64,000 nucleotides of DNA, from assembly GCA_016839805.1 (NCBI GenBank), contig JAEOTO010000032.1, positions 64,001 through 128,000 on the forward strand. Direction: 5' to 3'. Position numbers and translations under genes: made by a program. How positions within the stretch are numbered: the first letter of the stretch is position 1; each line of letters opens with the position of its first letter. This DNA is from Candidatus Hermodarchaeota archaeon. Its GTDB lineage: Archaea; Asgardarchaeota; Hermodarchaeia; Hermodarchaeales; Hermodarchaeaceae. The notes beneath the pieces are model-generated. The model made no database searches. It was not told the origin of the DNA and saw only the letters and a list, made by a program, of their open reading frames with translations. This document shows, in pieces, positions 1-64,000 of the stretch.

Positions 1-296
1 CGAACTAGGTAATAAAAATCAGAGGGAAGCGATTGAAGAACCGGCTCTCCGGCTTCTTGCCACAAAGATTTCTGGAGATCAGGAACATTAATTCCTGTGT
101 CCTTTAGGTGAGCAGAGTTAGTGGAAATAAGTATATTAGCAATCCAACGAGGGACTGTTAATTCCCTGCCCTTTTCAACAGGACCGTAAGTAGAGTCTTG
201 GATTTCGAATGCTTCGAGGGATTTGTTAGCGATTACCGTAACTGGAACGTTTTCGAAGTGAAAACTAAGAGTGCTGTTCATGTTTTGATCAGACAT
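1..296 (-). CDS. gins23: GINS complex subunit Gins23 (Psf2/Psf3-like), 5' part only; runs off the window edge
   Basis: Not in ORF track. Manual translation from ATG at 296: MSDQNMNSTLSFHFENVPVTVIANKSLEAFEIQDSTYGPVEKGRELTVPRWIANIL...LQSLPSDFYYLV. N-terminal B-domain with GP..KG..L.VP.W.A and LP.DFY motifs; immediately downstream of cdc6. Confidence 0.8.
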   Translation of the reverse strand, partial: MSDQNMNSTLSFHFENVPVTVIANKSLEAFEIQDSTYGPVEKGRELTVPRWIANILISTNSAHLKDTGINVPDLQKSLWQEAGEPVLQSLPSDFYYLV

Positions 297-324
297 TTTT
301 ATTCCAATGCTTCCTGGATTTAAT

Positions 325-1530
325 TTAATCAATATTATCTCCTACGGATTTCCGACGTTGGAGAATTTCATTTACTCGTTCATCAAAAACTTCAACGGGA
401 ATATCCATAAGAGTCAAACGCGCCCGCCGACCGCGACGTCCTTCACCAATACCTTCTACGACCTTTCCAATTATCCCTAGTGTTACAAGGGCATCAATGG
501 TTTTTCTGAAAGTGGGTAAGGCTTGTTTTGTAACTCCAATTTCTTCACAGAATAACTGATAGTTGGAATAGACCTTAGCGATAGTCGTTGAGCTTGCTTT
601 ATCAACTTTAAGCGTTCGTGCAATTGCAGCTAGTACTAGTATCTCTTGGTCGCGGAGGCCGTAGAGAACATCCGAGCGAAGTTCTGAGTACACTTCCTGT
701 TTTGCTCTTCGAATTAAGTCTGGCGTAATAGGACGAACATTGAATCGATCAGCAGCTTTTCCGGCCCAGTATAACATTTCTATTCCATGACGAGCATTTT
801 GTGTCGATGCTGCAATATTTGCCACCATACTAAGAATATCATTAGTTATCACGTCTTTATGGAAAGCGAGGGTAGACCGGAATTTGAAGATCTTATACAG
901 TTCCTCTTGAGTATAGGAGGGCATGTCAATTCTATCGTGGAGCCGTCCTGAAAGGGGAAAACTGAGGGTGTTTTGCCAATCTACTACTCGACAAGCAATG
1001 AGTGTAGAGATATATGCTTGACCATGTTTAGCAACTTCACTGGCATGAATGAGGCTAAGTAAGTCTTGTCCAAGCAGATAGGCTTCATCGAGGCAGAGCA
1101 CCAATCGAATGTTTTCGCGTGAAAGTCGACGATTAATCATCGTAGTGATTTCTTCGTCTGAAAATCCACGACTTGTAACTTTGAACCGTTCTGTCAGTAA
1201 ATCACGCAGAATTGCGCTTTTTGTTCGAAACATAAAGCAGTCGTAGTATTCAAACTTGACTTTGATGTCACGTTTAGCAGCGGCTTTTTCCAGGCCACGT
1301 CCAAAATACCGGATGGAAACGGTTTTTCCTGTCCCTGGTTTTCCTACAACAGCTACATTAACAGCGTAAGCTGCATCCTTATTTAGTAATGGTTTGAAAT
1401 CGTGACTTAGACGAACAAGTTGGTCTTCACGATTAGGCAGCTCAGGAGGGATAAAAGCGGGATGAAGGGTTTCTTCATTTTTGAAGACTGACGCGCCTAA
1501 TAATGCCTTTTCAATGATATTCTCGCCCAC
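325..1530 (-). CDS. cdc6: Orc1/Cdc6 replication initiator (AAA+ ATPase with winged helix)
   Basis: P.ELPNRE, Walker A GKPGTGKT, Walker B LCLDEA, Y..EEL..I, NAR sensor, C-terminal wing GRRGR; GTG start after GAGGGTG. Confidence 0.95.
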   Translation of the reverse strand: MGENIIEKALLGASVFKNEETLHPAFIPPELPNREDQLVRLSHDFKPLLNKDAAYAVNVAVVGKPGTGKTVSIRYFGRGLEKAAAKRDIKVKFEYYDCFMFRTKSAILRDLLTERFKVTSRGFSDEEITTMINRRLSRENIRLVLCLDEAYLLGQDLLSLIHASEVAKHGQAYISTLIACRVVDWQNTLSFPLSGRLHDRIDMPSYTQEELYKIFKFRSTLAFHKDVITNDILSMVANIAASTQNARHGIEMLYWAGKAADRFNVRPITPDLIRRAKQEVYSELRSDVLYGLRDQEILVLAAIARTLKVDKASSTTIAKVYSNYQLFCEEIGVTKQALPTFRKTIDALVTLGIIGKVVEGIGEGRRGRRARLTLMDIPVEVFDERVNEILQRRKSVGDNID

Positions 1531-1658
1531 GTGCGCACCCTCGGATAAGTATATGTAAGAAGGCTAGCCGCTTCACTGCACGAACAGAAGTTGCTGCCCA
1601 TAAAAGGATTTTCCACACTACGATAAAAGTAACTAGCACTCAGCGAATATACGGCTTG

Positions 1659-1889
1659 CTACTTCTTTCGTTTGTCCTTCTCTTTCTTGCCAAGCCACCA
1701 GTCAAGATAATCACGGCGTCGCTGGGATTTTGCGCGTTCTTCATCCTCACGACGAAAGGTAGATCGCTGCTCGTCCCATAAACGATCGAGCTCTGCACGC
1801 GAGACTGCCAGGCCACACCGTTTACACACTTGACGATTGGTTTTATAATCGAATTTCATTGTCCCTGCGCATTCAGGGCAGCGTGCCAC
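1659..1889 (-). CDS. Small zinc-ribbon protein (CPEC...CKRCG) with charged helical tail
   Basis: Two CxxC pairs; GGTGA SD before GTG; co-oriented between glmS and cdc6. Confidence 0.75.
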   Translation of the reverse strand: MARCPECAGTMKFDYKTNRQVCKRCGLAVSRAELDRLWDEQRSTFRREDEERAKSQRRRDYLDWWLGKKEKDKRKK

Positions 1890-1950
1890 ATTTTTTCACC
1901 TATTGTGTATCCTGATGGGACTAACTAACCGAGTGCTTTAACTCTTTGTG

Positions 1951-3783
1951 TTAAAGTACTGTGACAGCTTTGGCGAGATTCCTTGGTTGATCAGGATTAT
2001 GACCCCGAAGGATTGCAGCATAGTATGCCAATAGTTGAAGGGGAACTACATAACAGATTGGAGAAAACAGAATAGAAGGGAGAGGAGGTAAAGAAATAGC
2101 GTGATCACTTAAGTTAATGAGTGTTGTGTCTTGAGCAGAGCAAATAGAGATGATTTGAGCACCGCGTGCTTTCATTTCCATGACATTTCCTTCTAAATGC
2201 CGACGGGTTTTGTCATTGGGGGCTACAAAAACTATTGGGAATCCTGGTTCCACCAGCGCGATGGGTCCATGTTTTGATTCCCCTGCGGGATAACCTTCTG
2301 CATGGACGTAAGCAATCTCTTTAATTTTCAAGGCGCCCTCCAAGGCAGTGGCAGTACTTATTCCCCGACCAAGAAAGAAGAAATTTGATCTCGTTATGTA
2401 TTCCTGACTGGCGTCTTTAATTGCATTCTCTTGATTTCGAATGATTATTTCTATGAGTTCCGGGAACTGGTTCAGAGCGGCAAGCAACTCATTTTTTTCT
2501 TTGATTGTTTGAGCACCTGTGAGCACGCCTAAATATGTTGAAAGAGAAGCGAGAGTAGCTAATTGTGTTGCAAAGGTTTTCGTAGCTGCAACACCAATTT
2601 CGGGTCCCGCCTGTGTATACACAACATGATCCGCCATTCTTGTGATTGAGCTGCCTACCGTGTTGGTTATGGCCAACACGGTACTTCCCTGTTTCTTGAG
2701 GTGTTTAACGGCGTGTAGTGTATCAACGGTTTCACCTGATTGGGTAACTGCTAACACCGCAGTATCTTCTCCAAGACTGGACGCCACCGTATCTGTTCCT
2801 TCTGAAGCAATAACGTCATGCACAAGGAAATTTGATATTTGTGAAAACATGTATTTGGCTGCTAATGTGGCATGATAGGATGTTCCCGCAGCGACTGTTA
2901 TTACTTTCTTATGGTTATGAAGAACATCAGCAAAATTTTCAAAATCTGATTTCTTCATTCTGAGTGTGTCACGTATTGCCGTGGGTTGTTCATGGATTTC
3001 TTTTAACATGAAGTGTGGATAGCCACCTTTTTGAGCCATATCGATAGTCCATTGAACTTCAGTTGGTATCCGTAATGGAAGGCGGGTTGGGGACCCATTT
3101 TCATCAAGTCGTGTAAGAAGTGCACCGTTAGCGGTTAGGTGGACTAATTCATTGTCCTCTAATACAATGGTTTTCCGGGTCATTGGTAAGAAAGCGGGAA
3201 CGTCGGAGGCACAATAAATTCCTCGTTGACCAAGACCAATTACTAAGGGACTTTCTTTCCGTGCACATACCAATTCATTGCCCTTGGCTTCTAGTACGAC
3301 TATTGCATAGCTTCCTTCTAATTTTGGAAGTACTCGTGCTACTGCATTTTCAAGGCGTGAAGTATGATTAAGGGCATCTTCGATGAGATGGGGTATTACT
3401 TCTGTGTCTGTCTGAGAGCGAAATTGGTGACCCCCCTCAAGGAGTATTTGGCGGAGTTCTTGGTAATTTTCAATGATGCCATTGTGCACCACCGCAATTC
3501 GATCATAACAATCAGTATGAGGATGAGCATTGAGTTTTGATGGAGGTCCATGTGTTGCCCAGCGTGTGTGGCCGATTCCTATACTCCCAGGGAGGGTATC
3601 GAAATTTATTTGTTGGTGGATTTCATCAATCTTACCTTTGTCCTTCTTTATGAAAATGACTCCATTGGCTGCTGTGGCAATACCACTGGAATCATAACCG
3701 CGATATTCTAATCGTTTCAAGGATTTTCGTAATAATGGCGCAACGTTTCCTTTCATGTGAATAGCGCCAATAATTCCACACAC
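1951..3783 (-). CDS. glmS: Glutamine--fructose-6-phosphate transaminase (isomerizing)
   Basis: MCGIIG, LEYRGYDS, GHTRWATHG, QSGET, KHGPIAL, PRNLAKAVT. Confidence 0.98.
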   Translation of the reverse strand: MCGIIGAIHMKGNVAPLLRKSLKRLEYRGYDSSGIATAANGVIFIKKDKGKIDEIHQQINFDTLPGSIGIGHTRWATHGPPSKLNAHPHTDCYDRIAVVHNGIIENYQELRQILLEGGHQFRSQTDTEVIPHLIEDALNHTSRLENAVARVLPKLEGSYAIVVLEAKGNELVCARKESPLVIGLGQRGIYCASDVPAFLPMTRKTIVLEDNELVHLTANGALLTRLDENGSPTRLPLRIPTEVQWTIDMAQKGGYPHFMLKEIHEQPTAIRDTLRMKKSDFENFADVLHNHKKVITVAAGTSYHATLAAKYMFSQISNFLVHDVIASEGTDTVASSLGEDTAVLAVTQSGETVDTLHAVKHLKKQGSTVLAITNTVGSSITRMADHVVYTQAGPEIGVAATKTFATQLATLASLSTYLGVLTGAQTIKEKNELLAALNQFPELIEIIIRNQENAIKDASQEYITRSNFFFLGRGISTATALEGALKIKEIAYVHAEGYPAGESKHGPIALVEPGFPIVFVAPNDKTRRHLEGNVMEMKARGAQIISICSAQDTTLINLSDHAISLPPLPSILFSPICYVVPLQLLAYYAAILRGHNPDQPRNLAKAVTVL

Positions 3784-3842
3784 GTTAGTTCGCCTCTATG
3801 AACCAATTCGCAATGATTGAAGAAGTTTCCCATTAGGGTCGC

Positions 3843-5438
3843 TCATAGAAGTTTTGTCATATAAGGACCATCGTAATTGTATCCATGACGTGTGTAATAT
3901 TGCCTGGCTCCAATACCACTCGTGCACACAATCCGATCACGCCCCGCGTTTCGGGTATATTCCTCTGCAGCCTCGAGGAGCAGTGTCCCAATGCCACGAT
4001 GTTGCCAAGCATTATCTTGTATTGTCCCCAGATCAACTGATAATCCATACACATGAAGCTCGCGGATTATTGCAGTGTTAAAGGATTTAATTTCCGCACG
4101 GTGGGCTGTGTCACTTGGTATTCGAAGGCGAAGATACCCCACTAATGCGTCTGAATCGGGGTTTTCATATGCAAGGAAGAATTCCGTCCCATTAGAAGCA
4201 GGATATTGATCAACCAGAAAGTCTAATGATTTGATATCGGGAACCTCGGGTGTTGGATAACCACGAGATCTTTGTTTATATCCCACCTCTCGAAAACGAA
4301 TTGTTTGTAGTTGATTACCCTTTTCTTCGGCACGTTGGAAGACCAACTGTGTCAGGTTACCTAGATTTGGTCCTGCAACTATTAGCCGTTTAGGGATGTC
4401 ACGTTGCATCCGTTGAATTCGAACCCACCGAGGAAGGGAAGGTAGTATCTCAGCAAGAAGATCGATAATCTCCTCATTAGTGTAGGGAGTGTACTCTCCT
4501 CTTCGCCAGATATCAAATAGAGTACTTCCCCGAACTACTAGGCATGGATATATTTTCAACAAGTCAGGTTGAAACTCTTCACGTTTGAACAACTCACGGA
4601 AGACCTGCTGATCTTGTGAGGGGGTACTGCCTGGTAATCCTGGCATTATATGGTAGCAAACCTTAAGACCAGCATCTTTGGCATTCCGTGTTGCCTTGAT
4701 GACGTCGGAAACAGTGTGGCCACGACAAATTTCTGTGTAGATTTCATCATAGATAGTTTGAACGCCTAATTCGACTCTAGTTGTTCCAAGATCTAACATT
4801 TTGTCAACATGGTCAGGTGTACAATAATCGGGTCGAGTTTCAATTGTTATACCGACGGGACGAATGGCACTTCTTTCTGCCGATTTTATAGCCTCAGCCA
4901 GATTTTTCGCATTCATTCCATTCATGGCATCTAAACAGCGTTTAATGAAATTCTGTTGATATTTGTTAGATGCTGCCAGAAACGTACCACCCATTATGAT
5001 AAGCTCAACTTTTTCTATACTATGTCCCATTGCTTGGAGCTGGTCCAACCGGCTCTCTACTTGAAGATACGGATCATATTGGTTTTGTCTTGCGCGAAGA
5101 GTCGCAGGTTCCTCTCCAACATAAGCTTTAGGAGCCGTGGGGATGTTAGTGGGACAGTAAATGCATTGACCTGGACATTCCATTGGCTCAGCCATTACAG
5201 CAACAACTGCCACACCTGATAAGGTGCGAGTTGGTTTCTTTCGTAAAATAGTACTGACTTTTTCTTTCTCGTCTTTGGTTGCGTAACTAAGAATTTCTAC
5301 ATCAGACGGGAACCGGGAGAGTTTATACTGACGACACAATTTTCGTTTCAGACGCTGAAGATCGTTCTTATTACTCACTTTCCCCTCTAATGCAGCTTGA
5401 AGAATTGCTTCTGCAACACGTTCCAACTCAGCGTCCAC
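3843..5438 (-). CDS. elp3: Elp3 tRNA uridine(34) acetyltransferase (radical SAM + GNAT)
   Basis: RTLSGVAVVAVM, CPGQCIYCP, ETRPD, ELGVQ, RELHVYG, WQHRGIG. Confidence 0.97.
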   Translation of the reverse strand: MDAELERVAEAILQAALEGKVSNKNDLQRLKRKLCRQYKLSRFPSDVEILSYATKDEKEKVSTILRKKPTRTLSGVAVVAVMAEPMECPGQCIYCPTNIPTAPKAYVGEEPATLRARQNQYDPYLQVESRLDQLQAMGHSIEKVELIIMGGTFLAASNKYQQNFIKRCLDAMNGMNAKNLAEAIKSAERSAIRPVGITIETRPDYCTPDHVDKMLDLGTTRVELGVQTIYDEIYTEICRGHTVSDVIKATRNAKDAGLKVCYHIMPGLPGSTPSQDQQVFRELFKREEFQPDLLKIYPCLVVRGSTLFDIWRRGEYTPYTNEEIIDLLAEILPSLPRWVRIQRMQRDIPKRLIVAGPNLGNLTQLVFQRAEEKGNQLQTIRFREVGYKQRSRGYPTPEVPDIKSLDFLVDQYPASNGTEFFLAYENPDSDALVGYLRLRIPSDTAHRAEIKSFNTAIIRELHVYGLSVDLGTIQDNAWQHRGIGTLLLEAAEEYTRNAGRDRIVCTSGIGARQYYTRHGYNYDGPYMTKLL

Positions 5439-5507
5439 CTACTAATTGCACCTAAATAATCGTTAACCCTAGAAGAGATCCCTAATCTCAACTAAGGAAA
5501 ACCAATC

Positions 5508-5675
5508 CTACCTTCGAGCAGCTTTGGGTTGTCCAGCAGGAGTACCTCTTAGGATACGTTTCGCATAATTTCGACGATTGCGTAGCCGAGGAATCGGAGT
5601 AACACGAACCTTGCCCTTTACTTTGGGCGTCTGACTCCGAACCTTACCAGCTTTTTTACTCGACTAAAAGGACAT
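5508..5675 (-). CDS. rps30e: 30S ribosomal protein eS30 (S30e); in-frame TAG at codon 4, start uncertain
   Basis: Not in ORF track. Reads ATG TCC TTT TAG TCG AGT AAA AAA GCT GGT..., i.e. MSF*SSKKAGKVRSQTPKVKGKVRVTPIPRLRNRRNYAKRILRGTPAGQPKAARR*. KAGKVRSQTPK...PR.RNRRNY.KR is the eS30 signature. Confidence 0.85.
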
Positions 5676-5856
5676 CTTCTAGCCCGTAAGCGAGCCGTGA
5701 GATCCGGGCATTTTGTTTCACTGCTTCGGTGTTTGCATTGTAAGCTTTAAGGATTTCCATTTGATGTGAAGATCTGAATGGTGTTGAAGGTCTTAGTTTA
5801 GGAATCTTTTTACATCCTCTTGAACTGGTAGGCAATACCCACATAGGTGTCATTAC

Positions 5857-7101
5857 ATGGATGGATTTCTTGTATTCAGTATTACAAGTCTTTATTGTTT
5901 AGACGAGCGATTCACAATTCTAGCAGAGAAGAAGTTAGGCAAAACACCTCAGGAAGTTGGAATAAATATTGATCGGCTTCGAAAGGGTGAGAAAGATCCA
6001 GCTACTGCCGTATTTATTCAAGAGTTAAAAACAAAAGGTGTAGAGCGATTTTTTGTTGAATCACAAACTTTGGCTGATATATTTACAATGCTTTATGATG
6101 CTAAGACTATCCAATACGAAGATATTGATCTGTGGCGTAGAGCACGGCGTGAGTTCAGTGGTTCAAACCTGACTACAGAGAAGCTAAATACTCTGCACCA
6201 GGTTGCGATCGAACTAGCACGCCAAGCCATTCGTGAAGCATCAGAGCAAGGTGATCAGTTAGTTATCCAAGCGATGAGTTCCCTTGATGATGTTGAGAAA
6301 GTACAAAACTTGATGGTGTCGAGATTAAGAGAATGGTATGGTTTACATTTTCCAGAAGCAGCTCATGCCATTGAAGATGCTCAAATTCTAGCGAAAATTG
6401 TGACAGAAGGAGGACGACGCGACAACATAGAAAAAAACCCTGAAATATTTCAACTACTTTCCGAAACGCCCGTAAACCCTGATTTGTTAGGTAAATCAAT
6501 GGGTGCTGATATTCCTCAACATGATATGGAAATGATTCAAGCCTTATCGCGCCAACTCCTCGATCTTCAAAAACTCAGAAAACAATTGGAAACATATCTT
6601 GATGAGATGTTACAGGGAATCGCTCCCAATCTCCGAGGATTGATTGGACCAGTGATAGGAGCGAGATTCATCACTTTAGCAGGAGGGCTCGAAAAGTTAG
6701 CACGACTTCCTGCAAGTACTATTCAGGTTTTAGGTGCAGAACAGGCACTATTTCGGGCAATAAAAACTGGAGCTCGACCCCCTAAACATGGCATCATTTT
6801 CCAGCATACATTAGTACACTCAGCACCCTGGTGGCAGCGAGGAAAAATCGCGAGGATTTTGGCAGGGAAAATTGCCATTGCCGCTCGTGTCGATTTATAT
6901 TCAGGAGAGTATGTTGCCGATGAATTAAAGCAAACTGTACTCCAACGCATAGCTGAAGTAAAAAGGAAATATCCCATAGCACCCAAAAGACCGCCCTCAG
7001 TAAAACCAATTAAAAGCCCGCCACGTCGGAAAAAATCCCATAAGAGAGCTAAATCACCTTCACATAAGAAATCTCGATCAAAAATGAAGAGGCGGAAATA
7101 A
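5857..7101 (+). CDS. nop5: Box C/D RNP protein Nop5 (Nop56/58)
   Basis: RLREWYGLHFPE, APNL, PASTIQVLGAE.ALF, PPKHGIIF, RGKIAR; basic C-terminal tail. Confidence 0.97.
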   Translation: MDGFLVFSITSLYCLDERFTILAEKKLGKTPQEVGINIDRLRKGEKDPATAVFIQELKTKGVERFFVESQTLADIFTMLYDAKTIQYEDIDLWRRARREFSGSNLTTEKLNTLHQVAIELARQAIREASEQGDQLVIQAMSSLDDVEKVQNLMVSRLREWYGLHFPEAAHAIEDAQILAKIVTEGGRRDNIEKNPEIFQLLSETPVNPDLLGKSMGADIPQHDMEMIQALSRQLLDLQKLRKQLETYLDEMLQGIAPNLRGLIGPVIGARFITLAGGLEKLARLPASTIQVLGAEQALFRAIKTGARPPKHGIIFQHTLVHSAPWWQRGKIARILAGKIAIAARVDLYSGEYVADELKQTVLQRIAEVKRKYPIAPKRPPSVKPIKSPPRRKKSHKRAKSPSHKKSRSKMKRRK

Positions 7102-7796
7102 TGGTTAAAGTTAGGGAAGACAAGAAAAAAGCCAATCTGTATTGGTTAGAAATCGATGAAATGACTCAGCGTCCAGCAACAAGAAATCTAGTGAAGGGCA
7201 ATAAAGTCTATGGGGAAATGTTAGTTCAGGATAAAAATCAAGAGTTCCGATTTTGGGACCCGTATCGTAGTAAATTAGCTGCAGCCTTTCTTCGTGGACT
7301 AGAAGCTTATGCTTTTAATTCAGGCACTTCTGTACTTTATTTAGGTGCCTCATCAGGTACCACAGCCAGCCACATTTCTGATCTCGTTGGACTTGGTGGA
7401 GTTGTTTATTGTGTTGAATTTGCTCCCCGCGTAATGCGTGATTTGATTCAGGTCTGTTCAATACGTAATAATATGATACCATTCCTCGCGGATGCAAGAC
7501 ACCCCGAATCTTACAATCATATCCCTCAACTTGTAGATGTTCTTTACCAAGATGTTGCCCAACCGAACCAAGCAAAAATACTTGTTGAGAACGCTAAGCG
7601 TTTTCTCAAGCCAGGTGGAACTGCGTATTTAGCCATAAAAGCTCGAAGCATAGATGTTACGGCAAAACCAACACGGATATTTCAGCGTGAAGAAAAAACT
7701 TTGACTCAATCGGGATTTACAATTGTGGAGCGTTTATCCCTAAATCCTTTTACTGCAGACCATGTATTCCTAAGTGCTGTATATGGTGCAAGTTAA
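7101..7796 (+). CDS. flpA: Fibrillarin-like rRNA/tRNA 2'-O-methyltransferase
   Basis: VYGE, WDPYRSKLAA, VLYLGASSGTT.SH, DVAQP.Q; coupled to nop5. Confidence 0.98.
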   Translation: MVKVREDKKKANLYWLEIDEMTQRPATRNLVKGNKVYGEMLVQDKNQEFRFWDPYRSKLAAAFLRGLEAYAFNSGTSVLYLGASSGTTASHISDLVGLGGVVYCVEFAPRVMRDLIQVCSIRNNMIPFLADARHPESYNHIPQLVDVLYQDVAQPNQAKILVENAKRFLKPGGTAYLAIKARSIDVTAKPTRIFQREEKTLTQSGFTIVERLSLNPFTADHVFLSAVYGAS

Positions 7797-7798
7797 AC

Positions 7799-8233
7799 AT
7801 GAAGAAGTATTCTGGGTTTTTATCACGGCTTGAGCGTGAAATTGCCCAATTAAACGATCATATGCCCCAAACCAAGAAACCTCTTTCTCAACTTCTTAGC
7901 GAAGCTTCACCGGCATTCATTACACGAGATGGTAAACGGAGTGCAGTCAGACGAGAAGAATTAGAAAAGCTCGCTGAACTCATTCCCTCTGAACTGCATG
8001 ATCAAATTATGCTTCCTTTCACAATTTTGCGCAGAACATCGTTAGGACCAGGGGCCCATACAATCGGAGGATCAAAACTCGAGCAATTTACAATTCTTCG
8101 CATCTTAGAGAAAATAAAAACACCATATAAGATGTGGCGACAGGCAGAACTTCCCCGAATTATTTATTCACCCGAAGTGACTTTGTTAAGACAGAAATTG
8201 CAAACAACATTGACAATAGGATTTGGCACGTAG
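7799..8233 (+). CDS. DUF61 family protein
   Basis: LN.HMP..KK.L..LL.E..P....RDG pattern; usual position after fibrillarin. Confidence 0.8.
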   Translation: MKKYSGFLSRLEREIAQLNDHMPQTKKPLSQLLSEASPAFITRDGKRSAVRREELEKLAELIPSELHDQIMLPFTILRRTSLGPGAHTIGGSKLEQFTILRILEKIKTPYKMWRQAELPRIIYSPEVTLLRQKLQTTLTIGFGT

Positions 8234-9194
8234 TATGCAAACGAAACAGCAATACTTAGACGATGTTCATGATGTTATAGATTCCGCGACCAGAGTGCAC
8301 GCTACTAGCTTTGACCAAGAGTATTGCTTTGATAGTATCGTTGATGAAGGATCTGTACGGATTGCCATTAAGGTCAGCATGACCATTGATAATGTGGAAA
8401 CGACCATCCGAGATGAGTTAAAAAGGATTTGTTCATTTTTACGATGTACTCCCTTAATAGTAGGAGAAAAGACCCGAAAACGGCTCCTGCATGATGGGGT
8501 AGTCCATACCCGTGGTTCAATTCCAGCAATAACTCTTGAAACACTACGTCAACTATTAGAGGAGAAGAAACTGCCCTTCATTATTGCAAAAAAAGGCGGT
8601 ATCTACGCGATAGTGAACGGAGATAGATTAAAGGAGATTCGCGAAGCCCAGAACTATTCTCGAGGAAGTATTGCTGAAGAACTGGGACTATCACGGAGAG
8701 CCGTCTACGAATATGAGCGAGGTACCATGAATCCTACAATTGATGTAGCCTTACGCCTTGAGAAGTTACTTGGCACACAATTTATTCAGCCCTTTAATTT
8801 ATTAGAGGTGGATACAGTCAAAGAAGTTCCTAATTTCATTAGCCAGTACACTGGTAAAGAAACCAAACTAGCAAAAAGAGCCCTTGAAGTTTTATCTCGT
8901 CTAGGGTTGCAATCGACCATTACACATGACAGCCCTTTTGACATATTAACATCTCTTCGTCAACGTGTCTTGCTAAGTTATCTAAAACAACGTCCTGAAC
9001 AGCTTAATGAAGACCGGCTCTCATTTCTTGCGAAATTATCTGAGGTCTTGAATGAAGAACCGACAATTATTACCTCTGATCATCCATCTGTCGAATCAAT
9101 AAATGGTATTCCTGTTGTCTATCTAAAGGAACTATTAGCAATGGAAAAGCCCAAAGAATTTATCGCGCTAATTCGTAGCCGTCGAGGAGCTTGA
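8223..9194 (+). CDS. Archaeal XRE-type HTH transcriptional regulator (COG1395-like)
   Basis: P.IVGEK, L.DGVV..R, GG.YA..NG..LKE.RE, HTH SRG.IAEELGLSRRAVYEYERG, SPFD. Confidence 0.85.
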   Translation: MARSMQTKQQYLDDVHDVIDSATRVHATSFDQEYCFDSIVDEGSVRIAIKVSMTIDNVETTIRDELKRICSFLRCTPLIVGEKTRKRLLHDGVVHTRGSIPAITLETLRQLLEEKKLPFIIAKKGGIYAIVNGDRLKEIREAQNYSRGSIAEELGLSRRAVYEYERGTMNPTIDVALRLEKLLGTQFIQPFNLLEVDTVKEVPNFISQYTGKETKLAKRALEVLSRLGLQSTITHDSPFDILTSLRQRVLLSYLKQRPEQLNEDRLSFLAKLSEVLNEEPTIITSDHPSVESINGIPVVYLKELLAMEKPKEFIALIRSRRGA

Positions 9195-9195
9195 T

Positions 9196-10368
9196 GTGTA
9201 CGAAAAACATCAAGAAGGAAAAGTAACATTTCTTCGCCCACCATTACAAAAAGTTCCATCAACAAGTATGCCTGTGTTTTACAATCCGGAATCAGAATTA
9301 AACCGTGATCTAACTATACTCGCCCTGCAGGTATTTCTTAGTCAACACAAAAAAACAGATGTTAGGGTCTGTACGCCACTTGCAGGAACAGGAGTCCGTG
9401 CGATTCGCATAGCAAAGGAAGTTCCTGAGATCCAACAAGTTGTAGCAGGGGATGCGAATCCCATAGCGGTTGAACTTATCGACAAAAATCGTGTTCTGAA
9501 TGACGTATCTGATCTCGTAGAGGTACATCACAGTGGGGCCAACCAATTACTCACGCAACATACTTCATCTCAAAAACGCTTTGACGTTATAGATATTGAC
9601 CCTTTTGGGACTCCGCGCGATTTTTTTCATTCAGCAATAAGCTCCTTAAAACCTCATGCAATATTATGCCTCACCGCAACTGATATGCCAGTATTAGTGG
9701 GGATTCGCCGTCGTACTTGTATTAAACGATATGCAGCTGTCCCAATGAAAACTGAATACGCCCATGAACTTGCCCTACGCATTTTATTGGGTTGCATTGT
9801 TCGAGAAGCTGCAGCTCGGAACATAGGATTAACACCACTACTTTCTTTTTCAATTGACCATTATGTCCGTTTATACTGTGAAACAATGGAAGGAGATGAA
9901 AACGCATGGACTTCATTGTCCAAGTTGGGATTCATAGTCCACTGTGAGGAATGTGGATTTAGATCGATTAAACAAGGTCTAATACCATTTCATTCCCATT
10001 GCCCAAATTGTGAAAAACGCGTTAAGAAACAAGCAGGGCCATTATGGATTGATCAAATTGCTAGTAGGGGTTTCATTGAGAATCTAATCAAACAGATTCC
10101 CAATCATTCATTCGGCACAAAACGCCGAATATCATCGCTTTTAGACACTCTCCTTGGTGAGGTTGAAGGCCCTCCGACTTACTTCAATCTCCATCAATTG
10201 GCTGATAAATTAGATATCCCTGTTCCACCATTCCGTCTGGTTATTGATGAGCTTCATAAAAATGGTGAGTTCGCAAGCCGAACCCATTTTTCTCCACATG
10301 CCATTCGAACTACCACAGATGAAAAACAACTTTGTCAGATTCTGTTAAAACTCATTGAAGAAGTGTGA
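9196..10368 (+). CDS. trm1: tRNA (guanine-26-N2)-dimethyltransferase Trm1
   Basis: PVFYNP...NRD, AGTGVRAIR, DVIDIDPFGTP, LTATD, Zn finger, GPLW, SRTHF. Confidence 0.96.
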   Translation: MYEKHQEGKVTFLRPPLQKVPSTSMPVFYNPESELNRDLTILALQVFLSQHKKTDVRVCTPLAGTGVRAIRIAKEVPEIQQVVAGDANPIAVELIDKNRVLNDVSDLVEVHHSGANQLLTQHTSSQKRFDVIDIDPFGTPRDFFHSAISSLKPHAILCLTATDMPVLVGIRRRTCIKRYAAVPMKTEYAHELALRILLGCIVREAAARNIGLTPLLSFSIDHYVRLYCETMEGDENAWTSLSKLGFIVHCEECGFRSIKQGLIPFHSHCPNCEKRVKKQAGPLWIDQIASRGFIENLIKQIPNHSFGTKRRISSLLDTLLGEVEGPPTYFNLHQLADKLDIPVPPFRLVIDELHKNGEFASRTHFSPHAIRTTTDEKQLCQILLKLIEEV

Positions 10369-10372
10369 AGAA

Positions 10373-10996
10373 ATGGCAAAATGGAAAAAGGACGAAGCAT
10401 ATCGCAAACGTGCACGAGAAGCAGGATATCGATCGCGAGCAGCCTTTAAATTATTAGAAATCGAAGAGCAGTTTTCAATCTTTAAACATGCTAAGCGAAT
10501 TGTAGATTTTTGTAGTGCCCCCGGTTCATGGCTACAGGTGATAAAGGAATGTTGTAAAATACCTGATTGTTCCATCGTTGGCATTGATATTAATTACATC
10601 AAACCGCTTTCAGGAGTTCATTTAATTCGAAGTTCCATCGATGATCCTAAGCTAAAATTCCAAATATTGGAACTACTTCAAAAACCTGCCAACTTGGTTC
10701 TCAGTGATTGCTCTCCAAAACTAACAGGTAGTAAGGCCGTTGACAAAGAACGCCAGCTTTGGCAGGCTAAAATGAGTTTACATCTTGCTTTACAACTTCT
10801 AGAAAAGGATGGGCACTTCGTAACTAAAATATTTCAATCAGGTGAGTTTCGAGACTTCATCACCCACGTTAAGCAATATTTTAATGTTGTAAAAACCTTC
10901 AAGCCAAACTCATCATTTCAACGAAGTCCAGAAATGTACGTAATTGCAAAATACTTTCAGGGCGTAGTAAATCTAATTAATCAAGACGCTCTTTAA
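10373..10996 (+). CDS. rlmE: 23S rRNA 2'-O-methyltransferase RlmE/FtsJ
   Basis: GYRSRAAFKL, APGSW, VLSD..P, KIFQ, KP.SS...S.E.Y; ATG 10373 preferred over TTG 10355. Confidence 0.93.
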   Translation: MAKWKKDEAYRKRAREAGYRSRAAFKLLEIEEQFSIFKHAKRIVDFCSAPGSWLQVIKECCKIPDCSIVGIDINYIKPLSGVHLIRSSIDDPKLKFQILELLQKPANLVLSDCSPKLTGSKAVDKERQLWQAKMSLHLALQLLEKDGHFVTKIFQSGEFRDFITHVKQYFNVVKTFKPNSSFQRSPEMYVIAKYFQGVVNLINQDAL

Positions 10997-11306
10997 TCCA
11001 ATTATTTAATTTATCACATACCCAAGGACTTGTAGGTTGACCAGCACCACACTGATCAATATCAGGACATACAAAACAAGGACAGCCTTGAAGCGTATCC
11101 CATTCAGAGACTTCTTGCCAAATTACACGAATCACTGATTTTCCATCGTGATTCTCTTCAATTTTTTTCACTTTTCCATTTTGACTTAATGATTCGATAA
11201 TTTTGAGAACGGATTTTTCAGTTTGATCCATTTGCTGAGCTAACTCGGCAAGAAGTATGCCCTGCTTCCCTGCTCCTCGAAGGAGTTCGATGGTACTAGA
11301 TTCCAT
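10977..11306 (-). CDS. TFEbeta / Rpc34(RPC39)-like protein (winged helix + Fe-S cluster)
   Basis: N-terminal WH, then CPCFVCPDIDQC...SPWVCDKLNNW Cys cluster; directly downstream of tfb; ATG at 11306. Confidence 0.85.
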   Translation of the reverse strand: MESSTIELLRGAGKQGILLAELAQQMDQTEKSVLKIIESLSQNGKVKKIEENHDGKSVIRVIWQEVSEWDTLQGCPCFVCPDIDQCGAGQPTSPWVCDKLNNWIKERLD

Positions 11307-11407
11307 GGCATCACTAAAAAAGCGGTTTCGCGAGATAAAAAGTCTTTCAAGCAGCAATGAAAAAAGAAGGGAGAAAGGGCGACACAAATCGCCCTCTAAA
11401 TTTCCCG

Positions 11408-12337
11408 TTAGAGTGGAACTTCGAGATCAAGTTTTTCAACTAATTCTTTGTATCGGTTACGAACTGTAACTTCGGTGACTCGTGCTACAGCAGCTACTTC
11501 TCTTTGTGTTCTGCGAGAGTTTGCTAGCACGCTAGCAACATAGATTGCCGCAGCAGCCACCCCCGTTGGTCCACGTCCGCTTGTTAGACCTTTGTTAGCA
11601 GCCATTTTGAGAATTGAAATTGCCTGGACTTGGACTTCACCAAGTAATTTCAGTTCACTAATGAACCGCGGTACATAGTCAATGGGAGAGGTTGGTGGAA
11701 TTGAGAGTCGAAGTTCTCTAGCAATAAATCGGTAACTTCGACCAATCTCTTTCTTACCAACTCGTGAGACTTCAGCAACTTCGTCTAAGGTTCGAGGAAT
11801 TCTTGATTGACGACAAGCTGCATAAAGAGCTGCAGCAGCAACACCCTCAATTGAACGGCCACGAATTAATCGTTGTTCAACTGCTCTACGATAAAGCATT
11901 GCAGCGATTTCTCGAACATTTCGTGGTAGGCCTAGACTAGAAGCCATACGATCGAGTTCTGAGAGAGCGTATGCCAGATTACGTTCTGTTGCGTCAGATA
12001 CCCGGATTCGACGTTGCCATTTTCGTAACCTATAGATTTGAGCTCGCCGTTTGGGAGCCAGATCTTTACCATAGCTATCACGATTCCGCCAGTCAATCAT
12101 AGTAGAAAGACCTTTGTCGTGAATAGTAAAGGTAAGCGGAGCCCCAACACGTGCACGTTTGTCACGTTGTTCTTGATCAAAGGCCCGCCACTCTGGGCCT
12201 TCATCGATTATTCGATCAGTGAGTACGAGTCCGCAGTTCATGCAGATAATTTCAGCTCTCGAATAGTCCTTCACTAAACGGGTAGTACCACAGTCAGGAC
12301 AGTGAGCGAGTGCAGTTGCACTTACTTCTTTCGTCGT
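11408..12337 (-). CDS. tfb: Transcription initiation factor TFB; start probably a non-canonical ACG
   Basis: Zn ribbon CPDCG...CMNCG, GPEWRAF, HDKGLST, two cyclin repeats ([20 protein letters not shown]). The first CxxC lies upstream of the first canonical start (GTG 12274); GGAGG lies 9 nt before ACG 12337. Confidence 0.95.
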
Positions 12338-12588
12338 TTCCCTACGCCTCCTTTGGGAACCTTCTTCATAAAGAGAGTTGTCCCAGGAGGTACTATAGTG
12401 TCGGTAATTTTGGTTTCAGGTTTCACAGCAGCAAACGGTTGAATAGTTGGCCCAAAGATATCAATAACTCTTCCAACAAGTATTGATTTAGAAGAGAAAA
12501 CGCGTGTTCCTAGTTGTGTCGCTTGATTTAGACGCGCAATGATGTGTCCTTGCGCGGAAAAATGTAAAACGTGACCAATTCCTTGCAG
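12322..12588 (-). CDS. gar1: H/ACA RNP subunit Gar1; CTG start
   Basis: Not in ORF track. (L)[18 protein letters not shown]...[20 protein letters not shown]...KRRKK*. G.V.DIFGP..P is the Gar1 motif; gar1-tfb order is conserved in archaea. Confidence 0.88.
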
Positions 12589-12785
12589 CAGATCGACTCC
12601 TGGGAAGGCTGGAAATGGGTCGTGGGAGGGAATTAGAAGGTGAGAAACAGACCGTCACTTAAAAACGTTTTCCTGCTTTTCTGCACCGAAAAGTTGTCGT
12701 ATGTAACCTCTTCACGAAGATACGCCTTAACTGGTCTTGATTTGGGATTTTTCTCACTTCTTAGCTAAAATTTCATGTTAAGAGC

Positions 12786-13088
12786 CTACTTCACGCCAGC
12801 AGCTTTCAGTGTTTTCATTACTTTCGCTAATTCTTTGAGGAGTTGTGTTTTTGACATATCGGGCTGTTTTTTGATAAGGACAACGCCAGCAGTAGTCCAC
12901 CAGCTTGATGGGTATCTCACATGGGATTCAACCTTATATTCCAGGCTTAGACGTTGAGCGGCTTTTGCGATTATTCCTGTGTTGACAGTTGGGAGTGCTA
13001 ATTTTTTTGGAACTCGGCGTCCTGATTGGCGAGTTCGATTTGCTTCGAAGTATGCGGGATAAATGTAGTAGTTGCCTGACTTACGCAT
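12786..13088 (-). CDS. srp19: Signal recognition particle protein SRP19
   Basis: IYPAYF...TR..GRRVPK.LA, YP..WW...G.V, K..LLK.LA. Confidence 0.95.
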   Translation of the reverse strand: MRKSGNYYIYPAYFEANRTRQSGRRVPKKLALPTVNTGIIAKAAQRLSLEYKVESHVRYPSSWWTTAGVVLIKKQPDMSKTQLLKELAKVMKTLKAAGVK

Positions 13089-13187
13089 TCTCAATCGCTT
13101 CACTAAAAATAATTAGACCACAAAAAGGTTTGCGTAGTTAGGAAGGTAGCAAGTTTGAAAAAGGCTTATAGAGGCTGTTAAAGTGTC

Positions 13188-13568
13188 ATGCATGAATTTT
13201 CAACGGCTGTTAGCATCATTGAAGCTGTTAAACGAGCTGCAAAAGATTACGGAGCAACCAGGGTAACTGGTATAACTATCCAAATCGGGAAGTTATCAAT
13301 GTTGAACCATGATCAGTTACTATTTGGTTTAGAAATCGCAGCTAAGGATTCTGTTGCAGAAGGAGCGAAGATTACTATCGAGCCATTATCAATTAAAATC
13401 AGGTGTAACCAATGTGCAACTGAGTCGGTTGTGAGCCAGGAAGGAGCCCTTTATGAAGTGCTTTCCTCATTAACATGTCCGAAATGTAATGCGAGAGACA
13501 TCAATGTCATTCAAGGTCGAGAATGTGTAGTCAAAGACATCCAAGCGGTAATTGGTGACGAAAGTTAA
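13188..13568 (+). CDS. hypA: Hydrogenase maturation nickel metallochaperone HypA
   Basis: MHEFS, G.LS, CNQC, CPKC, GRE. Confidence 0.95.
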   Translation: MHEFSTAVSIIEAVKRAAKDYGATRVTGITIQIGKLSMLNHDQLLFGLEIAAKDSVAEGAKITIEPLSIKIRCNQCATESVVSQEGALYEVLSSLTCPKCNARDINVIQGRECVVKDIQAVIGDES

Positions 13569-13575
13569 GTTGTTT

Positions 13576-13956
13576 CTATTCAACTTTTACAGCATTAATC
13601 ACGCCACTCTGTCCAGGTCGACTCGTCACCACAGCCTTACCTTTCTCTGTCTCAATAATGGCGCCTTTAGTGATAATACCACGGCGATTAAAATCAACAT
13701 CAGCAGGGTTTTCGAGTATTTGAATAATTTTTACTTTTTCAGATTGTCCTGTTGCCCTATCAGTGACATTAACAAAAGAAGCAGCGAGTAAGCGAGATTT
13801 GAAATTTCCTCCCAATGACCGTTTAATACGGAGTTTCTTTTCACCCATGATAGTTTCGGTAGCTTGGCTACCCCTTTCGTATTTTCGATGTTTACGTGAA
13901 TTGCGGCGACGAGCACCACTGGGATACCGTTTTGATCTACCTTGCCATAGCGGCAT
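13576..13956 (-). CDS. rps8e: 30S ribosomal protein eS8
   Basis: WQGRS.R...G, RKYE.G, R..GGN.K, IITKGAIIET, VTSRPGQ.G.INA. Confidence 0.98.
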   Translation of the reverse strand: MPLWQGRSKRYPSGARRRNSRKHRKYERGSQATETIMGEKKLRIKRSLGGNFKSRLLAASFVNVTDRATGQSEKVKIIQILENPADVDFNRRGIITKGAIIETEKGKAVVTSRPGQSGVINAVKVE

Positions 13957-14076
13957 ATTCTTAACCTCGGTTTGAGACGAGACTCCGTCAATGAGCTATA
14001 AAGATTTCGCCATATCCGATAATGGCAAACACTTTAGGTACATCAGATTTGAGACACCTTAAGAGTAAACTAGGTT

Positions 14077-15117
14077 GTGATACCAGTGAACCCTGATAAG
14101 ACCCTTGTTGAGTTAGCCCATGGAGCTGGTGGTCGTGCGATGAACCAGTTCCTTAGAGAAATTATTTTTCCACATTTTTCGCTTAACCGATTCAAGCAGG
14201 GAATTGGATTACCTGAAGCAGATGATGGAGCAACAATGCCGTTTGACGGAAGTGAGATGGTAATTTCTACGGATAGCCATACGGTTTCTCCATTATTTTT
14301 CCCTGGTGGCGATATTGGCAAGCTTGCCGCGGCAGGAACGATTAATGATATAACCATGATGGGAGCCCGACCCTTGGTCATGACAAGTGCCTTAGTGATT
14401 GAGGAAGGATTTCCTATTAGTGACCTAGAGAAAATTCTTGCATCATTAGCTGATACTGCGGCAGAGGATCAAGTTGCTGTGATCGCTGGCGATACTAAGG
14501 TAATGCCTAGGGGAGGGTTGGACCAATTAATTATGTGCACAACAGGAATCGGTCTAGCAGAGAAGGGAAAGGTTATCGTTGATAGCGGTGCACAAATCGG
14601 TGATAAAATCATTATGACTGGAACTATAGGTGATCACGGAATCGCTCTCTTAGCTAATCGTGAGGGGCTTTCTTTTGAAACCGATTTGGTTTCTGATGTT
14701 GCACCCCTGTGGTCCTTAGTCCAACCTGCTCTAAAAATTGGAGGAATTCATGCCATGAAAGATCCAACACGGGGCGGTCTTGCAGCAGCTTTGAATGATA
14801 TTGCCAAAAAATCAGGAGTAGGAATTTGGATTAATGAGAACAATTTACCATTTCAGAGAGAAGTATTAGCCGCAAGTCAGATGCTTGGTCTTGACCCATT
14901 ACAGGTCACTTGTGAGGGGAAGGCATTGATTAGTGTAGCAAAGGAAAAAGCTGATGCGGTATTACACGCAATTCGAAAGACAAAGTATGGCAAATCAGCA
15001 CAAGTTATCGGAGAAGTGAAAAAAGAGCAGCAAGGGCTTGTGATCATGAAAACTGAAGTGGGTGGTTCACGTGTTATTCAACATCCTTGGGCAGAGGCCA
15101 TTCCACGTGTTTGTTAA
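14077..15117 (+). CDS. hypE: Hydrogenase maturation carbamoyl dehydratase HypE
   Basis: LAHGAGG, TDSHTV.PLFFPGGDIG, GDTKV, KDPTRGG, C-terminal PRVC. Confidence 0.97.
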   Translation: MIPVNPDKTLVELAHGAGGRAMNQFLREIIFPHFSLNRFKQGIGLPEADDGATMPFDGSEMVISTDSHTVSPLFFPGGDIGKLAAAGTINDITMMGARPLVMTSALVIEEGFPISDLEKILASLADTAAEDQVAVIAGDTKVMPRGGLDQLIMCTTGIGLAEKGKVIVDSGAQIGDKIIMTGTIGDHGIALLANREGLSFETDLVSDVAPLWSLVQPALKIGGIHAMKDPTRGGLAAALNDIAKKSGVGIWINENNLPFQREVLAASQMLGLDPLQVTCEGKALISVAKEKADAVLHAIRKTKYGKSAQVIGEVKKEQQGLVIMKTEVGGSRVIQHPWAEAIPRVC

Positions 15118-15141
15118 TTTTACGGAGTTTTGGGCTCATTA

Positions 15142-15615
15142 TTATAGAATTTGTACGAAGGTTTCTCCGAAAATTTGATCAATTTGCTCACTTAAATCTG
15201 GGGCACATATTGCAGCGGGTTGTGGTTTGTCAAGCTTGCCACTATATTTGGTTAAAAATAATTGCGTAATACGTTTAGCAACTTTTTCAATCATGATTGG
15301 ATTGAAGTTTTTTTCACTACAAATAACAAGTAACCCATGATGTAACGGATGAAATGTATATTGACAAGGCTCTGTTGTAACAGTCTCTATTTGACCATCA
15401 GTCACTTCTTTTGCGAAGAGTGATAGGGCAATAAAAAATCCGCCAAGTATCGCTGGATCGGGTTGATCATTATCTTTCTTGAAAATCCGATAGAAAAAGG
15501 GACAACCGGACTCTCGAAGAATGAATAGTGAATAGATCCCATTTAGCAGGACGTTTTCGGATGTTTCCCTTTCAGAAGTAGAATGTAAGAGGGATGGTCG
15601 GGTGAATCGTGCCAC
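15142..15615 (-). CDS. Longin-like (longin/roadblock superfamily) domain protein
   Basis: I.SLFIL..SG.PFFYR.F...DP.ILGGFF.ALS.FAKEV...IE pattern typical of Asgard longin-like proteins. Confidence 0.7.
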   Translation of the reverse strand: MARFTRPSLLHSTSERETSENVLLNGIYSLFILRESGCPFFYRIFKKDNDQPDPAILGGFFIALSLFAKEVTDGQIETVTTEPCQYTFHPLHHGLLVICSEKNFNPIMIEKVAKRITQLFLTKYSGKLDKPQPAAICAPDLSEQIDQIFGETFVQIL

Positions 15616-15725
15616 ACTAGGAGCCTCGTTTCTTTTTAACTCTCATTTGATTGATAGAACCAGATATAAACTCGTAGAGTGAGAGAAGAAAAACTTCAGC
15701 ATGTAAGCAGTTGTATTAATTTCAT

Positions 15726-16277
15726 TTACAGATTCTTAGAAGCAGCGGCTAATTCTGATTGCTCAATTCGGATTTGCCGAACCATTCTCTTTAATTGCCC
15801 TTTGAGTTTGTCGATATCATAATCGAATCCAAAATAATCTGCGAACATTTCAGTTGTAGAGAGTTCCTTTGTACGTCCAAACGGGATAGCCTCGATAAAC
15901 CCATGTGCTTCTAAGTTTTTTATGTGCTTGTAGCTATGAGATCCACGGTACAAGACCACATTTGATTGAAGAATGGGCTGTGAAAGAGCGATATATATGA
16001 GAGTTTTTAGTTCTCCTAAAGCGAGAAGCCCCTGCGGAGCCAGTTCTCCAACTTGTTCACTTAATTGAGGATCTAATTGCAGTACGAAACGTTGGCGAGG
16101 AAGACGTACAATTTCAAGAGCCCCTGATCGCCCTGAATAGTCTTCGATAAGCCGTTGTACAACATCGCGTACTTTTTTTAATGTGGGAATTTGTGTGACT
16201 TTCTGGATATCATGAATTGTGAGAGGGCGTCCCGAGATATAGAGTGCAGCTTCAACCAAACGTGTTTCCTTATCCAC
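15726..16277 (-). CDS. scpB: Segregation/condensation protein ScpB
   Basis: VEAALY..G.P, L.TL..IA..QP, RG..SY.HIK.L...GFI, GRT...TT..FADYFG. Confidence 0.95.
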   Translation of the reverse strand: MDKETRLVEAALYISGRPLTIHDIQKVTQIPTLKKVRDVVQRLIEDYSGRSGALEIVRLPRQRFVLQLDPQLSEQVGELAPQGLLALGELKTLIYIALSQPILQSNVVLYRGSHSYKHIKNLEAHGFIEAIPFGRTKELSTTEMFADYFGFDYDIDKLKGQLKRMVRQIRIEQSELAAASKNL

Positions 16278-16959
16278 CCACCATGCCCTCCTCGTTGGTG
16301 GGCTTTTGAACCCAAATCATTATGTCTCCATATTGCTGATCTTGGGTGATACGTACCTTTCCTTCGCTCATCAGATATAACAGGCTTAGAAATACGCGAA
16401 TTATTTTAATAATTGGCATTCTTCGAACATAATCAAAAAATGAGATAGGAGTGCCATCATGAGCAGTATCACATAATTGGGCGTATAGTTGTTTCATTGA
16501 CTTAGTTAGTTCAACATGCGTGATATCTAGTTGTGGAATTAGTGAAGGAATGATAGCGCTTTTTTTGCGCTTTCGTAAATACCTCTTTGGTGGATAAATC
16601 AACTCACGGAGGGCTTCAACGAATTCGGCTGAGGATGTAGGTCGAATTCGTTGCCGAAAGGGAGGACGTATTGGTGGGAGGAATATATCTTCCTCGATTA
16701 CCCGGATGATTTCTTCTTCCTCTCTGCCAAATTCGAGTAAATACTCAGTTTTCAAACGGAGAAGGATAGCAGCGGAAAGAAGCGCACGTCCACAAATACG
16801 AAAATCAATGTATTCCTCAGTAAGCAAACGTCCAATAAATCCATTGACAAGCTCAGCTAAGTCGAGTTCCCAGGGACTTATCCTCTGTAATTCGAGGATA
16901 TCAGTAAGGACTCTCCATGGTTGATGGAACCAAAATGGCTCTGAGCTACTTTCTGTCAC
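16270..16959 (-). CDS. scpA: Kleisin ScpA
   Basis: I.PWELDL, GRALL.AAILLRLK, C-terminal FL.LLYL..EGKV...Q...YGDI. Confidence 0.92.
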   Translation of the reverse strand: MTESSSEPFWFHQPWRVLTDILELQRISPWELDLAELVNGFIGRLLTEEYIDFRICGRALLSAAILLRLKTEYLLEFGREEEEIIRVIEEDIFLPPIRPPFRQRIRPTSSAEFVEALRELIYPPKRYLRKRKKSAIIPSLIPQLDITHVELTKSMKQLYAQLCDTAHDGTPISFFDYVRRMPIIKIIRVFLSLLYLMSEGKVRITQDQQYGDIMIWVQKPTNEEGMVGG

Positions 16960-17089
16960 CAGTGACTCTTCTCCGACGAATAAATCGAGGTTTCAGTTTA
17001 GGGTTATGTGGGGATTGCATACCTAATAAAATGATGTATTATCAACTCTAGAAGATAACCTGCTTGGGTTCTTCATGAATTTCTGTGAT

Positions 17090-20000
17090 TTAGGTTTTTC
17101 CTTCAATCATTAGCAAACCTTCTTCGAATTTCACAGAAAAGACCTGTGATATACCATCTACCATAGCCACACCCAAGAGGGTCTGTGCCAGTCTTATCGT
17201 GATTTCGTTATGAGAGATTATTATAAACTGAGAGTTTTGAGAGAGATTTTCAATAAGTTTTGCGACTCGGTCGGCATTGTTGGGATCAAGTGCCTCATCG
17301 ATTTCGTCAAGGAAGTAGAAAGGTGCAGGTTGATGGAGCTGCAGTGCAAACATGAAGGTTAAGGCCGTGAGGGCTTTTTCTCCACCAGATAATGCATCAA
17401 GATATTGAATGCGTTTTCCAGCTGGCCGCACGCGCATTCGTATCCCACCAAGAAAGGGGTTTTCTGCGTTTTCCAACTCAAGTTGGCCTTCACCATTGGT
17501 GAGTTGTTGGTATACATCAGTGAAATTGTGTGAGATGCTATTAAAGGCGGTCATAAATACACGGAACTTTTCTTCCTCCGCTCTTCGCATTGCGTCAAGA
17601 ATAGCCTCCCGTTCCTCTCGGATTCGACGTTCCTTTTCAAGGATTTCATCAAAGGCGTGACGAATTTCTTCAAAGCGTTCGACTGCTTTTTGGTTAATAA
17701 GACCAAGCTGTTCACGTTCTTGTTGTAGGTTGGATATTTGTCTTCGAATGCTATGCACAGTCGAGGGTTCAATGGGTATAGCGGGTGGTTCTAAATCACC
17801 AACCTTTTCCCTTTGAACTGTATAGCGTTCTTCCCATTGTTCTATCCGCCCTTCAATTTTAGATCGATCCATCTTTTCTTCATTGATTTTATCAAATAGA
17901 TCGTCGATCGTGACAGTTAATCGCCGGCTTTCTGCTTCACTTTCAGATATATGGTTTTCAAGATCATGTATCTGTTTCTCTAAATTCTCATTGATGGTTT
18001 CTAAGGAAGCCAATTCTAATTGACTTCGTTGGATTTCTTTTTCATTTAATTCAAGCTCGTTAGTCGTTTGTTCCAATTCACTTTTCGTATTAGCAAGATC
18101 GCCTGATAGTCTTGTAAATTCTATTTTTGCGTGTCTTGCTTCACCTGTTTTTTCCGTTAACTCTAGTTGAGTTTCACGGAGTTGAGATTCCAACTCGTCG
18201 AGCTCAGAACGAAGTTTAGTGAGATTGGGATCGAGACTACTTCGTTCTAAGTTAGAAAGGTTTTGCTGTAATTTTTCGCGTTTTCGCGCGAGTTCATCAA
18301 TTTCTAATTGCGTGGATTGTAGTTTTTCATCCAAAGTGATTTTGGCTTTTTCATCGCCTTTCAAGGATTCATGCAGTTTCGCAATACTTGATTTGAAAGT
18401 TTGAAGTTTTGCTTCTTGTTCGGTAACAACTTCATTTGCTTGATCTTTCCTAACTTGTAATTTTTCAGCAATTTTTTGCTTTTCACGAATTTGATCGACA
18501 AGTTGTGTAAGAGTTTCCTTCCTTTTGTTATATTCCCGTTCAGTTTTTGCTTGTAATGTACGTAACTCTTTGAGTTTTTTCTGTAACTCAGGAATTCGAG
18601 CCTCCTCTTCGAGAGTCAGCGATGAGATACCCTTGAAATAGCCTCCAGTAATGGTTCGATTTGGCTCTACCACATCGCCATCAATGGTAATTTTTCTAAT
18701 TCCCGGAGCGGTGATGTTTCGTGCAACCTTTAGGTCTTTAACAATTAGTGTACGACCAAACACAAATTCAAAAGCGGGGCGGTACTGTTCATCAAATGAG
18801 AGCAACTCCAGTGCATTTCCTACAACACCTTTTTGCTCCTTCTTGTAAGTGTAGGTATCTGTTTTGATAGAGCTGAGTGGAATGAAGGAAACCCGACCCA
18901 GGCGATTCTTTTTCAAATGCTCAATGCATTTAGTGGCAGTGTCTTCGTTATCCACGACCACGAAATCTAATCGACCTCCTCCTGCAACCTCAAGTGCAGT
19001 CGCATATTCAGTGGAAGTTTTTCCCAAGCGGCCTAAGGTTCCAAAAACTCCAGAAATTTTCCCATCATTAACATATTTCATGACCGCATCAGTTGCAGCC
19101 TTTCGTGTGAACCCATACTTTTTGAATTCACGAATTGTTTTTAATCGTGTTTGCGCTTCTAACAACTCTTCTTTAGAATCCTGAATGAGTTTTATCAGTT
19201 CTTCGTGACTATTCTGTTTTTCTAGAACCGATGTCTCGAGTTCTTCATGTTGTTTATTGAGGTTATTTACTTCTGATTGAACAGTCTGTAGTTCTTTTTC
19301 GATGCTTTGAAGATCGGTTTGTGCCTCTAGTAAACCGCGTTCTTGTTGGGGTAGGAACGTGTAACTTTCGTCAATTTGTAGTTTAAGGTTATTAATCCCT
19401 GTGTCAGAAACTCGGCTTAATGCTGAAATTTCACCAAGCTCGCTTCTCTTTTTCTCAATTGCATCAGTAAGTGTTAGAATTTGCTCTCTTAAAGAGAGAT
19501 ATTCTGTATCAGGTAAAGATATTTGATCTGAGAGTTCTGATAGGCGAGAACGAATTTGTGAAACTTGTTCTGAGAATGAAGTTTCTTGTGATTTGAGGGC
19601 CATAATTTCCGTTTCAAGATTTTTATTTTTTGATTTTTGATCAGCTTCTTGGGATTCAAGATGTGCAGCGCTTGAGGAAAGTAAGTCTATCTGTTTAGTA
19701 ATTTTGTCTGATGTTAGTTGCAATCCCTTCAAGATTTCACGGAGTCGGGTGGCTTCAATCTCTTTCTTGTGTAATTGTTGATCCAAATCCTTGATTTGTG
19801 TAGCTCCGTTTTGGATACTTTCTTCTAGTTCTAATTTCCGATTCTTTGCTTCTGTTCTTTGATTTTCTAATTCTTCGATTTTACTGGTAAAGGCTGCGTA
19901 TTCCTCTTTCATGTTATTCAATCGTTGTTCAATTCTTGCAAGTTCTGCGAAGACTAAATCCTTTTCCAAGTGAGCAAGTTTATCTGTTATTCCGCGCCAA

Positions 20001-20647
20001 CGAAGGGCATCTTTTCGATCCTTTTCAAGCCGAGTGTATTCTTGACGAATTTCCTCTGTCCGCATTTGTACCATTTTCAGGTTTTGATCGACTTTGACTA
20101 GTTCACTTTCGATTTGTTGTTTCTTCTCGTCAAAAACTGAAATACCAGCCACGCCTTCTACAACCTGTCGTATTTCCGTCGTTGTCATGCTAATAATATT
20201 AGCAAGTTCATTTTGCATCACGATATTGTGTCCTTCTGGATGTAATCCAGCTACGGCGATTGTGTCGAGCATTTCAGTCCGAGTAACTCGTTTGCCCCCT
20301 ATTCGATAGGAGCTTATGCCGCTCTCATCTACCTCTCTGCTAATAGTAACATCATCAGCATCTATTGGAAACTGCCGGTCTGTATTATCAAAAACTAGGT
20401 TTATCCGACATAATTTAGCAGGGGACTTTTCTATTCCGCCATTAAATAGTAGAGACGCAAAATTCTCCGCACGAAGTGACTTACTACTTAACCGCCCTAA
20501 TACAAAGCATACAGCATCTAAGATATTGCTTTTCCCACACCCATTTTCGCCAACAATAGCAGTAAAACCTGGGGTAAAGTTAATGCTGGTTTTTCGTGGA
20601 CTAAAACTTTTGAACCCTTGAATTGAAACTTGCCGAATGAAAGCCAC
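17090..20647 (-). CDS. smc: Chromosome segregation protein SMC
   Basis: GFKSF, Walker A GENGCGKSN, hinge GV.G.LG.L, long coiled coils, LSGGEK, LDEIDEALD, IISH. Confidence 0.98.
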   Translation of the reverse strand: MAFIRQVSIQGFKSFSPRKTSINFTPGFTAIVGENGCGKSNILDAVCFVLGRLSSKSLRAENFASLLFNGGIEKSPAKLCRINLVFDNTDRQFPIDADDVTISREVDESGISSYRIGGKRVTRTEMLDTIAVAGLHPEGHNIVMQNELANIISMTTTEIRQVVEGVAGISVFDEKKQQIESELVKVDQNLKMVQMRTEEIRQEYTRLEKDRKDALRWRGITDKLAHLEKDLVFAELARIEQRLNNMKEEYAAFTSKIEELENQRTEAKNRKLELEESIQNGATQIKDLDQQLHKKEIEATRLREILKGLQLTSDKITKQIDLLSSSAAHLESQEADQKSKNKNLETEIMALKSQETSFSEQVSQIRSRLSELSDQISLPDTEYLSLREQILTLTDAIEKKRSELGEISALSRVSDTGINNLKLQIDESYTFLPQQERGLLEAQTDLQSIEKELQTVQSEVNNLNKQHEELETSVLEKQNSHEELIKLIQDSKEELLEAQTRLKTIREFKKYGFTRKAATDAVMKYVNDGKISGVFGTLGRLGKTSTEYATALEVAGGGRLDFVVVDNEDTATKCIEHLKKNRLGRVSFIPLSSIKTDTYTYKKEQKGVVGNALELLSFDEQYRPAFEFVFGRTLIVKDLKVARNITAPGIRKITIDGDVVEPNRTITGGYFKGISSLTLEEEARIPELQKKLKELRTLQAKTEREYNKRKETLTQLVDQIREKQKIAEKLQVRKDQANEVVTEQEAKLQTFKSSIAKLHESLKGDEKAKITLDEKLQSTQLEIDELARKREKLQQNLSNLERSSLDPNLTKLRSELDELESQLRETQLELTEKTGEARHAKIEFTRLSGDLANTKSELEQTTNELELNEKEIQRSQLELASLETINENLEKQIHDLENHISESEAESRRLTVTIDDLFDKINEEKMDRSKIEGRIEQWEERYTVQREKVGDLEPPAIPIEPSTVHSIRRQISNLQQEREQLGLINQKAVERFEEIRHAFDEILEKERRIREEREAILDAMRRAEEEKFRVFMTAFNSISHNFTDVYQQLTNGEGQLELENAENPFLGGIRMRVRPAGKRIQYLDALSGGEKALTALTFMFALQLHQPAPFYFLDEIDEALDPNNADRVAKLIENLSQNSQFIIISHNEITIRLAQTLLGVAMVDGISQVFSVKFEEGLLMIEGKT

Positions 20648-20791
20648 GAGAAAACGCCTACCCACTAACTTTTATATCTTAGTCAGACGCGGCAACAGAT
20701 GGAAATACCACTACAAAAAGGTCTCGAAATTACTTTTTTGAATAAGTTTGTCAAGAATTTTTCCGGTTTATCTAGCTGAAAAATAAATTTC

Positions 20792-21157
20792 TTAGTCTTT
20801 CGAAATTTTTTCGACAGCCGCCCGAAGGCTTCTGATAATAAGACCTAAGCTTGCTGCGGCATCTTTACCGGCGATGGCAACAACTATAGTTTTTGAAGCA
20901 GTTACTGCTACTGTATAACCCTTGTTCGTTTCTAGGTACATAGCTTGTGTTGGCCCTTGGTCAACGGCTTTGTTTACATTTTTTGTTTCTTTCAAAACGG
21001 TAACAACGCTTGAAACAATTGCGCTGTGATCCGTTTCCCTTAATGTCTGTCCAGCGACCACTTTCCCTGTACTAGAAGCAGTAATTATACCCTCAAGTTC
21101 GGGAATAGTGTCCATGATTTCAGCGAGAATCTTTTCTATCTCTTTCTTACCTAGCAT
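20792..21157 (-). CDS. Roadblock/LC7 domain protein (divergently transcribed)
   Basis: alpha-beta-beta-alpha-beta3-alpha pattern, G..VA, LGLI; ATG 21157 after GGGTG. Confidence 0.8.
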   Translation of the reverse strand: MLGKKEIEKILAEIMDTIPELEGIITASSTGKVVAGQTLRETDHSAIVSSVVTVLKETKNVNKAVDQGPTQAMYLETNKGYTVAVTASKTIVVAIAGKDAAASLGLIIRSLRAAVEKISKD

Positions 21158-21358
21158 GAAAGCCACACCCATCGCCAGGGAAATATGGCAATTACCTCGT
21201 ACGATAAACAAGCATTGGTCTTTGTATTTAAAAACTGTGCGCAGATAGAGCGAACTCGATAGATTTTTTCAAAAAGTCGTGGGTAACTCCGAACAAGAGG
21301 GAACTTTTATAACTTCTATGAGTGACCACTAGTCAGTGGCTAGAGAGCGTGGAGTACA

Positions 21359-21646
21359 ATGATTGGCGGAAAAGCATTGAAAGATTCACTCAAACGTCTC
21401 GGTGCACATGAAGGTGTTCGCGGCGTAATTATAACTAATATGGAAGGTCTACCAATCAGCTCCAATCTTAATGCAGAAACAACTGAAGTCATCTCTGCAC
21501 TCGTAACATCGTTAGTCGGAAAAGCTAAACGCGTTGTCGACGAACTTGGTGAAGGCGGCATGAACTTTCTCACAATCTCAACACCCAAAGGAGAAGTTAT
21601 GGTCGCTCCGGAAGAAGATTACATACTCATAGTCCTTCGAGGATGA
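21359..21646 (+). CDS. Short roadblock/LC7 protein (dynein light chain roadblock-like; no C-terminal helix)
   Basis: GV.GVII.N.EGLPI.S, FL.I.T.K.EVMVAP..DY.LIVL. Confidence 0.9.
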
Positions 21647-21771
21647 TACAACAGCTAACCCTAACCCCTCGAGAACTCCCCAACCCTGAATAGCCCACGT
21701 TCTTCCACACAAAAGATATAAGCTGCCCCTCAAATGGTAACTCTTGCAAGCTTGGTGGAAAGGGATCAACC

Positions 21772-22242
21772 TTGTCAATAACAGTAAGGCAATTCGATGA
21801 AATCCTCTCTGATGTTATAAAGAGCGAGCCTGGAATTAAGAAGACAATCCTTGTCGACCGAACTGGGTTAACTATAGCACATGTCTCGAAATTTTCATAC
21901 TATCCCGTAGATGTTGATGGTATTGGAGCCATTGCGAGTGCTGTTTTTTGTGCTAGCGAAGAACAGGGAAAAAGTCTTGATGTCGGTGACTTAACAATTG
22001 TGACATCGGAGTTTGGTGATGGAAAGATATTCGCTGCTGGTGCTGGTAAAGGCGTACTCTGTGTTATCACGGATAAAGAAGTGAACATTGGAATGATTCG
22101 CCTAACAATGATGAAAGCCGCTGCTGAGCTTGCCAAGGTATTAGACGAATTTATGGCAGAGAAACCAGCTGTTGCCGCTGGCAAGACTGATGCGGAGCGT
22201 GAGGAGCTACGCGCAGCACTGGGCGAACTCGAGAAGGGTTGA
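21772..22242 (+). CDS. mglB: MglB-like roadblock protein with extra C-terminal helix
   Basis: LVDRTG..IA, IGAIASA, VNIGMIRL, flexible linker, then amphipathic tail; directly upstream of MglA. Confidence 0.8.
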   Translation: MSITVRQFDEILSDVIKSEPGIKKTILVDRTGLTIAHVSKFSYYPVDVDGIGAIASAVFCASEEQGKSLDVGDLTIVTSEFGDGKIFAAGAGKGVLCVITDKEVNIGMIRLTMMKAAAELAKVLDEFMAEKPAVAAGKTDAEREELRAALGELEKG

Positions 22243-22287
22243 TAGGGACGGGAAAATGCAAGGTGAACAAGGAGGAACCGTCCTACA

Positions 22288-22875
22288 TTGAAGAAAGACA
22301 CGCAAGGCAGAATACATTTCAAGATTGTCTTCTGGGGACCCTCACTGTCTGGAAAGACCACAGCGCTTCGTTGGATTTACGATAATGTGGAGGGGTTAAA
22401 TAAAGGCGGATTCACCTCTGTTGCTGACCATACTGGAAGAACACTCTTTTTTGATTATACCCCTATGCAAGCTACAGCCCAAGTAGTATTTGATGTGTAT
22501 ACTGTTGCGGGTCAGCGTCGACACCGGGGACAGCGAAAAGTCATTTTGACTGGTGTAGATGGGATAATCTTTGTCGCTGATTCTTCTCCAGACCAAATGG
22601 AAGCGAACATTGAGAGTATGGCTGAGCTTCGATCATTTGTTGGAGAAGAGCTTGGACATTCAATCAGCCTTGTTGTTATGTTAAACAAGCAGGATTTGCC
22701 GAATGCAATGGTAAAAACGGTTATGTTAGCAAAATTAGGACTTGGAAATGCCCCTAATTTTACCACCTGTGCTCTAACAGGTGAAAATGTTAAACGCACC
22801 TTTAGACAGGTTACTCGCGATATCTTGATGTACCATTTGTACCCTAAGACATCTGCAAAAGCATCTGCGAGTTAG
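22288..22875 (+). CDS. mglA: MglA-like small GTPase
   Basis: KIVFWGPSLSGKTT, RTLFFD, YTVAGQ, GVDGIIFVADS, NKQDL, CA. Confidence 0.92.
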   Translation: MKKDTQGRIHFKIVFWGPSLSGKTTALRWIYDNVEGLNKGGFTSVADHTGRTLFFDYTPMQATAQVVFDVYTVAGQRRHRGQRKVILTGVDGIIFVADSSPDQMEANIESMAELRSFVGEELGHSISLVVMLNKQDLPNAMVKTVMLAKLGLGNAPNFTTCALTGENVKRTFRQVTRDILMYHLYPKTSAKASAS

Positions 22876-22882
22876 ACCGAAA

Positions 22883-23266
22883 TTGATGATTCCCAGTTCC
22901 CCTGAAATAGACAAGATTCTCCAAAACCTTACTGAATCTGTGGACGAGATAGAGGCCGCTGTTGTTGTAGGTGTAGATGGCCTTCCTATAGCAGCAAATC
23001 TTCCCGAGGAATTCGATGAAACACTTCTATCGGCTATGAGCGCAGCATTGCTCACAGTAGGAGAACGAGCAGCATCAGACTTGGGAAAAGGCGCACTCCA
23101 CCAAGTTTTTGCTCAAGGTGGTTCAGGGGCCATTATCATGGTTGCTGCAGGGCCTGATTCGGTTTTAATGGTGAGTACAACAACATCATCATTGGCTGGA
23201 CTTGGGCTGGTATTTATTAATATGGAACGTGCTGCAAAGAAAATTGCCAAAAAACTCAACAAATAA
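22883..23266 (+). CDS. Roadblock/LC7 domain protein
   Basis: AVVV..DGLPIA, LSAMSAALL.VGERAA..LGKG.L.QV..QG..G, LGLVF. Confidence 0.93.
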   Translation: MMIPSSPEIDKILQNLTESVDEIEAAVVVGVDGLPIAANLPEEFDETLLSAMSAALLTVGERAASDLGKGALHQVFAQGGSGAIIMVAAGPDSVLMVSTTTSSLAGLGLVFINMERAAKKIAKKLNK

Positions 23267-23287
23267 TAAATTAAAGAATTCATAAAA

Positions 23288-23302
23288 CGAAAGGTTATAT
23301 AT
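23288..23302 (+). promoter_or_regulatory. Probable BRE-TATA promoter of uppS
   Basis: CGAAAGG followed by TTATATAT, about 35 nt upstream of the GTG at 23336. Confidence 0.5.
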
Positions 23303-23335
23303 CGCAGGATTTTGGCACTATTAGAGGATTAAACA

Positions 23336-24103
23336 GTGACGAACCTAATAGGACCGATTTATCATCTGTATTCTTGGTATCTATGGCGCCAAATAAAAGA
23401 TAAACCCATGCCAACTCATGTAGGTATTATTCTTGATGGAAATCGTCGGTATGCAAAGCAAACTAACCAAGAAGTCGTTTTTGGACACACAGTGGGCGCC
23501 CAACGGGTTGATGAGGTCCTCGATTGGTGTTTTGAGACTGGAATAAAAGTCGTCACGATTTACGCTTTTTCAACGGAGAATTTTTCTCGAACGCCAAAAG
23601 AAGTTCGTCACATCATGGAGTTAGCCAAGGAACGCTTTGAAACAGTTGCAAGATCCGAAGTTGTGCATCGCCATCAAGTTAGAGTTCGAGCGATTGGTCA
23701 ACTCTCTTTACTCCCGCATCAAGTATTAGCTGCAATTCAAGAAGCAGAAAAAACAACAGCAAACTATGAGAAATTCCAGCTTAACGTAGCAATTGGTTAT
23801 GGTGGACGAACAGAGATAGTTGATGCTGTTCAACGTATCGCACAAAAAGTCCAAAGTGGAGAACTGGACCCAGCACAGATTTCAGATGATACAATTGAAA
23901 AGCATCTCTATACAGCCGGGATTGCTGACCCAGAGTTGATTATCCGAACCTCTGGCGAAGAACGATTATCTGGATTCCTTTTATGGCAATCAGCGTATTC
24001 TGAACTTTATTTTGCTGATGTGTACTGGCCCGAAATCCGAAAAATTGATTTTTGGCGTGCATTACGCACCTTTCAGCAACGAGAACGGAGATTTGGCAAC
24101 TAG
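23336..24103 (+). CDS. uppS: cis-prenyltransferase (polyprenyl diphosphate synthase)
   Basis: HVGIILDGNRR, YAFSTENF.R, YGGR.EI, IIRTSGE.RLSGFLLWQ, RRFG. Confidence 0.97.
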   Translation: MTNLIGPIYHLYSWYLWRQIKDKPMPTHVGIILDGNRRYAKQTNQEVVFGHTVGAQRVDEVLDWCFETGIKVVTIYAFSTENFSRTPKEVRHIMELAKERFETVARSEVVHRHQVRVRAIGQLSLLPHQVLAAIQEAEKTTANYEKFQLNVAIGYGGRTEIVDAVQRIAQKVQSGELDPAQISDDTIEKHLYTAGIADPELIIRTSGEERLSGFLLWQSAYSELYFADVYWPEIRKIDFWRALRTFQQRERRFGN

Positions 24104-24157
24104 GAAAACGTTATTCTAGCACTTCGAATGAGTGCTTAGAATTAGGAGGTATTTGAG

Positions 24158-24577
24158 ATACCACGAAAAAAAAGCAGAACAATTGCGTTATTAGTCGATA
24201 GCACTATCTCATCCTCCTTGACGGCAATTTTAACGCAGTTCCGTCCGCTATTAAAAGAAATTGGGAATATCAAGATTGCCAAAGTTTTATTATTGCAACA
24301 ACAGGCCTTGGACATCTCGAATGAAATTTCCCAAGAAGGTTTTACACCGATAATCGTTCATAGTGATTTAGATATCCATTTTTCTTTAGAAGCTATGGAA
24401 CTCATCTACAATGAAAAAATCGAGGTTTTAGCACTAGCAACCGAAAACGAAAAATTATTACCATTGTTTAATCGTGCAAAGGAGCTCGGAAAAGAAGTCA
24501 TTTTACTACTTACAACAAGCAAAGTTAGCCGTGGTTTGCAGAATGCAGCTGATTCAGTTCTTGCAATCAGTGCCTAA
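24158..24577 (+). CDS. NYN/TIGR00288-like PIN-fold protein, degenerate active site; ATA start
   Basis: In-frame extension adds IPRKKSRTIALLVDS (first NYN strand) 7 nt after GGAGGT; then SDLDI...EAMELIYN, PL...AKE.GKEV, GLQNAAD. Confidence 0.75.
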   Translation: MPRKKSRTIALLVDSTISSSLTAILTQFRPLLKEIGNIKIAKVLLLQQQALDISNEISQEGFTPIIVHSDLDIHFSLEAMELIYNEKIEVLALATENEKLLPLFNRAKELGKEVILLLTTSKVSRGLQNAADSVLAISA

Positions 24578-24581
24578 TTTT

Positions 24582-25451
24582 CTATAGCAATCCACGTTTC
24601 ATTAATAGTGAGAATTCTTCCATAGTAAGCCGTTCGCCACGCTTAAATTTTTCAAGCGCCGTTGAAGTCTTCTCTTCAAGGCGTTCTTCGAGCTCTTGAA
24701 TTTTTTCTACACGCTGTCGTATGCGAACTTCGCCTATTTCCTTCCTCAACCGGCTGTTTTCTTGTTTAGCTTCAATAAACCGTCGATGGGTTTCATCCGC
24801 TTCGCGGCGTGTCTCTAAATACCGACGATGTGCTTCATCAGCTTGTTTTCTAAGGGAATCTACTTCAGCATACGCTTCAATCATGAATTGATTTTCCTCT
24901 TGAGATAAGCGAGCAAACTCAAGAACTGAATTGTGCTGGGCATTCATTAGGAGACGAAGATCTTCGATTTCAGTCCGAGTACGGACACTTTCCTTTCGCT
25001 TTGCTGCTGCGTCTTCAGCTACCTTAAGTTCTTCTTCAAGCTGAGTAATTTGTTCAATGATTTCCCGCTCATGTTTTAAATCCAAAACCTGAGTCTGTAA
25101 CGACCAATCGAGTTCTCTAATTTTTCGACGAAGGACATGTGCAGGAGCAGAAGTTTTATTTTTAATTTCCTGAGCTACTTCCTCAGTATCTTGGCGCTCA
25201 TCAATCTTATCCTTGAGTTTCGAAAAAATCTCGTCACGCTTGACTTTGAATTCAGCTACCTTTTTATTATTGTCATCACGCTTTTCGCGGTGTTCGCGCG
25301 CTTTTGACAACCATTCAGCAACTTGTGCGTTGAGCCGATCCCTTTTCTTGACTAATTGTTGTGCTTCAGTATTTAGTTCGTCTCGCTTCTCACGCAATGT
25401 TGTCGTGAGTCGGCTTATTTCAGCAAGCCTGAGTACGGATTCCTCAGCCAC
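24582..25451 (-). CDS. Archaeal coiled-coil protein (COG1340-like)
   Basis: Repeated KRDELN, QT.VL...E, C-terminal KFKRGERLT.EE. Confidence 0.85.
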   Translation of the reverse strand: MAEESVLRLAEISRLTTTLREKRDELNTEAQQLVKKRDRLNAQVAEWLSKAREHREKRDDNNKKVAEFKVKRDEIFSKLKDKIDERQDTEEVAQEIKNKTSAPAHVLRRKIRELDWSLQTQVLDLKHEREIIEQITQLEEELKVAEDAAAKRKESVRTRTEIEDLRLLMNAQHNSVLEFARLSQEENQFMIEAYAEVDSLRKQADEAHRRYLETRREADETHRRFIEAKQENSRLRKEIGEVRIRQRVEKIQELEERLEEKTSTALEKFKRGERLTMEEFSLLMKRGLL

Positions 25452-25587
25452 TATACCACCTTATTATAGAAATCGTCTGCGACGTTTTGGGAAGTTGAAG
25501 GGTGTATAGAAGAGGGATTTTTAAAACTAACGGAGCTCCACAACCTTCCAAGAATTCGCCTAACAGAAATAATAGAATTTATGTAAT

Positions 25588-26295
25588 CTAAGTTGATTCC
25601 TCTTCTAAAATGATCCGAGCATCAACACATTTTGCGCCTTTAGGATAAGCAAAGACTGGATTAAGATCGAGTTCCTTGATGACCGGATAATCCGTTACTA
25701 TTTTTGACACTTGTAATAAGATATTGACCAAAGCTGTAGTATCCGATGCCTCTTGTCCTCGAATGCCTGTAAGAATGGGATACCCCTTTATTTCTTGAAT
25801 CATCTCTTGGGCATCATGTTTTGTGATAGGAGCGACGCGGAAGCTGACATCTTCGAAGACTTCAACAAAAATTCCCCCGATACCAAACATAAGGGCAGGA
25901 CCAAATTGTGGATCTTTCAGTGCACCAATGATTACTTCTATTCCTTTTGGGGCAAATTCTTCAACGAAAATTCCTTTTATTTTTGCATTTGGTTTGTGCT
26001 TTTGTACATTTGACATTATTGTTTGGTAGCCAGTTCGAACTTCGTCCGCATTTTTGATATTAATAAGAACCCCACCAACATCGCTTTTATGGATGACATC
26101 ACGGCTCAAAATTTTAAGAACCACAGGATAGCCAATTTGTTCTGCTGACTGTATGGCAGCTTCTACTGTTTCTGCAATACTGAATTTCGTAACCGGAATT
26201 TTATACTTCTGCATAATTGTCTTGGCTTCATTTTCTAAGAGAAATGTTCGATTTTCCGACCGAGCTGTAGCAATGATTGCATCAACTTTCGACAT
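25588..26295 (-). CDS. acdB: Acetate--CoA ligase (ADP-forming) beta subunit (ATP-grasp)
   Basis: L.E.EAK, GYPVVLK, HKSDVGGV, DPQFGP..MFG.GGIFVE, ELDLNP, VDARI. Confidence 0.93.
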   Translation of the reverse strand: MSKVDAIIATARSENRTFLLENEAKTIMQKYKIPVTKFSIAETVEAAIQSAEQIGYPVVLKILSRDVIHKSDVGGVLINIKNADEVRTGYQTIMSNVQKHKPNAKIKGIFVEEFAPKGIEVIIGALKDPQFGPALMFGIGGIFVEVFEDVSFRVAPITKHDAQEMIQEIKGYPILTGIRGQEASDTTALVNILLQVSKIVTDYPVIKELDLNPVFAYPKGAKCVDARIILEEEST

Positions 26296-26358
26296 TCTAT
26301 TCACCCTGTGAATCATACAACGAGCTAGTCTGGATTAAAACCTTTTAGTAAAACGAAA

Positions 26359-27126
26359 TTATCGGAAGATTTCAAATCCTTCGCCGCTGGTAAGGGTATT
26401 CGAAATGTTGGAAAAGAGTAATTCCAAGGTCTCATCTTTCAGAGATGATATTGGCACAATGTCTAGCCCAGAGAACAGTCGTTGGATAGATTTGTACAAT
26501 TCGGTTGAAAGTTCAATTTGTAATTCATTTCGCAAGGCATTCATATCATGAATTAACTGGTCAGGATCATCTAGCCACAATTCCAATTGCTCTTGCTCTT
26601 CTTCATTTAGTAAGTCTGCCCTAGATAAGACATTGAGTTGAGGTAACTGAAATCGTACTAACACTGATGCTGAAAGAAGGAGTGAGGAAACTAAACCAGC
26701 GGGATTTTTTCCTAATGCCGCATCAACCAAATAGACAATCATTTTACTTTCTCCTCCCAAACTAGAAACGATAATTGGTCCCGTATCTCTGAAGGCAAAT
26801 AGCTCAATTTGACCCGGAGCATCCAGTAATAGAAAATCAACTCCGAGTTCGTTGATTTCCTCTATGATAGTCTCAATACGAGTACTAATGAGATCAATGG
26901 CTGCAACGAGCCCACCATTGGGTCCAAGGTTATATTTTTCCATAATTCCTTGGAGGGAGACAAAGTCACGTACATCAATATCAGGTCCGTAGGGAAGATG
27001 TAACACACCGGGATCCAGATTCACAGTTCCAACACTCACCTTCGCGTTTCTAAGCCAATTAGCAAAAGTATGAGTCAACGTTGATTTTCCAGATCCAGCT
27101 GTACCAACAAAGTAAAGCGCATGCAA
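26359..27126 (-). CDS. GPN-loop GTPase
   Basis: GTAGSGKST, VNLDP, D.RD, LGPNG, D.PGQIE.F. Confidence 0.95.
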   Translation of the reverse strand: MHALYFVGTAGSGKSTLTHTFANWLRNAKVSVGTVNLDPGVLHLPYGPDIDVRDFVSLQGIMEKYNLGPNGGLVAAIDLISTRIETIIEEINELGVDFLLLDAPGQIELFAFRDTGPIIVSSLGGESKMIVYLVDAALGKNPAGLVSSLLLSASVLVRFQLPQLNVLSRADLLNEEEQEQLELWLDDPDQLIHDMNALRNELQIELSTELYKSIQRLFSGLDIVPISSLKDETLELLFSNISNTLTSGEGFEIFR

Positions 27127-27141
27127 TGTTTCAGCAACACC

Positions 27142-27882
27142 TCAAATGGAAAATTTCCTTAACTTTTTAACCAACTCATTTGTTTCCTTTATTCTTGACA
27201 AATACAGGGGTATTTTTTCAACTTCAGCAATTTTACAGGCAACAGGATCAACATTTTTGGGACCATGAAGGATGATAACCGATGGTCGAACAGCTGGGCC
27301 TAGACCTATTTGCGACGTTCGAATTGCCACCATAGGTGATCGCCCTGTACTGACTCGTGTGAAAATCGCTGCGCGATTAGGAGTTGCACCATACAATTTG
27401 AGCATTTGTTCAGGTGTGAGTTGCAAAATTACTCGAAGACTATCAATAGTTGTATATCCAAAGATTTCACGGTTTTGAACCACGTCCTCGACGATAGTCT
27501 TGCATTCTAAAAAATCCGTTAATTTTTTCGCTAGAATTGCTGAGGGGAACTCGCGAATATCAAGTAGAATATCAGAGGGAATATCCTGACCTATAAGCCG
27601 AATAAAAGCCTGAACTATCTGTCCACCACGACTTTCATCAATCGCGATGATGCTTTCAGCAAATTTGCGTATAGTTTCAACTCGTGGCGATTTTCTTCTT
27701 CCACTTTCATAATCACTAATAACAGAGGGAGAGAGATCCAAGTGACTAGCGAGATCATGCTGAGCTACATTAAATTGCTCACGCCATTTCCGCATAACAC
27801 GACCAGGATTTTCAGCAAGAGTAATTTCGCCTGCTATGGTCTTAAGCAGATTATCTCGGGCGCTCTGATCAGATGGTTCCAT
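27142..27882 (-). CDS. XRE-family HTH protein (COG1709-like)
   Basis: IAGEI, KWRE.F, PSVISDYESGRRKSP, GYT.IDS, FT.VSTGRSPMVAIR. Confidence 0.92.
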   Translation of the reverse strand: MEPSDQSARDNLLKTIAGEITLAENPGRVMRKWREQFNVAQHDLASHLDLSPSVISDYESGRRKSPRVETIRKFAESIIAIDESRGGQIVQAFIRLIGQDIPSDILLDIREFPSAILAKKLTDFLECKTIVEDVVQNREIFGYTTIDSLRVILQLTPEQMLKLYGATPNRAAIFTRVSTGRSPMVAIRTSQIGLGPAVRPSVIILHGPKNVDPVACKIAEVEKIPLYLSRIKETNELVKKLRKFSI

Positions 27883-27984
27883 AAAGACCCTACCACAATT
27901 TAAGAATCTAAATGGATAACCTCCACCGAGTATTTATAGGTAAAAGTACAAGACCGCTGAGTCCTAAACGGGAGCGAATACTCA

Positions 27985-28773
27985 ATGCAATTATCTCTTC
28001 CGACGATACAGGATTTATTTGTACTAATCATCGCGTATCTGTGGATTTTTGGTGTACTTGGTTTTGGCGAACTGCTTCGTAGATGGCGTAACTATTCGAC
28101 TTCGGTTACACGAAAAATCATTCATTTATTCGCAGGCTTCACTGTGTTCACAGTTCCATTCTATAGTCAGGCATGGTTAGCTCTTCTAGTATCGTTCCCG
28201 ATGTTAATCCTAATTTTCCTAGCTTCCCCAAAGAGCCCCGTTAAGAGCCTCAGAGCTATGTTCGAGGTAATGGCTCGTGAAGAAGATTACCAAACAGGTC
28301 ATATTTGGGGACCTTTTCTCTACGCAATCTCAATTAATATTCTCGTCGCACTTTTCGCATTAATTCCCACACTGACTCCTTACTTCATACTCCCGGCTAT
28401 GGGTCTAACAGCAATGTACTTGGGAGACGGAATTGCCCCAATGATAGGGGGTAGATTTGGGAAACACCACTACACTATTGGGAATGCGACTCGAAGTTTA
28501 GAGGGATCATTAGCCGTTTTCTTTAGTTCATTTTTAGGTACATGGATTTGTTGGATTTTTCTGGATATATTTGCTACAGGAGGCATTCTCATTTTCGACA
28601 TCCCGCAGATCGGCAGTCTAAGTGTGGTTTGTGCCGTTTTTGCCTCAATCATTGAGGGGATAAGTCCGGTTGGTTATGATAATATCACAGTTCCCCTTTT
28701 AACGACGGGAATTCTCTTTATTGTGGCCTCAGTAATTCATCCACTATTGCTTGCCTCAATTCTTTTCCCATAG
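27985..28773 (+). CDS. Phytol/dolichol kinase family (CTP-dependent) membrane protein
   Basis: RKIIH, GP..Y, GDG.A..IG.RFG, RSLEGS, DNITVP; multiple TM segments. Confidence 0.9.
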   Translation: MQLSLPTIQDLFVLIIAYLWIFGVLGFGELLRRWRNYSTSVTRKIIHLFAGFTVFTVPFYSQAWLALLVSFPMLILIFLASPKSPVKSLRAMFEVMAREEDYQTGHIWGPFLYAISINILVALFALIPTLTPYFILPAMGLTAMYLGDGIAPMIGGRFGKHHYTIGNATRSLEGSLAVFFSSFLGTWICWIFLDIFATGGILIFDIPQIGSLSVVCAVFASIIEGISPVGYDNITVPLLTTGILFIVASVIHPLLLASILFP

Positions 28774-28826
28774 CAGCTGTTAAACCGTCCATGAAGCTGT
28801 CACTAATTGTAGTTCCTTGAAATGAA

Positions 28827-29393
28827 CTATTTCAACATCGCTAGACGAACCATTGCATTGACAAAGTGTTTAGCTCGTTGCATGGAAGTGTGGTATGGTT
28901 CAGTTACTGCATAATTTTGCTGAAGTTCCGCAAACCGATTATCCATCTTTTCAAGCCATTTTTGCGGTTGATCAATCTCTTTCCAGGCGTATAATCCAAG
29001 TTTATCAGCCACACAAACAATTTTTTCCTCCCAGGTTTCCGGGACGAAACTCCTTTCAGGAAGACCAATCCGAACAGCCTCTTCTGCAGTAAAGCCACCT
29101 AATACATGTCGTTCAACAATTTTTACAATACTTGCGGGATAATCGTATAGTTCTAAGAGTTTTCCACCAACATAGCCGTGTGTAACATCATGGGTTCGCG
29201 CTCGACCGAGATCATGTAATAATGCACCAATGCTTACTAAATCAAAGTCGACTTGTATCTTGGCTGAAAGTATTTTCGCAATTCGAAGTGCTTTTTGACA
29301 TGTAGCCTCACAATGACGTATAATGTTGGAGTCACTGAGATAATCGTTCAGAATTAACCTGGCCTCTTCTAATGAAGGATACACGATTGACAT
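28827..29393 (-). CDS. HDIG-domain phosphohydrolase (TIGR00295-like)
   Basis: HC, GALLHDLGR..TH...HG, ERH..GG, PET.EEKIV..AD. Confidence 0.9.
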   Translation of the reverse strand: MSIVYPSLEEARLILNDYLSDSNIIRHCEATCQKALRIAKILSAKIQVDFDLVSIGALLHDLGRARTHDVTHGYVGGKLLELYDYPASIVKIVERHVLGGFTAEEAVRIGLPERSFVPETWEEKIVCVADKLGLYAWKEIDQPQKWLEKMDNRFAELQQNYAVTEPYHTSMQRAKHFVNAMVRLAMLK

Positions 29394-29474
29394 TGGTGGC
29401 GTTTATTAACGTGTTACCAAGCTTTAATTTTAAGCATGACACAAAATTAGGAAAGCTCTTCTGGGACGATTGGG

Positions 29475-30644
29475 ATGAAGACTATAAGCGAGCTCTGGGC
29501 ATTAGATGAGACAATACAAAAAATTGCTGAACAAATTCAAGTTATTGAGGAAAAAAGAAACGCCTTTGCCTCAATTATTCACTCTGTGCGCCACTCTCTT
29601 GATTTGCAATCAGATTTACCATTAGCACAACAATACATCGTTGATGGAGCAATAGCACATACAGTAAAACCAACGGGTCTAAGTGGACTCCGCGTTTGTG
29701 GTGTTGATGGGGGGCTTCTCAAAAAGACCTTACGAGGTATAGAGTTAGTTATCACCCGTGCCAATGCAACTATCTTCGAATATACACCCGCTAATCGGGT
29801 TTCAGCTATTTACTTTCCTGAAAAAACGACACCCCCTACTATAAAAGCGGAACTTACGCCCATTTCGTGGCGAGAGGCTGAAGTTAACGCATCACTTGAA
29901 CGATTAAAAGCAGAAATCGAGCTAGCTATACGAGTTCAGGATCACCATTCTACTGAATTACTATTACTAGATGGTTCTCTCAGACCCCATATTAGTGATC
30001 GCCCGCCGAATAAGTCCGTGTTCTATTCCAAGTATGACAAAATCAAAGCTCTATATGATGAACTCTTTGTAAAAACTGAAGAGACAGGAACCCTCCTTGC
30101 AGGTGTAATAAAGGACAGTAGAAGTCAACGCTTTATTCGAATTTTTGGTGAACTTCTTCCCCATCTAATAAATCGGAATCCTGAATTGAAAAGATTATTA
30201 GAACTTGATTATCGGACAATCTTGAAAACAAGCTATGATACGGATTTCTTCTTCCGTGTACTTGATGTGGGTGAACGCTCACCCATATTGCGACTGAACG
30301 ATTTTAACAGTACTTCGAATGTAGAGTCTAATACTGATGCTCAACAAGATAGTCAGCTGGTGTGTTTTTACTTGCGAACAGCGAGGTATGATTACCCACT
30401 CTGTGTTGAAGTCTTTACCGGATCTTATGACCCACTTAGGATAATCGAAAAAATCAGTGCAATGTTGCTACCAATGTCTTCCGATAATGAGGAATTCGCA
30501 CTACCAGCTGTCTTGATTGACGCCGATTCTCAAGCTCGATTAATTGAACGAGATCTTGATTTCTTATTTGCACAGCTTGCAAATCGAATAGGATATCCAC
30601 AAAGCTTACTGAAATTACGTCGTGAAAGAATGCCGTTCCATTAG
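29475..30644 (+). CDS. nurA: DNA double-strand break repair nuclease NurA
   Basis: GVDGG, LLDGSL, GVIKDS, P..LIDAD..AR, R.PF C-terminus; upstream of herA. Confidence 0.9.
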   Translation: MKTISELWALDETIQKIAEQIQVIEEKRNAFASIIHSVRHSLDLQSDLPLAQQYIVDGAIAHTVKPTGLSGLRVCGVDGGLLKKTLRGIELVITRANATIFEYTPANRVSAIYFPEKTTPPTIKAELTPISWREAEVNASLERLKAEIELAIRVQDHHSTELLLLDGSLRPHISDRPPNKSVFYSKYDKIKALYDELFVKTEETGTLLAGVIKDSRSQRFIRIFGELLPHLINRNPELKRLLELDYRTILKTSYDTDFFFRVLDVGERSPILRLNDFNSTSNVESNTDAQQDSQLVCFYLRTARYDYPLCVEVFTGSYDPLRIIEKISAMLLPMSSDNEEFALPAVLIDADSQARLIERDLDFLFAQLANRIGYPQSLLKLRRERMPFH

Positions 30645-30661
30645 GAAAATTTGTATGAAGG

Positions 30662-32203
30662 ATGAATAGTGAAATGAAAACAGAATCTCTGGGGACTATC
30701 GTTTGTACTGAAGATGGTCCTTCTACGGAAAAAATCGAGTTTGTTATCGGTAATCGCAATGAGCTATCTACAGAAAAACAAATTCCCATTCACGTTGGGC
30801 AGTATGTCTCCATCAATGCTGAAGAGGGACTAGTTATTGCCCACATCGAACAGATATATAAGACGAACCGATATTTTTCACAGATTGACGCAGTTCACGA
30901 ATTTACGCGATCCGGGAAAGCTTTCGGGGCGATTTTTCCTATTGACCGATGGGAATATGTGCTAGCCGAGGCTAAACCACTTGGCATATTTACCAACGGA
31001 CAAGTCCAAAGGGTTACCTATCCTCCATCACCTGGTGCTATAGTCTCCGCGCCTGATTATAAAATTCTAAGTGAATTCCTTGGCTTTAGTAAAGGAGGAA
31101 TTCATCTGGGACATCTTTTATTCCATGATATCCCAGCAACTTTTAACCTTTCCAAAATGTATCAGAAACATGTTGCACTTCTTGCAATGAGTGGAGCAGG
31201 AAAAAGCTATGCCGCCTCTGTAATGTTAGAAGAACTCTTGTCGAGGAAACCAGCTCAGGGTCGTCCTACAATACTTGTGATAGATGTTCATGGCGAATAC
31301 ACCGGATTAGCAGAATCTCAGGGAACAAAAGGAAAAACCTTCGAAGACCAAATAACTGTCATCCGAAGTCCACTCGTGGAAATAGCAACACCACGAATGA
31401 GCGCAAAGGCTTTCGCCACCTATTCACCGGACATGGGAACAATTCAAGTCCGTGAACTAACGCGCATTATTCGCTCACTACGAACTGCTCGAAAGGGACA
31501 ACCCTATGATATTGGTGACTTAACCATTGCATTAGAACAAGATCCCTCTATTAACGTTCGAACACGTGAAGCTCTATTGGGGTGGTTGGATAATCTCCAA
31601 AGCCTTCGGCTTTTTGGTAAAACTTCAACTCCGGAATGGAGTAAATTAATGAAACCGGGTCAAGCGGTGATTCTTAATTTAAGTGAAACCGTAAGTTTAC
31701 AAAAGAAACAAATCATTGTTGATGCCGTTCTTCGCCACTTATTCGATTTGAGACGAGATGGAATTATTCCCCCAGCTATTGTGTTTCTCGAAGAGGCCCA
31801 TCAATTCTGTCCTGAGGCTAGACGTGCACTAGCATTTTCTAAAGGCATTCTTGAGACTGTCGCTCGGGAAGGGCGCAAGTATAATTTATCGCTCTGTATT
31901 ATTTCTCAACGCCCGGTTCGGCTTTCAACAACGGTGTTATCGCAATGTGGTACTAACATATTTCTTCGGATAACTAATCCATATGATTTAGACCATATTC
32001 GGGCAACTTCTGAAAAAATTACCAAAGCAACCCTGACATCAATTTCTAGTCTCACAGTGGGAGAAGCTCTAGTGGTTGGTCAGGCCACAAGGTTTCCTGT
32101 ATTTATTCAGGTTCGTGAAAGAGCTACAAAAGAAACGGCGTTTGGTGAAGATTTCGAAACCGTTACGCAGAGATATGACAAGAAAGGGAGAAAGGCTGAC
32201 TGA
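30662..32203 (+). CDS. herA: HerA helicase/translocase
   Basis: HAS-barrel N-terminus, H.ALLAMSGAGKS, ID.HGEY, EEAH.F.P, REGRK, SQRP, SQC.T, GEAL..G. Confidence 0.95.
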   Translation: MNSEMKTESLGTIVCTEDGPSTEKIEFVIGNRNELSTEKQIPIHVGQYVSINAEEGLVIAHIEQIYKTNRYFSQIDAVHEFTRSGKAFGAIFPIDRWEYVLAEAKPLGIFTNGQVQRVTYPPSPGAIVSAPDYKILSEFLGFSKGGIHLGHLLFHDIPATFNLSKMYQKHVALLAMSGAGKSYAASVMLEELLSRKPAQGRPTILVIDVHGEYTGLAESQGTKGKTFEDQITVIRSPLVEIATPRMSAKAFATYSPDMGTIQVRELTRIIRSLRTARKGQPYDIGDLTIALEQDPSINVRTREALLGWLDNLQSLRLFGKTSTPEWSKLMKPGQAVILNLSETVSLQKKQIIVDAVLRHLFDLRRDGIIPPAIVFLEEAHQFCPEARRALAFSKGILETVAREGRKYNLSLCIISQRPVRLSTTVLSQCGTNIFLRITNPYDLDHIRATSEKITKATLTSISSLTVGEALVVGQATRFPVFIQVRERATKETAFGEDFETVTQRYDKKGRKAD

Positions 32204-32219
32204 TAATAACTGGGCAAAA

Positions 32220-32366
32220 TGGTGGGCACGGCGGGATTCAAACCCGCGACCTCCGGCTTACCTAGGCTTCGCAGTTGAATGTTCGGAGCGACACCATATA
32301 AGGCTTACACACTTTGCGTATTAATACGCGAGAGTTCGGCGCTCCATCAGGCTAAGCCACGTGCCC
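32220..32366 (-). tRNA. tRNA-Ile(UAU) with two introns (29/30: 32336-32305; 37/38: 32296-32259); CCA encoded
   Basis: Spliced sequence GGGCACG TG GCTT AGCCTGATG GAGC G CCGGC CT TAT AA GCCGG AGGTC GCGGG TTTGAAT CCCGC CGTGCCC A CCA. Acceptor, anticodon and T stems pair perfectly; D stem has one G-U. Strict BHB at 37/38, relaxed motif at 29/30. Confidence 0.9.
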
Positions 32367-32416
32367 ATTATGAATTGTGTGATGTTTCACAGCAGCTTAA
32401 ATGTGTTGGGTCACTC

Positions 32417-35389
32417 TTAGTCCTCTTGGACGATAAACCCAAATTGAATCTCTTCTTCAGCAAAAGTAAGTTTCCCAGTTGCAAGTCCCTTTAAGATGGG
32501 CAATTTGTCGCCTATTTCAAGTGTCAAGGCACCAACCTTTGAAGTGATACCTTCTCGAGTAGTTTCTATTGCCTGGTGGAGTTCTGATGACTCGATCGCC
32601 AGATACAGGGCGATGCGTTGAGTAACGTGTAATCCCTGTTTTTTTCGGGTCGCTTGTATTCGGCGAATAAGATCACGTGAAAGCCGCTCAGCGCGAAGTT
32701 CAGGGGTTTCACTGATATCAAGGTATACCGTTGCAAAGGGTAACTCTTTACTTCTGAGTAACTCTCCCTTAGCCTTTTTTTGGATCTCTACAAATTTGAC
32801 GTTGGTTTGGCTTGCTACAACATCGCTAAAATGATCGATTTGGAATTCCTTTTTTGAAGGAACAATGATTAAGCGTTGACAAGGCCAACGTAGTTTCAAA
32901 CCTTCCTCTTGGCGAATAAATTGAGTTGTTTCTACGATAGCAGAGACCCACTCCATTTCTTGGCTCAGCTCTGGATCAATCAGTTTTTCGTTGACTTCAG
33001 GCCAAGGAAGCATGTGAACACTTATTGGAGCATCAGGTTCCGCAGAGCGAATGAGTGCTTGATACATTCTTTCTGTTTGAAACGGAAGGACTGGGGCTAG
33101 AACCGCTAAGAGTGTTCTTAGAACGTAGTAAAGTGTAGTAAATGCTTGGATTTTGGTTTCATCATGAGAGCTAACCCATGTTCGTGGTCGAATCAGTTTG
33201 ATATACCATCGACTCAAATCTTGGACGATGAAAGACTCCATTAAGCGTGGTATAAATGGAAGTTCGTATTTCTCCAGTCGTTCAGCCACTTGTTTTATTA
33301 ATAGATGCAACTGGGAGAGAATCCACCGATCCTCATTTTGTAAGGATTGCGGTTTCAACCGATGAGATGTTGGCTCAAATTTTGCGGCTTTCATGAATGT
33401 GGTTGCAAAGACATAAACATTCCAAAGAATTGAGAGAGAACGACGGGTATCTTCGACATCTTTCCAAAGAAAATGCAAGTCTTCGCCTGGACCAGTGCTC
33501 TTTATACAATACATTCGTAGTGTCTCAGCACCAAATTTCTCCACTACTTCTTCAGGAAACACGCCAATGCCTTTTGACTTTGACATTGGTCGACCGTGCT
33601 CATCAGCTGTAAAGCCATGCATATAGACACTTTTGTAAGGTTCTCGGTTATCAGCCAGCATGGTGGAGTTGAAGAGGGTATTAAACCAGTTGCTAATTTG
33701 GTCCTTGCCTTCCATTACAAAGTCAGCTGTTTCCCAATTATCAAAATCCGTAGTTCCGTAGGTTGCCCAGCGAGTAGCCCAGGGAGCAACACCACTATCT
33801 AACCATACATCTAAGACATCAGGAACCCGTTTCATTGTGTTTTTGCATTTCGAACAAGGCCAAGTGATTTTGTCGATCCATGGTCGATGGAGGTTCTCAG
33901 GAACCTTTCCGGATTTCTCTTTTAGTTCATCAATGCTCCCAATAACTTCAATTTCCTCACATTTGTCACATTTCCAGATTGGTAGAGGAGCTCCCCAATA
34001 GCGTTGTCTGGAAATGCACCAGTCCCGAAGATTTTGCACCCAGTTACGGAACCAAGTATGTCCAGCCCAGTCAGGAATCCAGTAGACATCTTCGTTCTTT
34101 TTGATGATTTCTTCGCGTAAATCGCTAACGCGGAGGAACCACTGATCGGTAGCAAGGTATACTAGAGGGCTACCGCATCGCCAGCAGTGAGCGTATTCGT
34201 GTTCAATTGTGTCCTGATGAACTAAGAGGTTCTTTCGGCGTAAATCTTCGAGAATAACTTCACTTGCATCTTGGACCTTCATACCTGCATATTTTCCACC
34301 TTCTTCCGAGAAGGTACCAGCAAACGTGACTGGACAGAAAATGGGAATTCCCTCACGCTCACCTACCTCGAAGTCCTGAGGGCCATGCCCAGGGGCCATG
34401 TGAACAAGTCCAGTTCCTTGCTCTAGTGTTACATATTCATCACTCAGCACAACAGAATGAACTTTCTCAGAGGTTTCTCTGTATTTAGCCTGTCTAGGAA
34501 CCTCGTCTAGCAGGGGATGTTCATAACGAAGCCCCAGAAGCTCCTTTCCTTTGAATTCTTCAATCACTTCGTATTGCTTGTTTAGCAGAGCCTGTAGTAT
34601 TATGTTGGCTAGTCCTTTGGCTAGAATCCATACTTCATCATTAACTTTGACGCGAACGTATTCAAATTCGGGATTTACCATTACTGCCATGTTTGCTGGA
34701 AGTGTCCATGGAGTCGTGGTCCAAATCACAATGAACTCTTTATTTCTCCCAAGGACCGGAAACTTTACCCAAATCGAATAATCTTCAATTGTCTTAAATT
34801 CATGCTCTCGTTTTGCAAGGGCTGTCTCACAACGAACACAACAATCTATAGATCGTAGCCCACGGTAAAGAAATCCTCGTTCAGAGGCGCGTTTCATTAA
34901 ATACCAAGTGCCTTCAATATAGGGATTATCAATCGTGCGATACGGTCTGTCCCAATCCATCCAAATGCCTAAACGTTTGAACTGCTTCGTCATTTGATCT
35001 AAATTCGATAAGGCAAAATTCTGACACTGTTCAATGAATTTATCCACGCCAATCTCTTTTTCAATGTCAAGTTTCGATTTGATGCCTAGAGCCTTTTCTA
35101 CGTGCACCTCAATAGGTAGCCCGTGCATATCAAAACCAGGTGTGTCTACAACACTGAATCCCTGCATCCTCCGAAACCGTAAGACCATGCCCTTCAAAAT
35201 TTTGTTCCAAGCGGTTCCCAAGTGTATGGCACCTGTGGTGTAAGGTGGACCATCTAAAAACTTGAATGAGGGTCGATTTCGAAGTTGCTTTGTCACCAAC
35301 TCATACACTTGATTCTTTTGCCAGAACAGAAGAATCTCTTCTTCCATTGAGGGTAACTCGAATTGCTTCGGAAGTTCTGAAACTGGCAT
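32417..35389 (-). CDS. ileS: Isoleucine--tRNA ligase (archaeal/eukaryote type)
   Basis: DGPPY, HLGT, GFDMHGLP.E, WTTTPWTLP.N, GTGLVH.APGHG, DW.ISRQRYWG, MSKS. Confidence 0.98.
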   Translation of the reverse strand: MPVSELPKQFELPSMEEEILLFWQKNQVYELVTKQLRNRPSFKFLDGPPYTTGAIHLGTAWNKILKGMVLRFRRMQGFSVVDTPGFDMHGLPIEVHVEKALGIKSKLDIEKEIGVDKFIEQCQNFALSNLDQMTKQFKRLGIWMDWDRPYRTIDNPYIEGTWYLMKRASERGFLYRGLRSIDCCVRCETALAKREHEFKTIEDYSIWVKFPVLGRNKEFIVIWTTTPWTLPANMAVMVNPEFEYVRVKVNDEVWILAKGLANIILQALLNKQYEVIEEFKGKELLGLRYEHPLLDEVPRQAKYRETSEKVHSVVLSDEYVTLEQGTGLVHMAPGHGPQDFEVGEREGIPIFCPVTFAGTFSEEGGKYAGMKVQDASEVILEDLRRKNLLVHQDTIEHEYAHCWRCGSPLVYLATDQWFLRVSDLREEIIKKNEDVYWIPDWAGHTWFRNWVQNLRDWCISRQRYWGAPLPIWKCDKCEEIEVIGSIDELKEKSGKVPENLHRPWIDKITWPCSKCKNTMKRVPDVLDVWLDSGVAPWATRWATYGTTDFDNWETADFVMEGKDQISNWFNTLFNSTMLADNREPYKSVYMHGFTADEHGRPMSKSKGIGVFPEEVVEKFGAETLRMYCIKSTGPGEDLHFLWKDVEDTRRSLSILWNVYVFATTFMKAAKFEPTSHRLKPQSLQNEDRWILSQLHLLIKQVAERLEKYELPFIPRLMESFIVQDLSRWYIKLIRPRTWVSSHDETKIQAFTTLYYVLRTLLAVLAPVLPFQTERMYQALIRSAEPDAPISVHMLPWPEVNEKLIDPELSQEMEWVSAIVETTQFIRQEEGLKLRWPCQRLIIVPSKKEFQIDHFSDVVASQTNVKFVEIQKKAKGELLRSKELPFATVYLDISETPELRAERLSRDLIRRIQATRKKQGLHVTQRIALYLAIESSELHQAIETTREGITSKVGALTLEIGDKLPILKGLATGKLTFAEEEIQFGFIVQED

Positions 35390-35576
35390 TGTGAAGACTC
35401 CATCCAAAATTGACTAGCGTGCCCCTACCAACCTTCAACAGCATAAAAAGTCTTGGGCAATAATAATTAACTAGCCAATATTCAAAAAAACAAAGCTAAG
35501 AGCAAAAATGAACGAAAGCTCTATATGGCTTTAAACGTAAGTCAGACAAACCGAGCCCCATGAGGAGAAAGGCTAC

Positions 35577-36092
35577 ATGAGTACACCGCAACGCCAGTAT
35601 GTCCTCAAAGTCTGCGTCGTCGGCGATGGCGCCGTTGGTAAAACCAGTCTTATCATCCGATACACCGAAGGTCACTTCCGGGAGTCGTATATCATGACCG
35701 TGGGAACTAGTTTTGCCGTGAAAGAACTAAATTTTGGTGATACTTTAGTGCGTTTACAGTTGTGGGATCTGGCTGGTCAACCTCACTTTAGTTCTGTGCG
35801 GCCTGTCTTCTATCGGGGAGCAGCTGGTGTGATTTTAGTATTTGATGTTACGCGGCGTCAGACCTTTGAAAATATCCCCGGGTGGTATGATGAAGTTTCA
35901 CAGGTTACCGGGGCGGTTACCTCAGTCTTGTTGGCTAACAAAGTTGATTTGATAGATCAGCGCCAAGTGTCGACGGAGGAGGCTATGGCTTATGCACAAC
36001 AATTGGGGTGGGGTTATTTTGAGACTAGCGCTAAAGAAGGGCATGGCGTTACTGATGCTTTTCGCCAGATTGCCTGGACTGGTGTTAGCTAG
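35577..36092 (+). CDS. Rab-like small GTPase
   Basis: GDGAVGKT, TVG, RLQLWDLAGQ, FYRGA, LVFDVT, NKVDL, ETSAK; no C-terminal Cys tail. Confidence 0.95.
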   Translation: MSTPQRQYVLKVCVVGDGAVGKTSLIIRYTEGHFRESYIMTVGTSFAVKELNFGDTLVRLQLWDLAGQPHFSSVRPVFYRGAAGVILVFDVTRRQTFENIPGWYDEVSQVTGAVTSVLLANKVDLIDQRQVSTEEAMAYAQQLGWGYFETSAKEGHGVTDAFRQIAWTGVS

Positions 36093-36103
36093 CTTAATTT
36101 TCA

Positions 36104-36883
36104 TTAAGCGTCGTTTAGATACTCTGTGAGTTTACGCGAGTTCTTCTGCATAAGAAAGGTTGCACACTGTTGAGGTTTAATTTTCCGATATTCAAGACCG
36201 AGTTGTTCAATTAGAGCGAAGGTTCCTTTGGTGAGACTTGGTGCGACAAGAATGCCCCGCAATTGAGTGGCATCTTCGGTTTGGAAACTTTTAATATAGC
36301 GATAGAGTTGATGGACTGCTTCGCTGTCAGCACGACGGCGTTTAACTTCGATAATGACTAATCGTCCTTTGTCATCACGGGCAAAGATATCGATGAATCC
36401 TGGGGCAACAGGGCGTTCACGTCGTATTGTGCGGAGTCCAGCTTCAATGAGTTCAGGGTGAGCACTAAGAACCTTTTGCATCTCATCTTCGGTTAAATGC
36501 ATACTAAACTCACCAGCGTCATCAATAAGGCTCGCACTAACCATGGAAAGCAGGGAAAATTCAATGCGAACAGTTTCACGCGGTTTTGCACGATTAGCAA
36601 ATAGAATGAGTTTATCCTTCTCTTGCTTAATCTTTAGAGTAGCTCCTGGAGGTTGCCAGTTAACGGGTTCAACTCCACTCTCCTTATGAACTAGGATAGC
36701 TCCATCACGTTTTAAAATTATTAGACGTTCACCCTCCGTTAGTACTGATCTAGCGCGACCATGATACTCGACATAGCAGTTGCCAATAATTTGGATTAAT
36801 CGCTTTTGTGAAATTGCCTTTTCAAGGAGCTGATGAGCTTGCCTTAGGGTTGGTGATTGGAGTAGCCATATTTTCTCATTCAT
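36104..36883 (-). CDS. nucS: Mismatch endonuclease NucS/EndoMS
   Basis: Y.GRA.S.L..G.R, PVNWQP, G.IDI...D..G..V.IEVKR, AV.QL.RY; PIP-like tail KLTEYL; ATG 36883. Confidence 0.95.
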   Translation of the reverse strand: MNEKIWLLQSPTLRQAHQLLEKAISQKRLIQIIGNCYVEYHGRARSVLTEGERLIILKRDGAILVHKESGVEPVNWQPPGATLKIKQEKDKLILFANRAKPRETVRIEFSLLSMVSASLIDDAGEFSMHLTEDEMQKVLSAHPELIEAGLRTIRRERPVAPGFIDIFARDDKGRLVIIEVKRRRADSEAVHQLYRYIKSFQTEDATQLRGILVAPSLTKGTFALIEQLGLEYRKIKPQQCATFLMQKNSRKLTEYLNDA

Positions 36884-36966
36884 TGAGGAGTTAAGATCAG
36901 ACAAAGTATAATCAAATCGAAGACATGCCGTAATTCTAAATAAGTTTTGACTACCAGTAAAGAATT

Positions 36967-37503
36967 GTGTGTAAATTTCGTTTGTATGATGAATCAGCAC
37001 AATCCTATCATCGTCGGTATAGCCAAATTCAACGAATAAAATACCAAGCAATAGTCACATATCTTGAAAGATGTCCTCTTGTAGATGTCGGTATTGGAAC
37101 AGGTATTGGTTTGGCATCGATTATTGAATTCGCTCCAATTGTTGGTGTTGATTGGGCAATCGAAATGTTGCGAATAGCACATAAACAAGTGATAAAAATC
37201 AATGAGTGGAACCAAGCCATATCCTTAGTGTGTGCATCAGCGGAGGCATTACCCTTCCGGAACAACGTTTTTCCAACTGTAGTTAGCATTACGGTAATTC
37301 AAAATTTGAATAATATTCAGCGTGGAATTCAAGAACTAATCCGAATTGTACAGCCCCGAGGAATATTAGCCATAACGACATTAGAAAAGTGTCTGCCCAT
37401 TCAAGAGCTTGAAACAGAGTTTAATCAACTTTCTACTCCAATTGTACGTTTAGAAAATCTTGGAAATGAAGACGGAGGATTAATCTATAAATTACCCAGC
37501 TGA
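36967..37503 (+). CDS. Class I SAM-dependent methyltransferase
   Basis: YD..A..Y..RY...Q..KY, DVGIGTG, GVD....ML, AEALPF. Confidence 0.85.
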   Translation: MCKFRLYDESAQSYHRRYSQIQRIKYQAIVTYLERCPLVDVGIGTGIGLASIIEFAPIVGVDWAIEMLRIAHKQVIKINEWNQAISLVCASAEALPFRNNVFPTVVSITVIQNLNNIQRGIQELIRIVQPRGILAITTLEKCLPIQELETEFNQLSTPIVRLENLGNEDGGLIYKLPS

Positions 37504-37586
37504 AAAAACAGTTTAACTTCCTTTTATCATCTCTATGACCGTTATCTTTATTTGGCATCTCACAGTTAGCAGGATTACTCCCGAGG

Positions 37587-37847
37587 TTGAATACCGTGGA
37601 AAATCAGCCAATTAAAATTCTACAAAAAGCTACCAATAACTTGGTTTTGATCAAACTCAAAGATGGCAAAGAGTACCGAGGTCGATTAAAAGAAATTGAC
37701 ATGTACATGAACCTTGTTTTGGAAGGCGCTGAGGAATTGATGGATGGAAAACCAACAGCGAAATTTGGTGAAGTCCTTATCCGAGGTAATAATATTCTTT
37801 ACATCAAACCGGATTTGACACAGATTATTTGGGAGAATAAGGAATAG
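37587..37847 (+). CDS. Sm-like archaeal protein (SmAP/LSm)
   Basis: LKDG.EY.G.L...D.YMNLVL, VLIRGNNI. Confidence 0.96.
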   Translation: MNTVENQPIKILQKATNNLVLIKLKDGKEYRGRLKEIDMYMNLVLEGAEELMDGKPTAKFGEVLIRGNNILYIKPDLTQIIWENKE

Positions 37848-37876
37848 GTACTGCCCATTAAGGGTCACTTAGGTTT

Positions 37877-39952
37877 TCATCCATTGTTTTCAGAACTTTC
37901 ATTTCGTCGCTCTTGACGGTATTCTTCAATTAAACGTTCAAGCGCATAAGCTGCAGCTTCACGTTCAGAAGATTCATATCTATCCTGCCATTTTGTGATT
38001 TCCTTATCTAGTTGCTCGACATCAACAACGGCAAATTCGTCAACAACAGTGATTTGTAATAATTCTGCATCTATTACGGGTATATGTGCGGCTTTAAACT
38101 GTTTAAGTGCTAGATGAGACATCGTTCCGTGCGTTATTACCAGCTGAACCCCGAATTGAATTAATTGCTCAGCTGTTGAGCGTCCACCTCCGCTTGGATC
38201 CTGGATGTATACGACTTTTCTCCTCTTTCGTGGATATCGATCGCTGAGTCGGCGAAGTTCTTCTTGAGAAAAGTGTGGGAGAACCACAACGGGTTGTACC
38301 TCACCCCGAATTTCTAGTCGCCGCATTAATTTCAAATTTGTTAAGGTGCGTTTCGTACTCTCAAGCGTTTGGTTTTGTTCATGAAGTCTTTTTTCTAATC
38401 TTTGGATTTCAACATCTTTTCGCTGGATTTGTTCATCACGGCGTTGCTCTCGTTGTTCCACATTTAATGCACGATTAAGTTGCTGTTTAATATGCTTCAA
38501 TTCTTGTTTGGTTTTCTTTTGTTCTTCAAGACTTAGATGATGTTGACTCTTTACAAATTCTAGTTGTCTTTGGAGAGATTCCACCTGACGCTGCAAACGG
38601 TCAATCATTCGTTCATATTGTTCAGATGTATAGCCTTCCCCTACAGATTGACTGAGTATCACAGGTTCAATTTTTGCGTCTTTAGGTTCCTTGCTAATTA
38701 TGGATTGCTCGATTGCATCACTAATAGACACACCTTGAAAAACCATCGATACAGCTTTAGAAATCAAATGGAGTTCTTCACTTTTCCGTAAATTCTGGTT
38801 AAGTGACTTCAATTTTTTCCCGTAGGCCTGAAAGACCTTTGTGATCGCCGCGACTGCATCTCGTTGATGGGCATTCCTTGGACTTAGTTCAGAATTTGCG
38901 GTGAATGATTTCGCTAATTCCCTTTTCTCCACTACAGACATCAATCTGTCCGGAACAAATAGGTGAGCTTGTAACGATCTACTAAGCTTTTCGATGAAAC
39001 TTGGAGCAGGAGATACATCAGATGCGATTAGAACCGGTTTCCCAAATTCAACCAGATATCTGATAACATCTCCTCGTGATAAACCTCGCCCGCTATGAAT
39101 TGCCATAAGATGACCCGAAATATCAGAAATTGCTATTCCAACTGTTGTGCCAGCATCAATGCCAACGACTAATAGCCGTCGCGGACCAAGATGCTCTCCA
39201 TTTTCTTCTCTGGGCGAATATAATAGAGAACGACGTTTTACAGGGGATATCCGAACAGCCACACCAGCAATTCGATTCACTTCGGATTGAACTAGTTTAC
39301 TAACGCTATCAACCGCTTTGTATACATGTATTGCACATCTGGACAAACCGTGTGAAGTTCTGGTTTCGTATTCATCGTAATCTATACCCGCTTTAGTTAG
39401 TTTCTCTAAGATTTTTCGAGCAACCTGTTGAATAGCTCCATGCATTCGTCTCTGATAACGAGCTTGAGAATAACCACCAGGTCCAATATTCCTAGCTCTA
39501 GTTATTGTGATTCGGGTTTCATGTGCTAAGGCAGAAACTTCTATTCCAACACCTAAGGCAGCTAATTTCGCTAATACTGTTGCTGTCTCAATCGGTGAAG
39601 GGTGTTTGATTATTTCTATTCCGTGTCTTGTTGCTAGTTTTTTTAGTGATGTCATACCATGGATTGGTGAACCAGTAACTTGGATAACCCGAACTTTTGA
39701 AGAAATCTTTGATAGAAACTCAATCACGCCTTTTTCTGTGGGAGCCAATTCAAGTAGGTTATCAGTTGCAATGATGTCAGGTTCGAGCTTGCGAATAACC
39801 TTTAATAATTCATTTCGTCGGATGGAGCTTTGGGTTTCAAGCACTTCGTCTTGAAAAAGCACCATTGCATAACGAGGGGTTTTTTTAGCGGATGGGGAGC
39901 TTTGAGGAAGAATATCAAAGCTAATTATTTGGGGACCAGAAGTTTTAGTCAT
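37877..39952 (-). CDS. DUF460 family protein (RNase H-like domains + coiled coil)
   Basis: IATDN..EL, IQVTG, GG.SQ.RY.R, VGIDAG.TVG.A, EK, H.RDA, GGG. Confidence 0.9.
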   Translation of the reverse strand: MTKTSGPQIISFDILPQSSPSAKKTPRYAMVLFQDEVLETQSSIRRNELLKVIRKLEPDIIATDNLLELAPTEKGVIEFLSKISSKVRVIQVTGSPIHGMTSLKKLATRHGIEIIKHPSPIETATVLAKLAALGVGIEVSALAHETRITITRARNIGPGGYSQARYQRRMHGAIQQVARKILEKLTKAGIDYDEYETRTSHGLSRCAIHVYKAVDSVSKLVQSEVNRIAGVAVRISPVKRRSLLYSPREENGEHLGPRRLLVVGIDAGTTVGIAISDISGHLMAIHSGRGLSRGDVIRYLVEFGKPVLIASDVSPAPSFIEKLSRSLQAHLFVPDRLMSVVEKRELAKSFTANSELSPRNAHQRDAVAAITKVFQAYGKKLKSLNQNLRKSEELHLISKAVSMVFQGVSISDAIEQSIISKEPKDAKIEPVILSQSVGEGYTSEQYERMIDRLQRQVESLQRQLEFVKSQHHLSLEEQKKTKQELKHIKQQLNRALNVEQREQRRDEQIQRKDVEIQRLEKRLHEQNQTLESTKRTLTNLKLMRRLEIRGEVQPVVVLPHFSQEELRRLSDRYPRKRRKVVYIQDPSGGGRSTAEQLIQFGVQLVITHGTMSHLALKQFKAAHIPVIDAELLQITVVDEFAVVDVEQLDKEITKWQDRYESSEREAAAYALERLIEEYRQERRNESSENNG

Positions 39953-40853
39953 TCTTCTTTTTTCCTTGTTTTGGGGCGGTCACTCTTTTTAGAGTTTCAT
40001 CAACGTCATACATTATACTAAACCTGCGTTTGAAAAATGTAAGAATATGGGAGAGATCTCGTTTTAGTAGCCACATAGAATTTGGATGACTTAGGGGTTG
40101 CCATTGAGGCCAATCAAAGATGGTAACTTGTTCATTTTCATCGACGAAGATATTGTATTCACTGAGGTCACCATGAACTAGTTTTGCTTTCTGGTAGGCA
40201 AGTTGCACTTGTTGAAGAATTTGCTCAAGCACATTATGAGGGTGTTCCAATTCTGATATTTGAAGCAGTAGATCACCCGTCATTTGCGACATTACGATGA
40301 CGTGGCGATTAAGCGCTATTGGTTGCGGCACTTTCCCACCAATATCATACAATATTCGTAAAACCCCGAATTCTCTTTTCGCTGCTCGTTTACTGAAGGC
40401 TATCCAAGAATGGATGGGTTCATCTTTGAGCTTGCGGAGTCTTCGAATGCGTTTAAAACTCGTTTGTCCCCATCGAAGAAACTTTACAGCAACCTCCTTT
40501 CCATTTGCGTCCAAAGAACTGTACACGGTTGCTTCCTTACCGACACCATAAGGTTGCCCAAGAGATACAATTACATCTTTTTGGGCCAAGTCATGCAAGG
40601 CTAATGCATCATAACCTGCACGCGATATCCGATATCCAAGGTAATGTTCTTTTTTCCGTTGTACTAATCTAATTTTATTTAATTTCCCAAGAAGAAATAG
40701 AATATCATCTTCATCCAGCGATAATTTTGTCGCGACCTCTTCAAGAGGGATGTACTCAAATCGATGTACTAATTCTTCGAGAGCTTGAAGTACTTGAATT
40801 TCTTCAGATGAGATTTCTTGCAGAATCTTGGCGAGACGGTACAACTCAATCAC
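39945..40853 (-). CDS. rio2: RIO2 serine/threonine kinase
   Basis: N-terminal WH, GYD.LAL, GVGKE..VY, G.TSF, VP.P, HGDLSEYNI, DWPQ; start trimmed to GTG 40853. Confidence 0.95.
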   Translation of the reverse strand: MIELYRLAKILQEISSEEIQVLQALEELVHRFEYIPLEEVATKLSLDEDDILFLLGKLNKIRLVQRKKEHYLGYRISRAGYDALALHDLAQKDVIVSLGQPYGVGKEATVYSSLDANGKEVAVKFLRWGQTSFKRIRRLRKLKDEPIHSWIAFSKRAAKREFGVLRILYDIGGKVPQPIALNRHVIVMSQMTGDLLLQISELEHPHNVLEQILQQVQLAYQKAKLVHGDLSEYNIFVDENEQVTIFDWPQWQPLSHPNSMWLLKRDLSHILTFFKRRFSIMYDVDETLKRVTAPKQGKKKND

Positions 40854-41041
40854 GTGAATTGCGGTGTTACGCCGACAAAAAGCTATTGGGAGTAAGTTAT
40901 CAATTGAGTCAGTCTCTTTTTGAATAAAAGCTTGGATTATTGGTGAAAGCATTCCTTTACCATTCAGCTGGGAAACGTATATTAAGGAGAGCCACCGAAA
41001 TTGGCTACCGAGTCTATTTACTAAGGCGGGAGTTTTATACA

Positions 41042-41350
41042 TTGAAGGAACGATTTGAAGTACCCGATGAAAAGGTTCTAAAAGTGGCTAAAGCGCTTTC
41101 CAGCGATACGCGACTTGCGATTATTGCTCTACTCATTAACAAGAGCATGGATGTTAGTCGAATTGCAGAAGCTCTAAAACAAACTGAAGCGAATATCAGT
41201 GCTCAAGTTAAGCTTCTAGAGCAGGCTGGACTCATTAAGAGTCATTATGAGCCCGGCGAGCATGGTGTAAGAAAAGTTTGTGAACCTGCTGTTAAGAATG
41301 TCATTTTTGATACGACATCTCTTAAACTGGAGACTCATACTCGGAAATAA
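41042..41350 (+). CDS. ArsR-family HTH regulator
   Basis: KALSS.TRL.I, IAE.L.QTEANIS.QV..LE.AGLI, G.HG.RK.C; TTG 41042 after GGGGAG. Confidence 0.88.
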   Translation: MKERFEVPDEKVLKVAKALSSDTRLAIIALLINKSMDVSRIAEALKQTEANISAQVKLLEQAGLIKSHYEPGEHGVRKVCEPAVKNVIFDTTSLKLETHTRK

Positions 41351-41421
41351 AATTGAAGGCCACAAGCAGTAGTTGGAGAGCGTAAATTTTAATAGACTCC
41401 AATTTCTCCTCTGAAAAGAAA

Positions 41422-41679
41422 GTGATACGAATGTCAAATGAAAACTCCAGAATACGATTAGTTAGAAGATCTTTTGGAACATTCATAGAAGCTCTAATAA
41501 TTTTCATTCTCCTGGTAAGTGGCATTGGTGTTGCTGTAGTTAGTAAAATCGTTGGCTTAATAGCCCCTGGATTATTCCTTCTTGCGATTAGTGTTGGTGT
41601 AGAGATTGCTGGAATAATCCTCGTGGGTCTTTATTTTTACTTTAGATCAATTCGTCGGACCGAAATTGAGCCCGAATAG
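41422..41679 (+). CDS. Small two-TM membrane protein
   Basis: Two long hydrophobic segments flanked by basic residues. Confidence 0.65.
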   Translation: MIRMSNENSRIRLVRRSFGTFIEALIIFILLVSGIGVAVVSKIVGLIAPGLFLLAISVGVEIAGIILVGLYFYFRSIRRTEIEPE

Positions 41680-41741
41680 TGGTTCCTAGTAGTTGAGGAC
41701 CTTTAAAGGGGTCAAATCCAGGTATATTTTGAGGGTATCGA

Positions 41742-42341
41742 GTGGACATCATCCTCGGAGTTGCTGTTACCATTTTTGTTTTCGCTCTCCTTCTCTATGC
41801 TGCAATAACGGATCTTCAAACAGGTGAGGTGTCTAACTCGGTCTGGATAATAGGGTTACTGGCTCTCCCTATCACTATTTTTCGCATGGTCTTATATGGA
41901 GCCATACTTCTCTACATATTTCAAGCTGTGTTAGTCCTCGTTTTTGTGATTATTGGATTTTATGTTGGGCTATTGGGTGGCGCCGATGGGAAAGCAATTC
42001 TTCTTGTGTCCCTGATTTACCCCTGGAATGTTTTTACTCCTTTATGGTTAATTGCCGCTCCTTTCTTAGTCCAGGCAGGAGGCTTCTGTTTATTGGGCGT
42101 ATATAGTTTGTTTCTTTTAATTAGAAATGGAGTAACGTGGAGACGATTAACTCCCAGCCAACGAAAAACAACAAGACCCATAAAGCGAATATTTTGGCTT
42201 ACTCGCCGGTTTAACCGACCAAACTCTAAGAAAAAAGGAACTGAGTGGAAACCTGTTTCAGTTGCATTAATTGCCTATTTTTTAATTGCCTACATTAGCT
42301 TGTTGATTTTATCAGGTGTACAAATTCTGATGTTGAATTAA
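41742..42341 (+). CDS. A24-family prepilin peptidase (FlaK/PibD-like)
   Basis: AA..DL..GEVSN and GGAD.KA catalytic Asp motifs; multi-TM. Confidence 0.85.
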   Translation: MDIILGVAVTIFVFALLLYAAITDLQTGEVSNSVWIIGLLALPITIFRMVLYGAILLYIFQAVLVLVFVIIGFYVGLLGGADGKAILLVSLIYPWNVFTPLWLIAAPFLVQAGGFCLLGVYSLFLLIRNGVTWRRLTPSQRKTTRPIKRIFWLTRRFNRPNSKKKGTEWKPVSVALIAYFLIAYISLLILSGVQILMLN

Positions 42342-43075
42342 AGTTCGCCACCAGGCATGACAACAAGCCCTGAACTACTAATTTCGAAAGGAAACCGTTT
42401 CAAACTGTGCCCTGTTTGACGCATCTTTCGTACAACTAAGCTACGGCGAAGTTCACGATCCTGTTCGGTGAGGAATAAGATAACTAGCCCCTGAGCGATG
42501 AATTCTTCCACCCCATAACGACTGAACCCTGTGGAACCCTCAGCAACTTCTGAGGTCATTATTGAAGTAGCGCCAAGTTCCCGAAGTAAACTTGATAATT
42601 TGAATATTGCGTTTCTCACTGCAGCTATTCCTTCAAATCTCACTCCAAGGCCTGACACGGAATCAATGACGATTCGCCTAGCGTTAATTCGTTTGGTCAC
42701 ACGATAGATTTCTTGTGCAAGAGCATTAATATCAAGACCTGTTCTAATAGCGTGTGGTTCTGTAGTCGGTAATCCAGCTTTGCTGGAGGCTGCATCAACA
42801 ATAATGAGTTTTTCTTCTTCTTGCAGTTTCTCAAAATTCCATCCGAAGCGTGCTGCTTCGCGTCGTAGTTCTTTAGGACGTTCTTCTAAAGTTACAAACA
42901 CTCCATTGTCTCCATATTTCATTGCACCGGAATAGAGAAATTGCATGCAGAAAATTGTCTTCCCTGTACCAGCCCCACCGGAGACTAATACATTACTTCC
43001 AGGAATGTATCCTCCATGAAGGATGCCATCTAAGCCTGGAATTCCCGTCTTCACCCTTTCTGATGTCTCAGACAT
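42338..43075 (-). CDS. KaiC-like (RAD55 family) single-domain ATPase
   Basis: TGIPGLD..L.GG, GGAGTGKT, VTLEE, IVIDS, GVEEF, KMR; ATG 43075. Confidence 0.95.
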   Translation of the reverse strand: MSETSERVKTGIPGLDGILHGGYIPGSNVLVSGGAGTGKTIFCMQFLYSGAMKYGDNGVFVTLEERPKELRREAARFGWNFEKLQEEEKLIIVDAASSKAGLPTTEPHAIRTGLDINALAQEIYRVTKRINARRIVIDSVSGLGVRFEGIAAVRNAIFKLSSLLRELGATSIMTSEVAEGSTGFSRYGVEEFIAQGLVILFLTEQDRELRRSLVVRKMRQTGHSLKRFPFEISSSGLVVMPGGEL

Positions 43076-43595
43076 CTTCTTTTTCCTCCGTTTCGATAAG
43101 GGGTAAGCCTGTTCCAACCAGAGTCTCACCCTTTGATGGTTGTTTGAGGAACCATAATCTAGCGTCGACAACATCGGGGTTGTCTTTGAGCTTTTCAAAT
43201 ATTTCTTCAAGTTCCGTTTTCTGTTTCCCAAGAATAAACGCGAAAATTCCCGTTTCAGTTTCATTAAGCGCAAGAAAAATTACATTCGTTCGATTTTCAA
43301 GATCAGCCTTTATTTTTTGAGTGTGTTCTACGGTGATGTCTCGAAGAATATGTCCACCAATTTCAACAAATAACACACCACATACAGTGAACCCCAGCAT
43401 TTCCTGATCGATGCTTACTGTGAATTTCTTTATGACTCCTGCCTGTTGAAGTTTGCGGATTCGAAATAAAATTGTCGTGTCCGGAATATTTTGTTTCATC
43501 GCTTTTGATAGAGTTCTCGCAATTTGGGTGTACTTTGCTCGACCATCCGTTTGGAGTAAAGAGAGGATTTGCATATCCTTATCATCAAGTTTCAC
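43068..43595 (-). CDS. Lrp/AsnC family transcriptional regulator
   Basis: LDDKD..IL..LQ.DGR, RI.KL...GVIKKF; overlaps the KaiC start by 8 nt. Confidence 0.9.
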   Translation of the reverse strand: MKLDDKDMQILSLLQTDGRAKYTQIARTLSKAMKQNIPDTTILFRIRKLQQAGVIKKFTVSIDQEMLGFTVCGVLFVEIGGHILRDITVEHTQKIKADLENRTNVIFLALNETETGIFAFILGKQKTELEEIFEKLKDNPDVVDARLWFLKQPSKGETLVGTGLPLIETEEKEDV

Positions 43596-43697
43596 TAAAC
43601 TCCCTCGATATCACATTACTAAATCGACATTAGAAAAGGTGACCTATTAAGGTTTCCTCAACTAATATCCGGTTCCAAAGAGAAATCTTCAACTTGA

Positions 43698-44024
43698 TTA
43701 GGGAGGTAGCGCGGTAGCTGCATAAATGAAGTTAAACCCTAGTAGGTAAATCATGAGGAATAACAGAACAGCTGTGCCTAGTCCCTTAATCAATCCCTTG
43801 ACATGTCCACCAATTTCTTGAGGATTAACACCTAGAAGATATACGGCAAGGAAATACGACAAGATAATTAGTACTAATCCGATAACAAACCCAATCAAAC
43901 CTAAGGGACCCCAAAGGTTTAAACCCAATACAATAGCTGCAGAAATAAATGCAAAAATTATGCGCGTATAGTATATCCGATCTTCAGGTGTTATACGCTC
44001 AAATAATGAAGTCATCTTTTCCAA
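43698..44024 (-). CDS. Three-TM Rab5ip family protein (OPTI/RAB5IF/EMC6-like)
   Basis: DRIYYTRII..., L.GPLGLIGF, L.V...E.GG, G..T...LF..IY pattern matches the Rab5ip family as recalled. Confidence 0.7.
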   Translation of the reverse strand: MEKMTSLFERITPEDRIYYTRIIFAFISAAIVLGLNLWGPLGLIGFVIGLVLIILSYFLAVYLLGVNPQEIGGHVKGLIKGLGTAVLLFLMIYLLGFNFIYAATALPP

Positions 44025-44039
44025 CGATGGTGAGCCTCC

Positions 44040-46049
44040 ATGAATCCAGGTATGACAGCGTCCGATATTTTCGTTGTGCTTCGCGAAGTTAAGGACTTAA
44101 TAGTCGAGAGATGGATTCTGAATGTTTATCAACTTAACGGTATTCTACTTTTTAAGATCAGTTCTGATACACCGAATAAAACCTGGCTATTGATTGAACC
44201 TGGAAAGAGGATGCACTTAACATCCCTCAGATATGAACGAGAAGCAAAACTACGCGCGTTTTGTAAAGCACTCCGGAAACATCTACGAGATCATAAAATA
44301 TCGGTTATTGAACAACACGATTTCGATCGAGTCGTCTATCTACGAGCTGGACCACCCGAAAAACGATTTACATTAGTAATCGAGCTATTTGGCGGCGGGA
44401 ACGCAATCCTCCTCGATCCCAAAGATCGCATTGTATCTGCGATGACATATCGACGAATGCGAGACCGTGACATTGTTCGGGGAGCACCCTTTCAGTTTCC
44501 CCCATTACGAGCAGCTGATCCACGCCAAATATCGGGTAAGGAGCTGAATTCCTTACTTGATGATTCTGAACAAGATATTGTCCGGACTTTAGTTCATAGC
44601 CTAAATATGAGCGGATCAACAGCCGAAGAAATCCTATCTACAGCTGAAATCGCCTATAAAATCAACGCAAAGAGTTTAACCCCCAAACAACGAAAAACTC
44701 TGCATCAAGCATTGAGTTCATACTTCATAACCCTGGCTGAGGAGCCACTTAAACCTAGAATTGTCCTAGGAGAAAATGAGGAGCCACTTCAAGTCCTACC
44801 AACAGAGAGTAAGCGTTTTCAGAAATCAAAAGTTAGATCATTTTCCACGTTTAACCAGGCCCTCGACAATTATTACTCAACTTACCATGAAGAAACGGCA
44901 GTAGAGGAAATCACTGATACATATCAACGTGATTTCAAAAAGCTTCAATATTTATTGAGCCAACAGCAAGAGCACCTTGAAACCATGCAAACTAGGGCGA
45001 AGCAAAGCCGCGATGCAGCTAACGTGATTTATCAAAACCTGAATTTAGTCGAAGAGCTCTTATCCACAATACAAGATGCACGTCAACAAGGTCATTCCTG
45101 GAAGGAAATTACCAAACGCCTTGAAAACGGAAGACAGCAGAAAATTCCTGCTGCAATGATTGTTAAAGGGATTCACCCACATTCAGGACGCATTCAAATT
45201 CAATTGAATGCCGTTTCGTTATCACTTGATATTCGTTTGTCGGCCACTGAAAACGCGAACCAACTATTCCAGCGCAGTAAACAACTTGAGAAAAAAGTCA
45301 AAGGGGCCTCCATTGCTATCGAAAATACAAAACAAAAAATTGCACGACTTGATGAAAAACGTGATGACGAACTTACTGCAGCAGATTCTGACAAGCTCAT
45401 GTATCGGCGAAAGAAACGTTGGTTTGAGAAATTTAGGTGGTTTGAAACATCTGGAGATTTTTTGGTCTTAGGAGGACGTGACGCAGGGAGTAACCAACAA
45501 CTCATCCGGAAATATCTTGATGAGTCTGATCTCTTTTTCCATGCAGATTTTGCCGGAGCCCCCATAGTAATTGTCAAAACAGAGGGAAGAGATGTTTCTG
45601 AAGAAGAGTTAGCGGAAATCGCCATTTTTGCGGTGAGTTATTCACGTGCATGGAAAGCTAGTAGTAGCGCAGCAGATGCTTATTGGGTAACTAGTGATCA
45701 AGTTTCTTTAAGCGCCCCATCAGGAGAATTCTTACCAAAAGGCGCTGTGATGGTTAGGGGAGAACGGAATTATCTCCGAAATAATCCAGTTCGGATAGCT
45801 ATTGGAGTAATAATTGAGGAAGGATTCCCTATTATTATAGCTGGACCCGAGTCAACTATTCGGAAAAAAACCAAGGTGTTTTTTATAATAACCCCGGGAA
45901 AAATGAAGGTCTCAGATGCTGCAAAACGATTGAGAGCTGATTTTTCTGAAAGAGTTCCCTCAGAATTTCAAAGCAAAGTTCGAGCCTTAAGTATTGATGA
46001 AATTATCGCGATTTTACCTCCAGGTCCAATTGATTTTGTTAAAGAGTGA
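44040..46049 (+). CDS. rqc2: Ribosome quality control protein Rqc2/NEMF (NFACT)
   Basis: LRKHL, Q.DFDR, ELFGGGN, coiled coil, WFEKFRWF, GRDA..N, HAD..GA, APSGE.L.KG..M.RG.RN. Confidence 0.96.
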   Translation: MNPGMTASDIFVVLREVKDLIVERWILNVYQLNGILLFKISSDTPNKTWLLIEPGKRMHLTSLRYEREAKLRAFCKALRKHLRDHKISVIEQHDFDRVVYLRAGPPEKRFTLVIELFGGGNAILLDPKDRIVSAMTYRRMRDRDIVRGAPFQFPPLRAADPRQISGKELNSLLDDSEQDIVRTLVHSLNMSGSTAEEILSTAEIAYKINAKSLTPKQRKTLHQALSSYFITLAEEPLKPRIVLGENEEPLQVLPTESKRFQKSKVRSFSTFNQALDNYYSTYHEETAVEEITDTYQRDFKKLQYLLSQQQEHLETMQTRAKQSRDAANVIYQNLNLVEELLSTIQDARQQGHSWKEITKRLENGRQQKIPAAMIVKGIHPHSGRIQIQLNAVSLSLDIRLSATENANQLFQRSKQLEKKVKGASIAIENTKQKIARLDEKRDDELTAADSDKLMYRRKKRWFEKFRWFETSGDFLVLGGRDAGSNQQLIRKYLDESDLFFHADFAGAPIVIVKTEGRDVSEEELAEIAIFAVSYSRAWKASSSAADAYWVTSDQVSLSAPSGEFLPKGAVMVRGERNYLRNNPVRIAIGVIIEEGFPIIIAGPESTIRKKTKVFFIITPGKMKVSDAAKRLRADFSERVPSEFQSKVRALSIDEIIAILPPGPIDFVKE

Positions 46050-46132
46050 ATATCAGTTTTGGGATGTTTGGAACGTAAGAGCCAAACTATTTTGAGTAAC
46101 GACGCTAACTATGGTTTGACGAGGTGAGGTAG

Positions 46133-46948
46133 GTGCATGTTGAAAAAATTATGGCAAGTCCAGTAAAAACTATAGATAAAGATCAAGTGGTTTCAATGGC
46201 ATTGGAGTTGATGGAAAAATATGGTATCTCTGCAATTCCCGTAACAGATAGTAATCGTCTGGTAGGGTTAATCACTGAAGTAGATATTTTGGATCGACTA
46301 GGATCAGCTCGAGCAGGAAAACTGACTCCATCCAGCATCCATGTTAGTTCTGTTATGGAGTTGAATCCTAAGACTGTTGAGCCGTCAACTAATCTGTTCA
46401 AAGCAGCAAATTTACTTCTTGAACGCCAAGAACGAGCTTTACCAGTCGTAAAAGATGAGGAAATTGTTGGAATAATTACTAATACACATTTTGTAAAAAA
46501 ATGCCTTGATATTGATAAGCACTATGTTCGTGATCTCAAACTGGAAAATCCAATCAGCATTAGTCCTACTGAACGGGTTGTACATGCCCGTCAGTTAATA
46601 TTGACAAAGGGGATGCCGGGCCTGCCCGTGTTTGATCAAGGAGAAATAATTGGATTAGTTACTAAAAAACGGTTGGCGCTGGGCTTTGCTGCGTTTCGCC
46701 GAGAAACACCAGCGAAATATCAAAGCACTCGCTTGCGTGATTTTCGTGTATTGAATATTCTAACGACAACAGAGTTAACAACCACTCCTAATACTCCGAT
46801 CGGTGAAGCTGCTGAGCTTCTGCTACGTGAACATCAACATCTTCTACCTGTCATGAAGAAGGGAAATATGGTCAACATACTAATACGGCGTAATTTAGTT
46901 GACTTGGTTGCGAATCGATTTACACCACATAACAATACGAGCCATTAA
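46133..46948 (+). CDS. CBS-domain protein (four CBS repeats)
   Basis: Repeated V..IM...V.TI / LPV...G.IT..D motifs. Confidence 0.92.
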   Translation: MHVEKIMASPVKTIDKDQVVSMALELMEKYGISAIPVTDSNRLVGLITEVDILDRLGSARAGKLTPSSIHVSSVMELNPKTVEPSTNLFKAANLLLERQERALPVVKDEEIVGIITNTHFVKKCLDIDKHYVRDLKLENPISISPTERVVHARQLILTKGMPGLPVFDQGEIIGLVTKKRLALGFAAFRRETPAKYQSTRLRDFRVLNILTTTELTTTPNTPIGEAAELLLREHQHLLPVMKKGNMVNILIRRNLVDLVANRFTPHNNTSH

Positions 46949-46965
46949 TCCGGTGAAACGATCCA

Positions 46966-47616
46966 ATGTCCAAATTACTCACCCTCAAAGAAGGAACTCT
47001 TCTAACAAGACTTGCTCGCCAGGCAATTGAAAGCTTCATTCGTGACAAAAAACAACTAGAATTACCGAAGATTGACTCAGAAGCCTTACATGAAAGTCGG
47101 GGTGTTTTTGTTACATTAAAGAAACAGAACCCTCAGGCAAAGGAAGAGTGGATGCTGAGGGGCTGTATAGGTAGATTACAATCTGGACCTACTAACCGTT
47201 TGGATCCGATCTCTTTGCTTGAAGCAACACGGCAAGCCGCTTTAAGTTCAGCCCTCGACGATCCACGATTCCCAGCAGTTCAGGTTGACGAACTTGAATT
47301 AATTCTAGTTGAAGTGAGCGTCCTGACGAAACCTGAACTCCTCACCTTAACTGACCGGACAAAACTGGTAGACCAAATTGAGATTGGAAAAGATGGATTG
47401 ATAATTGAAGGAAAAGGATGGCACCGGGGATTGCTTCTTCCTCAAGTTGCACCTGAGCAAGGTTGGAATGCAAAAGAGTTCCTCCAAGGCTGTTGTCAAA
47501 AAGCAGGATTGCCAATAGATAGTTATTTGGATTCCAATGTGAAGGTTCTTAAATTTCAAGCCCAGATTTTCGCTGAAACCAGTGTAAACGGAGAGGTTAT
47601 TGAACGGTCCTTCTAA
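46966..47616 (+). CDS. AMMECR1 domain protein
   Basis: GVFVTL, LRGCIG, DPRF, EVSVL, G.DGL, GLLLPQV, C.KAG. Confidence 0.96.
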   Translation: MSKLLTLKEGTLLTRLARQAIESFIRDKKQLELPKIDSEALHESRGVFVTLKKQNPQAKEEWMLRGCIGRLQSGPTNRLDPISLLEATRQAALSSALDDPRFPAVQVDELELILVEVSVLTKPELLTLTDRTKLVDQIEIGKDGLIIEGKGWHRGLLLPQVAPEQGWNAKEFLQGCCQKAGLPIDSYLDSNVKVLKFQAQIFAETSVNGEVIERSF

Positions 47617-47618
47617 TG

Positions 47619-48074
47619 CTACTTAGTACTTGTCGGAATTGGGGGCGTATTGTTTACTTCGTCAAGTACCATAAGTGTGTTGATACTAGTGATACCAGGA
47701 ATTTTTGATAACGATTTTTGAAGAATAGAAGCAAAATCAGAAACATCACTCGCAATAAGTCGAACAACCAAATCGACAGTTCCCGCAGTTTTTGTTATTG
47801 ACAAAATTTGAGGTATCTTATGCAGTTGCTTGGAAACCGTGTCTGCTCTACCATGTTCCGTGCGGACGAGGAGAAGCGATTGTATTGGCCAACCAATCTT
47901 CGCCCAATCCAATTCAACACCGAGTCTAGTGATTATTCCCCGATTGACAAGGCTGTTAATACGATTGCGCGCTGCAGTAGCACTGAGCCCTACGCTTCGT
48001 CCCAATTCAGAGAAGGATATTCGTGAATTGGATTGCAATACTTCTAGAATCTGCTGATCCACTTCATCCAACAT
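47619..48074 (-). CDS. Lrp/AsnC family transcriptional regulator
   Basis: LDEVD..IL..LQ.NSR, VGLS, RI..L...GII, G..D. Confidence 0.93.
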   Translation of the reverse strand: MLDEVDQQILEVLQSNSRISFSELGRSVGLSATAARNRINSLVNRGIITRLGVELDWAKIGWPIQSLLLVRTEHGRADTVSKQLHKIPQILSITKTAGTVDLVVRLIASDVSDFASILQKSLSKIPGITSINTLMVLDEVNNTPPIPTSTK

Positions 48075-48144
48075 GTTAATCGGGGCTCCCTCAAAATAGT
48101 CTTGTTACGAGTGCTTAAAAGCATAGTCGCCCAGAATTCAATCA

Positions 48145-49575
48145 ATGTTTTCGCTACAAAAAATTAGAAGTAGAATATTGGATCAAATTCGCCCCACCAA
48201 GTTGGAGATCGATGAAAGTTTCCGAGTTTATACGAAAATAAAAGAAAGCATTCAACGTGTAGCGAAAGATCGGAAACTTGCTCTTGCATTTATTGAACTT
48301 GAAGGGTCATCGGGACGAAAACAGACTCAACTTCGAAGCTGGCGCGAACTAGATATATTCATTGGATTATCCCCATCCATTTTGCCGAAATCAATCGAGT
48401 TAGAAAAGCCCAAGAAACACCTCGTTAGAAAACTCTTCAAAAAACTCGTAAAAGAGGTAGCAATTGTCGCAGCTCAAAAAGTCGGAGCACAAACCGAAAA
48501 TATTGCCTATTCTGAGCATCCATACGTTTCCATAAATTTAGACAAGTATCTGGTGGACGTAGTATTTTGTTTTGATCTTACGCCGGAATATATTATGGAA
48601 AATGGACCAATTACCGCTGTTGATCGAACTCCTCATCATTCGCGCTTCGTTGATGCAAACCTGACACAACAACAACGTGATGATGTGCGTATTTTCAAAG
48701 CATTTTGTCATTCAATATTTGTCTATGGAGATTCGAGCCCGGTTGGACGTAGTGGCTTTACTGGTTTTAGTACAGAGATGTTTATCTATCATTCAAAAAA
48801 CATCGATTCTGCCTTCGATTTTCTTTCTCAATCTCCAACAATCTGTCTGGACTTTTTTGGTCGTTCCTCACAAGAATTGCAGAAAGATTTTCCTAAAGAC
48901 TTCTTAATTATCACGGACCCTACAGACGCAAATCGAAATATTGCCTCAAGTATTTCACAACGTGCTTATCGATTTGCTCAGCATAACGCGCAACAATTAC
49001 ATAAACAACCTTCTAGTACTTTTTTCCAAAGACAACCGATTCCTATTCTTTCAACAAAAGAGCTTGCGCAACTGACTTCAAATTATTATGTAATTGAATT
49101 CTACGATGAAACGACCTGGCATTATACGAAAACGCGTGATAAACTCTATCGATATTTTACAAAATTACAGAAAGCCCTTAGATGTGAACCCACTGGTGAA
49201 TTACGGTTTGGAGCAGTTACGTTCGAAGAAGTATTTCAACCTCCAATTTTTGCCATTGCCCTTCATGTGGAAAAAAGTGAAATTAAAGACTCCTATGTTC
49301 GAATTGGCCCACCAGCGGATTTTATCGAGGGAGTAGAACGCTTTACGGAAAAACACCCGGATGCAGTTTTAGTAAACGGGAGATACAATGCTAAAATCAC
49401 AAGAACCGTTACAGACGCTGAACAAGCCCTCCGCCAATATTTCGCGGAAAACCTACTATCACCCAAGTTATCACTAATAGATATTACAAATCATGGGACA
49501 ACAAAAATTGGAAAACAATCATTATGGATCTTGAAAAACGCTATTCAGCCCTTTGTCAATCCAAATATTGAATGA
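48145..49575 (+). CDS. cca: Class I CCA-adding enzyme
   Basis: GS...T.L...ELDIF, YSEHPY, AVDRTP.H, GF.G...E, DP.D..RN.A. Confidence 0.88.
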   Translation: MFSLQKIRSRILDQIRPTKLEIDESFRVYTKIKESIQRVAKDRKLALAFIELEGSSGRKQTQLRSWRELDIFIGLSPSILPKSIELEKPKKHLVRKLFKKLVKEVAIVAAQKVGAQTENIAYSEHPYVSINLDKYLVDVVFCFDLTPEYIMENGPITAVDRTPHHSRFVDANLTQQQRDDVRIFKAFCHSIFVYGDSSPVGRSGFTGFSTEMFIYHSKNIDSAFDFLSQSPTICLDFFGRSSQELQKDFPKDFLIITDPTDANRNIASSISQRAYRFAQHNAQQLHKQPSSTFFQRQPIPILSTKELAQLTSNYYVIEFYDETTWHYTKTRDKLYRYFTKLQKALRCEPTGELRFGAVTFEEVFQPPIFAIALHVEKSEIKDSYVRIGPPADFIEGVERFTEKHPDAVLVNGRYNAKITRTVTDAEQALRQYFAENLLSPKLSLIDITNHGTTKIGKQSLWILKNAIQPFVNPNIE

Positions 49576-49594
49576 CAAAATATTAACTAAATTT

Positions 49595-49984
49595 CTACTT
49601 CTTTTTTGCTTCATAGACATGAATACTAGTTTTAGTTTTTTTCTGTAATGGAGTCTCAAAAAACGCGATGATGTCATCCCCTGAAGCATTAGCTAGTTTC
49701 TCATCGTCCACAGCTACTAGTCTGAGTGCTCCATATGCGTATTCAAATAGTCCTGTAACGTTGTGAACCTGATTATCTGTGGTGGCGTATTCGACAAGAA
49801 CAAAACTTGAAGACAGCTTATTCAAACCCTCAGGAGACTTGACTTCAAAGTTCATCATGTGAGTTTTGGAAATTTCCTTCAATTCGTTTATGAACTTAGG
49901 TCGAATCATTTTTGCGCCGGTTTTATCAAGAACGTCAGTTAGAACTCGTTCTGATGATTTAAGTCGAATATGCCAATCGCCCAC
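49595..49984 (-). CDS. Hypothetical protein (129 aa)
   Basis: Fills the intergenic space; GGGTGG SD before GTG; no recognised motif. Confidence 0.65.
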   Translation of the reverse strand: MGDWHIRLKSSERVLTDVLDKTGAKMIRPKFINELKEISKTHMMNFEVKSPEGLNKLSSSFVLVEYATTDNQVHNVTGLFEYAYGALRLVAVDDEKLANASGDDIIAFFETPLQKKTKTSIHVYEAKKK

Positions 49985-50061
49985 TGGAATCCACCCTTTG
50001 CTATAAATTACAAACTGTAAAATAGTAAAGTGTAACTCCGTTTTAACGATTTGGCAAGTCG

Positions 50062-51954
50062 GTGAAACTCATGGATATCGCTGAGATTCTAACAAAAGAC
50101 GAACCTGGTAAACGTCATCTCCTTCTTGGAAACGAAGCAATTGCTCGAGGTGCCATCGAAGCGGGATTAGAACTCGCATCAACCTATCCAGGTACGCCTT
50201 CGTCTGAGATAGGTGATAGTTTATTCCGGGCAGTTAAGCAAGGAAAATACTTCTTCGAATATTGCACCAACGAAAAGGTTGCCATGGAGGTTGCAGGTGC
50301 CGCAGCAGTAGCTAACGCTCGATCTCTTGTTATCATGAAACATGTGGGACTCAATGTAGCATCAGACGCGTTTATGACATTGAATTACATTGGTGTACGT
50401 GCAGGGCTTGTTATTGTATCAGCTGATGACCCAGGGTGTTGGAGTTCCCAAAATGAACAGGATAATCGTCTCTACGCAATGCTTGGCGACACTATGATGC
50501 TTGAACCAGCGGATCCTCAAGAAGCCAAAGAAATGACAATTGCAGCCTTTGATCTTTCTGAAGAACTCGAACAACCTGTTTTACTTCGCGTCACAACTCG
50601 AGTGAGCCATACTCGAGCAGGAGTTGAGTTGGGGCCCATTCGCGAACCAAGGAATAATCCCAATTTTGAACGAGATCCCTTTCGATTCGTCACCGTTCCT
50701 TCTGTTGCCCGAATACGGCATCCAATTTTGGTTGAAAAAGTAAAACAAGCCACTGAACTATCAGAAAAAAGTGAATGGAACAGAATTTATGATAAAGGAA
50801 GGCTAGGAATAATTACGTCAGGTGTTAGTTTTAACTATGTTATGGAAGCCCTGGAAGCTCTTCAGATTAAAGCAGCCATTTTCAAGATAGGAATGACCTA
50901 TCCGCTACCTAAAAAGAAACTCCAAAAATTCATTGCTTCAAAGGAACAGGTGATTGTCGTTGAAGAGTTGAAGCCATACCTTGAGAATCACGCACGAGCT
51001 TTTTCGCAGGAAGAGAGTATAATCACACCAATTTTAGGAAAAAGCCAGGGGTACTTCTCAGAAATTGGTGAACTCAGTCCTCGAAAAGTTATGGAGGGAA
51101 TAGCTCAAGCACTAGGCAAAGAGATTCCACCAGATTTCCGTGCAATCGATGAAAAATTCTCTGAAGACCTAGTTGAATCTCCTCCCCGACCTCCAATTCT
51201 TTGTGCCGGATGTCCTCACAGAGCCACCTTCTACGAAGTTGCAACAGCCACTGGACGAAAAGGTGTTTACCCAACAGACATTGGTTGTTACACTCTGGCC
51301 ATTCAACCTCCTCTTGAGATGGCAGATCTCTTACTTTGTATGGGTTCAAGCATAGGTACTTCTTGTGGGCTAACAGCTGTTCTGGATAAACCCATTATTG
51401 GGGCAATCGGTGACTCCACATTTTTCCATTCAGGAATTCCAGGACTAGTTAATGCCGTCTACAATCAACACCCTGTAAAAATTATTGTTGTTGATAATCA
51501 CACAACAGCAATGACGGGTCATCAACCTCACCCCGGAACAGGGATTACTGGAATGGGAGTTAAAGGACAAGGGATAAGCATTGAAGAAGTAGCACGAGGA
51601 GTTGGGATTCAATTTGTCAAAGTTATTAATCCCCTTAAAGTCAAGGAATCTATAAGAGCCATTCGTGAAGCTGTTTCATTTGATGGCCCTGCTGTAATTA
51701 TTTCAAGAAGCCCCTGTGCTCTTGTCGAAAGAGCGAGAAAACGCCGTGAGAATGAACCGATTATTCCTTATGAGGTAAATCCAGAGGTTTGCCAAGGATG
51801 TCGGGTCTGCATAGATAAACTTGGTTGTGCTGCAGCTATTTGGGAAGGGGAACATGCTGCAATTGATTCTGATCTCTGCTCTGGCTGTGGAGTCTGTGCA
51901 GAAATTTGTCCGTATAAGGCAATTCGGGAAATTGAGATCAATGAAAGAGTTTAA
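50062..51954 (+). CDS. iorA: Indolepyruvate:ferredoxin oxidoreductase alpha subunit
   Basis: GNEAIARG, YPGTPSSE, MKHVGLN, SSQNEQD, RPP.LC.GCPHR, DIGCY, GDSTF.H, C-terminal ferredoxin. Confidence 0.97.
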   Translation: MKLMDIAEILTKDEPGKRHLLLGNEAIARGAIEAGLELASTYPGTPSSEIGDSLFRAVKQGKYFFEYCTNEKVAMEVAGAAAVANARSLVIMKHVGLNVASDAFMTLNYIGVRAGLVIVSADDPGCWSSQNEQDNRLYAMLGDTMMLEPADPQEAKEMTIAAFDLSEELEQPVLLRVTTRVSHTRAGVELGPIREPRNNPNFERDPFRFVTVPSVARIRHPILVEKVKQATELSEKSEWNRIYDKGRLGIITSGVSFNYVMEALEALQIKAAIFKIGMTYPLPKKKLQKFIASKEQVIVVEELKPYLENHARAFSQEESIITPILGKSQGYFSEIGELSPRKVMEGIAQALGKEIPPDFRAIDEKFSEDLVESPPRPPILCAGCPHRATFYEVATATGRKGVYPTDIGCYTLAIQPPLEMADLLLCMGSSIGTSCGLTAVLDKPIIGAIGDSTFFHSGIPGLVNAVYNQHPVKIIVVDNHTTAMTGHQPHPGTGITGMGVKGQGISIEEVARGVGIQFVKVINPLKVKESIRAIREAVSFDGPAVIISRSPCALVERARKRRENEPIIPYEVNPEVCQGCRVCIDKLGCAAAIWEGEHAAIDSDLCSGCGVCAEICPYKAIREIEINERV

Positions 51955-52543
51955 CATAATGTTCACAGGTGTCGGTGGTACTGGTGTTCTGACCGCCGCT
52001 CGGGTTTTAGCAACTGCGGCACTCATTGAAGGACAAAACGTTAGAATGGGAGAAATTCATGGTATGGCACAACGGGGAGGAGCGGTCAACTGCACGATTC
52101 GAATCGGATCATCCGTTCATGGACCTATTGTTCCAACGGGTAAAGCAGATGTACTTCTAAGTGTTGAGCCTGTTGAAGCCCTGCGAAACGTTGATCGTAT
52201 TATGCCAACAGGGACCATAATTGTTGGACAATACCAAATCGTTCCAACCGCTGTATTGCTAGGACGGGCGGAATACCCCAGTGATAAAGAGATTCTTAGA
52301 GATCTGAGCAAATTTGCGAAAGTAGTCACTTTTGATGCCGCAAGCTTGGCTCAGGATGCAGGAAGCCTCCTAACTATGAATACCGTATTAATCGGTGCTG
52401 CATTGGGGTTGAATCTACTTCCATTAAACGAAGAATCAATTATTTCGGCGATAAAAGACGTTTTACCTGCACGATATCATAACATGAACATCTCAGCTTT
52501 ACAAAAAGGAAAAAATGCGCCTAAACAAACTATTAACGTCTAA
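51941..52543 (+). CDS. iorB: Indolepyruvate:ferredoxin oxidoreductase beta subunit
   Basis: GVGG.G, E.HGMAQRGG.V, EP.EALR; ATG 51941. Confidence 0.96.
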   Translation: MKEFNIMFTGVGGTGVLTAARVLATAALIEGQNVRMGEIHGMAQRGGAVNCTIRIGSSVHGPIVPTGKADVLLSVEPVEALRNVDRIMPTGTIIVGQYQIVPTAVLLGRAEYPSDKEILRDLSKFAKVVTFDAASLAQDAGSLLTMNTVLIGAALGLNLLPLNEESIISAIKDVLPARYHNMNISALQKGKNAPKQTINV

Positions 52544-53463
52544 CGTTGTAAAGCAATTGACGCATATCCCACAATTGCGTCTGAACTTCCCCTGATATCA
52601 TAACTTGTTGCATACTTGAGTGATTTTCCTTTCGATGCACCCAGTTGTTGGGCAGCTACTATCGTTGCAGCTACGGGGCTTGCACCACACATCGTTCGTC
52701 GTTCTTCCACGACAGTTTCCAAAAGAGCCTTGCCATCCAATTGCTCAATTTTTTGAATAAGATCTCCATCAGTATCGTGAACCCATTTGACAATTTTATC
52801 AATAGGACCACTCCCAACAGGGGCATAGTTATAGAAATATTGTCCATAGTGCGTGAAATCTGTGCTAGCGATAATGATAACATCCCGTTTGCTTTTCTTA
52901 ACCGCTTCAGCGATGGTCTTACCTACCTTTTCACAAACCGAGTAATTTTGTGAAGAGATTACCAGCGGAACAATTTGAAAAGGATGGTTTTGACCTAAAA
53001 ATTGAAGGAACGGTAATTGTACTTCTAATGAATGCTCGCCATAATGAGCCTCTGTATCTTCAATAATGCATTTTGATCCCGAATCTTGGCTTTGCTTGAG
53101 TAACTGTTGAGCAAGTGAAGTGTCAATTTCGCGTTTTCCTAGAGGTGTTTCCCACAGGCCTTCAGCCATAACAACGGCACCTTGAAAGCGTAAGAAGCCA
53201 TGTTTGGGACCAATCAGAATGAAGGTTTCAGGAAAGCCCTCTTGTGCAATGAGATTGTATAGATGAGAAGCAACTGGACCCGAGTAAATGAACCCAGCAT
53301 GAGGTGCTACCCCAGCAACCAAACCCTCTAATCTCTTGGCGCTTACTTTAGGAACAGTTCCCACCCCCTGGGGGCCGGAAAAGGCTGCTTCAATAGCTTT
53401 TTTTAGAGCATTTTTTTCTGGTGGATAGAAACCGATTGCACATGGTGGTCGCACTTGACCCAT
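52540..53463 (-). CDS. MEMO1 family protein
   Basis: PHAG..YSG, GP.H, W.TPLG, EHS.EVQLPF, ASTDFTHYG, MCG, VGYA. Confidence 0.96.
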   Translation of the reverse strand: MGQVRPPCAIGFYPPEKNALKKAIEAAFSGPQGVGTVPKVSAKRLEGLVAGVAPHAGFIYSGPVASHLYNLIAQEGFPETFILIGPKHGFLRFQGAVVMAEGLWETPLGKREIDTSLAQQLLKQSQDSGSKCIIEDTEAHYGEHSLEVQLPFLQFLGQNHPFQIVPLVISSQNYSVCEKVGKTIAEAVKKSKRDVIIIASTDFTHYGQYFYNYAPVGSGPIDKIVKWVHDTDGDLIQKIEQLDGKALLETVVEERRTMCGASPVAATIVAAQQLGASKGKSLKYATSYDIRGSSDAIVGYASIALQR

Positions 53464-53532
53464 AAAGTCACGTCCATATTACTCTTAACGCGGTAAGCAA
53501 AAAGGTTTTTTCGCTAGTTACACTGTGTCGAT

Positions 53533-54309
53533 GTGGTAGTTGAAATGAGCAAACGCATGGATGACAGCGCCATCCGTGCCCTCAGGAACCTAGGGCTAAG
53601 TAGTTACGAAGCACGAGTGTATATCTCCTTGGTCCGGAATGGGGCACTTACAGCTAGCGAAGTGAGTTCACAATCGCGAATTCCCTTTAGTAGAGTGTAT
53701 GATGTCTTAGCAGCTTTGGAACGTGGAGGTTGGATAACCGTTGAACAGGGACGTCCAAAACGATACGTGCCTAAGAGCCCACGGGAAACTTCAAAGGCAG
53801 CTGTTCTTAATGCCCAAGAGCGGTTATCGGATTGGGAGCAACGCGTTATCGAAGATTTACAACCTCTTTTCGATGAAAAGACAAGGATTTCAGCTCCCGA
53901 AGTTCACATTCTCCATGGATCTAATAATGTTCGAGCAAAACTGAATGTCGCACTTGGTCAGGCAGAACGCATCGTTCTCTTATCTTGGGGAATCATAAGT
54001 GAAGAGGACATTGATTTCATTAGCCCCACATTACTCCATCTTCGGGATAAGGGTGTGAAATTCCAGATTCTAGTATCTGAGCAAACGTTGACCGATAAGG
54101 TAAGGCGACTCATTTTAGCAGTGGGAGATGGACGAAAACGCAAAGAAATCTATGGGGGAGGAGCGATTATAGATGAAAAACAAGCCATTATTATGTTGAC
54201 CACAAAACCCGATGAATCATTAGCAATCTGGTCTCGCCACACCGAGTTAGCTGAACTGGCAAAAATTTACTTTCTATACCTCTATAATTCAGCTCAACCA
54301 CTTACATGA
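53533..54309 (+). CDS. TrmB family transcriptional regulator
   Basis: LGLS.YEARVY, IP.SRVYDVL..L...G, GRP..Y, I.D.K. Confidence 0.93.
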   Translation: MVVEMSKRMDDSAIRALRNLGLSSYEARVYISLVRNGALTASEVSSQSRIPFSRVYDVLAALERGGWITVEQGRPKRYVPKSPRETSKAAVLNAQERLSDWEQRVIEDLQPLFDEKTRISAPEVHILHGSNNVRAKLNVALGQAERIVLLSWGIISEEDIDFISPTLLHLRDKGVKFQILVSEQTLTDKVRRLILAVGDGRKRKEIYGGGAIIDEKQAIIMLTTKPDESLAIWSRHTELAELAKIYFLYLYNSAQPLT

Positions 54310-54315
54310 CCTGTT

Positions 54316-54630
54316 TTATTGTGTTTCCTGTGCTTCATGCTGAAGTTTGTCAAGGAGGACAATAGCAACTCCCAAGGGAACACGAAGTTGGACCGCAAGT
54401 TCTTCCGGAGTAATGGATTGTCGTTGGGGAAGAATATTGGTACGGGTGTAATCAAGAAGATGCGGGTATAGAACCATTGATTTTACAGTCTCTTCTAATA
54501 TCGAGGGCCAATCCCGTAAATCAGAACCATCCGCTTCGACAACCTCAATTGTTTTCTTTTCTTCACTCTTCTCGTCTTTTTCTTCACTCTTCTTTTTTTT
54601 CTTAAAATATTGGTCCAGTCCAAAACTCAT
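54316..54630 (-). CDS. Hypothetical protein with charged N-terminus and C-terminal HTH-like segment
   Basis: LDQYF, poly-K, KSEEK x2, ITPEELAVQLRVPLGVAIVLL. Confidence 0.65.
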   Translation of the reverse strand: MSFGLDQYFKKKKKSEEKDEKSEEKKTIEVVEADGSDLRDWPSILEETVKSMVLYPHLLDYTRTNILPQRQSITPEELAVQLRVPLGVAIVLLDKLQHEAQETQ

Positions 54631-54675
54631 TAGAAGATTCCCAGGTGAGGAAGGCTAATTAAGTTAATTAGGCTT

Positions 54676-55431
54676 GTGGCATGGATGGTATTGATGCCAC
54701 GGGAAGGATACTATATCATACGATGCCCCAAATGTGGAAGATACACTTACGCCCCCACGCGACAGAAAACTCGTCTTTGCGTCTTTTGTCAGCGAATTTT
54801 TAAAATTAATCCACTAAACGCTATCTATGTCGATACCGCAGAAAGGGCGAGAACGCGGGTAAAATTTTACCAAACAGGGAAACACCACCAGGAGTTTATG
54901 AATGCAGTTGAAAAATCACGGAAATCAATTCAATCCCTAATCCCACAAGAGAGTGTTAATTTAACGGAAATCCAGGAAATTACAACCGAAGTTCAACCCA
55001 CTTCCACTCGTCGACGCGAATTAGAACGAATACTTAACCAACATGCACGAATCACCAACATTGATTTACAGCAACTTGAACAGGAATGTCAAAAAGCAGG
55101 GATACCTTGGGAGTGGGCATCCCAACAAATTGAGGTGCTCATCCGATCAGGCCACATCATCGCCCCTAAACCCTGGCAAATTCGATTGGTAGCCGATGTA
55201 ACCGAACCGACTAAGACAAAAACCAAAAAAGTAAGTCCTACTAAACTCGCACAAACGATCGGGAAAATAATTCGGAAATCACCTACACCGATCAGCCACA
55301 CTCAGCTCCTTGAGCAAATGAACAGAGAATCCATTTCAAGTGTTGATGTCGAAGAAGCTTTAACCCTCTTGAAACTTCAAGGTTATATTCTCATCACCCC
55401 CAAGGGAACCTACAAGTGGACTGCGGATTAG
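54676..55431 (+). CDS. DUF1922-like Zn-ribbon protein with two predicted winged-helix domains
   Basis: Y.IIRCPKCGR..Y......TR.C.FC; C-terminal L...G.I..P..G.Y WH-type ends, twice. Confidence 0.7.
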   Translation: MAWMVLMPREGYYIIRCPKCGRYTYAPTRQKTRLCVFCQRIFKINPLNAIYVDTAERARTRVKFYQTGKHHQEFMNAVEKSRKSIQSLIPQESVNLTEIQEITTEVQPTSTRRRELERILNQHARITNIDLQQLEQECQKAGIPWEWASQQIEVLIRSGHIIAPKPWQIRLVADVTEPTKTKTKKVSPTKLAQTIGKIIRKSPTPISHTQLLEQMNRESISSVDVEEALTLLKLQGYILITPKGTYKWTAD

Positions 55432-55491
55432 ACCAGAAGAAACGATTGATAAGTTTTAAACGTCCATTCTAGATTAAATGGAGCGTAGAGA

Positions 55492-55869
55492 TTGCCTGCT
55501 GTTTATTACCTGGCTCGCCAGATGCATCGTCAACTTTCAGGAGCCCTCATAGATTATGTGCTCCTATTATGGCTCTACTCAAATCCTCATGAAACGCGCC
55601 GTCGAAGTCTAGCTTCTCTACGCCATGTCCTGAAACATACCCCAGAATTTCAGCGACATGATGGCAAACCTAATGTCACAGAAGACGAGTTAAACCAGAT
55701 CGTCTTTATTGCCCTCAAAAGACTAAAGGAGAAAGGGTTTGTCACCGTTTATTCCCAAAACCAGTTTAGCGCTCAGATTTCTTTAACAGAAAAGGGCATT
55801 GAATTTATTCGGTCTTCACTCTCATCAGAATCGATACAGTTCTTAGAAGACTCAGGTCATATGACTTAA
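55492..55869 (+). CDS. Winged-helix DNA-binding protein
   Basis: ALKRLKEKGFV....ISLTEKG wing motif. Confidence 0.7.
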   Translation: MPAVYYLARQMHRQLSGALIDYVLLLWLYSNPHETRRRSLASLRHVLKHTPEFQRHDGKPNVTEDELNQIVFIALKRLKEKGFVTVYSQNQFSAQISLTEKGIEFIRSSLSSESIQFLEDSGHMT

Positions 55870-55956
55870 GCCACCAAACTCGTTACGTTCGCCTAAAGTA
55901 TATTTAGGACATAAGCTCTATTTACAGAAAGTCTTTTCCCGCGGAGATTAGTTGAT

Positions 55957-56622
55957 TTGGTGTCCAAGGCAGGAACGAAGGATGCAGCACGGTCGGATCT
56001 TGAAGCCCCAACAGTCTATTTGAAACAAGCATACCGCCTATACGTTTCAAAGCAAGTGCGACAAGACCTAATTCTTCCTACTCTGCGAATTCTTGCAACC
56101 CACCTAGGAACCAAGGAACTCGGTCGAGAACCTGAAGCCTTGTATGCTGCAGCCCTTTACATTGCTTTTCGTCATCCCAACACCTACCCGAACCTCGTGC
56201 CTCGAAGTTATTTTTGTGCTAAAAATTTCAAGAACACAAAGCGTTTACCACCGGAACCCATTTTTCGAGAAGCATTTTCGGTTAAAGACTCTAGTATCGA
56301 TTGGTACACAAAACGGATTGTCGACAAATTAAGTATAGTAATCCTTTATGATGAACGGGGATTACCCTATTTTCTTGAAAGAACAGGTCCTATCTATAGA
56401 TTAATTGACGCCTTGGCGGAAGAAGCGTCGATTGATGCAGTTCTAACCTCTGAGATTGTTAATCGACGTGAACTCCTCGAACCTATTGTAAGTGGGTTGT
56501 TAAACCGAATTTTCACTGTCTTACAGCTACTTCCTAGAATCTTTTACAACTCGTTATACGAGCATTTAGTACCTCACGTAGAAGCATCGATTGAAAATGC
56601 GAAGTGGGTATTAGGAGTTTAG
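55957..56622 (+). CDS. Hypothetical protein with one TFB/cyclin-like repeat
   Basis: GREPEALYAAALYIAFR and FSVKDSSIDWYTKRIVDKL resemble TFB GR.P...AAAA.Y.A.R and ..[17 protein letters not shown]. Confidence 0.6.
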   Translation: MVSKAGTKDAARSDLEAPTVYLKQAYRLYVSKQVRQDLILPTLRILATHLGTKELGREPEALYAAALYIAFRHPNTYPNLVPRSYFCAKNFKNTKRLPPEPIFREAFSVKDSSIDWYTKRIVDKLSIVILYDERGLPYFLERTGPIYRLIDALAEEASIDAVLTSEIVNRRELLEPIVSGLLNRIFTVLQLLPRIFYNSLYEHLVPHVEASIENAKWVLGV

Positions 56623-56921
56623 CCCCCGTTTTCCATATGGGTTTTGACTTCTTCGACAACGGTTCGTCCTGCGACTACCTGATCAATTGAGTGAACAGAT
56701 GCGCCACACGCTTCAAGCGCCGCTTTCACCTCTTCAAATTGAAGGTTGTCACCTTCAACCGTTACCTTAATTGACTCTGTATGGGAGTCGACTTCAACAA
56801 GGGCTACGTTAACACCTACGACCCCGTCTATTTTTCCTACTAAGTTTGCGATGTCGACAAGATTTGGTACATGTGGTTTAAGGACATCGAGCACAAGTCG
56901 TTTAATACCAGAACTAGACAT
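56619..56921 (-). CDS. DUF211 family protein
   Basis: RLVLDVLKPH.P, GVN, E.D, T.EG, HSID.V.AG. Confidence 0.93.
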   Translation of the reverse strand: MSSSGIKRLVLDVLKPHVPNLVDIANLVGKIDGVVGVNVALVEVDSHTESIKVTVEGDNLQFEEVKAALEACGASVHSIDQVVAGRTVVEEVKTHMENGG

Positions 56922-57054
56922 TGGATTCTCCTTATAGAAGAATTGCTTCAGTCTTTTCTATCTATTGTATTTTTGAATCTATCTGACTTTCCTTGAGAAA
57001 GTAATAACTTTTGGAAGAACTATTCGATTTTCACTACTAAAGTTACAGATTTTT

Positions 57055-58239
57055 TTATTCAGTGTGAACACGAAACAGGTCGATATCACCTTGCATTTGG
57101 GTGAGGAACTCTCGGGTAGATCGTTCAACATCTCGTGATTGAGTGATGTATCGTCCAACAACAATGATATCGGCTTTGGCTTTGAGAGCAGCTTGAATGT
57201 TATCCGGCCGAATTCCACCTGCCACGGAAACAAGTAATCGCTTTCCTTTGAAAGCCGCTTTCACCTCTTTTACAACATCCCAGCGATGTTCTGCGCGACC
57301 TTCAGTATCGATGCCTCGATGCATGATTACTACATTGGGTGGCATTTTCAAACTCTGAAGCTTTGCTAATGGATCTTCGACATTCATCATGTCCACAAAT
57401 GAATAGATGCCGAGTCGGTTGGTCTCATAAATGAATTGATCAATCGTATCCACAGAGGCTAATCCGGAGACAACTACTGCGTCTGCAGCCTCATCAAAGG
57501 CTAAATCAACCTCAACCTTTCCTACATCAAGAGTTTTTAGGTCAGCAACTAAGAATTTGTCTTTTGCTACTTCTCGTAAGTCACCAAGCACAGCCGTTCC
57601 GTAACGCTTGATAAGCGGAGTACCGGCCTCAAGAATTAGGTTATCACTTTTGGGTAATGCTGCAATGATCTTCTTGGTTTTTTCAAGGCTCGGAATATCT
57701 AAAGCAATCTGAAGATAGGGAGGTCGCCACAATCGTGGCACGCGAAAGCCCATGATGGGGTGAGTGGCACGATCTTTATCGTACATGATTTTATCCACCG
57801 GAGGATAGTTTGAAAGGGCGCGTTGAATTGAAAGTTTCGTAGCAGCGTAGTTGTAGTGGTAGATTCTACGGTAATCCTTCGCATCTGGATGAATAAACAC
57901 ACTGCAGATAACGACCCATTCGTCAGCCTTGGCCTTCGGAATTATGCCTTCTTCTAAAGCATCAGCCACGGCTTTAGCCACAGCAGCCTGGGCGGGTCCA
58001 AATATTTTCTCAGCATCACCCATATCCTTGACTGTTACCTTCGGAACAATCAGCGTATGAGGCTTGGGCGGTAAATTAGGTCGAATCACCGCCAACAATG
58101 GAGAATGCCCATGTGAAACATTAGTCATGCCCTGGGCAAAAGCGGTTCCAACAGGACCGGATTTCTCACCAATAATTAAATCAATATGGGCAATTTCGGG
58201 AGCTTTTCCTACTAGTGCTTCGCCGACAAGATACACCAT
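57055..58239 (-). CDS. fae-hps: Bifunctional formaldehyde-activating enzyme / 3-hexulose-6-phosphate synthase
   Basis: GEAL.G...[23 protein letters not shown]; then LQIALD, EAGTPL, ADLKTLD, HRGID, VAGG. Confidence 0.96.
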
Positions 58240-58355
58240 GATTCGTCATCCCTGGTGCTAATAGCCATTCCCATAACCCTACCCTCCGTTATAATAACGT
58301 TTTGTGACAAAACAGACGTTTAATATTCGGAAAGAATTCTATGGAATCTTGTACC

Positions 58356-58535
58356 TCACCACGTAATTTCTCGTTGAAATAATAGATAATGGTTTATCCA
58401 GTTAGGATCGCCCGTCGCCTGATAAGTATGAAGCCGCCACCCTTCCTTCTGGTATTCAGCAATTACCCTCGCGATGTTCTTATGATGATTAACTTGCACA
58501 CAAATATATTCGAAATCAATATCAACCTGCTTCAA
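58356..58535 (-). CDS. DUF4177-like small protein (59 aa)
   Basis: Not in ORF track. MKQVDIDFEYICVQVNHHKNIARVIAEYQKEGWRLHTYQATGDPNWINHYLLFQREITW*; EY..V...EY..EGW.L...YLLF.R motif; GGTGA SD before TTG. Confidence 0.75.
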   Translation of the reverse strand: MKQVDIDFEYICVQVNHHKNIARVIAEYQKEGWRLHTYQATGDPNWINHYLLFQREITW

Positions 58536-58613
58536 GGAAATTTCACCTGCGATAAATCAGTAAGAATACGAATAAAAGCGTTAGCGACTCTATTATTCGA
58601 CTGGTGGGGAACA

Positions 58614-59104
58614 ATGGCCAAACCAAAGATTGATTATTCGGAGTACAGAAGACATGTAATTTCCCTGGCTAGTGTGATGACCTTTCTTGCAGGGTTCATT
58701 TTCACAGTCATTACTTTGCTTCTTAGCCAACTTCCAGATCTAAGCAGCGTAGTATTCTCAGTCAGTTTTTTGTGGCAATTCACACTATTTTTTTGACCAT
58801 CTTGTTTTATCTAATGCTGTTTGTAGTGTTTTATTCTCCTGTCATCAGTATTATCTTGGTTAGAGATCTTATACCAAAAGGCACAATGCCCACAGCAGCG
58901 AAAATTTACAATTTTGCGTATTCACTGATTTGGTTCGTGATTGGTATTCCTCTTATTCTGATGTTTGTTCTCTGGAATTTATATTATCTGGCGTTAGCAG
59001 CATCTGTTGTTTGGATACTGGTTATCATTGTTATGATATCCTTAGTTTTAAGAAGCGGTCAGATGAAAATTCGCGAAATACGTAAGAGGCTTCATAGCGA
59101 ATAA
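58614..59104 (+). pseudogene. Multi-TM membrane protein split by a frameshift in a T7 run (58788-58794)
   Basis: MAKPKID...QFTLFF* continues in another frame as LTILFYLMLF...; one extra T fuses them into a ~163-aa four-TM protein. Confidence 0.6.
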
Positions 59105-59358
59105 TTAGGAAGAAGATAAGACCTACTGTAAAAATTTCCGTGCCATTAATCTAAATTATGATTACAAGGTTTGTAACGTTCTATGAGGCTTATAACCACC
59201 CTTAAAGAGAGAAAAAATCAATTATTTTAGATTTCAAACAAGGCGTTATCGTAATTGATAGACAAGTTTTCTTGACCAAAACGTTAATACCGTAGGAATT
59301 ATACCGACTCTTCCTTGATTCCGATCTACTATGGAGGTGACGTGCATGGCAACTAATC

Positions 59359-59745
59359 ATGATGGGGTTGGCTGCGAAATCCTCCACCGAAGACTGGCTC
59401 TTCAATAGCTTACGTTCGACGCCGCAATTTCATAATTTATTGTTTCACCTAGCTTATGCTTTTACTCAATTGGCTAGAGCACGCTTAACACAAAAACAAC
59501 TTCACTTGCTGTTTGCGACCCGGCATACCCTTCGTTTTTATCCTGACCTTTCACCCACTGCACTGGCAGATTCTTTATCGAAGAAACTAGGGATGCCACT
59601 GAGTACAACCAAGTTTAACCTCACAATTCTCAAAGATGCAGGCTTGCTCGAAACAACGCCCACAAGTAACCGGCGAACTACGGCGCATTTGTCTTATGGT
59701 GGCCAACTTCTCACTCAACTTTTGCCCGAACCAAAAATGGAGTAA
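59359..59745 (+). CDS. Winged-helix (ArsR/MarR-like) protein
   Basis: LA..LS..LG.PLST.K.NL..LK.AGL....LS.GG. Confidence 0.7.
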   Translation: MMGLAAKSSTEDWLFNSLRSTPQFHNLLFHLAYAFTQLARARLTQKQLHLLFATRHTLRFYPDLSPTALADSLSKKLGMPLSTTKFNLTILKDAGLLETTPTSNRRTTAHLSYGGQLLTQLLPEPKME

Positions 59746-59754
59746 TTAATAATC

Positions 59755-59800
59755 GGACTACGAGGGCTTTTCGAGTTGTCCTCGTGTCCATCTTTTTCTT
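59755..59800 (+). terminator. Stem-loop plus U-rich tract between convergent genes
   Basis: GGAC(T)ACGAGGGC...GTCCTCGTGTCC, followed by ATCTTTTTCTT. Confidence 0.45.
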
Positions 59801-60804
59801 TACAAGTGTCTGGCTACTAGCTGGGTTAACTCGACAAGTCTTTGGCTAAAACCTGCCTCATTGTCATACCAGGATACAATATGCGCGAAATTATCATTGA
59901 GGATTTCAGTGAGTTCGCTGTCAAAGATGGATGAGTGGGTATTTCCAATTATATCTGTGGAGACAAGGGGATCTTCGTTATATTGGAGTATGCCTTTAAG
60001 ATGAGATTCTGCGGCTTTTCGGAAGACTTGGTTGAGTTCATTCTTTGTGGTCGTTTTGTCGAGTTCGACGCTAAGATCAATAATTGATCCGTCTGGTACA
60101 GGTACACGGTAAGCCATGGCAGCAAGTTTGTCCTTGAGCTGTGGGAATAAGCGAATGATGGCTTTACCTGCTCCAGTTGTAGTAGGGATAATATTGATAG
60201 CTGCAGCGCGGGCACGACGGTAGTCCTTATGAACAGCGTCGAGCATGCGTTGATCGAGGGTATAACCGTGAATGGTTGACATGAATCCGCGTTTAATTCC
60301 ATAGTTGTCCATGAGGACTTTAATCACGGGGGCAAAACAGTTTGTGGTACATGAGGCATTAGAGATAATGTGGTGGCTGTCAGGATCATAGGTGTTGTCA
60401 TTAACTCCAAGGACAAACATGGCATCTTCACCACGTCCAGGTGCTGAGATGATGACTTTTTGTGCACCTGCCTTCTGGTGCAAAGCGGCTTTGTCACGAT
60501 CTCGAAAGACACCAGTGGCTTCGATGGCAATGGCGACATCCAGTTTCTTCCAGGGGAGTTGAGAAGGATCTCGTTCTTGGAATATTTGTATTGAATGGTT
60601 ATCGATTATGATTTCATCCTTTGTAACCTTAATATTTCCAGGGTATTGCCCATAGATTGAATCGTAACGCAAAAGGTGTGCAAGAATTTGGGGGTCACCT
60701 AAATCGTTTGCTGCAACGATATCTAAGTCTTTGATTTTCAAAGCGCTACGGAGGAAGTTTCGACCGATTCGGCCAAGTCCGTTGATAGCTACTTTTACAG
60801 CCAT
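59800..60804 (-). CDS. gap: Class I glyceraldehyde-3-phosphate dehydrogenase
   Basis: VAINGLGRIGR, EATG.F, VIISAP, SNASCTTNC, RARAA..NIIPTTTGA, RVP, SWYDNE. Confidence 0.97.
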   Translation of the reverse strand: MAVKVAINGLGRIGRNFLRSALKIKDLDIVAANDLGDPQILAHLLRYDSIYGQYPGNIKVTKDEIIIDNHSIQIFQERDPSQLPWKKLDVAIAIEATGVFRDRDKAALHQKAGAQKVIISAPGRGEDAMFVLGVNDNTYDPDSHHIISNASCTTNCFAPVIKVLMDNYGIKRGFMSTIHGYTLDQRMLDAVHKDYRRARAAAINIIPTTTGAGKAIIRLFPQLKDKLAAMAYRVPVPDGSIIDLSVELDKTTTKNELNQVFRKAAESHLKGILQYNEDPLVSTDIIGNTHSSIFDSELTEILNDNFAHIVSWYDNEAGFSQRLVELTQLVARHL

Positions 60805-60913
60805 AAAGTATTCCTCCAGGGGAGTGACGATTCAATATTTTATGGCTATAAGTGTTTCCCGTATTTTTCATGTCTGAATTCTCGGTAATTTTGACAGTTT
60901 ATCGAAGAGAGAA

Positions 60914-61261
60914 TTAAATTTGTTCAATAATACTCATAGGAAGAGTCTCACGGGCAAGAAGATAAACAAGTGAGAGGAGAAAAAGATCGAAGTCAGCAAG
61001 ACCTTCGATATTTGCCCAGGGTTTTGACTCTAATGTGACACATAAAATTTTAGGTTCTTTTTCTTCTTGTAGTGCAGAAACATGGCCCATCTTTAAGTCG
61101 ACTTCGAAGGTTGCTTCTTTTCGTTCAATGAGTAATCGATTCCCACGAATTGTGAAGCCTGCGTCTTTGAGAATTTGTTTGAGTCGTTCGAGATTACGAC
61201 TTTGAGTGGGTTTCGGTTTTCCTGTCACTTGGAGGTCTCGTTTTCGTCGGAGATCGTGCAT
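60914..61261 (-). CDS. Hypothetical protein resembling the C-terminal domain of DUF4132-type proteins
   Basis: G..L.I......F.VDL..G.V...ILCV...LLS..YLLA....SI.EQI pattern. Confidence 0.55.
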   Translation of the reverse strand: MHDLRRKRDLQVTGKPKPTQSRNLERLKQILKDAGFTIRGNRLLIERKEATFEVDLKMGHVSALQEEKEPKILCVTLESKPWANIEGLADFDLFLLSLVYLLARETLPMSIIEQI

Positions 61262-61416
61262 CCATTGTTCACTTTCAGCTTCATTAGTGTGATTTGGTTT
61301 CGAAGACCGTTTATTAGAACGAGAAGGAGGATTGATAGAGATTCACACTCCAAGATGAAAGTCGATTCATTGGATAATTGGGAGCTTGGTGGAATAGATT
61401 TGCCTAACGAGAATTC

Positions 61417-61788
61417 TTACATGAATCCTCCGATATTTGCTGATGCCTTGGCGATTTCCACGTATGCGCCTTGAACATCACCCTGAGGAGAAACGTAGGC
61501 AATGACATATCCTTTGTCTCGTGCAGCAGTAATAACGATTGAACCTTGACCGCGGACATTTGTTGCTACGAGATGATGGTCTGTTGCTTGGATTGTACTG
61601 TATTTGACTCCCTGAATGGTAATACTTGGAGGCTTACTTTGAACGGCTGAAAGGATTTCCGGACCTGCGACTGTCCAATTTGGAGTAGTGAAAAGCACAG
61701 TTCCATCAATTCTAATGACTGAGACGGCCATAATTGTATTATCGACCTGCTGCATGTAGTTGATCCAGGCTTGAATATTATCCGACAT
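61417..61788 (-). CDS. Profilin (Asgard type)
   Basis: 123 aa; W..Y N-helix, I..DG.V...T.NW, SITIQGVKY, LVATN..GQG.I; ATG 61788. Confidence 0.9.
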   Translation of the reverse strand: MSDNIQAWINYMQQVDNTIMAVSVIRIDGTVLFTTPNWTVAGPEILSAVQSKPPSITIQGVKYSTIQATDHHLVATNVRGQGSIVITAARDKGYVIAYVSPQGDVQGAYVEIAKASANIGGFM

Positions 61789-61874
61789 GTTATGCCAACA
61801 CCTCTCACTGCAGGAGCGTAATTGATTTATTAAGACATTTTTGATATCGATAATAAAGGTTCTGGCGGAATGCC

Positions 61875-62156
61875 ATGATACAGCCACATGATAAGGGAAC
61901 CTTACTCTTCATTCGAGTAAAGCCACGATCAAAAAGACAAGCCATTAAATTTGATGAGGAAACTATCTGTCAAGTTCACGTCAAGGCACCGCCAATACAT
62001 GGCCGTGCTAATGCCGAAGTTAGAACTTTAGTAGCAAAATACCTTGAGATTTCACCAACAAAAGTGAAAATCGTATCCGGAAAAAAGGCTGAAAATAAGA
62101 CTCTACTCATTGAGGGAATAACTCCAGCAGCGGTTCGTGCCGCTTTAACCAGGTAA
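61875..62156 (+). CDS. DUF167 (UPF0235) family protein
   Basis: VKP.S, V.APP..GRAN.E, I.SG......K. Confidence 0.92.
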   Translation: MIQPHDKGTLLFIRVKPRSKRQAIKFDEETICQVHVKAPPIHGRANAEVRTLVAKYLEISPTKVKIVSGKKAENKTLLIEGITPAAVRAALTR

Positions 62157-62159
62157 CTA

Positions 62160-63935
62160 TTATTTTCCGACCTTTTTTTGCGCTTCATAAGCTGTGATTA
62201 TCTCGCTTACCGAGGTAGCTTCCTCTGGCGATTTGTCATATCGCCATGTGCCATCAAAGCGTGGAAATCGGATTGCTAATCCCTCATTTGGTGCCACTTG
62301 ATTAAATGCACAAGTATGCACCGGACTACGAGTAATTTCATCACCTACTACTTGAAATACTAGCACAGGATGAAACCACACATCCGCTTTCATCTTCGAA
62401 TCTACCAAGGGATCCTTTTTGGTCAATAGGTGTTCTTGGAATCTTTCCGGAAGCTGTTCAAGTTCCTCGTCGCTAAATCCAGTACCGACTTTACATACTG
62501 TTTTGAATACACCACTTTCTTCATCACGAACCGCGGCAAGAAGTGCGCCATAGGTTTTTGCCCGTCGCCCCCGACCCCAGAATGCCCCTACAACAACGAG
62601 GTCTACAGGACCAATAGCCTGTGCCTGATAAGATTCTTTCAGTTTCACCCAAAGCCAACTTCGTGCCCCTGCCCGGTATATGGAATCAGAGCTTGTTGAT
62701 TTGATAATAAGGCCTTCACTCCCATGGTCCAGTGCAGTTCGGAACATATCTTCAATTTCACTAGTCGAAAAGAGTTCTTTTGCAGGAACCATGCGCGCAT
62801 AATAACTTGTTTTAACAATATCCTTGAGGAATTTACGACGTTCTAAATACGAATTTCGAGTTAAATCAGTACCATTAGCGTAAAGACAGTCAAAGAAGAA
62901 AAGCGCTACCGGAATCTCTTTTACCATTTCATTAATTTTGTATTTTCGTCGCCGGCGCATTAGTACTTGAAATGGTAACAATTGTTTTGGATTATTTTTA
63001 TCAACGGCTACTGCTTCCCCTTCTACTATACACGTTTTTGCGTTCAGATGCTTTTGAGCAATATGAATAACGTCGGGGTACATTGATGAGATTTCCTCGA
63101 GGCGACGTGAAAAAATCGTAATATCATTTCCATCTTTATGGATTTGCATTCGTTCGCCATCAAGTTTCCATTCGCCTGAAAGTTTCCCTTCAAGTTTTTC
63201 TACAATTTCTTTAGGTGTCGATAATTTTTGAGCCGCCATCATCCGTATAGGTTTACCCAGACTTACTTCGACCAGCTCAACAGCTTGGAGCCCTTCAAAA
63301 GCAATTAGACCAGCAACGTATCCTAAATCACTAGTAAGATTATAAGCCCGTTCAATCTTCTCCCGATGTTCCTTCCCACCAGCGAATGCAACGGCAAGTG
63401 CGTCAAGTACTGTCATCTCAGCAACCCCCAACCTCAATGCCCCTGTTACTGTTCGAAGCAGATATCGCACTTCCAAGGGAACTGCGGCGTTGATTAGACC
63501 TGCTAAGGTTCGAATCTTGAAATCGGCACTCCCTGTTCCTTGAGCCGCTGCAATTTTAACTAAGGAACTGTAGACTTGTTGAATGTCGAGTGGGGCCTGG
63601 AATAGGGCTGCTTGGCGTTTTTCTTTAAGTAATTGCTCACATGCAGTACCGATGTCCCCTGTTGTGTTGACAACTTCAGTGACTTGTTGATTCTTGATGC
63701 CCAGGGCAATGGCTATTGCGTTGATAGCCATTTTCTCAGCGATACCGATTTCGGGTTTACCAGTCCAATCAGGATAGAGTTTTCCTTGTGTAAGATAAAC
63801 GACCTGACTGATCGTTTCGGCGTTAGTAACTTGAGCTAGTTTTGTAAATAGTTCAACCAAGATGTCTATCATTTCTAATCGTTTTGCCGTAGTTTCCAAT
63901 TGGTTGTAAAATTTGGAAAGTTCACGATACTGCAT
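62160..63935 (-). CDS. lig: ATP-dependent DNA ligase
   Basis: EWKLDGER.Q.H, FSRRLE, EGE, FD.L, EGLIIK, Y.AG.R...W.KLK, GRGRR, RFPRF. Confidence 0.98.
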   Translation of the reverse strand: MQYRELSKFYNQLETTAKRLEMIDILVELFTKLAQVTNAETISQVVYLTQGKLYPDWTGKPEIGIAEKMAINAIAIALGIKNQQVTEVVNTTGDIGTACEQLLKEKRQAALFQAPLDIQQVYSSLVKIAAAQGTGSADFKIRTLAGLINAAVPLEVRYLLRTVTGALRLGVAEMTVLDALAVAFAGGKEHREKIERAYNLTSDLGYVAGLIAFEGLQAVELVEVSLGKPIRMMAAQKLSTPKEIVEKLEGKLSGEWKLDGERMQIHKDGNDITIFSRRLEEISSMYPDVIHIAQKHLNAKTCIVEGEAVAVDKNNPKQLLPFQVLMRRRRKYKINEMVKEIPVALFFFDCLYANGTDLTRNSYLERRKFLKDIVKTSYYARMVPAKELFSTSEIEDMFRTALDHGSEGLIIKSTSSDSIYRAGARSWLWVKLKESYQAQAIGPVDLVVVGAFWGRGRRAKTYGALLAAVRDEESGVFKTVCKVGTGFSDEELEQLPERFQEHLLTKKDPLVDSKMKADVWFHPVLVFQVVGDEITRSPVHTCAFNQVAPNEGLAIRFPRFDGTWRYDKSPEEATSVSEIITAYEAQKKVGK

Positions 63936-64000
63936 ATCTAATCGCCGATAATCAAAGGGGATTAGTAGACAAAAGGATACCTTTTGATTAAATAAGTACC

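What the first reader, a model, noticed from the sequence alone, without database searches (positions are those of the whole stretch)
32220..32366. Double-intron tRNA-Ile with the rare UAU anticodon directly downstream of ileS
Seen: removing a 32-nt intron (29/30) and a 38-nt intron (37/38) gives a clean cloverleaf with loop CU-UAU-AA; the anticodon sits in an 8-nt middle exon (GCCTTATA, 32304-32297). Intron 2 forms a strict BHB (CTTA/TAGG helix, TA|T and TA|A bulges, GGTGTCGC/GCGAAGCC). Intron 1 forms a relaxed motif (GCGC/GTGT, CG|A, AA|G) with an internal GCGTA/TACGC hairpin. Established: most archaea read AUA with agmatidine-modified tRNA-Ile(CAU) made by TiaS; UAU is the eukaryotic solution, and in yeast that tRNA's intron is needed for pseudouridylation at positions 34/36. 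Inference: a TiaS-independent, eukaryote-like AUA-decoding system with probably ordered splicing, co-located with its synthetase.
Basis: partly seen in the sequence, partly recalled or inferred. Interest (0 to 1): 0.88.

Follow-up and report, generated by a model that had tools for sequence, protein, structure and literature searches.

The report
Asgard isoleucine tRNA, self-marking intron
This is a real two-intron isoleucine tRNA that reads the AUA codon without the usual archaeal enzyme TiaS (a strategy already known from other archaea), and its second intron carries a conserved fold-back with an ACA tail that probably presents the anticodon's first uridine to the pseudouridine enzyme Cbf5 before splicing, which I found described nowhere.

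Summary
Observation confirmed. The window is from a Hermodarchaeota (Asgard) genome. Only one splice register gives two complete BHB helices; it yields a 77-nt tRNA-Ile(UAU). A relative lacking intron 1 confirms the junction. The gene is in 17/19 class genomes, always behind ileS; tiaS is in 0/19 and no Ile(CAU) was found. This decoding route is known (Nanoarchaeum, Korarchaeum, ARMAN), and this scan found it before in many other Asgard genomes.

Two things are added here. (1) The 37/38 intron keeps ACA at intron nucleotides 15-17 in seven lineages (six Asgard families, one Thermoprotei group). Its 5' part pairs with the tRNA's own exon with compensatory changes. The fold mimics a tRNA T-arm/acceptor helix with U34 in the place of U55: a candidate cis element for Cbf5-made pseudouridine 34 (about 45%; inferred, untested). 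(2) The synthetases of TiaS-less Asgards form one clade lacking the elbow-binding INS domain, often with this tRNA beside them. TiaS-bearing Heimdallarchaeia have the more eukaryote-like synthetase, so 'eukaryote-like' is analogy, not shown ancestry. Ordered splicing is unsupported. No RNA data were available.

The parts
32220..32366 (-). pre-tRNA-Ile(UAU) gene, 147 nt, mature 77 nt with encoded CCA
   Evidence: Rfam RF00005; register test; exons invariant in 13 orthologues
32337..32366 (-). exon 1 (nt 1-29 with 17a); A19 at 32347; nt 21-26 at 32345-32340 pair with intron 2 in the alternative fold
32305..32336 (-). intron 1 (29/30), 32 nt, relaxed BHB; genus-variable and absent in G016
32297..32304 (-). 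exon 2 (nt 30-37); anticodon UAU at 32300-32298
32259..32296 (-). intron 2 (37/38), 38 nt, strict BHB (helix partner at 32264-32261)
32280..32295 (-). conserved fold-back element in intron 2: i2-i4 pair with nt 30-32, i7-i12 (32290-32285) pair with nt 21-26, ACA at i15-17 (32282-32280)
32220..32258 (-). exon 3 (nt 38-76); U56 at 32240 matches A19
32396..32409 (-). conserved BRE/TATA-like box about 30 nt upstream of G1: probable own promoter (inferred from conservation)
   Evidence: same box in 14/14 same-genus copies; the sigma-70 scan is not applicable
32417..35407 (-). ileS, 996 aa; lacks the INS (C-ter B) subdomain; keeps Gln918/Arg921, equivalent to yeast Gln996/Arg999
   Evidence: TIGR00392 910 bits; alignments; tree
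30662..32203 (+). convergent herA, with nurA at 29475-30644 (neighbours, not part of the system)
3843..5438 (-). elp3 (U34 C5-modifying enzyme), relevant as a rival modifier of U34
   Evidence: TIGR01211 705 bits
12367..12582 (-). gar1-like gene (Cbf5 accessory), weak match
   Evidence: PF04410 E 9.4e-6, below cut-off here, found in 19/19 class genomes

Best explanation
Shown by sequence comparison: this is the organism's AUA decoder, a tRNA-Ile(UAU) that replaces the Ile(CAU)/TiaS route and is inherited beside an INS-less IleRS. Established chemistry: archaeal-type IleRS reads the carbonyl of base 34 with a conserved Arg, so U34 is chargeable; that Arg is kept. Inferred: both introns are cut by the (alpha-beta)2 EndA. 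Inferred, about 45%: before splicing the precursor adopts a second fold in which intron 2 pairs back on nt 21-26 and 30-32. U33-A37 then form a T-loop-like turn with U34 in the place of U55, followed by 13 nt and ACA, as nt 61-73 and CCA follow the T-loop in a tRNA. Cbf5-Nop10-Gar1 would bind the ACA through its PUA domain and make pseudouridine 34, which also blocks Elp3 and limits AUG misreading. The RNA then refolds into the BHB and is spliced. Confidence is about 0.92 for the decoding role, 0.8 for a selected second fold, 0.45 for Cbf5 and pseudouridine 34.
For: Decoder: (AUA is 12 per 1000 codons, 15.7% of Ile; the only other Ile tRNA found is GAU). All 9 pattern hits that I fetched from TiaS-bearing Asgard genomes were not tRNAs. 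Element: ACA at i15-17 in 27/30 genes, plus G020, L. ossiferum and three more Thermoprotei; 0/11 other anticodon-loop introns of this genome. Out-of-sample: of 8 genes fetched afterwards 4 have ACA and 1 AAA at i15-17, 2 keep the spacing after an insertion, 1 keeps the pairing only. Covariation: 92.5% of cells paired, 3 compensated pairs, slid controls 35-48%. Fold energies are comparable: -50.8 versus -46.0 kcal/mol. Two Hermod genomes relaxed the BHB helix but kept ACA. cbf5, nop10 and gar1 are present. Cbf5 makes pseudouridine 55 without a guide and needs the 3' CCA, read like ACA (PMC1616971). Target U lies 14-16 nt from ACA (PMC11077068). Arg999 mechanism (PMC11685878).
Against: No RNA or modification data. 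The element has no K-turn, no upper stem and no 5' guide strand. i1 rarely pairs with U33, and C31 faces A in 8/12 sequences. The partner of i7-i13 differs by lineage (5' exon in most, 3' exon in Thermoprotei, intron in L. ossiferum). ACA is missing in G138 and L285, so it is not obligatory. P. furiosus Cbf5 alone did not modify a T-arm/acceptor minisubstrate (PMC1616971). Sequences are related, so covariation counts are few events (about three or four). Genomes are incomplete (this one 86.7%). M. mobile reads AUA with unmodified UAU (PMC3575796).
Confidence: 0.6

Rival explanations
1. Ordinary tRNA-Ile3(UAU) with passenger introns. The ACA and exon complementarity are an inherited relic of one ancestral intron, and U34 is unmodified or modified after splicing, with the ribosome and tRNA-Met competition keeping AUG safe as in M. 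mobile.
For: The system moves as a unit with ileS, so the introns share ancestry; ACA lost in G138 and L285; i2-i3 and i6-i9 also serve the BHB fold in Hermod; PMC3575796.
Against: The rest of the intron has diverged fully in length and sequence while ACA holds its position; intron letters follow exon changes at nt 21, 22, 23 and 29.
Confidence: 0.2
2. The second fold is real and selected but serves something else: another enzyme (Pus10, aPus7, a methyltransferase), a separate trans guide RNA that pairs across the intron as sR115 does on pre-tRNA-Tyr, a target at U33 or U36, or a folding delay that times splicing.
For: No K-turn or pocket; Pus10 modifies T-arm minisubstrates without CCA (PMC1616971); sR115 precedent (PMC11077068); the two folds exclude each other.
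Against: Pus10 does not need CCA/ACA, so it would not explain the fixed ACA; a folding delay would not need a fixed triplet; only the U34 register pairs i2-i5 with nt 29-32.
Confidence: 0.3
3. The UAU system of these Asgards is the ancestor of the eukaryotic intron-dependent pseudouridine tRNA-Ile(UAU).
For: Same anticodon and same intron position; about half of 400 Asgard genomes lack TiaS.
Against: Heimdallarchaeum-family genomes keep TiaS (27/31) and their IleRS is the INS-bearing type closer to yeast and human; eukaryotes use Pus1 (PMC9602550); Asgard IleRS monophyly is rejected, which points to transfer or differential loss.
Confidence: 0.1
4. Pseudogene, assembly artefact or a different anticodon.
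For: Non-canonical A19, G21 and U56; ARAGORN does not call it.
Against: Invariant exons, compensated A19-U56, unique register, natural intron-less junction; listed differences in contigs of other public runs fall in the introns.
Confidence: 0.02

Closest known systems
tRNA-Ile3(UAU) of Nanoarchaeum equitans, Ca. Korarchaeum cryptofilum and ARMAN-2/-4/-5 (PMC8450103, PMC6000648, PMC3239211)
   Same: UAU anticodon, no Ile(CAU), no TiaS; ARMAN-2 has a strict-BHB 37/38 intron that is cut in vitro.
   Different: Second intron at 29/30, A19-U56 elbow, fixed linkage to an INS-less ileS, and the ACA fold-back element; I could not obtain the published introns to test them for ACA.
Guide-independent pseudouridine-55 activity of archaeal Cbf5 (PMC1616971, PMC6138745)
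   Same: U in second position of a T-loop-like turn on a 10-12 bp helix ending in a CCA/ACA triplet (U55 to C74 is 19 nt; U34 to ACA is 18 nt here).
   Different: Here the mimic is built from anticodon arm, D-stem strand and intron, and the triplet is internal, not 3'-terminal; no activity shown.
Archaeal box H/ACA guide RNAs, including sR115 for pre-tRNA-Tyr U35 (PMC11077068)
   Same: Lower stem followed by ACA/ANA, 14 nt from the start of the strand that pairs 5' of the target U.
   Different: No K-turn, upper stem or 5' guide; substrate and element are one molecule. It is the complement of the atypical guides, which lack lower stem and ACA.
Intron-encoded box C/D guide of archaeal pre-tRNA-Trp (PMC2584109)
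   Same: A 37/38 intron that directs modification of position 34 of its own tRNA before splicing.
   Different: C/D boxes, fibrillarin and 2'-O-methylation, shown experimentally; here ACA and a predicted pseudouridine.
Eukaryotic tRNA-Ile(UAU) with intron-dependent pseudouridines 34/36 made by Pus1 (PMC9602550)
   Same: Anticodon, intron position, predicted outcome at 34.
   Different: Different enzyme, different IleRS type; homology not shown.
IleRS-A and INS loss (PMC13752280)
   Same: Archaeal IleRS with type-2 C-terminus and INS deleted; groups with Woesearchaeota and Micrarchaeota enzymes, the taxa of the paper's IleRS-A examples.

Membership tests
tRNA-Ile3(UAU), TiaS-independent AUA decoding | Cloverleaf with UAU anticodon after splicing, A73, Ile-type acceptor | tested here: met
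tRNA-Ile3(UAU), TiaS-independent AUA decoding | No tiaS in the genome | tested here: met
   PF08489, PF22641 and an Asgard TiaS profile find nothing; 0/19 in class against 19/19 for control genes; genomes incomplete
tRNA-Ile3(UAU), TiaS-independent AUA decoding | No tRNA-Ile2(CAU) | tested here: met
   Only Met-i and Met-e CAU genes found in G000 and in 15/19 class genomes; a pattern search could miss a heavily interrupted gene
tRNA-Ile3(UAU), TiaS-independent AUA decoding | Charged with Ile; reads AUA and not AUG | not testable with these tools
   IleRS keeps the Arg that reads base 34 (PMC11685878); no assay
BHB tRNA introns | 4-bp helix with two 3-nt bulges at both splice sites | tested here: met
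   Intron 2 strict, intron 1 relaxed
BHB tRNA introns | Endonuclease able to cut relaxed motifs | tested here: inconclusive
   Two EndA genes, one with the Tyr/His/Lys triad and one without His, consistent with (alpha-beta)2; specificity not assayed
Box H/ACA guide RNA | ACA/ANA 14-16 nt from the target, after a lower stem | tested here: met
Box H/ACA guide RNA | Upper stem with K-turn/K-loop | tested here: not met
   No tandem GA motif or upper stem in intron 2
Box H/ACA guide RNA | Bipartite pocket pairing on both sides of the target U | tested here: not met
   Only the 5' side of U34 is paired; so it is not filed as an H/ACA RNA, only as working like a Cbf5 substrate
Box H/ACA guide RNA | Cbf5-dependent pseudouridine at the predicted site | not testable with these tools
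   No RNA data; proteins present
IleRS-A | HUP-1 catalytic domain with type-2 C-terminus | tested here: inconclusive
   Motif and tree neighbours fit; the paper's profiles were not available

The most novel reading that the evidence does not exclude
An ancient, transferable ileS + tRNA-Ile(UAU) module in which the anticodon intron folds the precursor into a false T-arm/acceptor helix ending in ACA, so that Cbf5 makes pseudouridine 34 in cis without any guide RNA: a third archaeal way to secure AUA decoding, convergent with the eukaryotic Pus1 route.
Probability: 0.4. Interest if true: 0.85.

Novelty: new variant of a known kind. Interest (0 to 1): 0.66.

Why it matters
How a U34 tRNA-Ile avoids reading AUG in TiaS-less archaea is unresolved, and why tRNA introns persist is a long-standing question. 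If the element works as predicted, it answers both for about half of sampled Asgard genomes with one short in vitro assay, and the cultured Ca. Lokiarchaeum ossiferum carries the ACA, so it can be mapped in vivo. [quoted passage not shown] The IleRS result warns against reading the UAU anticodon as a direct eukaryotic ancestor trait. The bare observation (UAU, two introns, no TiaS) is not new.

Tried and rejected
ARAGORN at default misses the gene and at low threshold mis-splices it as Glu. Free folding of the precursor is not better than shuffles (z -1.2), so folding energy is no evidence. Three phylum-wide pattern searches for UAU genes were too narrow or too noisy: they missed most Lokiarchaeia genes, so I give no phylum-wide count; the TiaS-positive hits I fetched were not tRNAs, a few others were not fetched. 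My pattern for the Thermoproteota survey was mis-specified and is discarded. No RNA holder listed. The published ARMAN and Korarchaeum intron sequences were not in the held supplements. Paper searches for Asgard plus TiaS or an ACA element in tRNA-Ile introns found nothing; the library lacks most subscription journals. The careful IleRS tree did not finish; the quick tree is used. A special U34-reading residue in this IleRS was considered and rejected: the common Arg suffices. Obligate co-transcription with ileS was rejected because of the conserved own TATA box and the head-to-head layout in Thermoprotei. Exception kept in view: G125 lacks TiaS, but the only IleRS found there is of the other type, and I found no UAU gene in it.

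Full report
Origin. The window is G000:C22:64001-128000 of a 2.31-Mb genome, 86.7% complete. Its IleRS is 94% identical to a Hermod MAG and 87% to Ca. Hermodarchaeum yapensis, so this is Hermodarchaeota (Asgard).

The observation. Rfam matches tRNA at 32366-32223 on the minus strand. Removing 32336-32305 and 32296-32259 gives a 77-nt cloverleaf with a five-pair anticodon stem and UAU. I enumerated all one- and two-intron registers; only this one has both BHB central helices complete. In 13 same-genus copies no exon column varies, while 20/32 columns of intron 1 and 10/38 of intron 2 do. G016 lacks intron 1 and shows the predicted junction directly. Intron 1's motif covaries in the second genus. 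A19 and U56 replace G19 and C56 together in all 17 Hermod copies. A TATA-like box about 30 nt upstream is conserved, so the tRNA probably has its own promoter (inference).

Decoding role. TiaS is not found in G000 by two Pfam models or by a profile of Asgard TiaS, nor in any of 19 class genomes, whereas Nop10 and Gar1 are found in 19/19. The CAU genes found are initiator and elongator Met only. AUA makes up 12 per 1000 codons, and the other Ile tRNA is GAU, so this gene is the only candidate AUA reader found. Two EndA genes fit an (alpha-beta)2 enzyme. This strategy is published for N. equitans, K. cryptofilum and ARMAN (PMC8450103, PMC6000648, PMC3239211), multi-intron Asgard tRNAs are published (10.64898/2026.10.13.758758), and the scan has 31 earlier notes on Asgard UAU genes, including this gene in other Hermods.

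The ileS module. TiaS_FLD is present in 184/400 Asgard genomes, with a family-level pattern. The UAU gene lies directly behind ileS in 17/17 Hermods and in Atabeyarchaeia-like, Odinarchaeum, Helarchaeota and two further families, and head-to-head with ileS in five TiaS-less Thermoprotei genomes. In a quick ML tree, 12 of 13 TiaS-less Asgard IleRS rows group with the Thermoprotei enzyme and a TiaS-negative Woesearchaeote (SH-aLRT 99), apart from all TiaS-bearing rows. Asgard IleRS monophyly is rejected, although several misplaced rows could contribute to that. The whole clade lacks the INS (C-ter B) subdomain, which binds G19/U20 of the tRNA elbow (PMC11685878, PMC13752280); that may have allowed A19-U56 (inference; Ile(GAU) keeps G19-C56). 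The Arg that reads base 34 is kept (Arg921), so no special adaptation is needed to charge U34. Heimdallarchaeum has TiaS and an INS-bearing IleRS that scores 750/721 bits against human and yeast, against 550/510 for this one. 'Eukaryote-like' is therefore analogy. INS loss also occurs with TiaS (Hadarchaeota row), and kin share traits, so the correlation is few events.

The intron 2 element. Comparing the 37/38 introns showed ACA at nucleotides 15-17 in 27 of 30 genes: 17 Hermod, 9 from four other Asgard families and one Thermoprotei. It is also there in G020, Ca. L. ossiferum and three more Thermoprotei, and at 16-18 in a fourth. Two Helarchaeota genes keep the same internal spacing behind an insertion; G138 lacks it. 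None of 11 other anticodon-loop introns of G000 has it; background is 0.014. Intron nucleotides 7-12 pair with exon nt 21-26 and nucleotides 2-5 with nt 29-32. On 12 distinct sequences 92.5% of cells pair, three pairs change on both sides, and slid controls give 35-48%. I then fetched ten further ileS loci as an out-of-sample test: eight had a UAU gene, four with ACA and one with AAA at 15-17, two displaced with the spacing kept (one duplicates G128), one with pairing but no ACA. In the window the alternative fold is as stable as the BHB fold and excludes it.

Mechanism, inferred. In that fold U33-A37 sit like U54-A58 of a T-loop, U34 like U55, and 13 nt lead to ACA as nt 61-73 lead to CCA. 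Archaeal Cbf5 makes pseudouridine 55 without a guide and needs the CCA, which its PUA domain reads like ACA (PMC1616971); the spacing also meets the 14-16 nt rule (PMC11077068). G000 encodes Cbf5 (with a BHB intron and an intein), Nop10 and Gar1, and Elp3, which pseudouridine 34 would exclude because C5 becomes the glycosidic carbon (own knowledge). The element is not an H/ACA RNA: no K-turn, no upper stem, no 5' guide. Weak points: C31 often faces A, the stem partner varies by lineage, two genes lack ACA, and Cbf5 alone failed on a minisubstrate in the cited paper. I put Cbf5-made pseudouridine 34 at about 0.45 and a selected second fold at about 0.8. Earlier scan notes propose K-turn self-guides in Asgard tRNA-Tyr introns; none described this element, and I found no paper on it.

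Verdict. Observation confirmed; interpretation partly supported. The core is a new member of a known kind seen many times in this scan. The ACA fold-back and the synthetase clade make it a new variant with a cheap decisive test. Interest 0.66.

Noticed in passing
G000:C9 about 52700-50000, minus (L237, L238): cbf5 is interrupted by a 42-nt in-frame BHB-type intron with a stop, just before the KPPGPTSH motif (the site known from crenarchaeal cbf5, own knowledge), and by a large intein.
   Followed up: partly
G000:C22:23371-23240 (L002): The 55-nt tRNA-Tyr intron has a hairpin with facing GA motifs, like the K-turn self-guides noted by earlier agents in other Asgards; the gene lies near an endA gene.
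   Followed up: no
G000:C27:4041-4185: tRNA-Trp with a 68-nt intron carrying C/D-like boxes, the known self-guide.
   Followed up: no
G000:C22 about 27460-27270: Elongator tRNA-Met with three introns (near 32/33, 37/38 and in the T-loop), missed by ARAGORN and by the Rfam genome search.
   Followed up: partly
window 29475-32203: nurA-herA pair; I did not check for mre11/rad50 beside it. herA ends 16 nt from the tRNA 3' end, convergent.
   Followed up: no
window 35577-37051: Ras-family GTPase and nucS directly upstream of ileS; the same order is kept in a distant Hermod-like vent contig (L288).
   Followed up: no
L095 (G013), L182-L184 (G016-G018): These copies have gained a T-loop intron, and G016 a long D-loop intron, so intron content of this gene turns over within one family while the 37/38 intron stays.
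   Followed up: partly
L191, L228, L283 (Helarchaeota): The 37/38 intron has a 25-32 nt insertion in front of the conserved element, possibly a tandem or nested intron; its start resembles the G138 intron.
   Followed up: partly
L285, L286: Two unnamed archaeal assemblies have a UAU gene right behind an INS-short ileS, with the exon pairing kept through compensatory changes; taxonomy not obtained.
   Followed up: partly
G085 and G100: Two TiaS-bearing genomes carry a second IleRS-like gene.
   Followed up: no
L071: A Gracilibacteria IleRS nests among TiaS-bearing Asgard IleRS in the tree, on a long branch.
   Followed up: no
window 17090-20665 and 325-1530: SMC and Cdc6 genes; ordinary.
   Followed up: no
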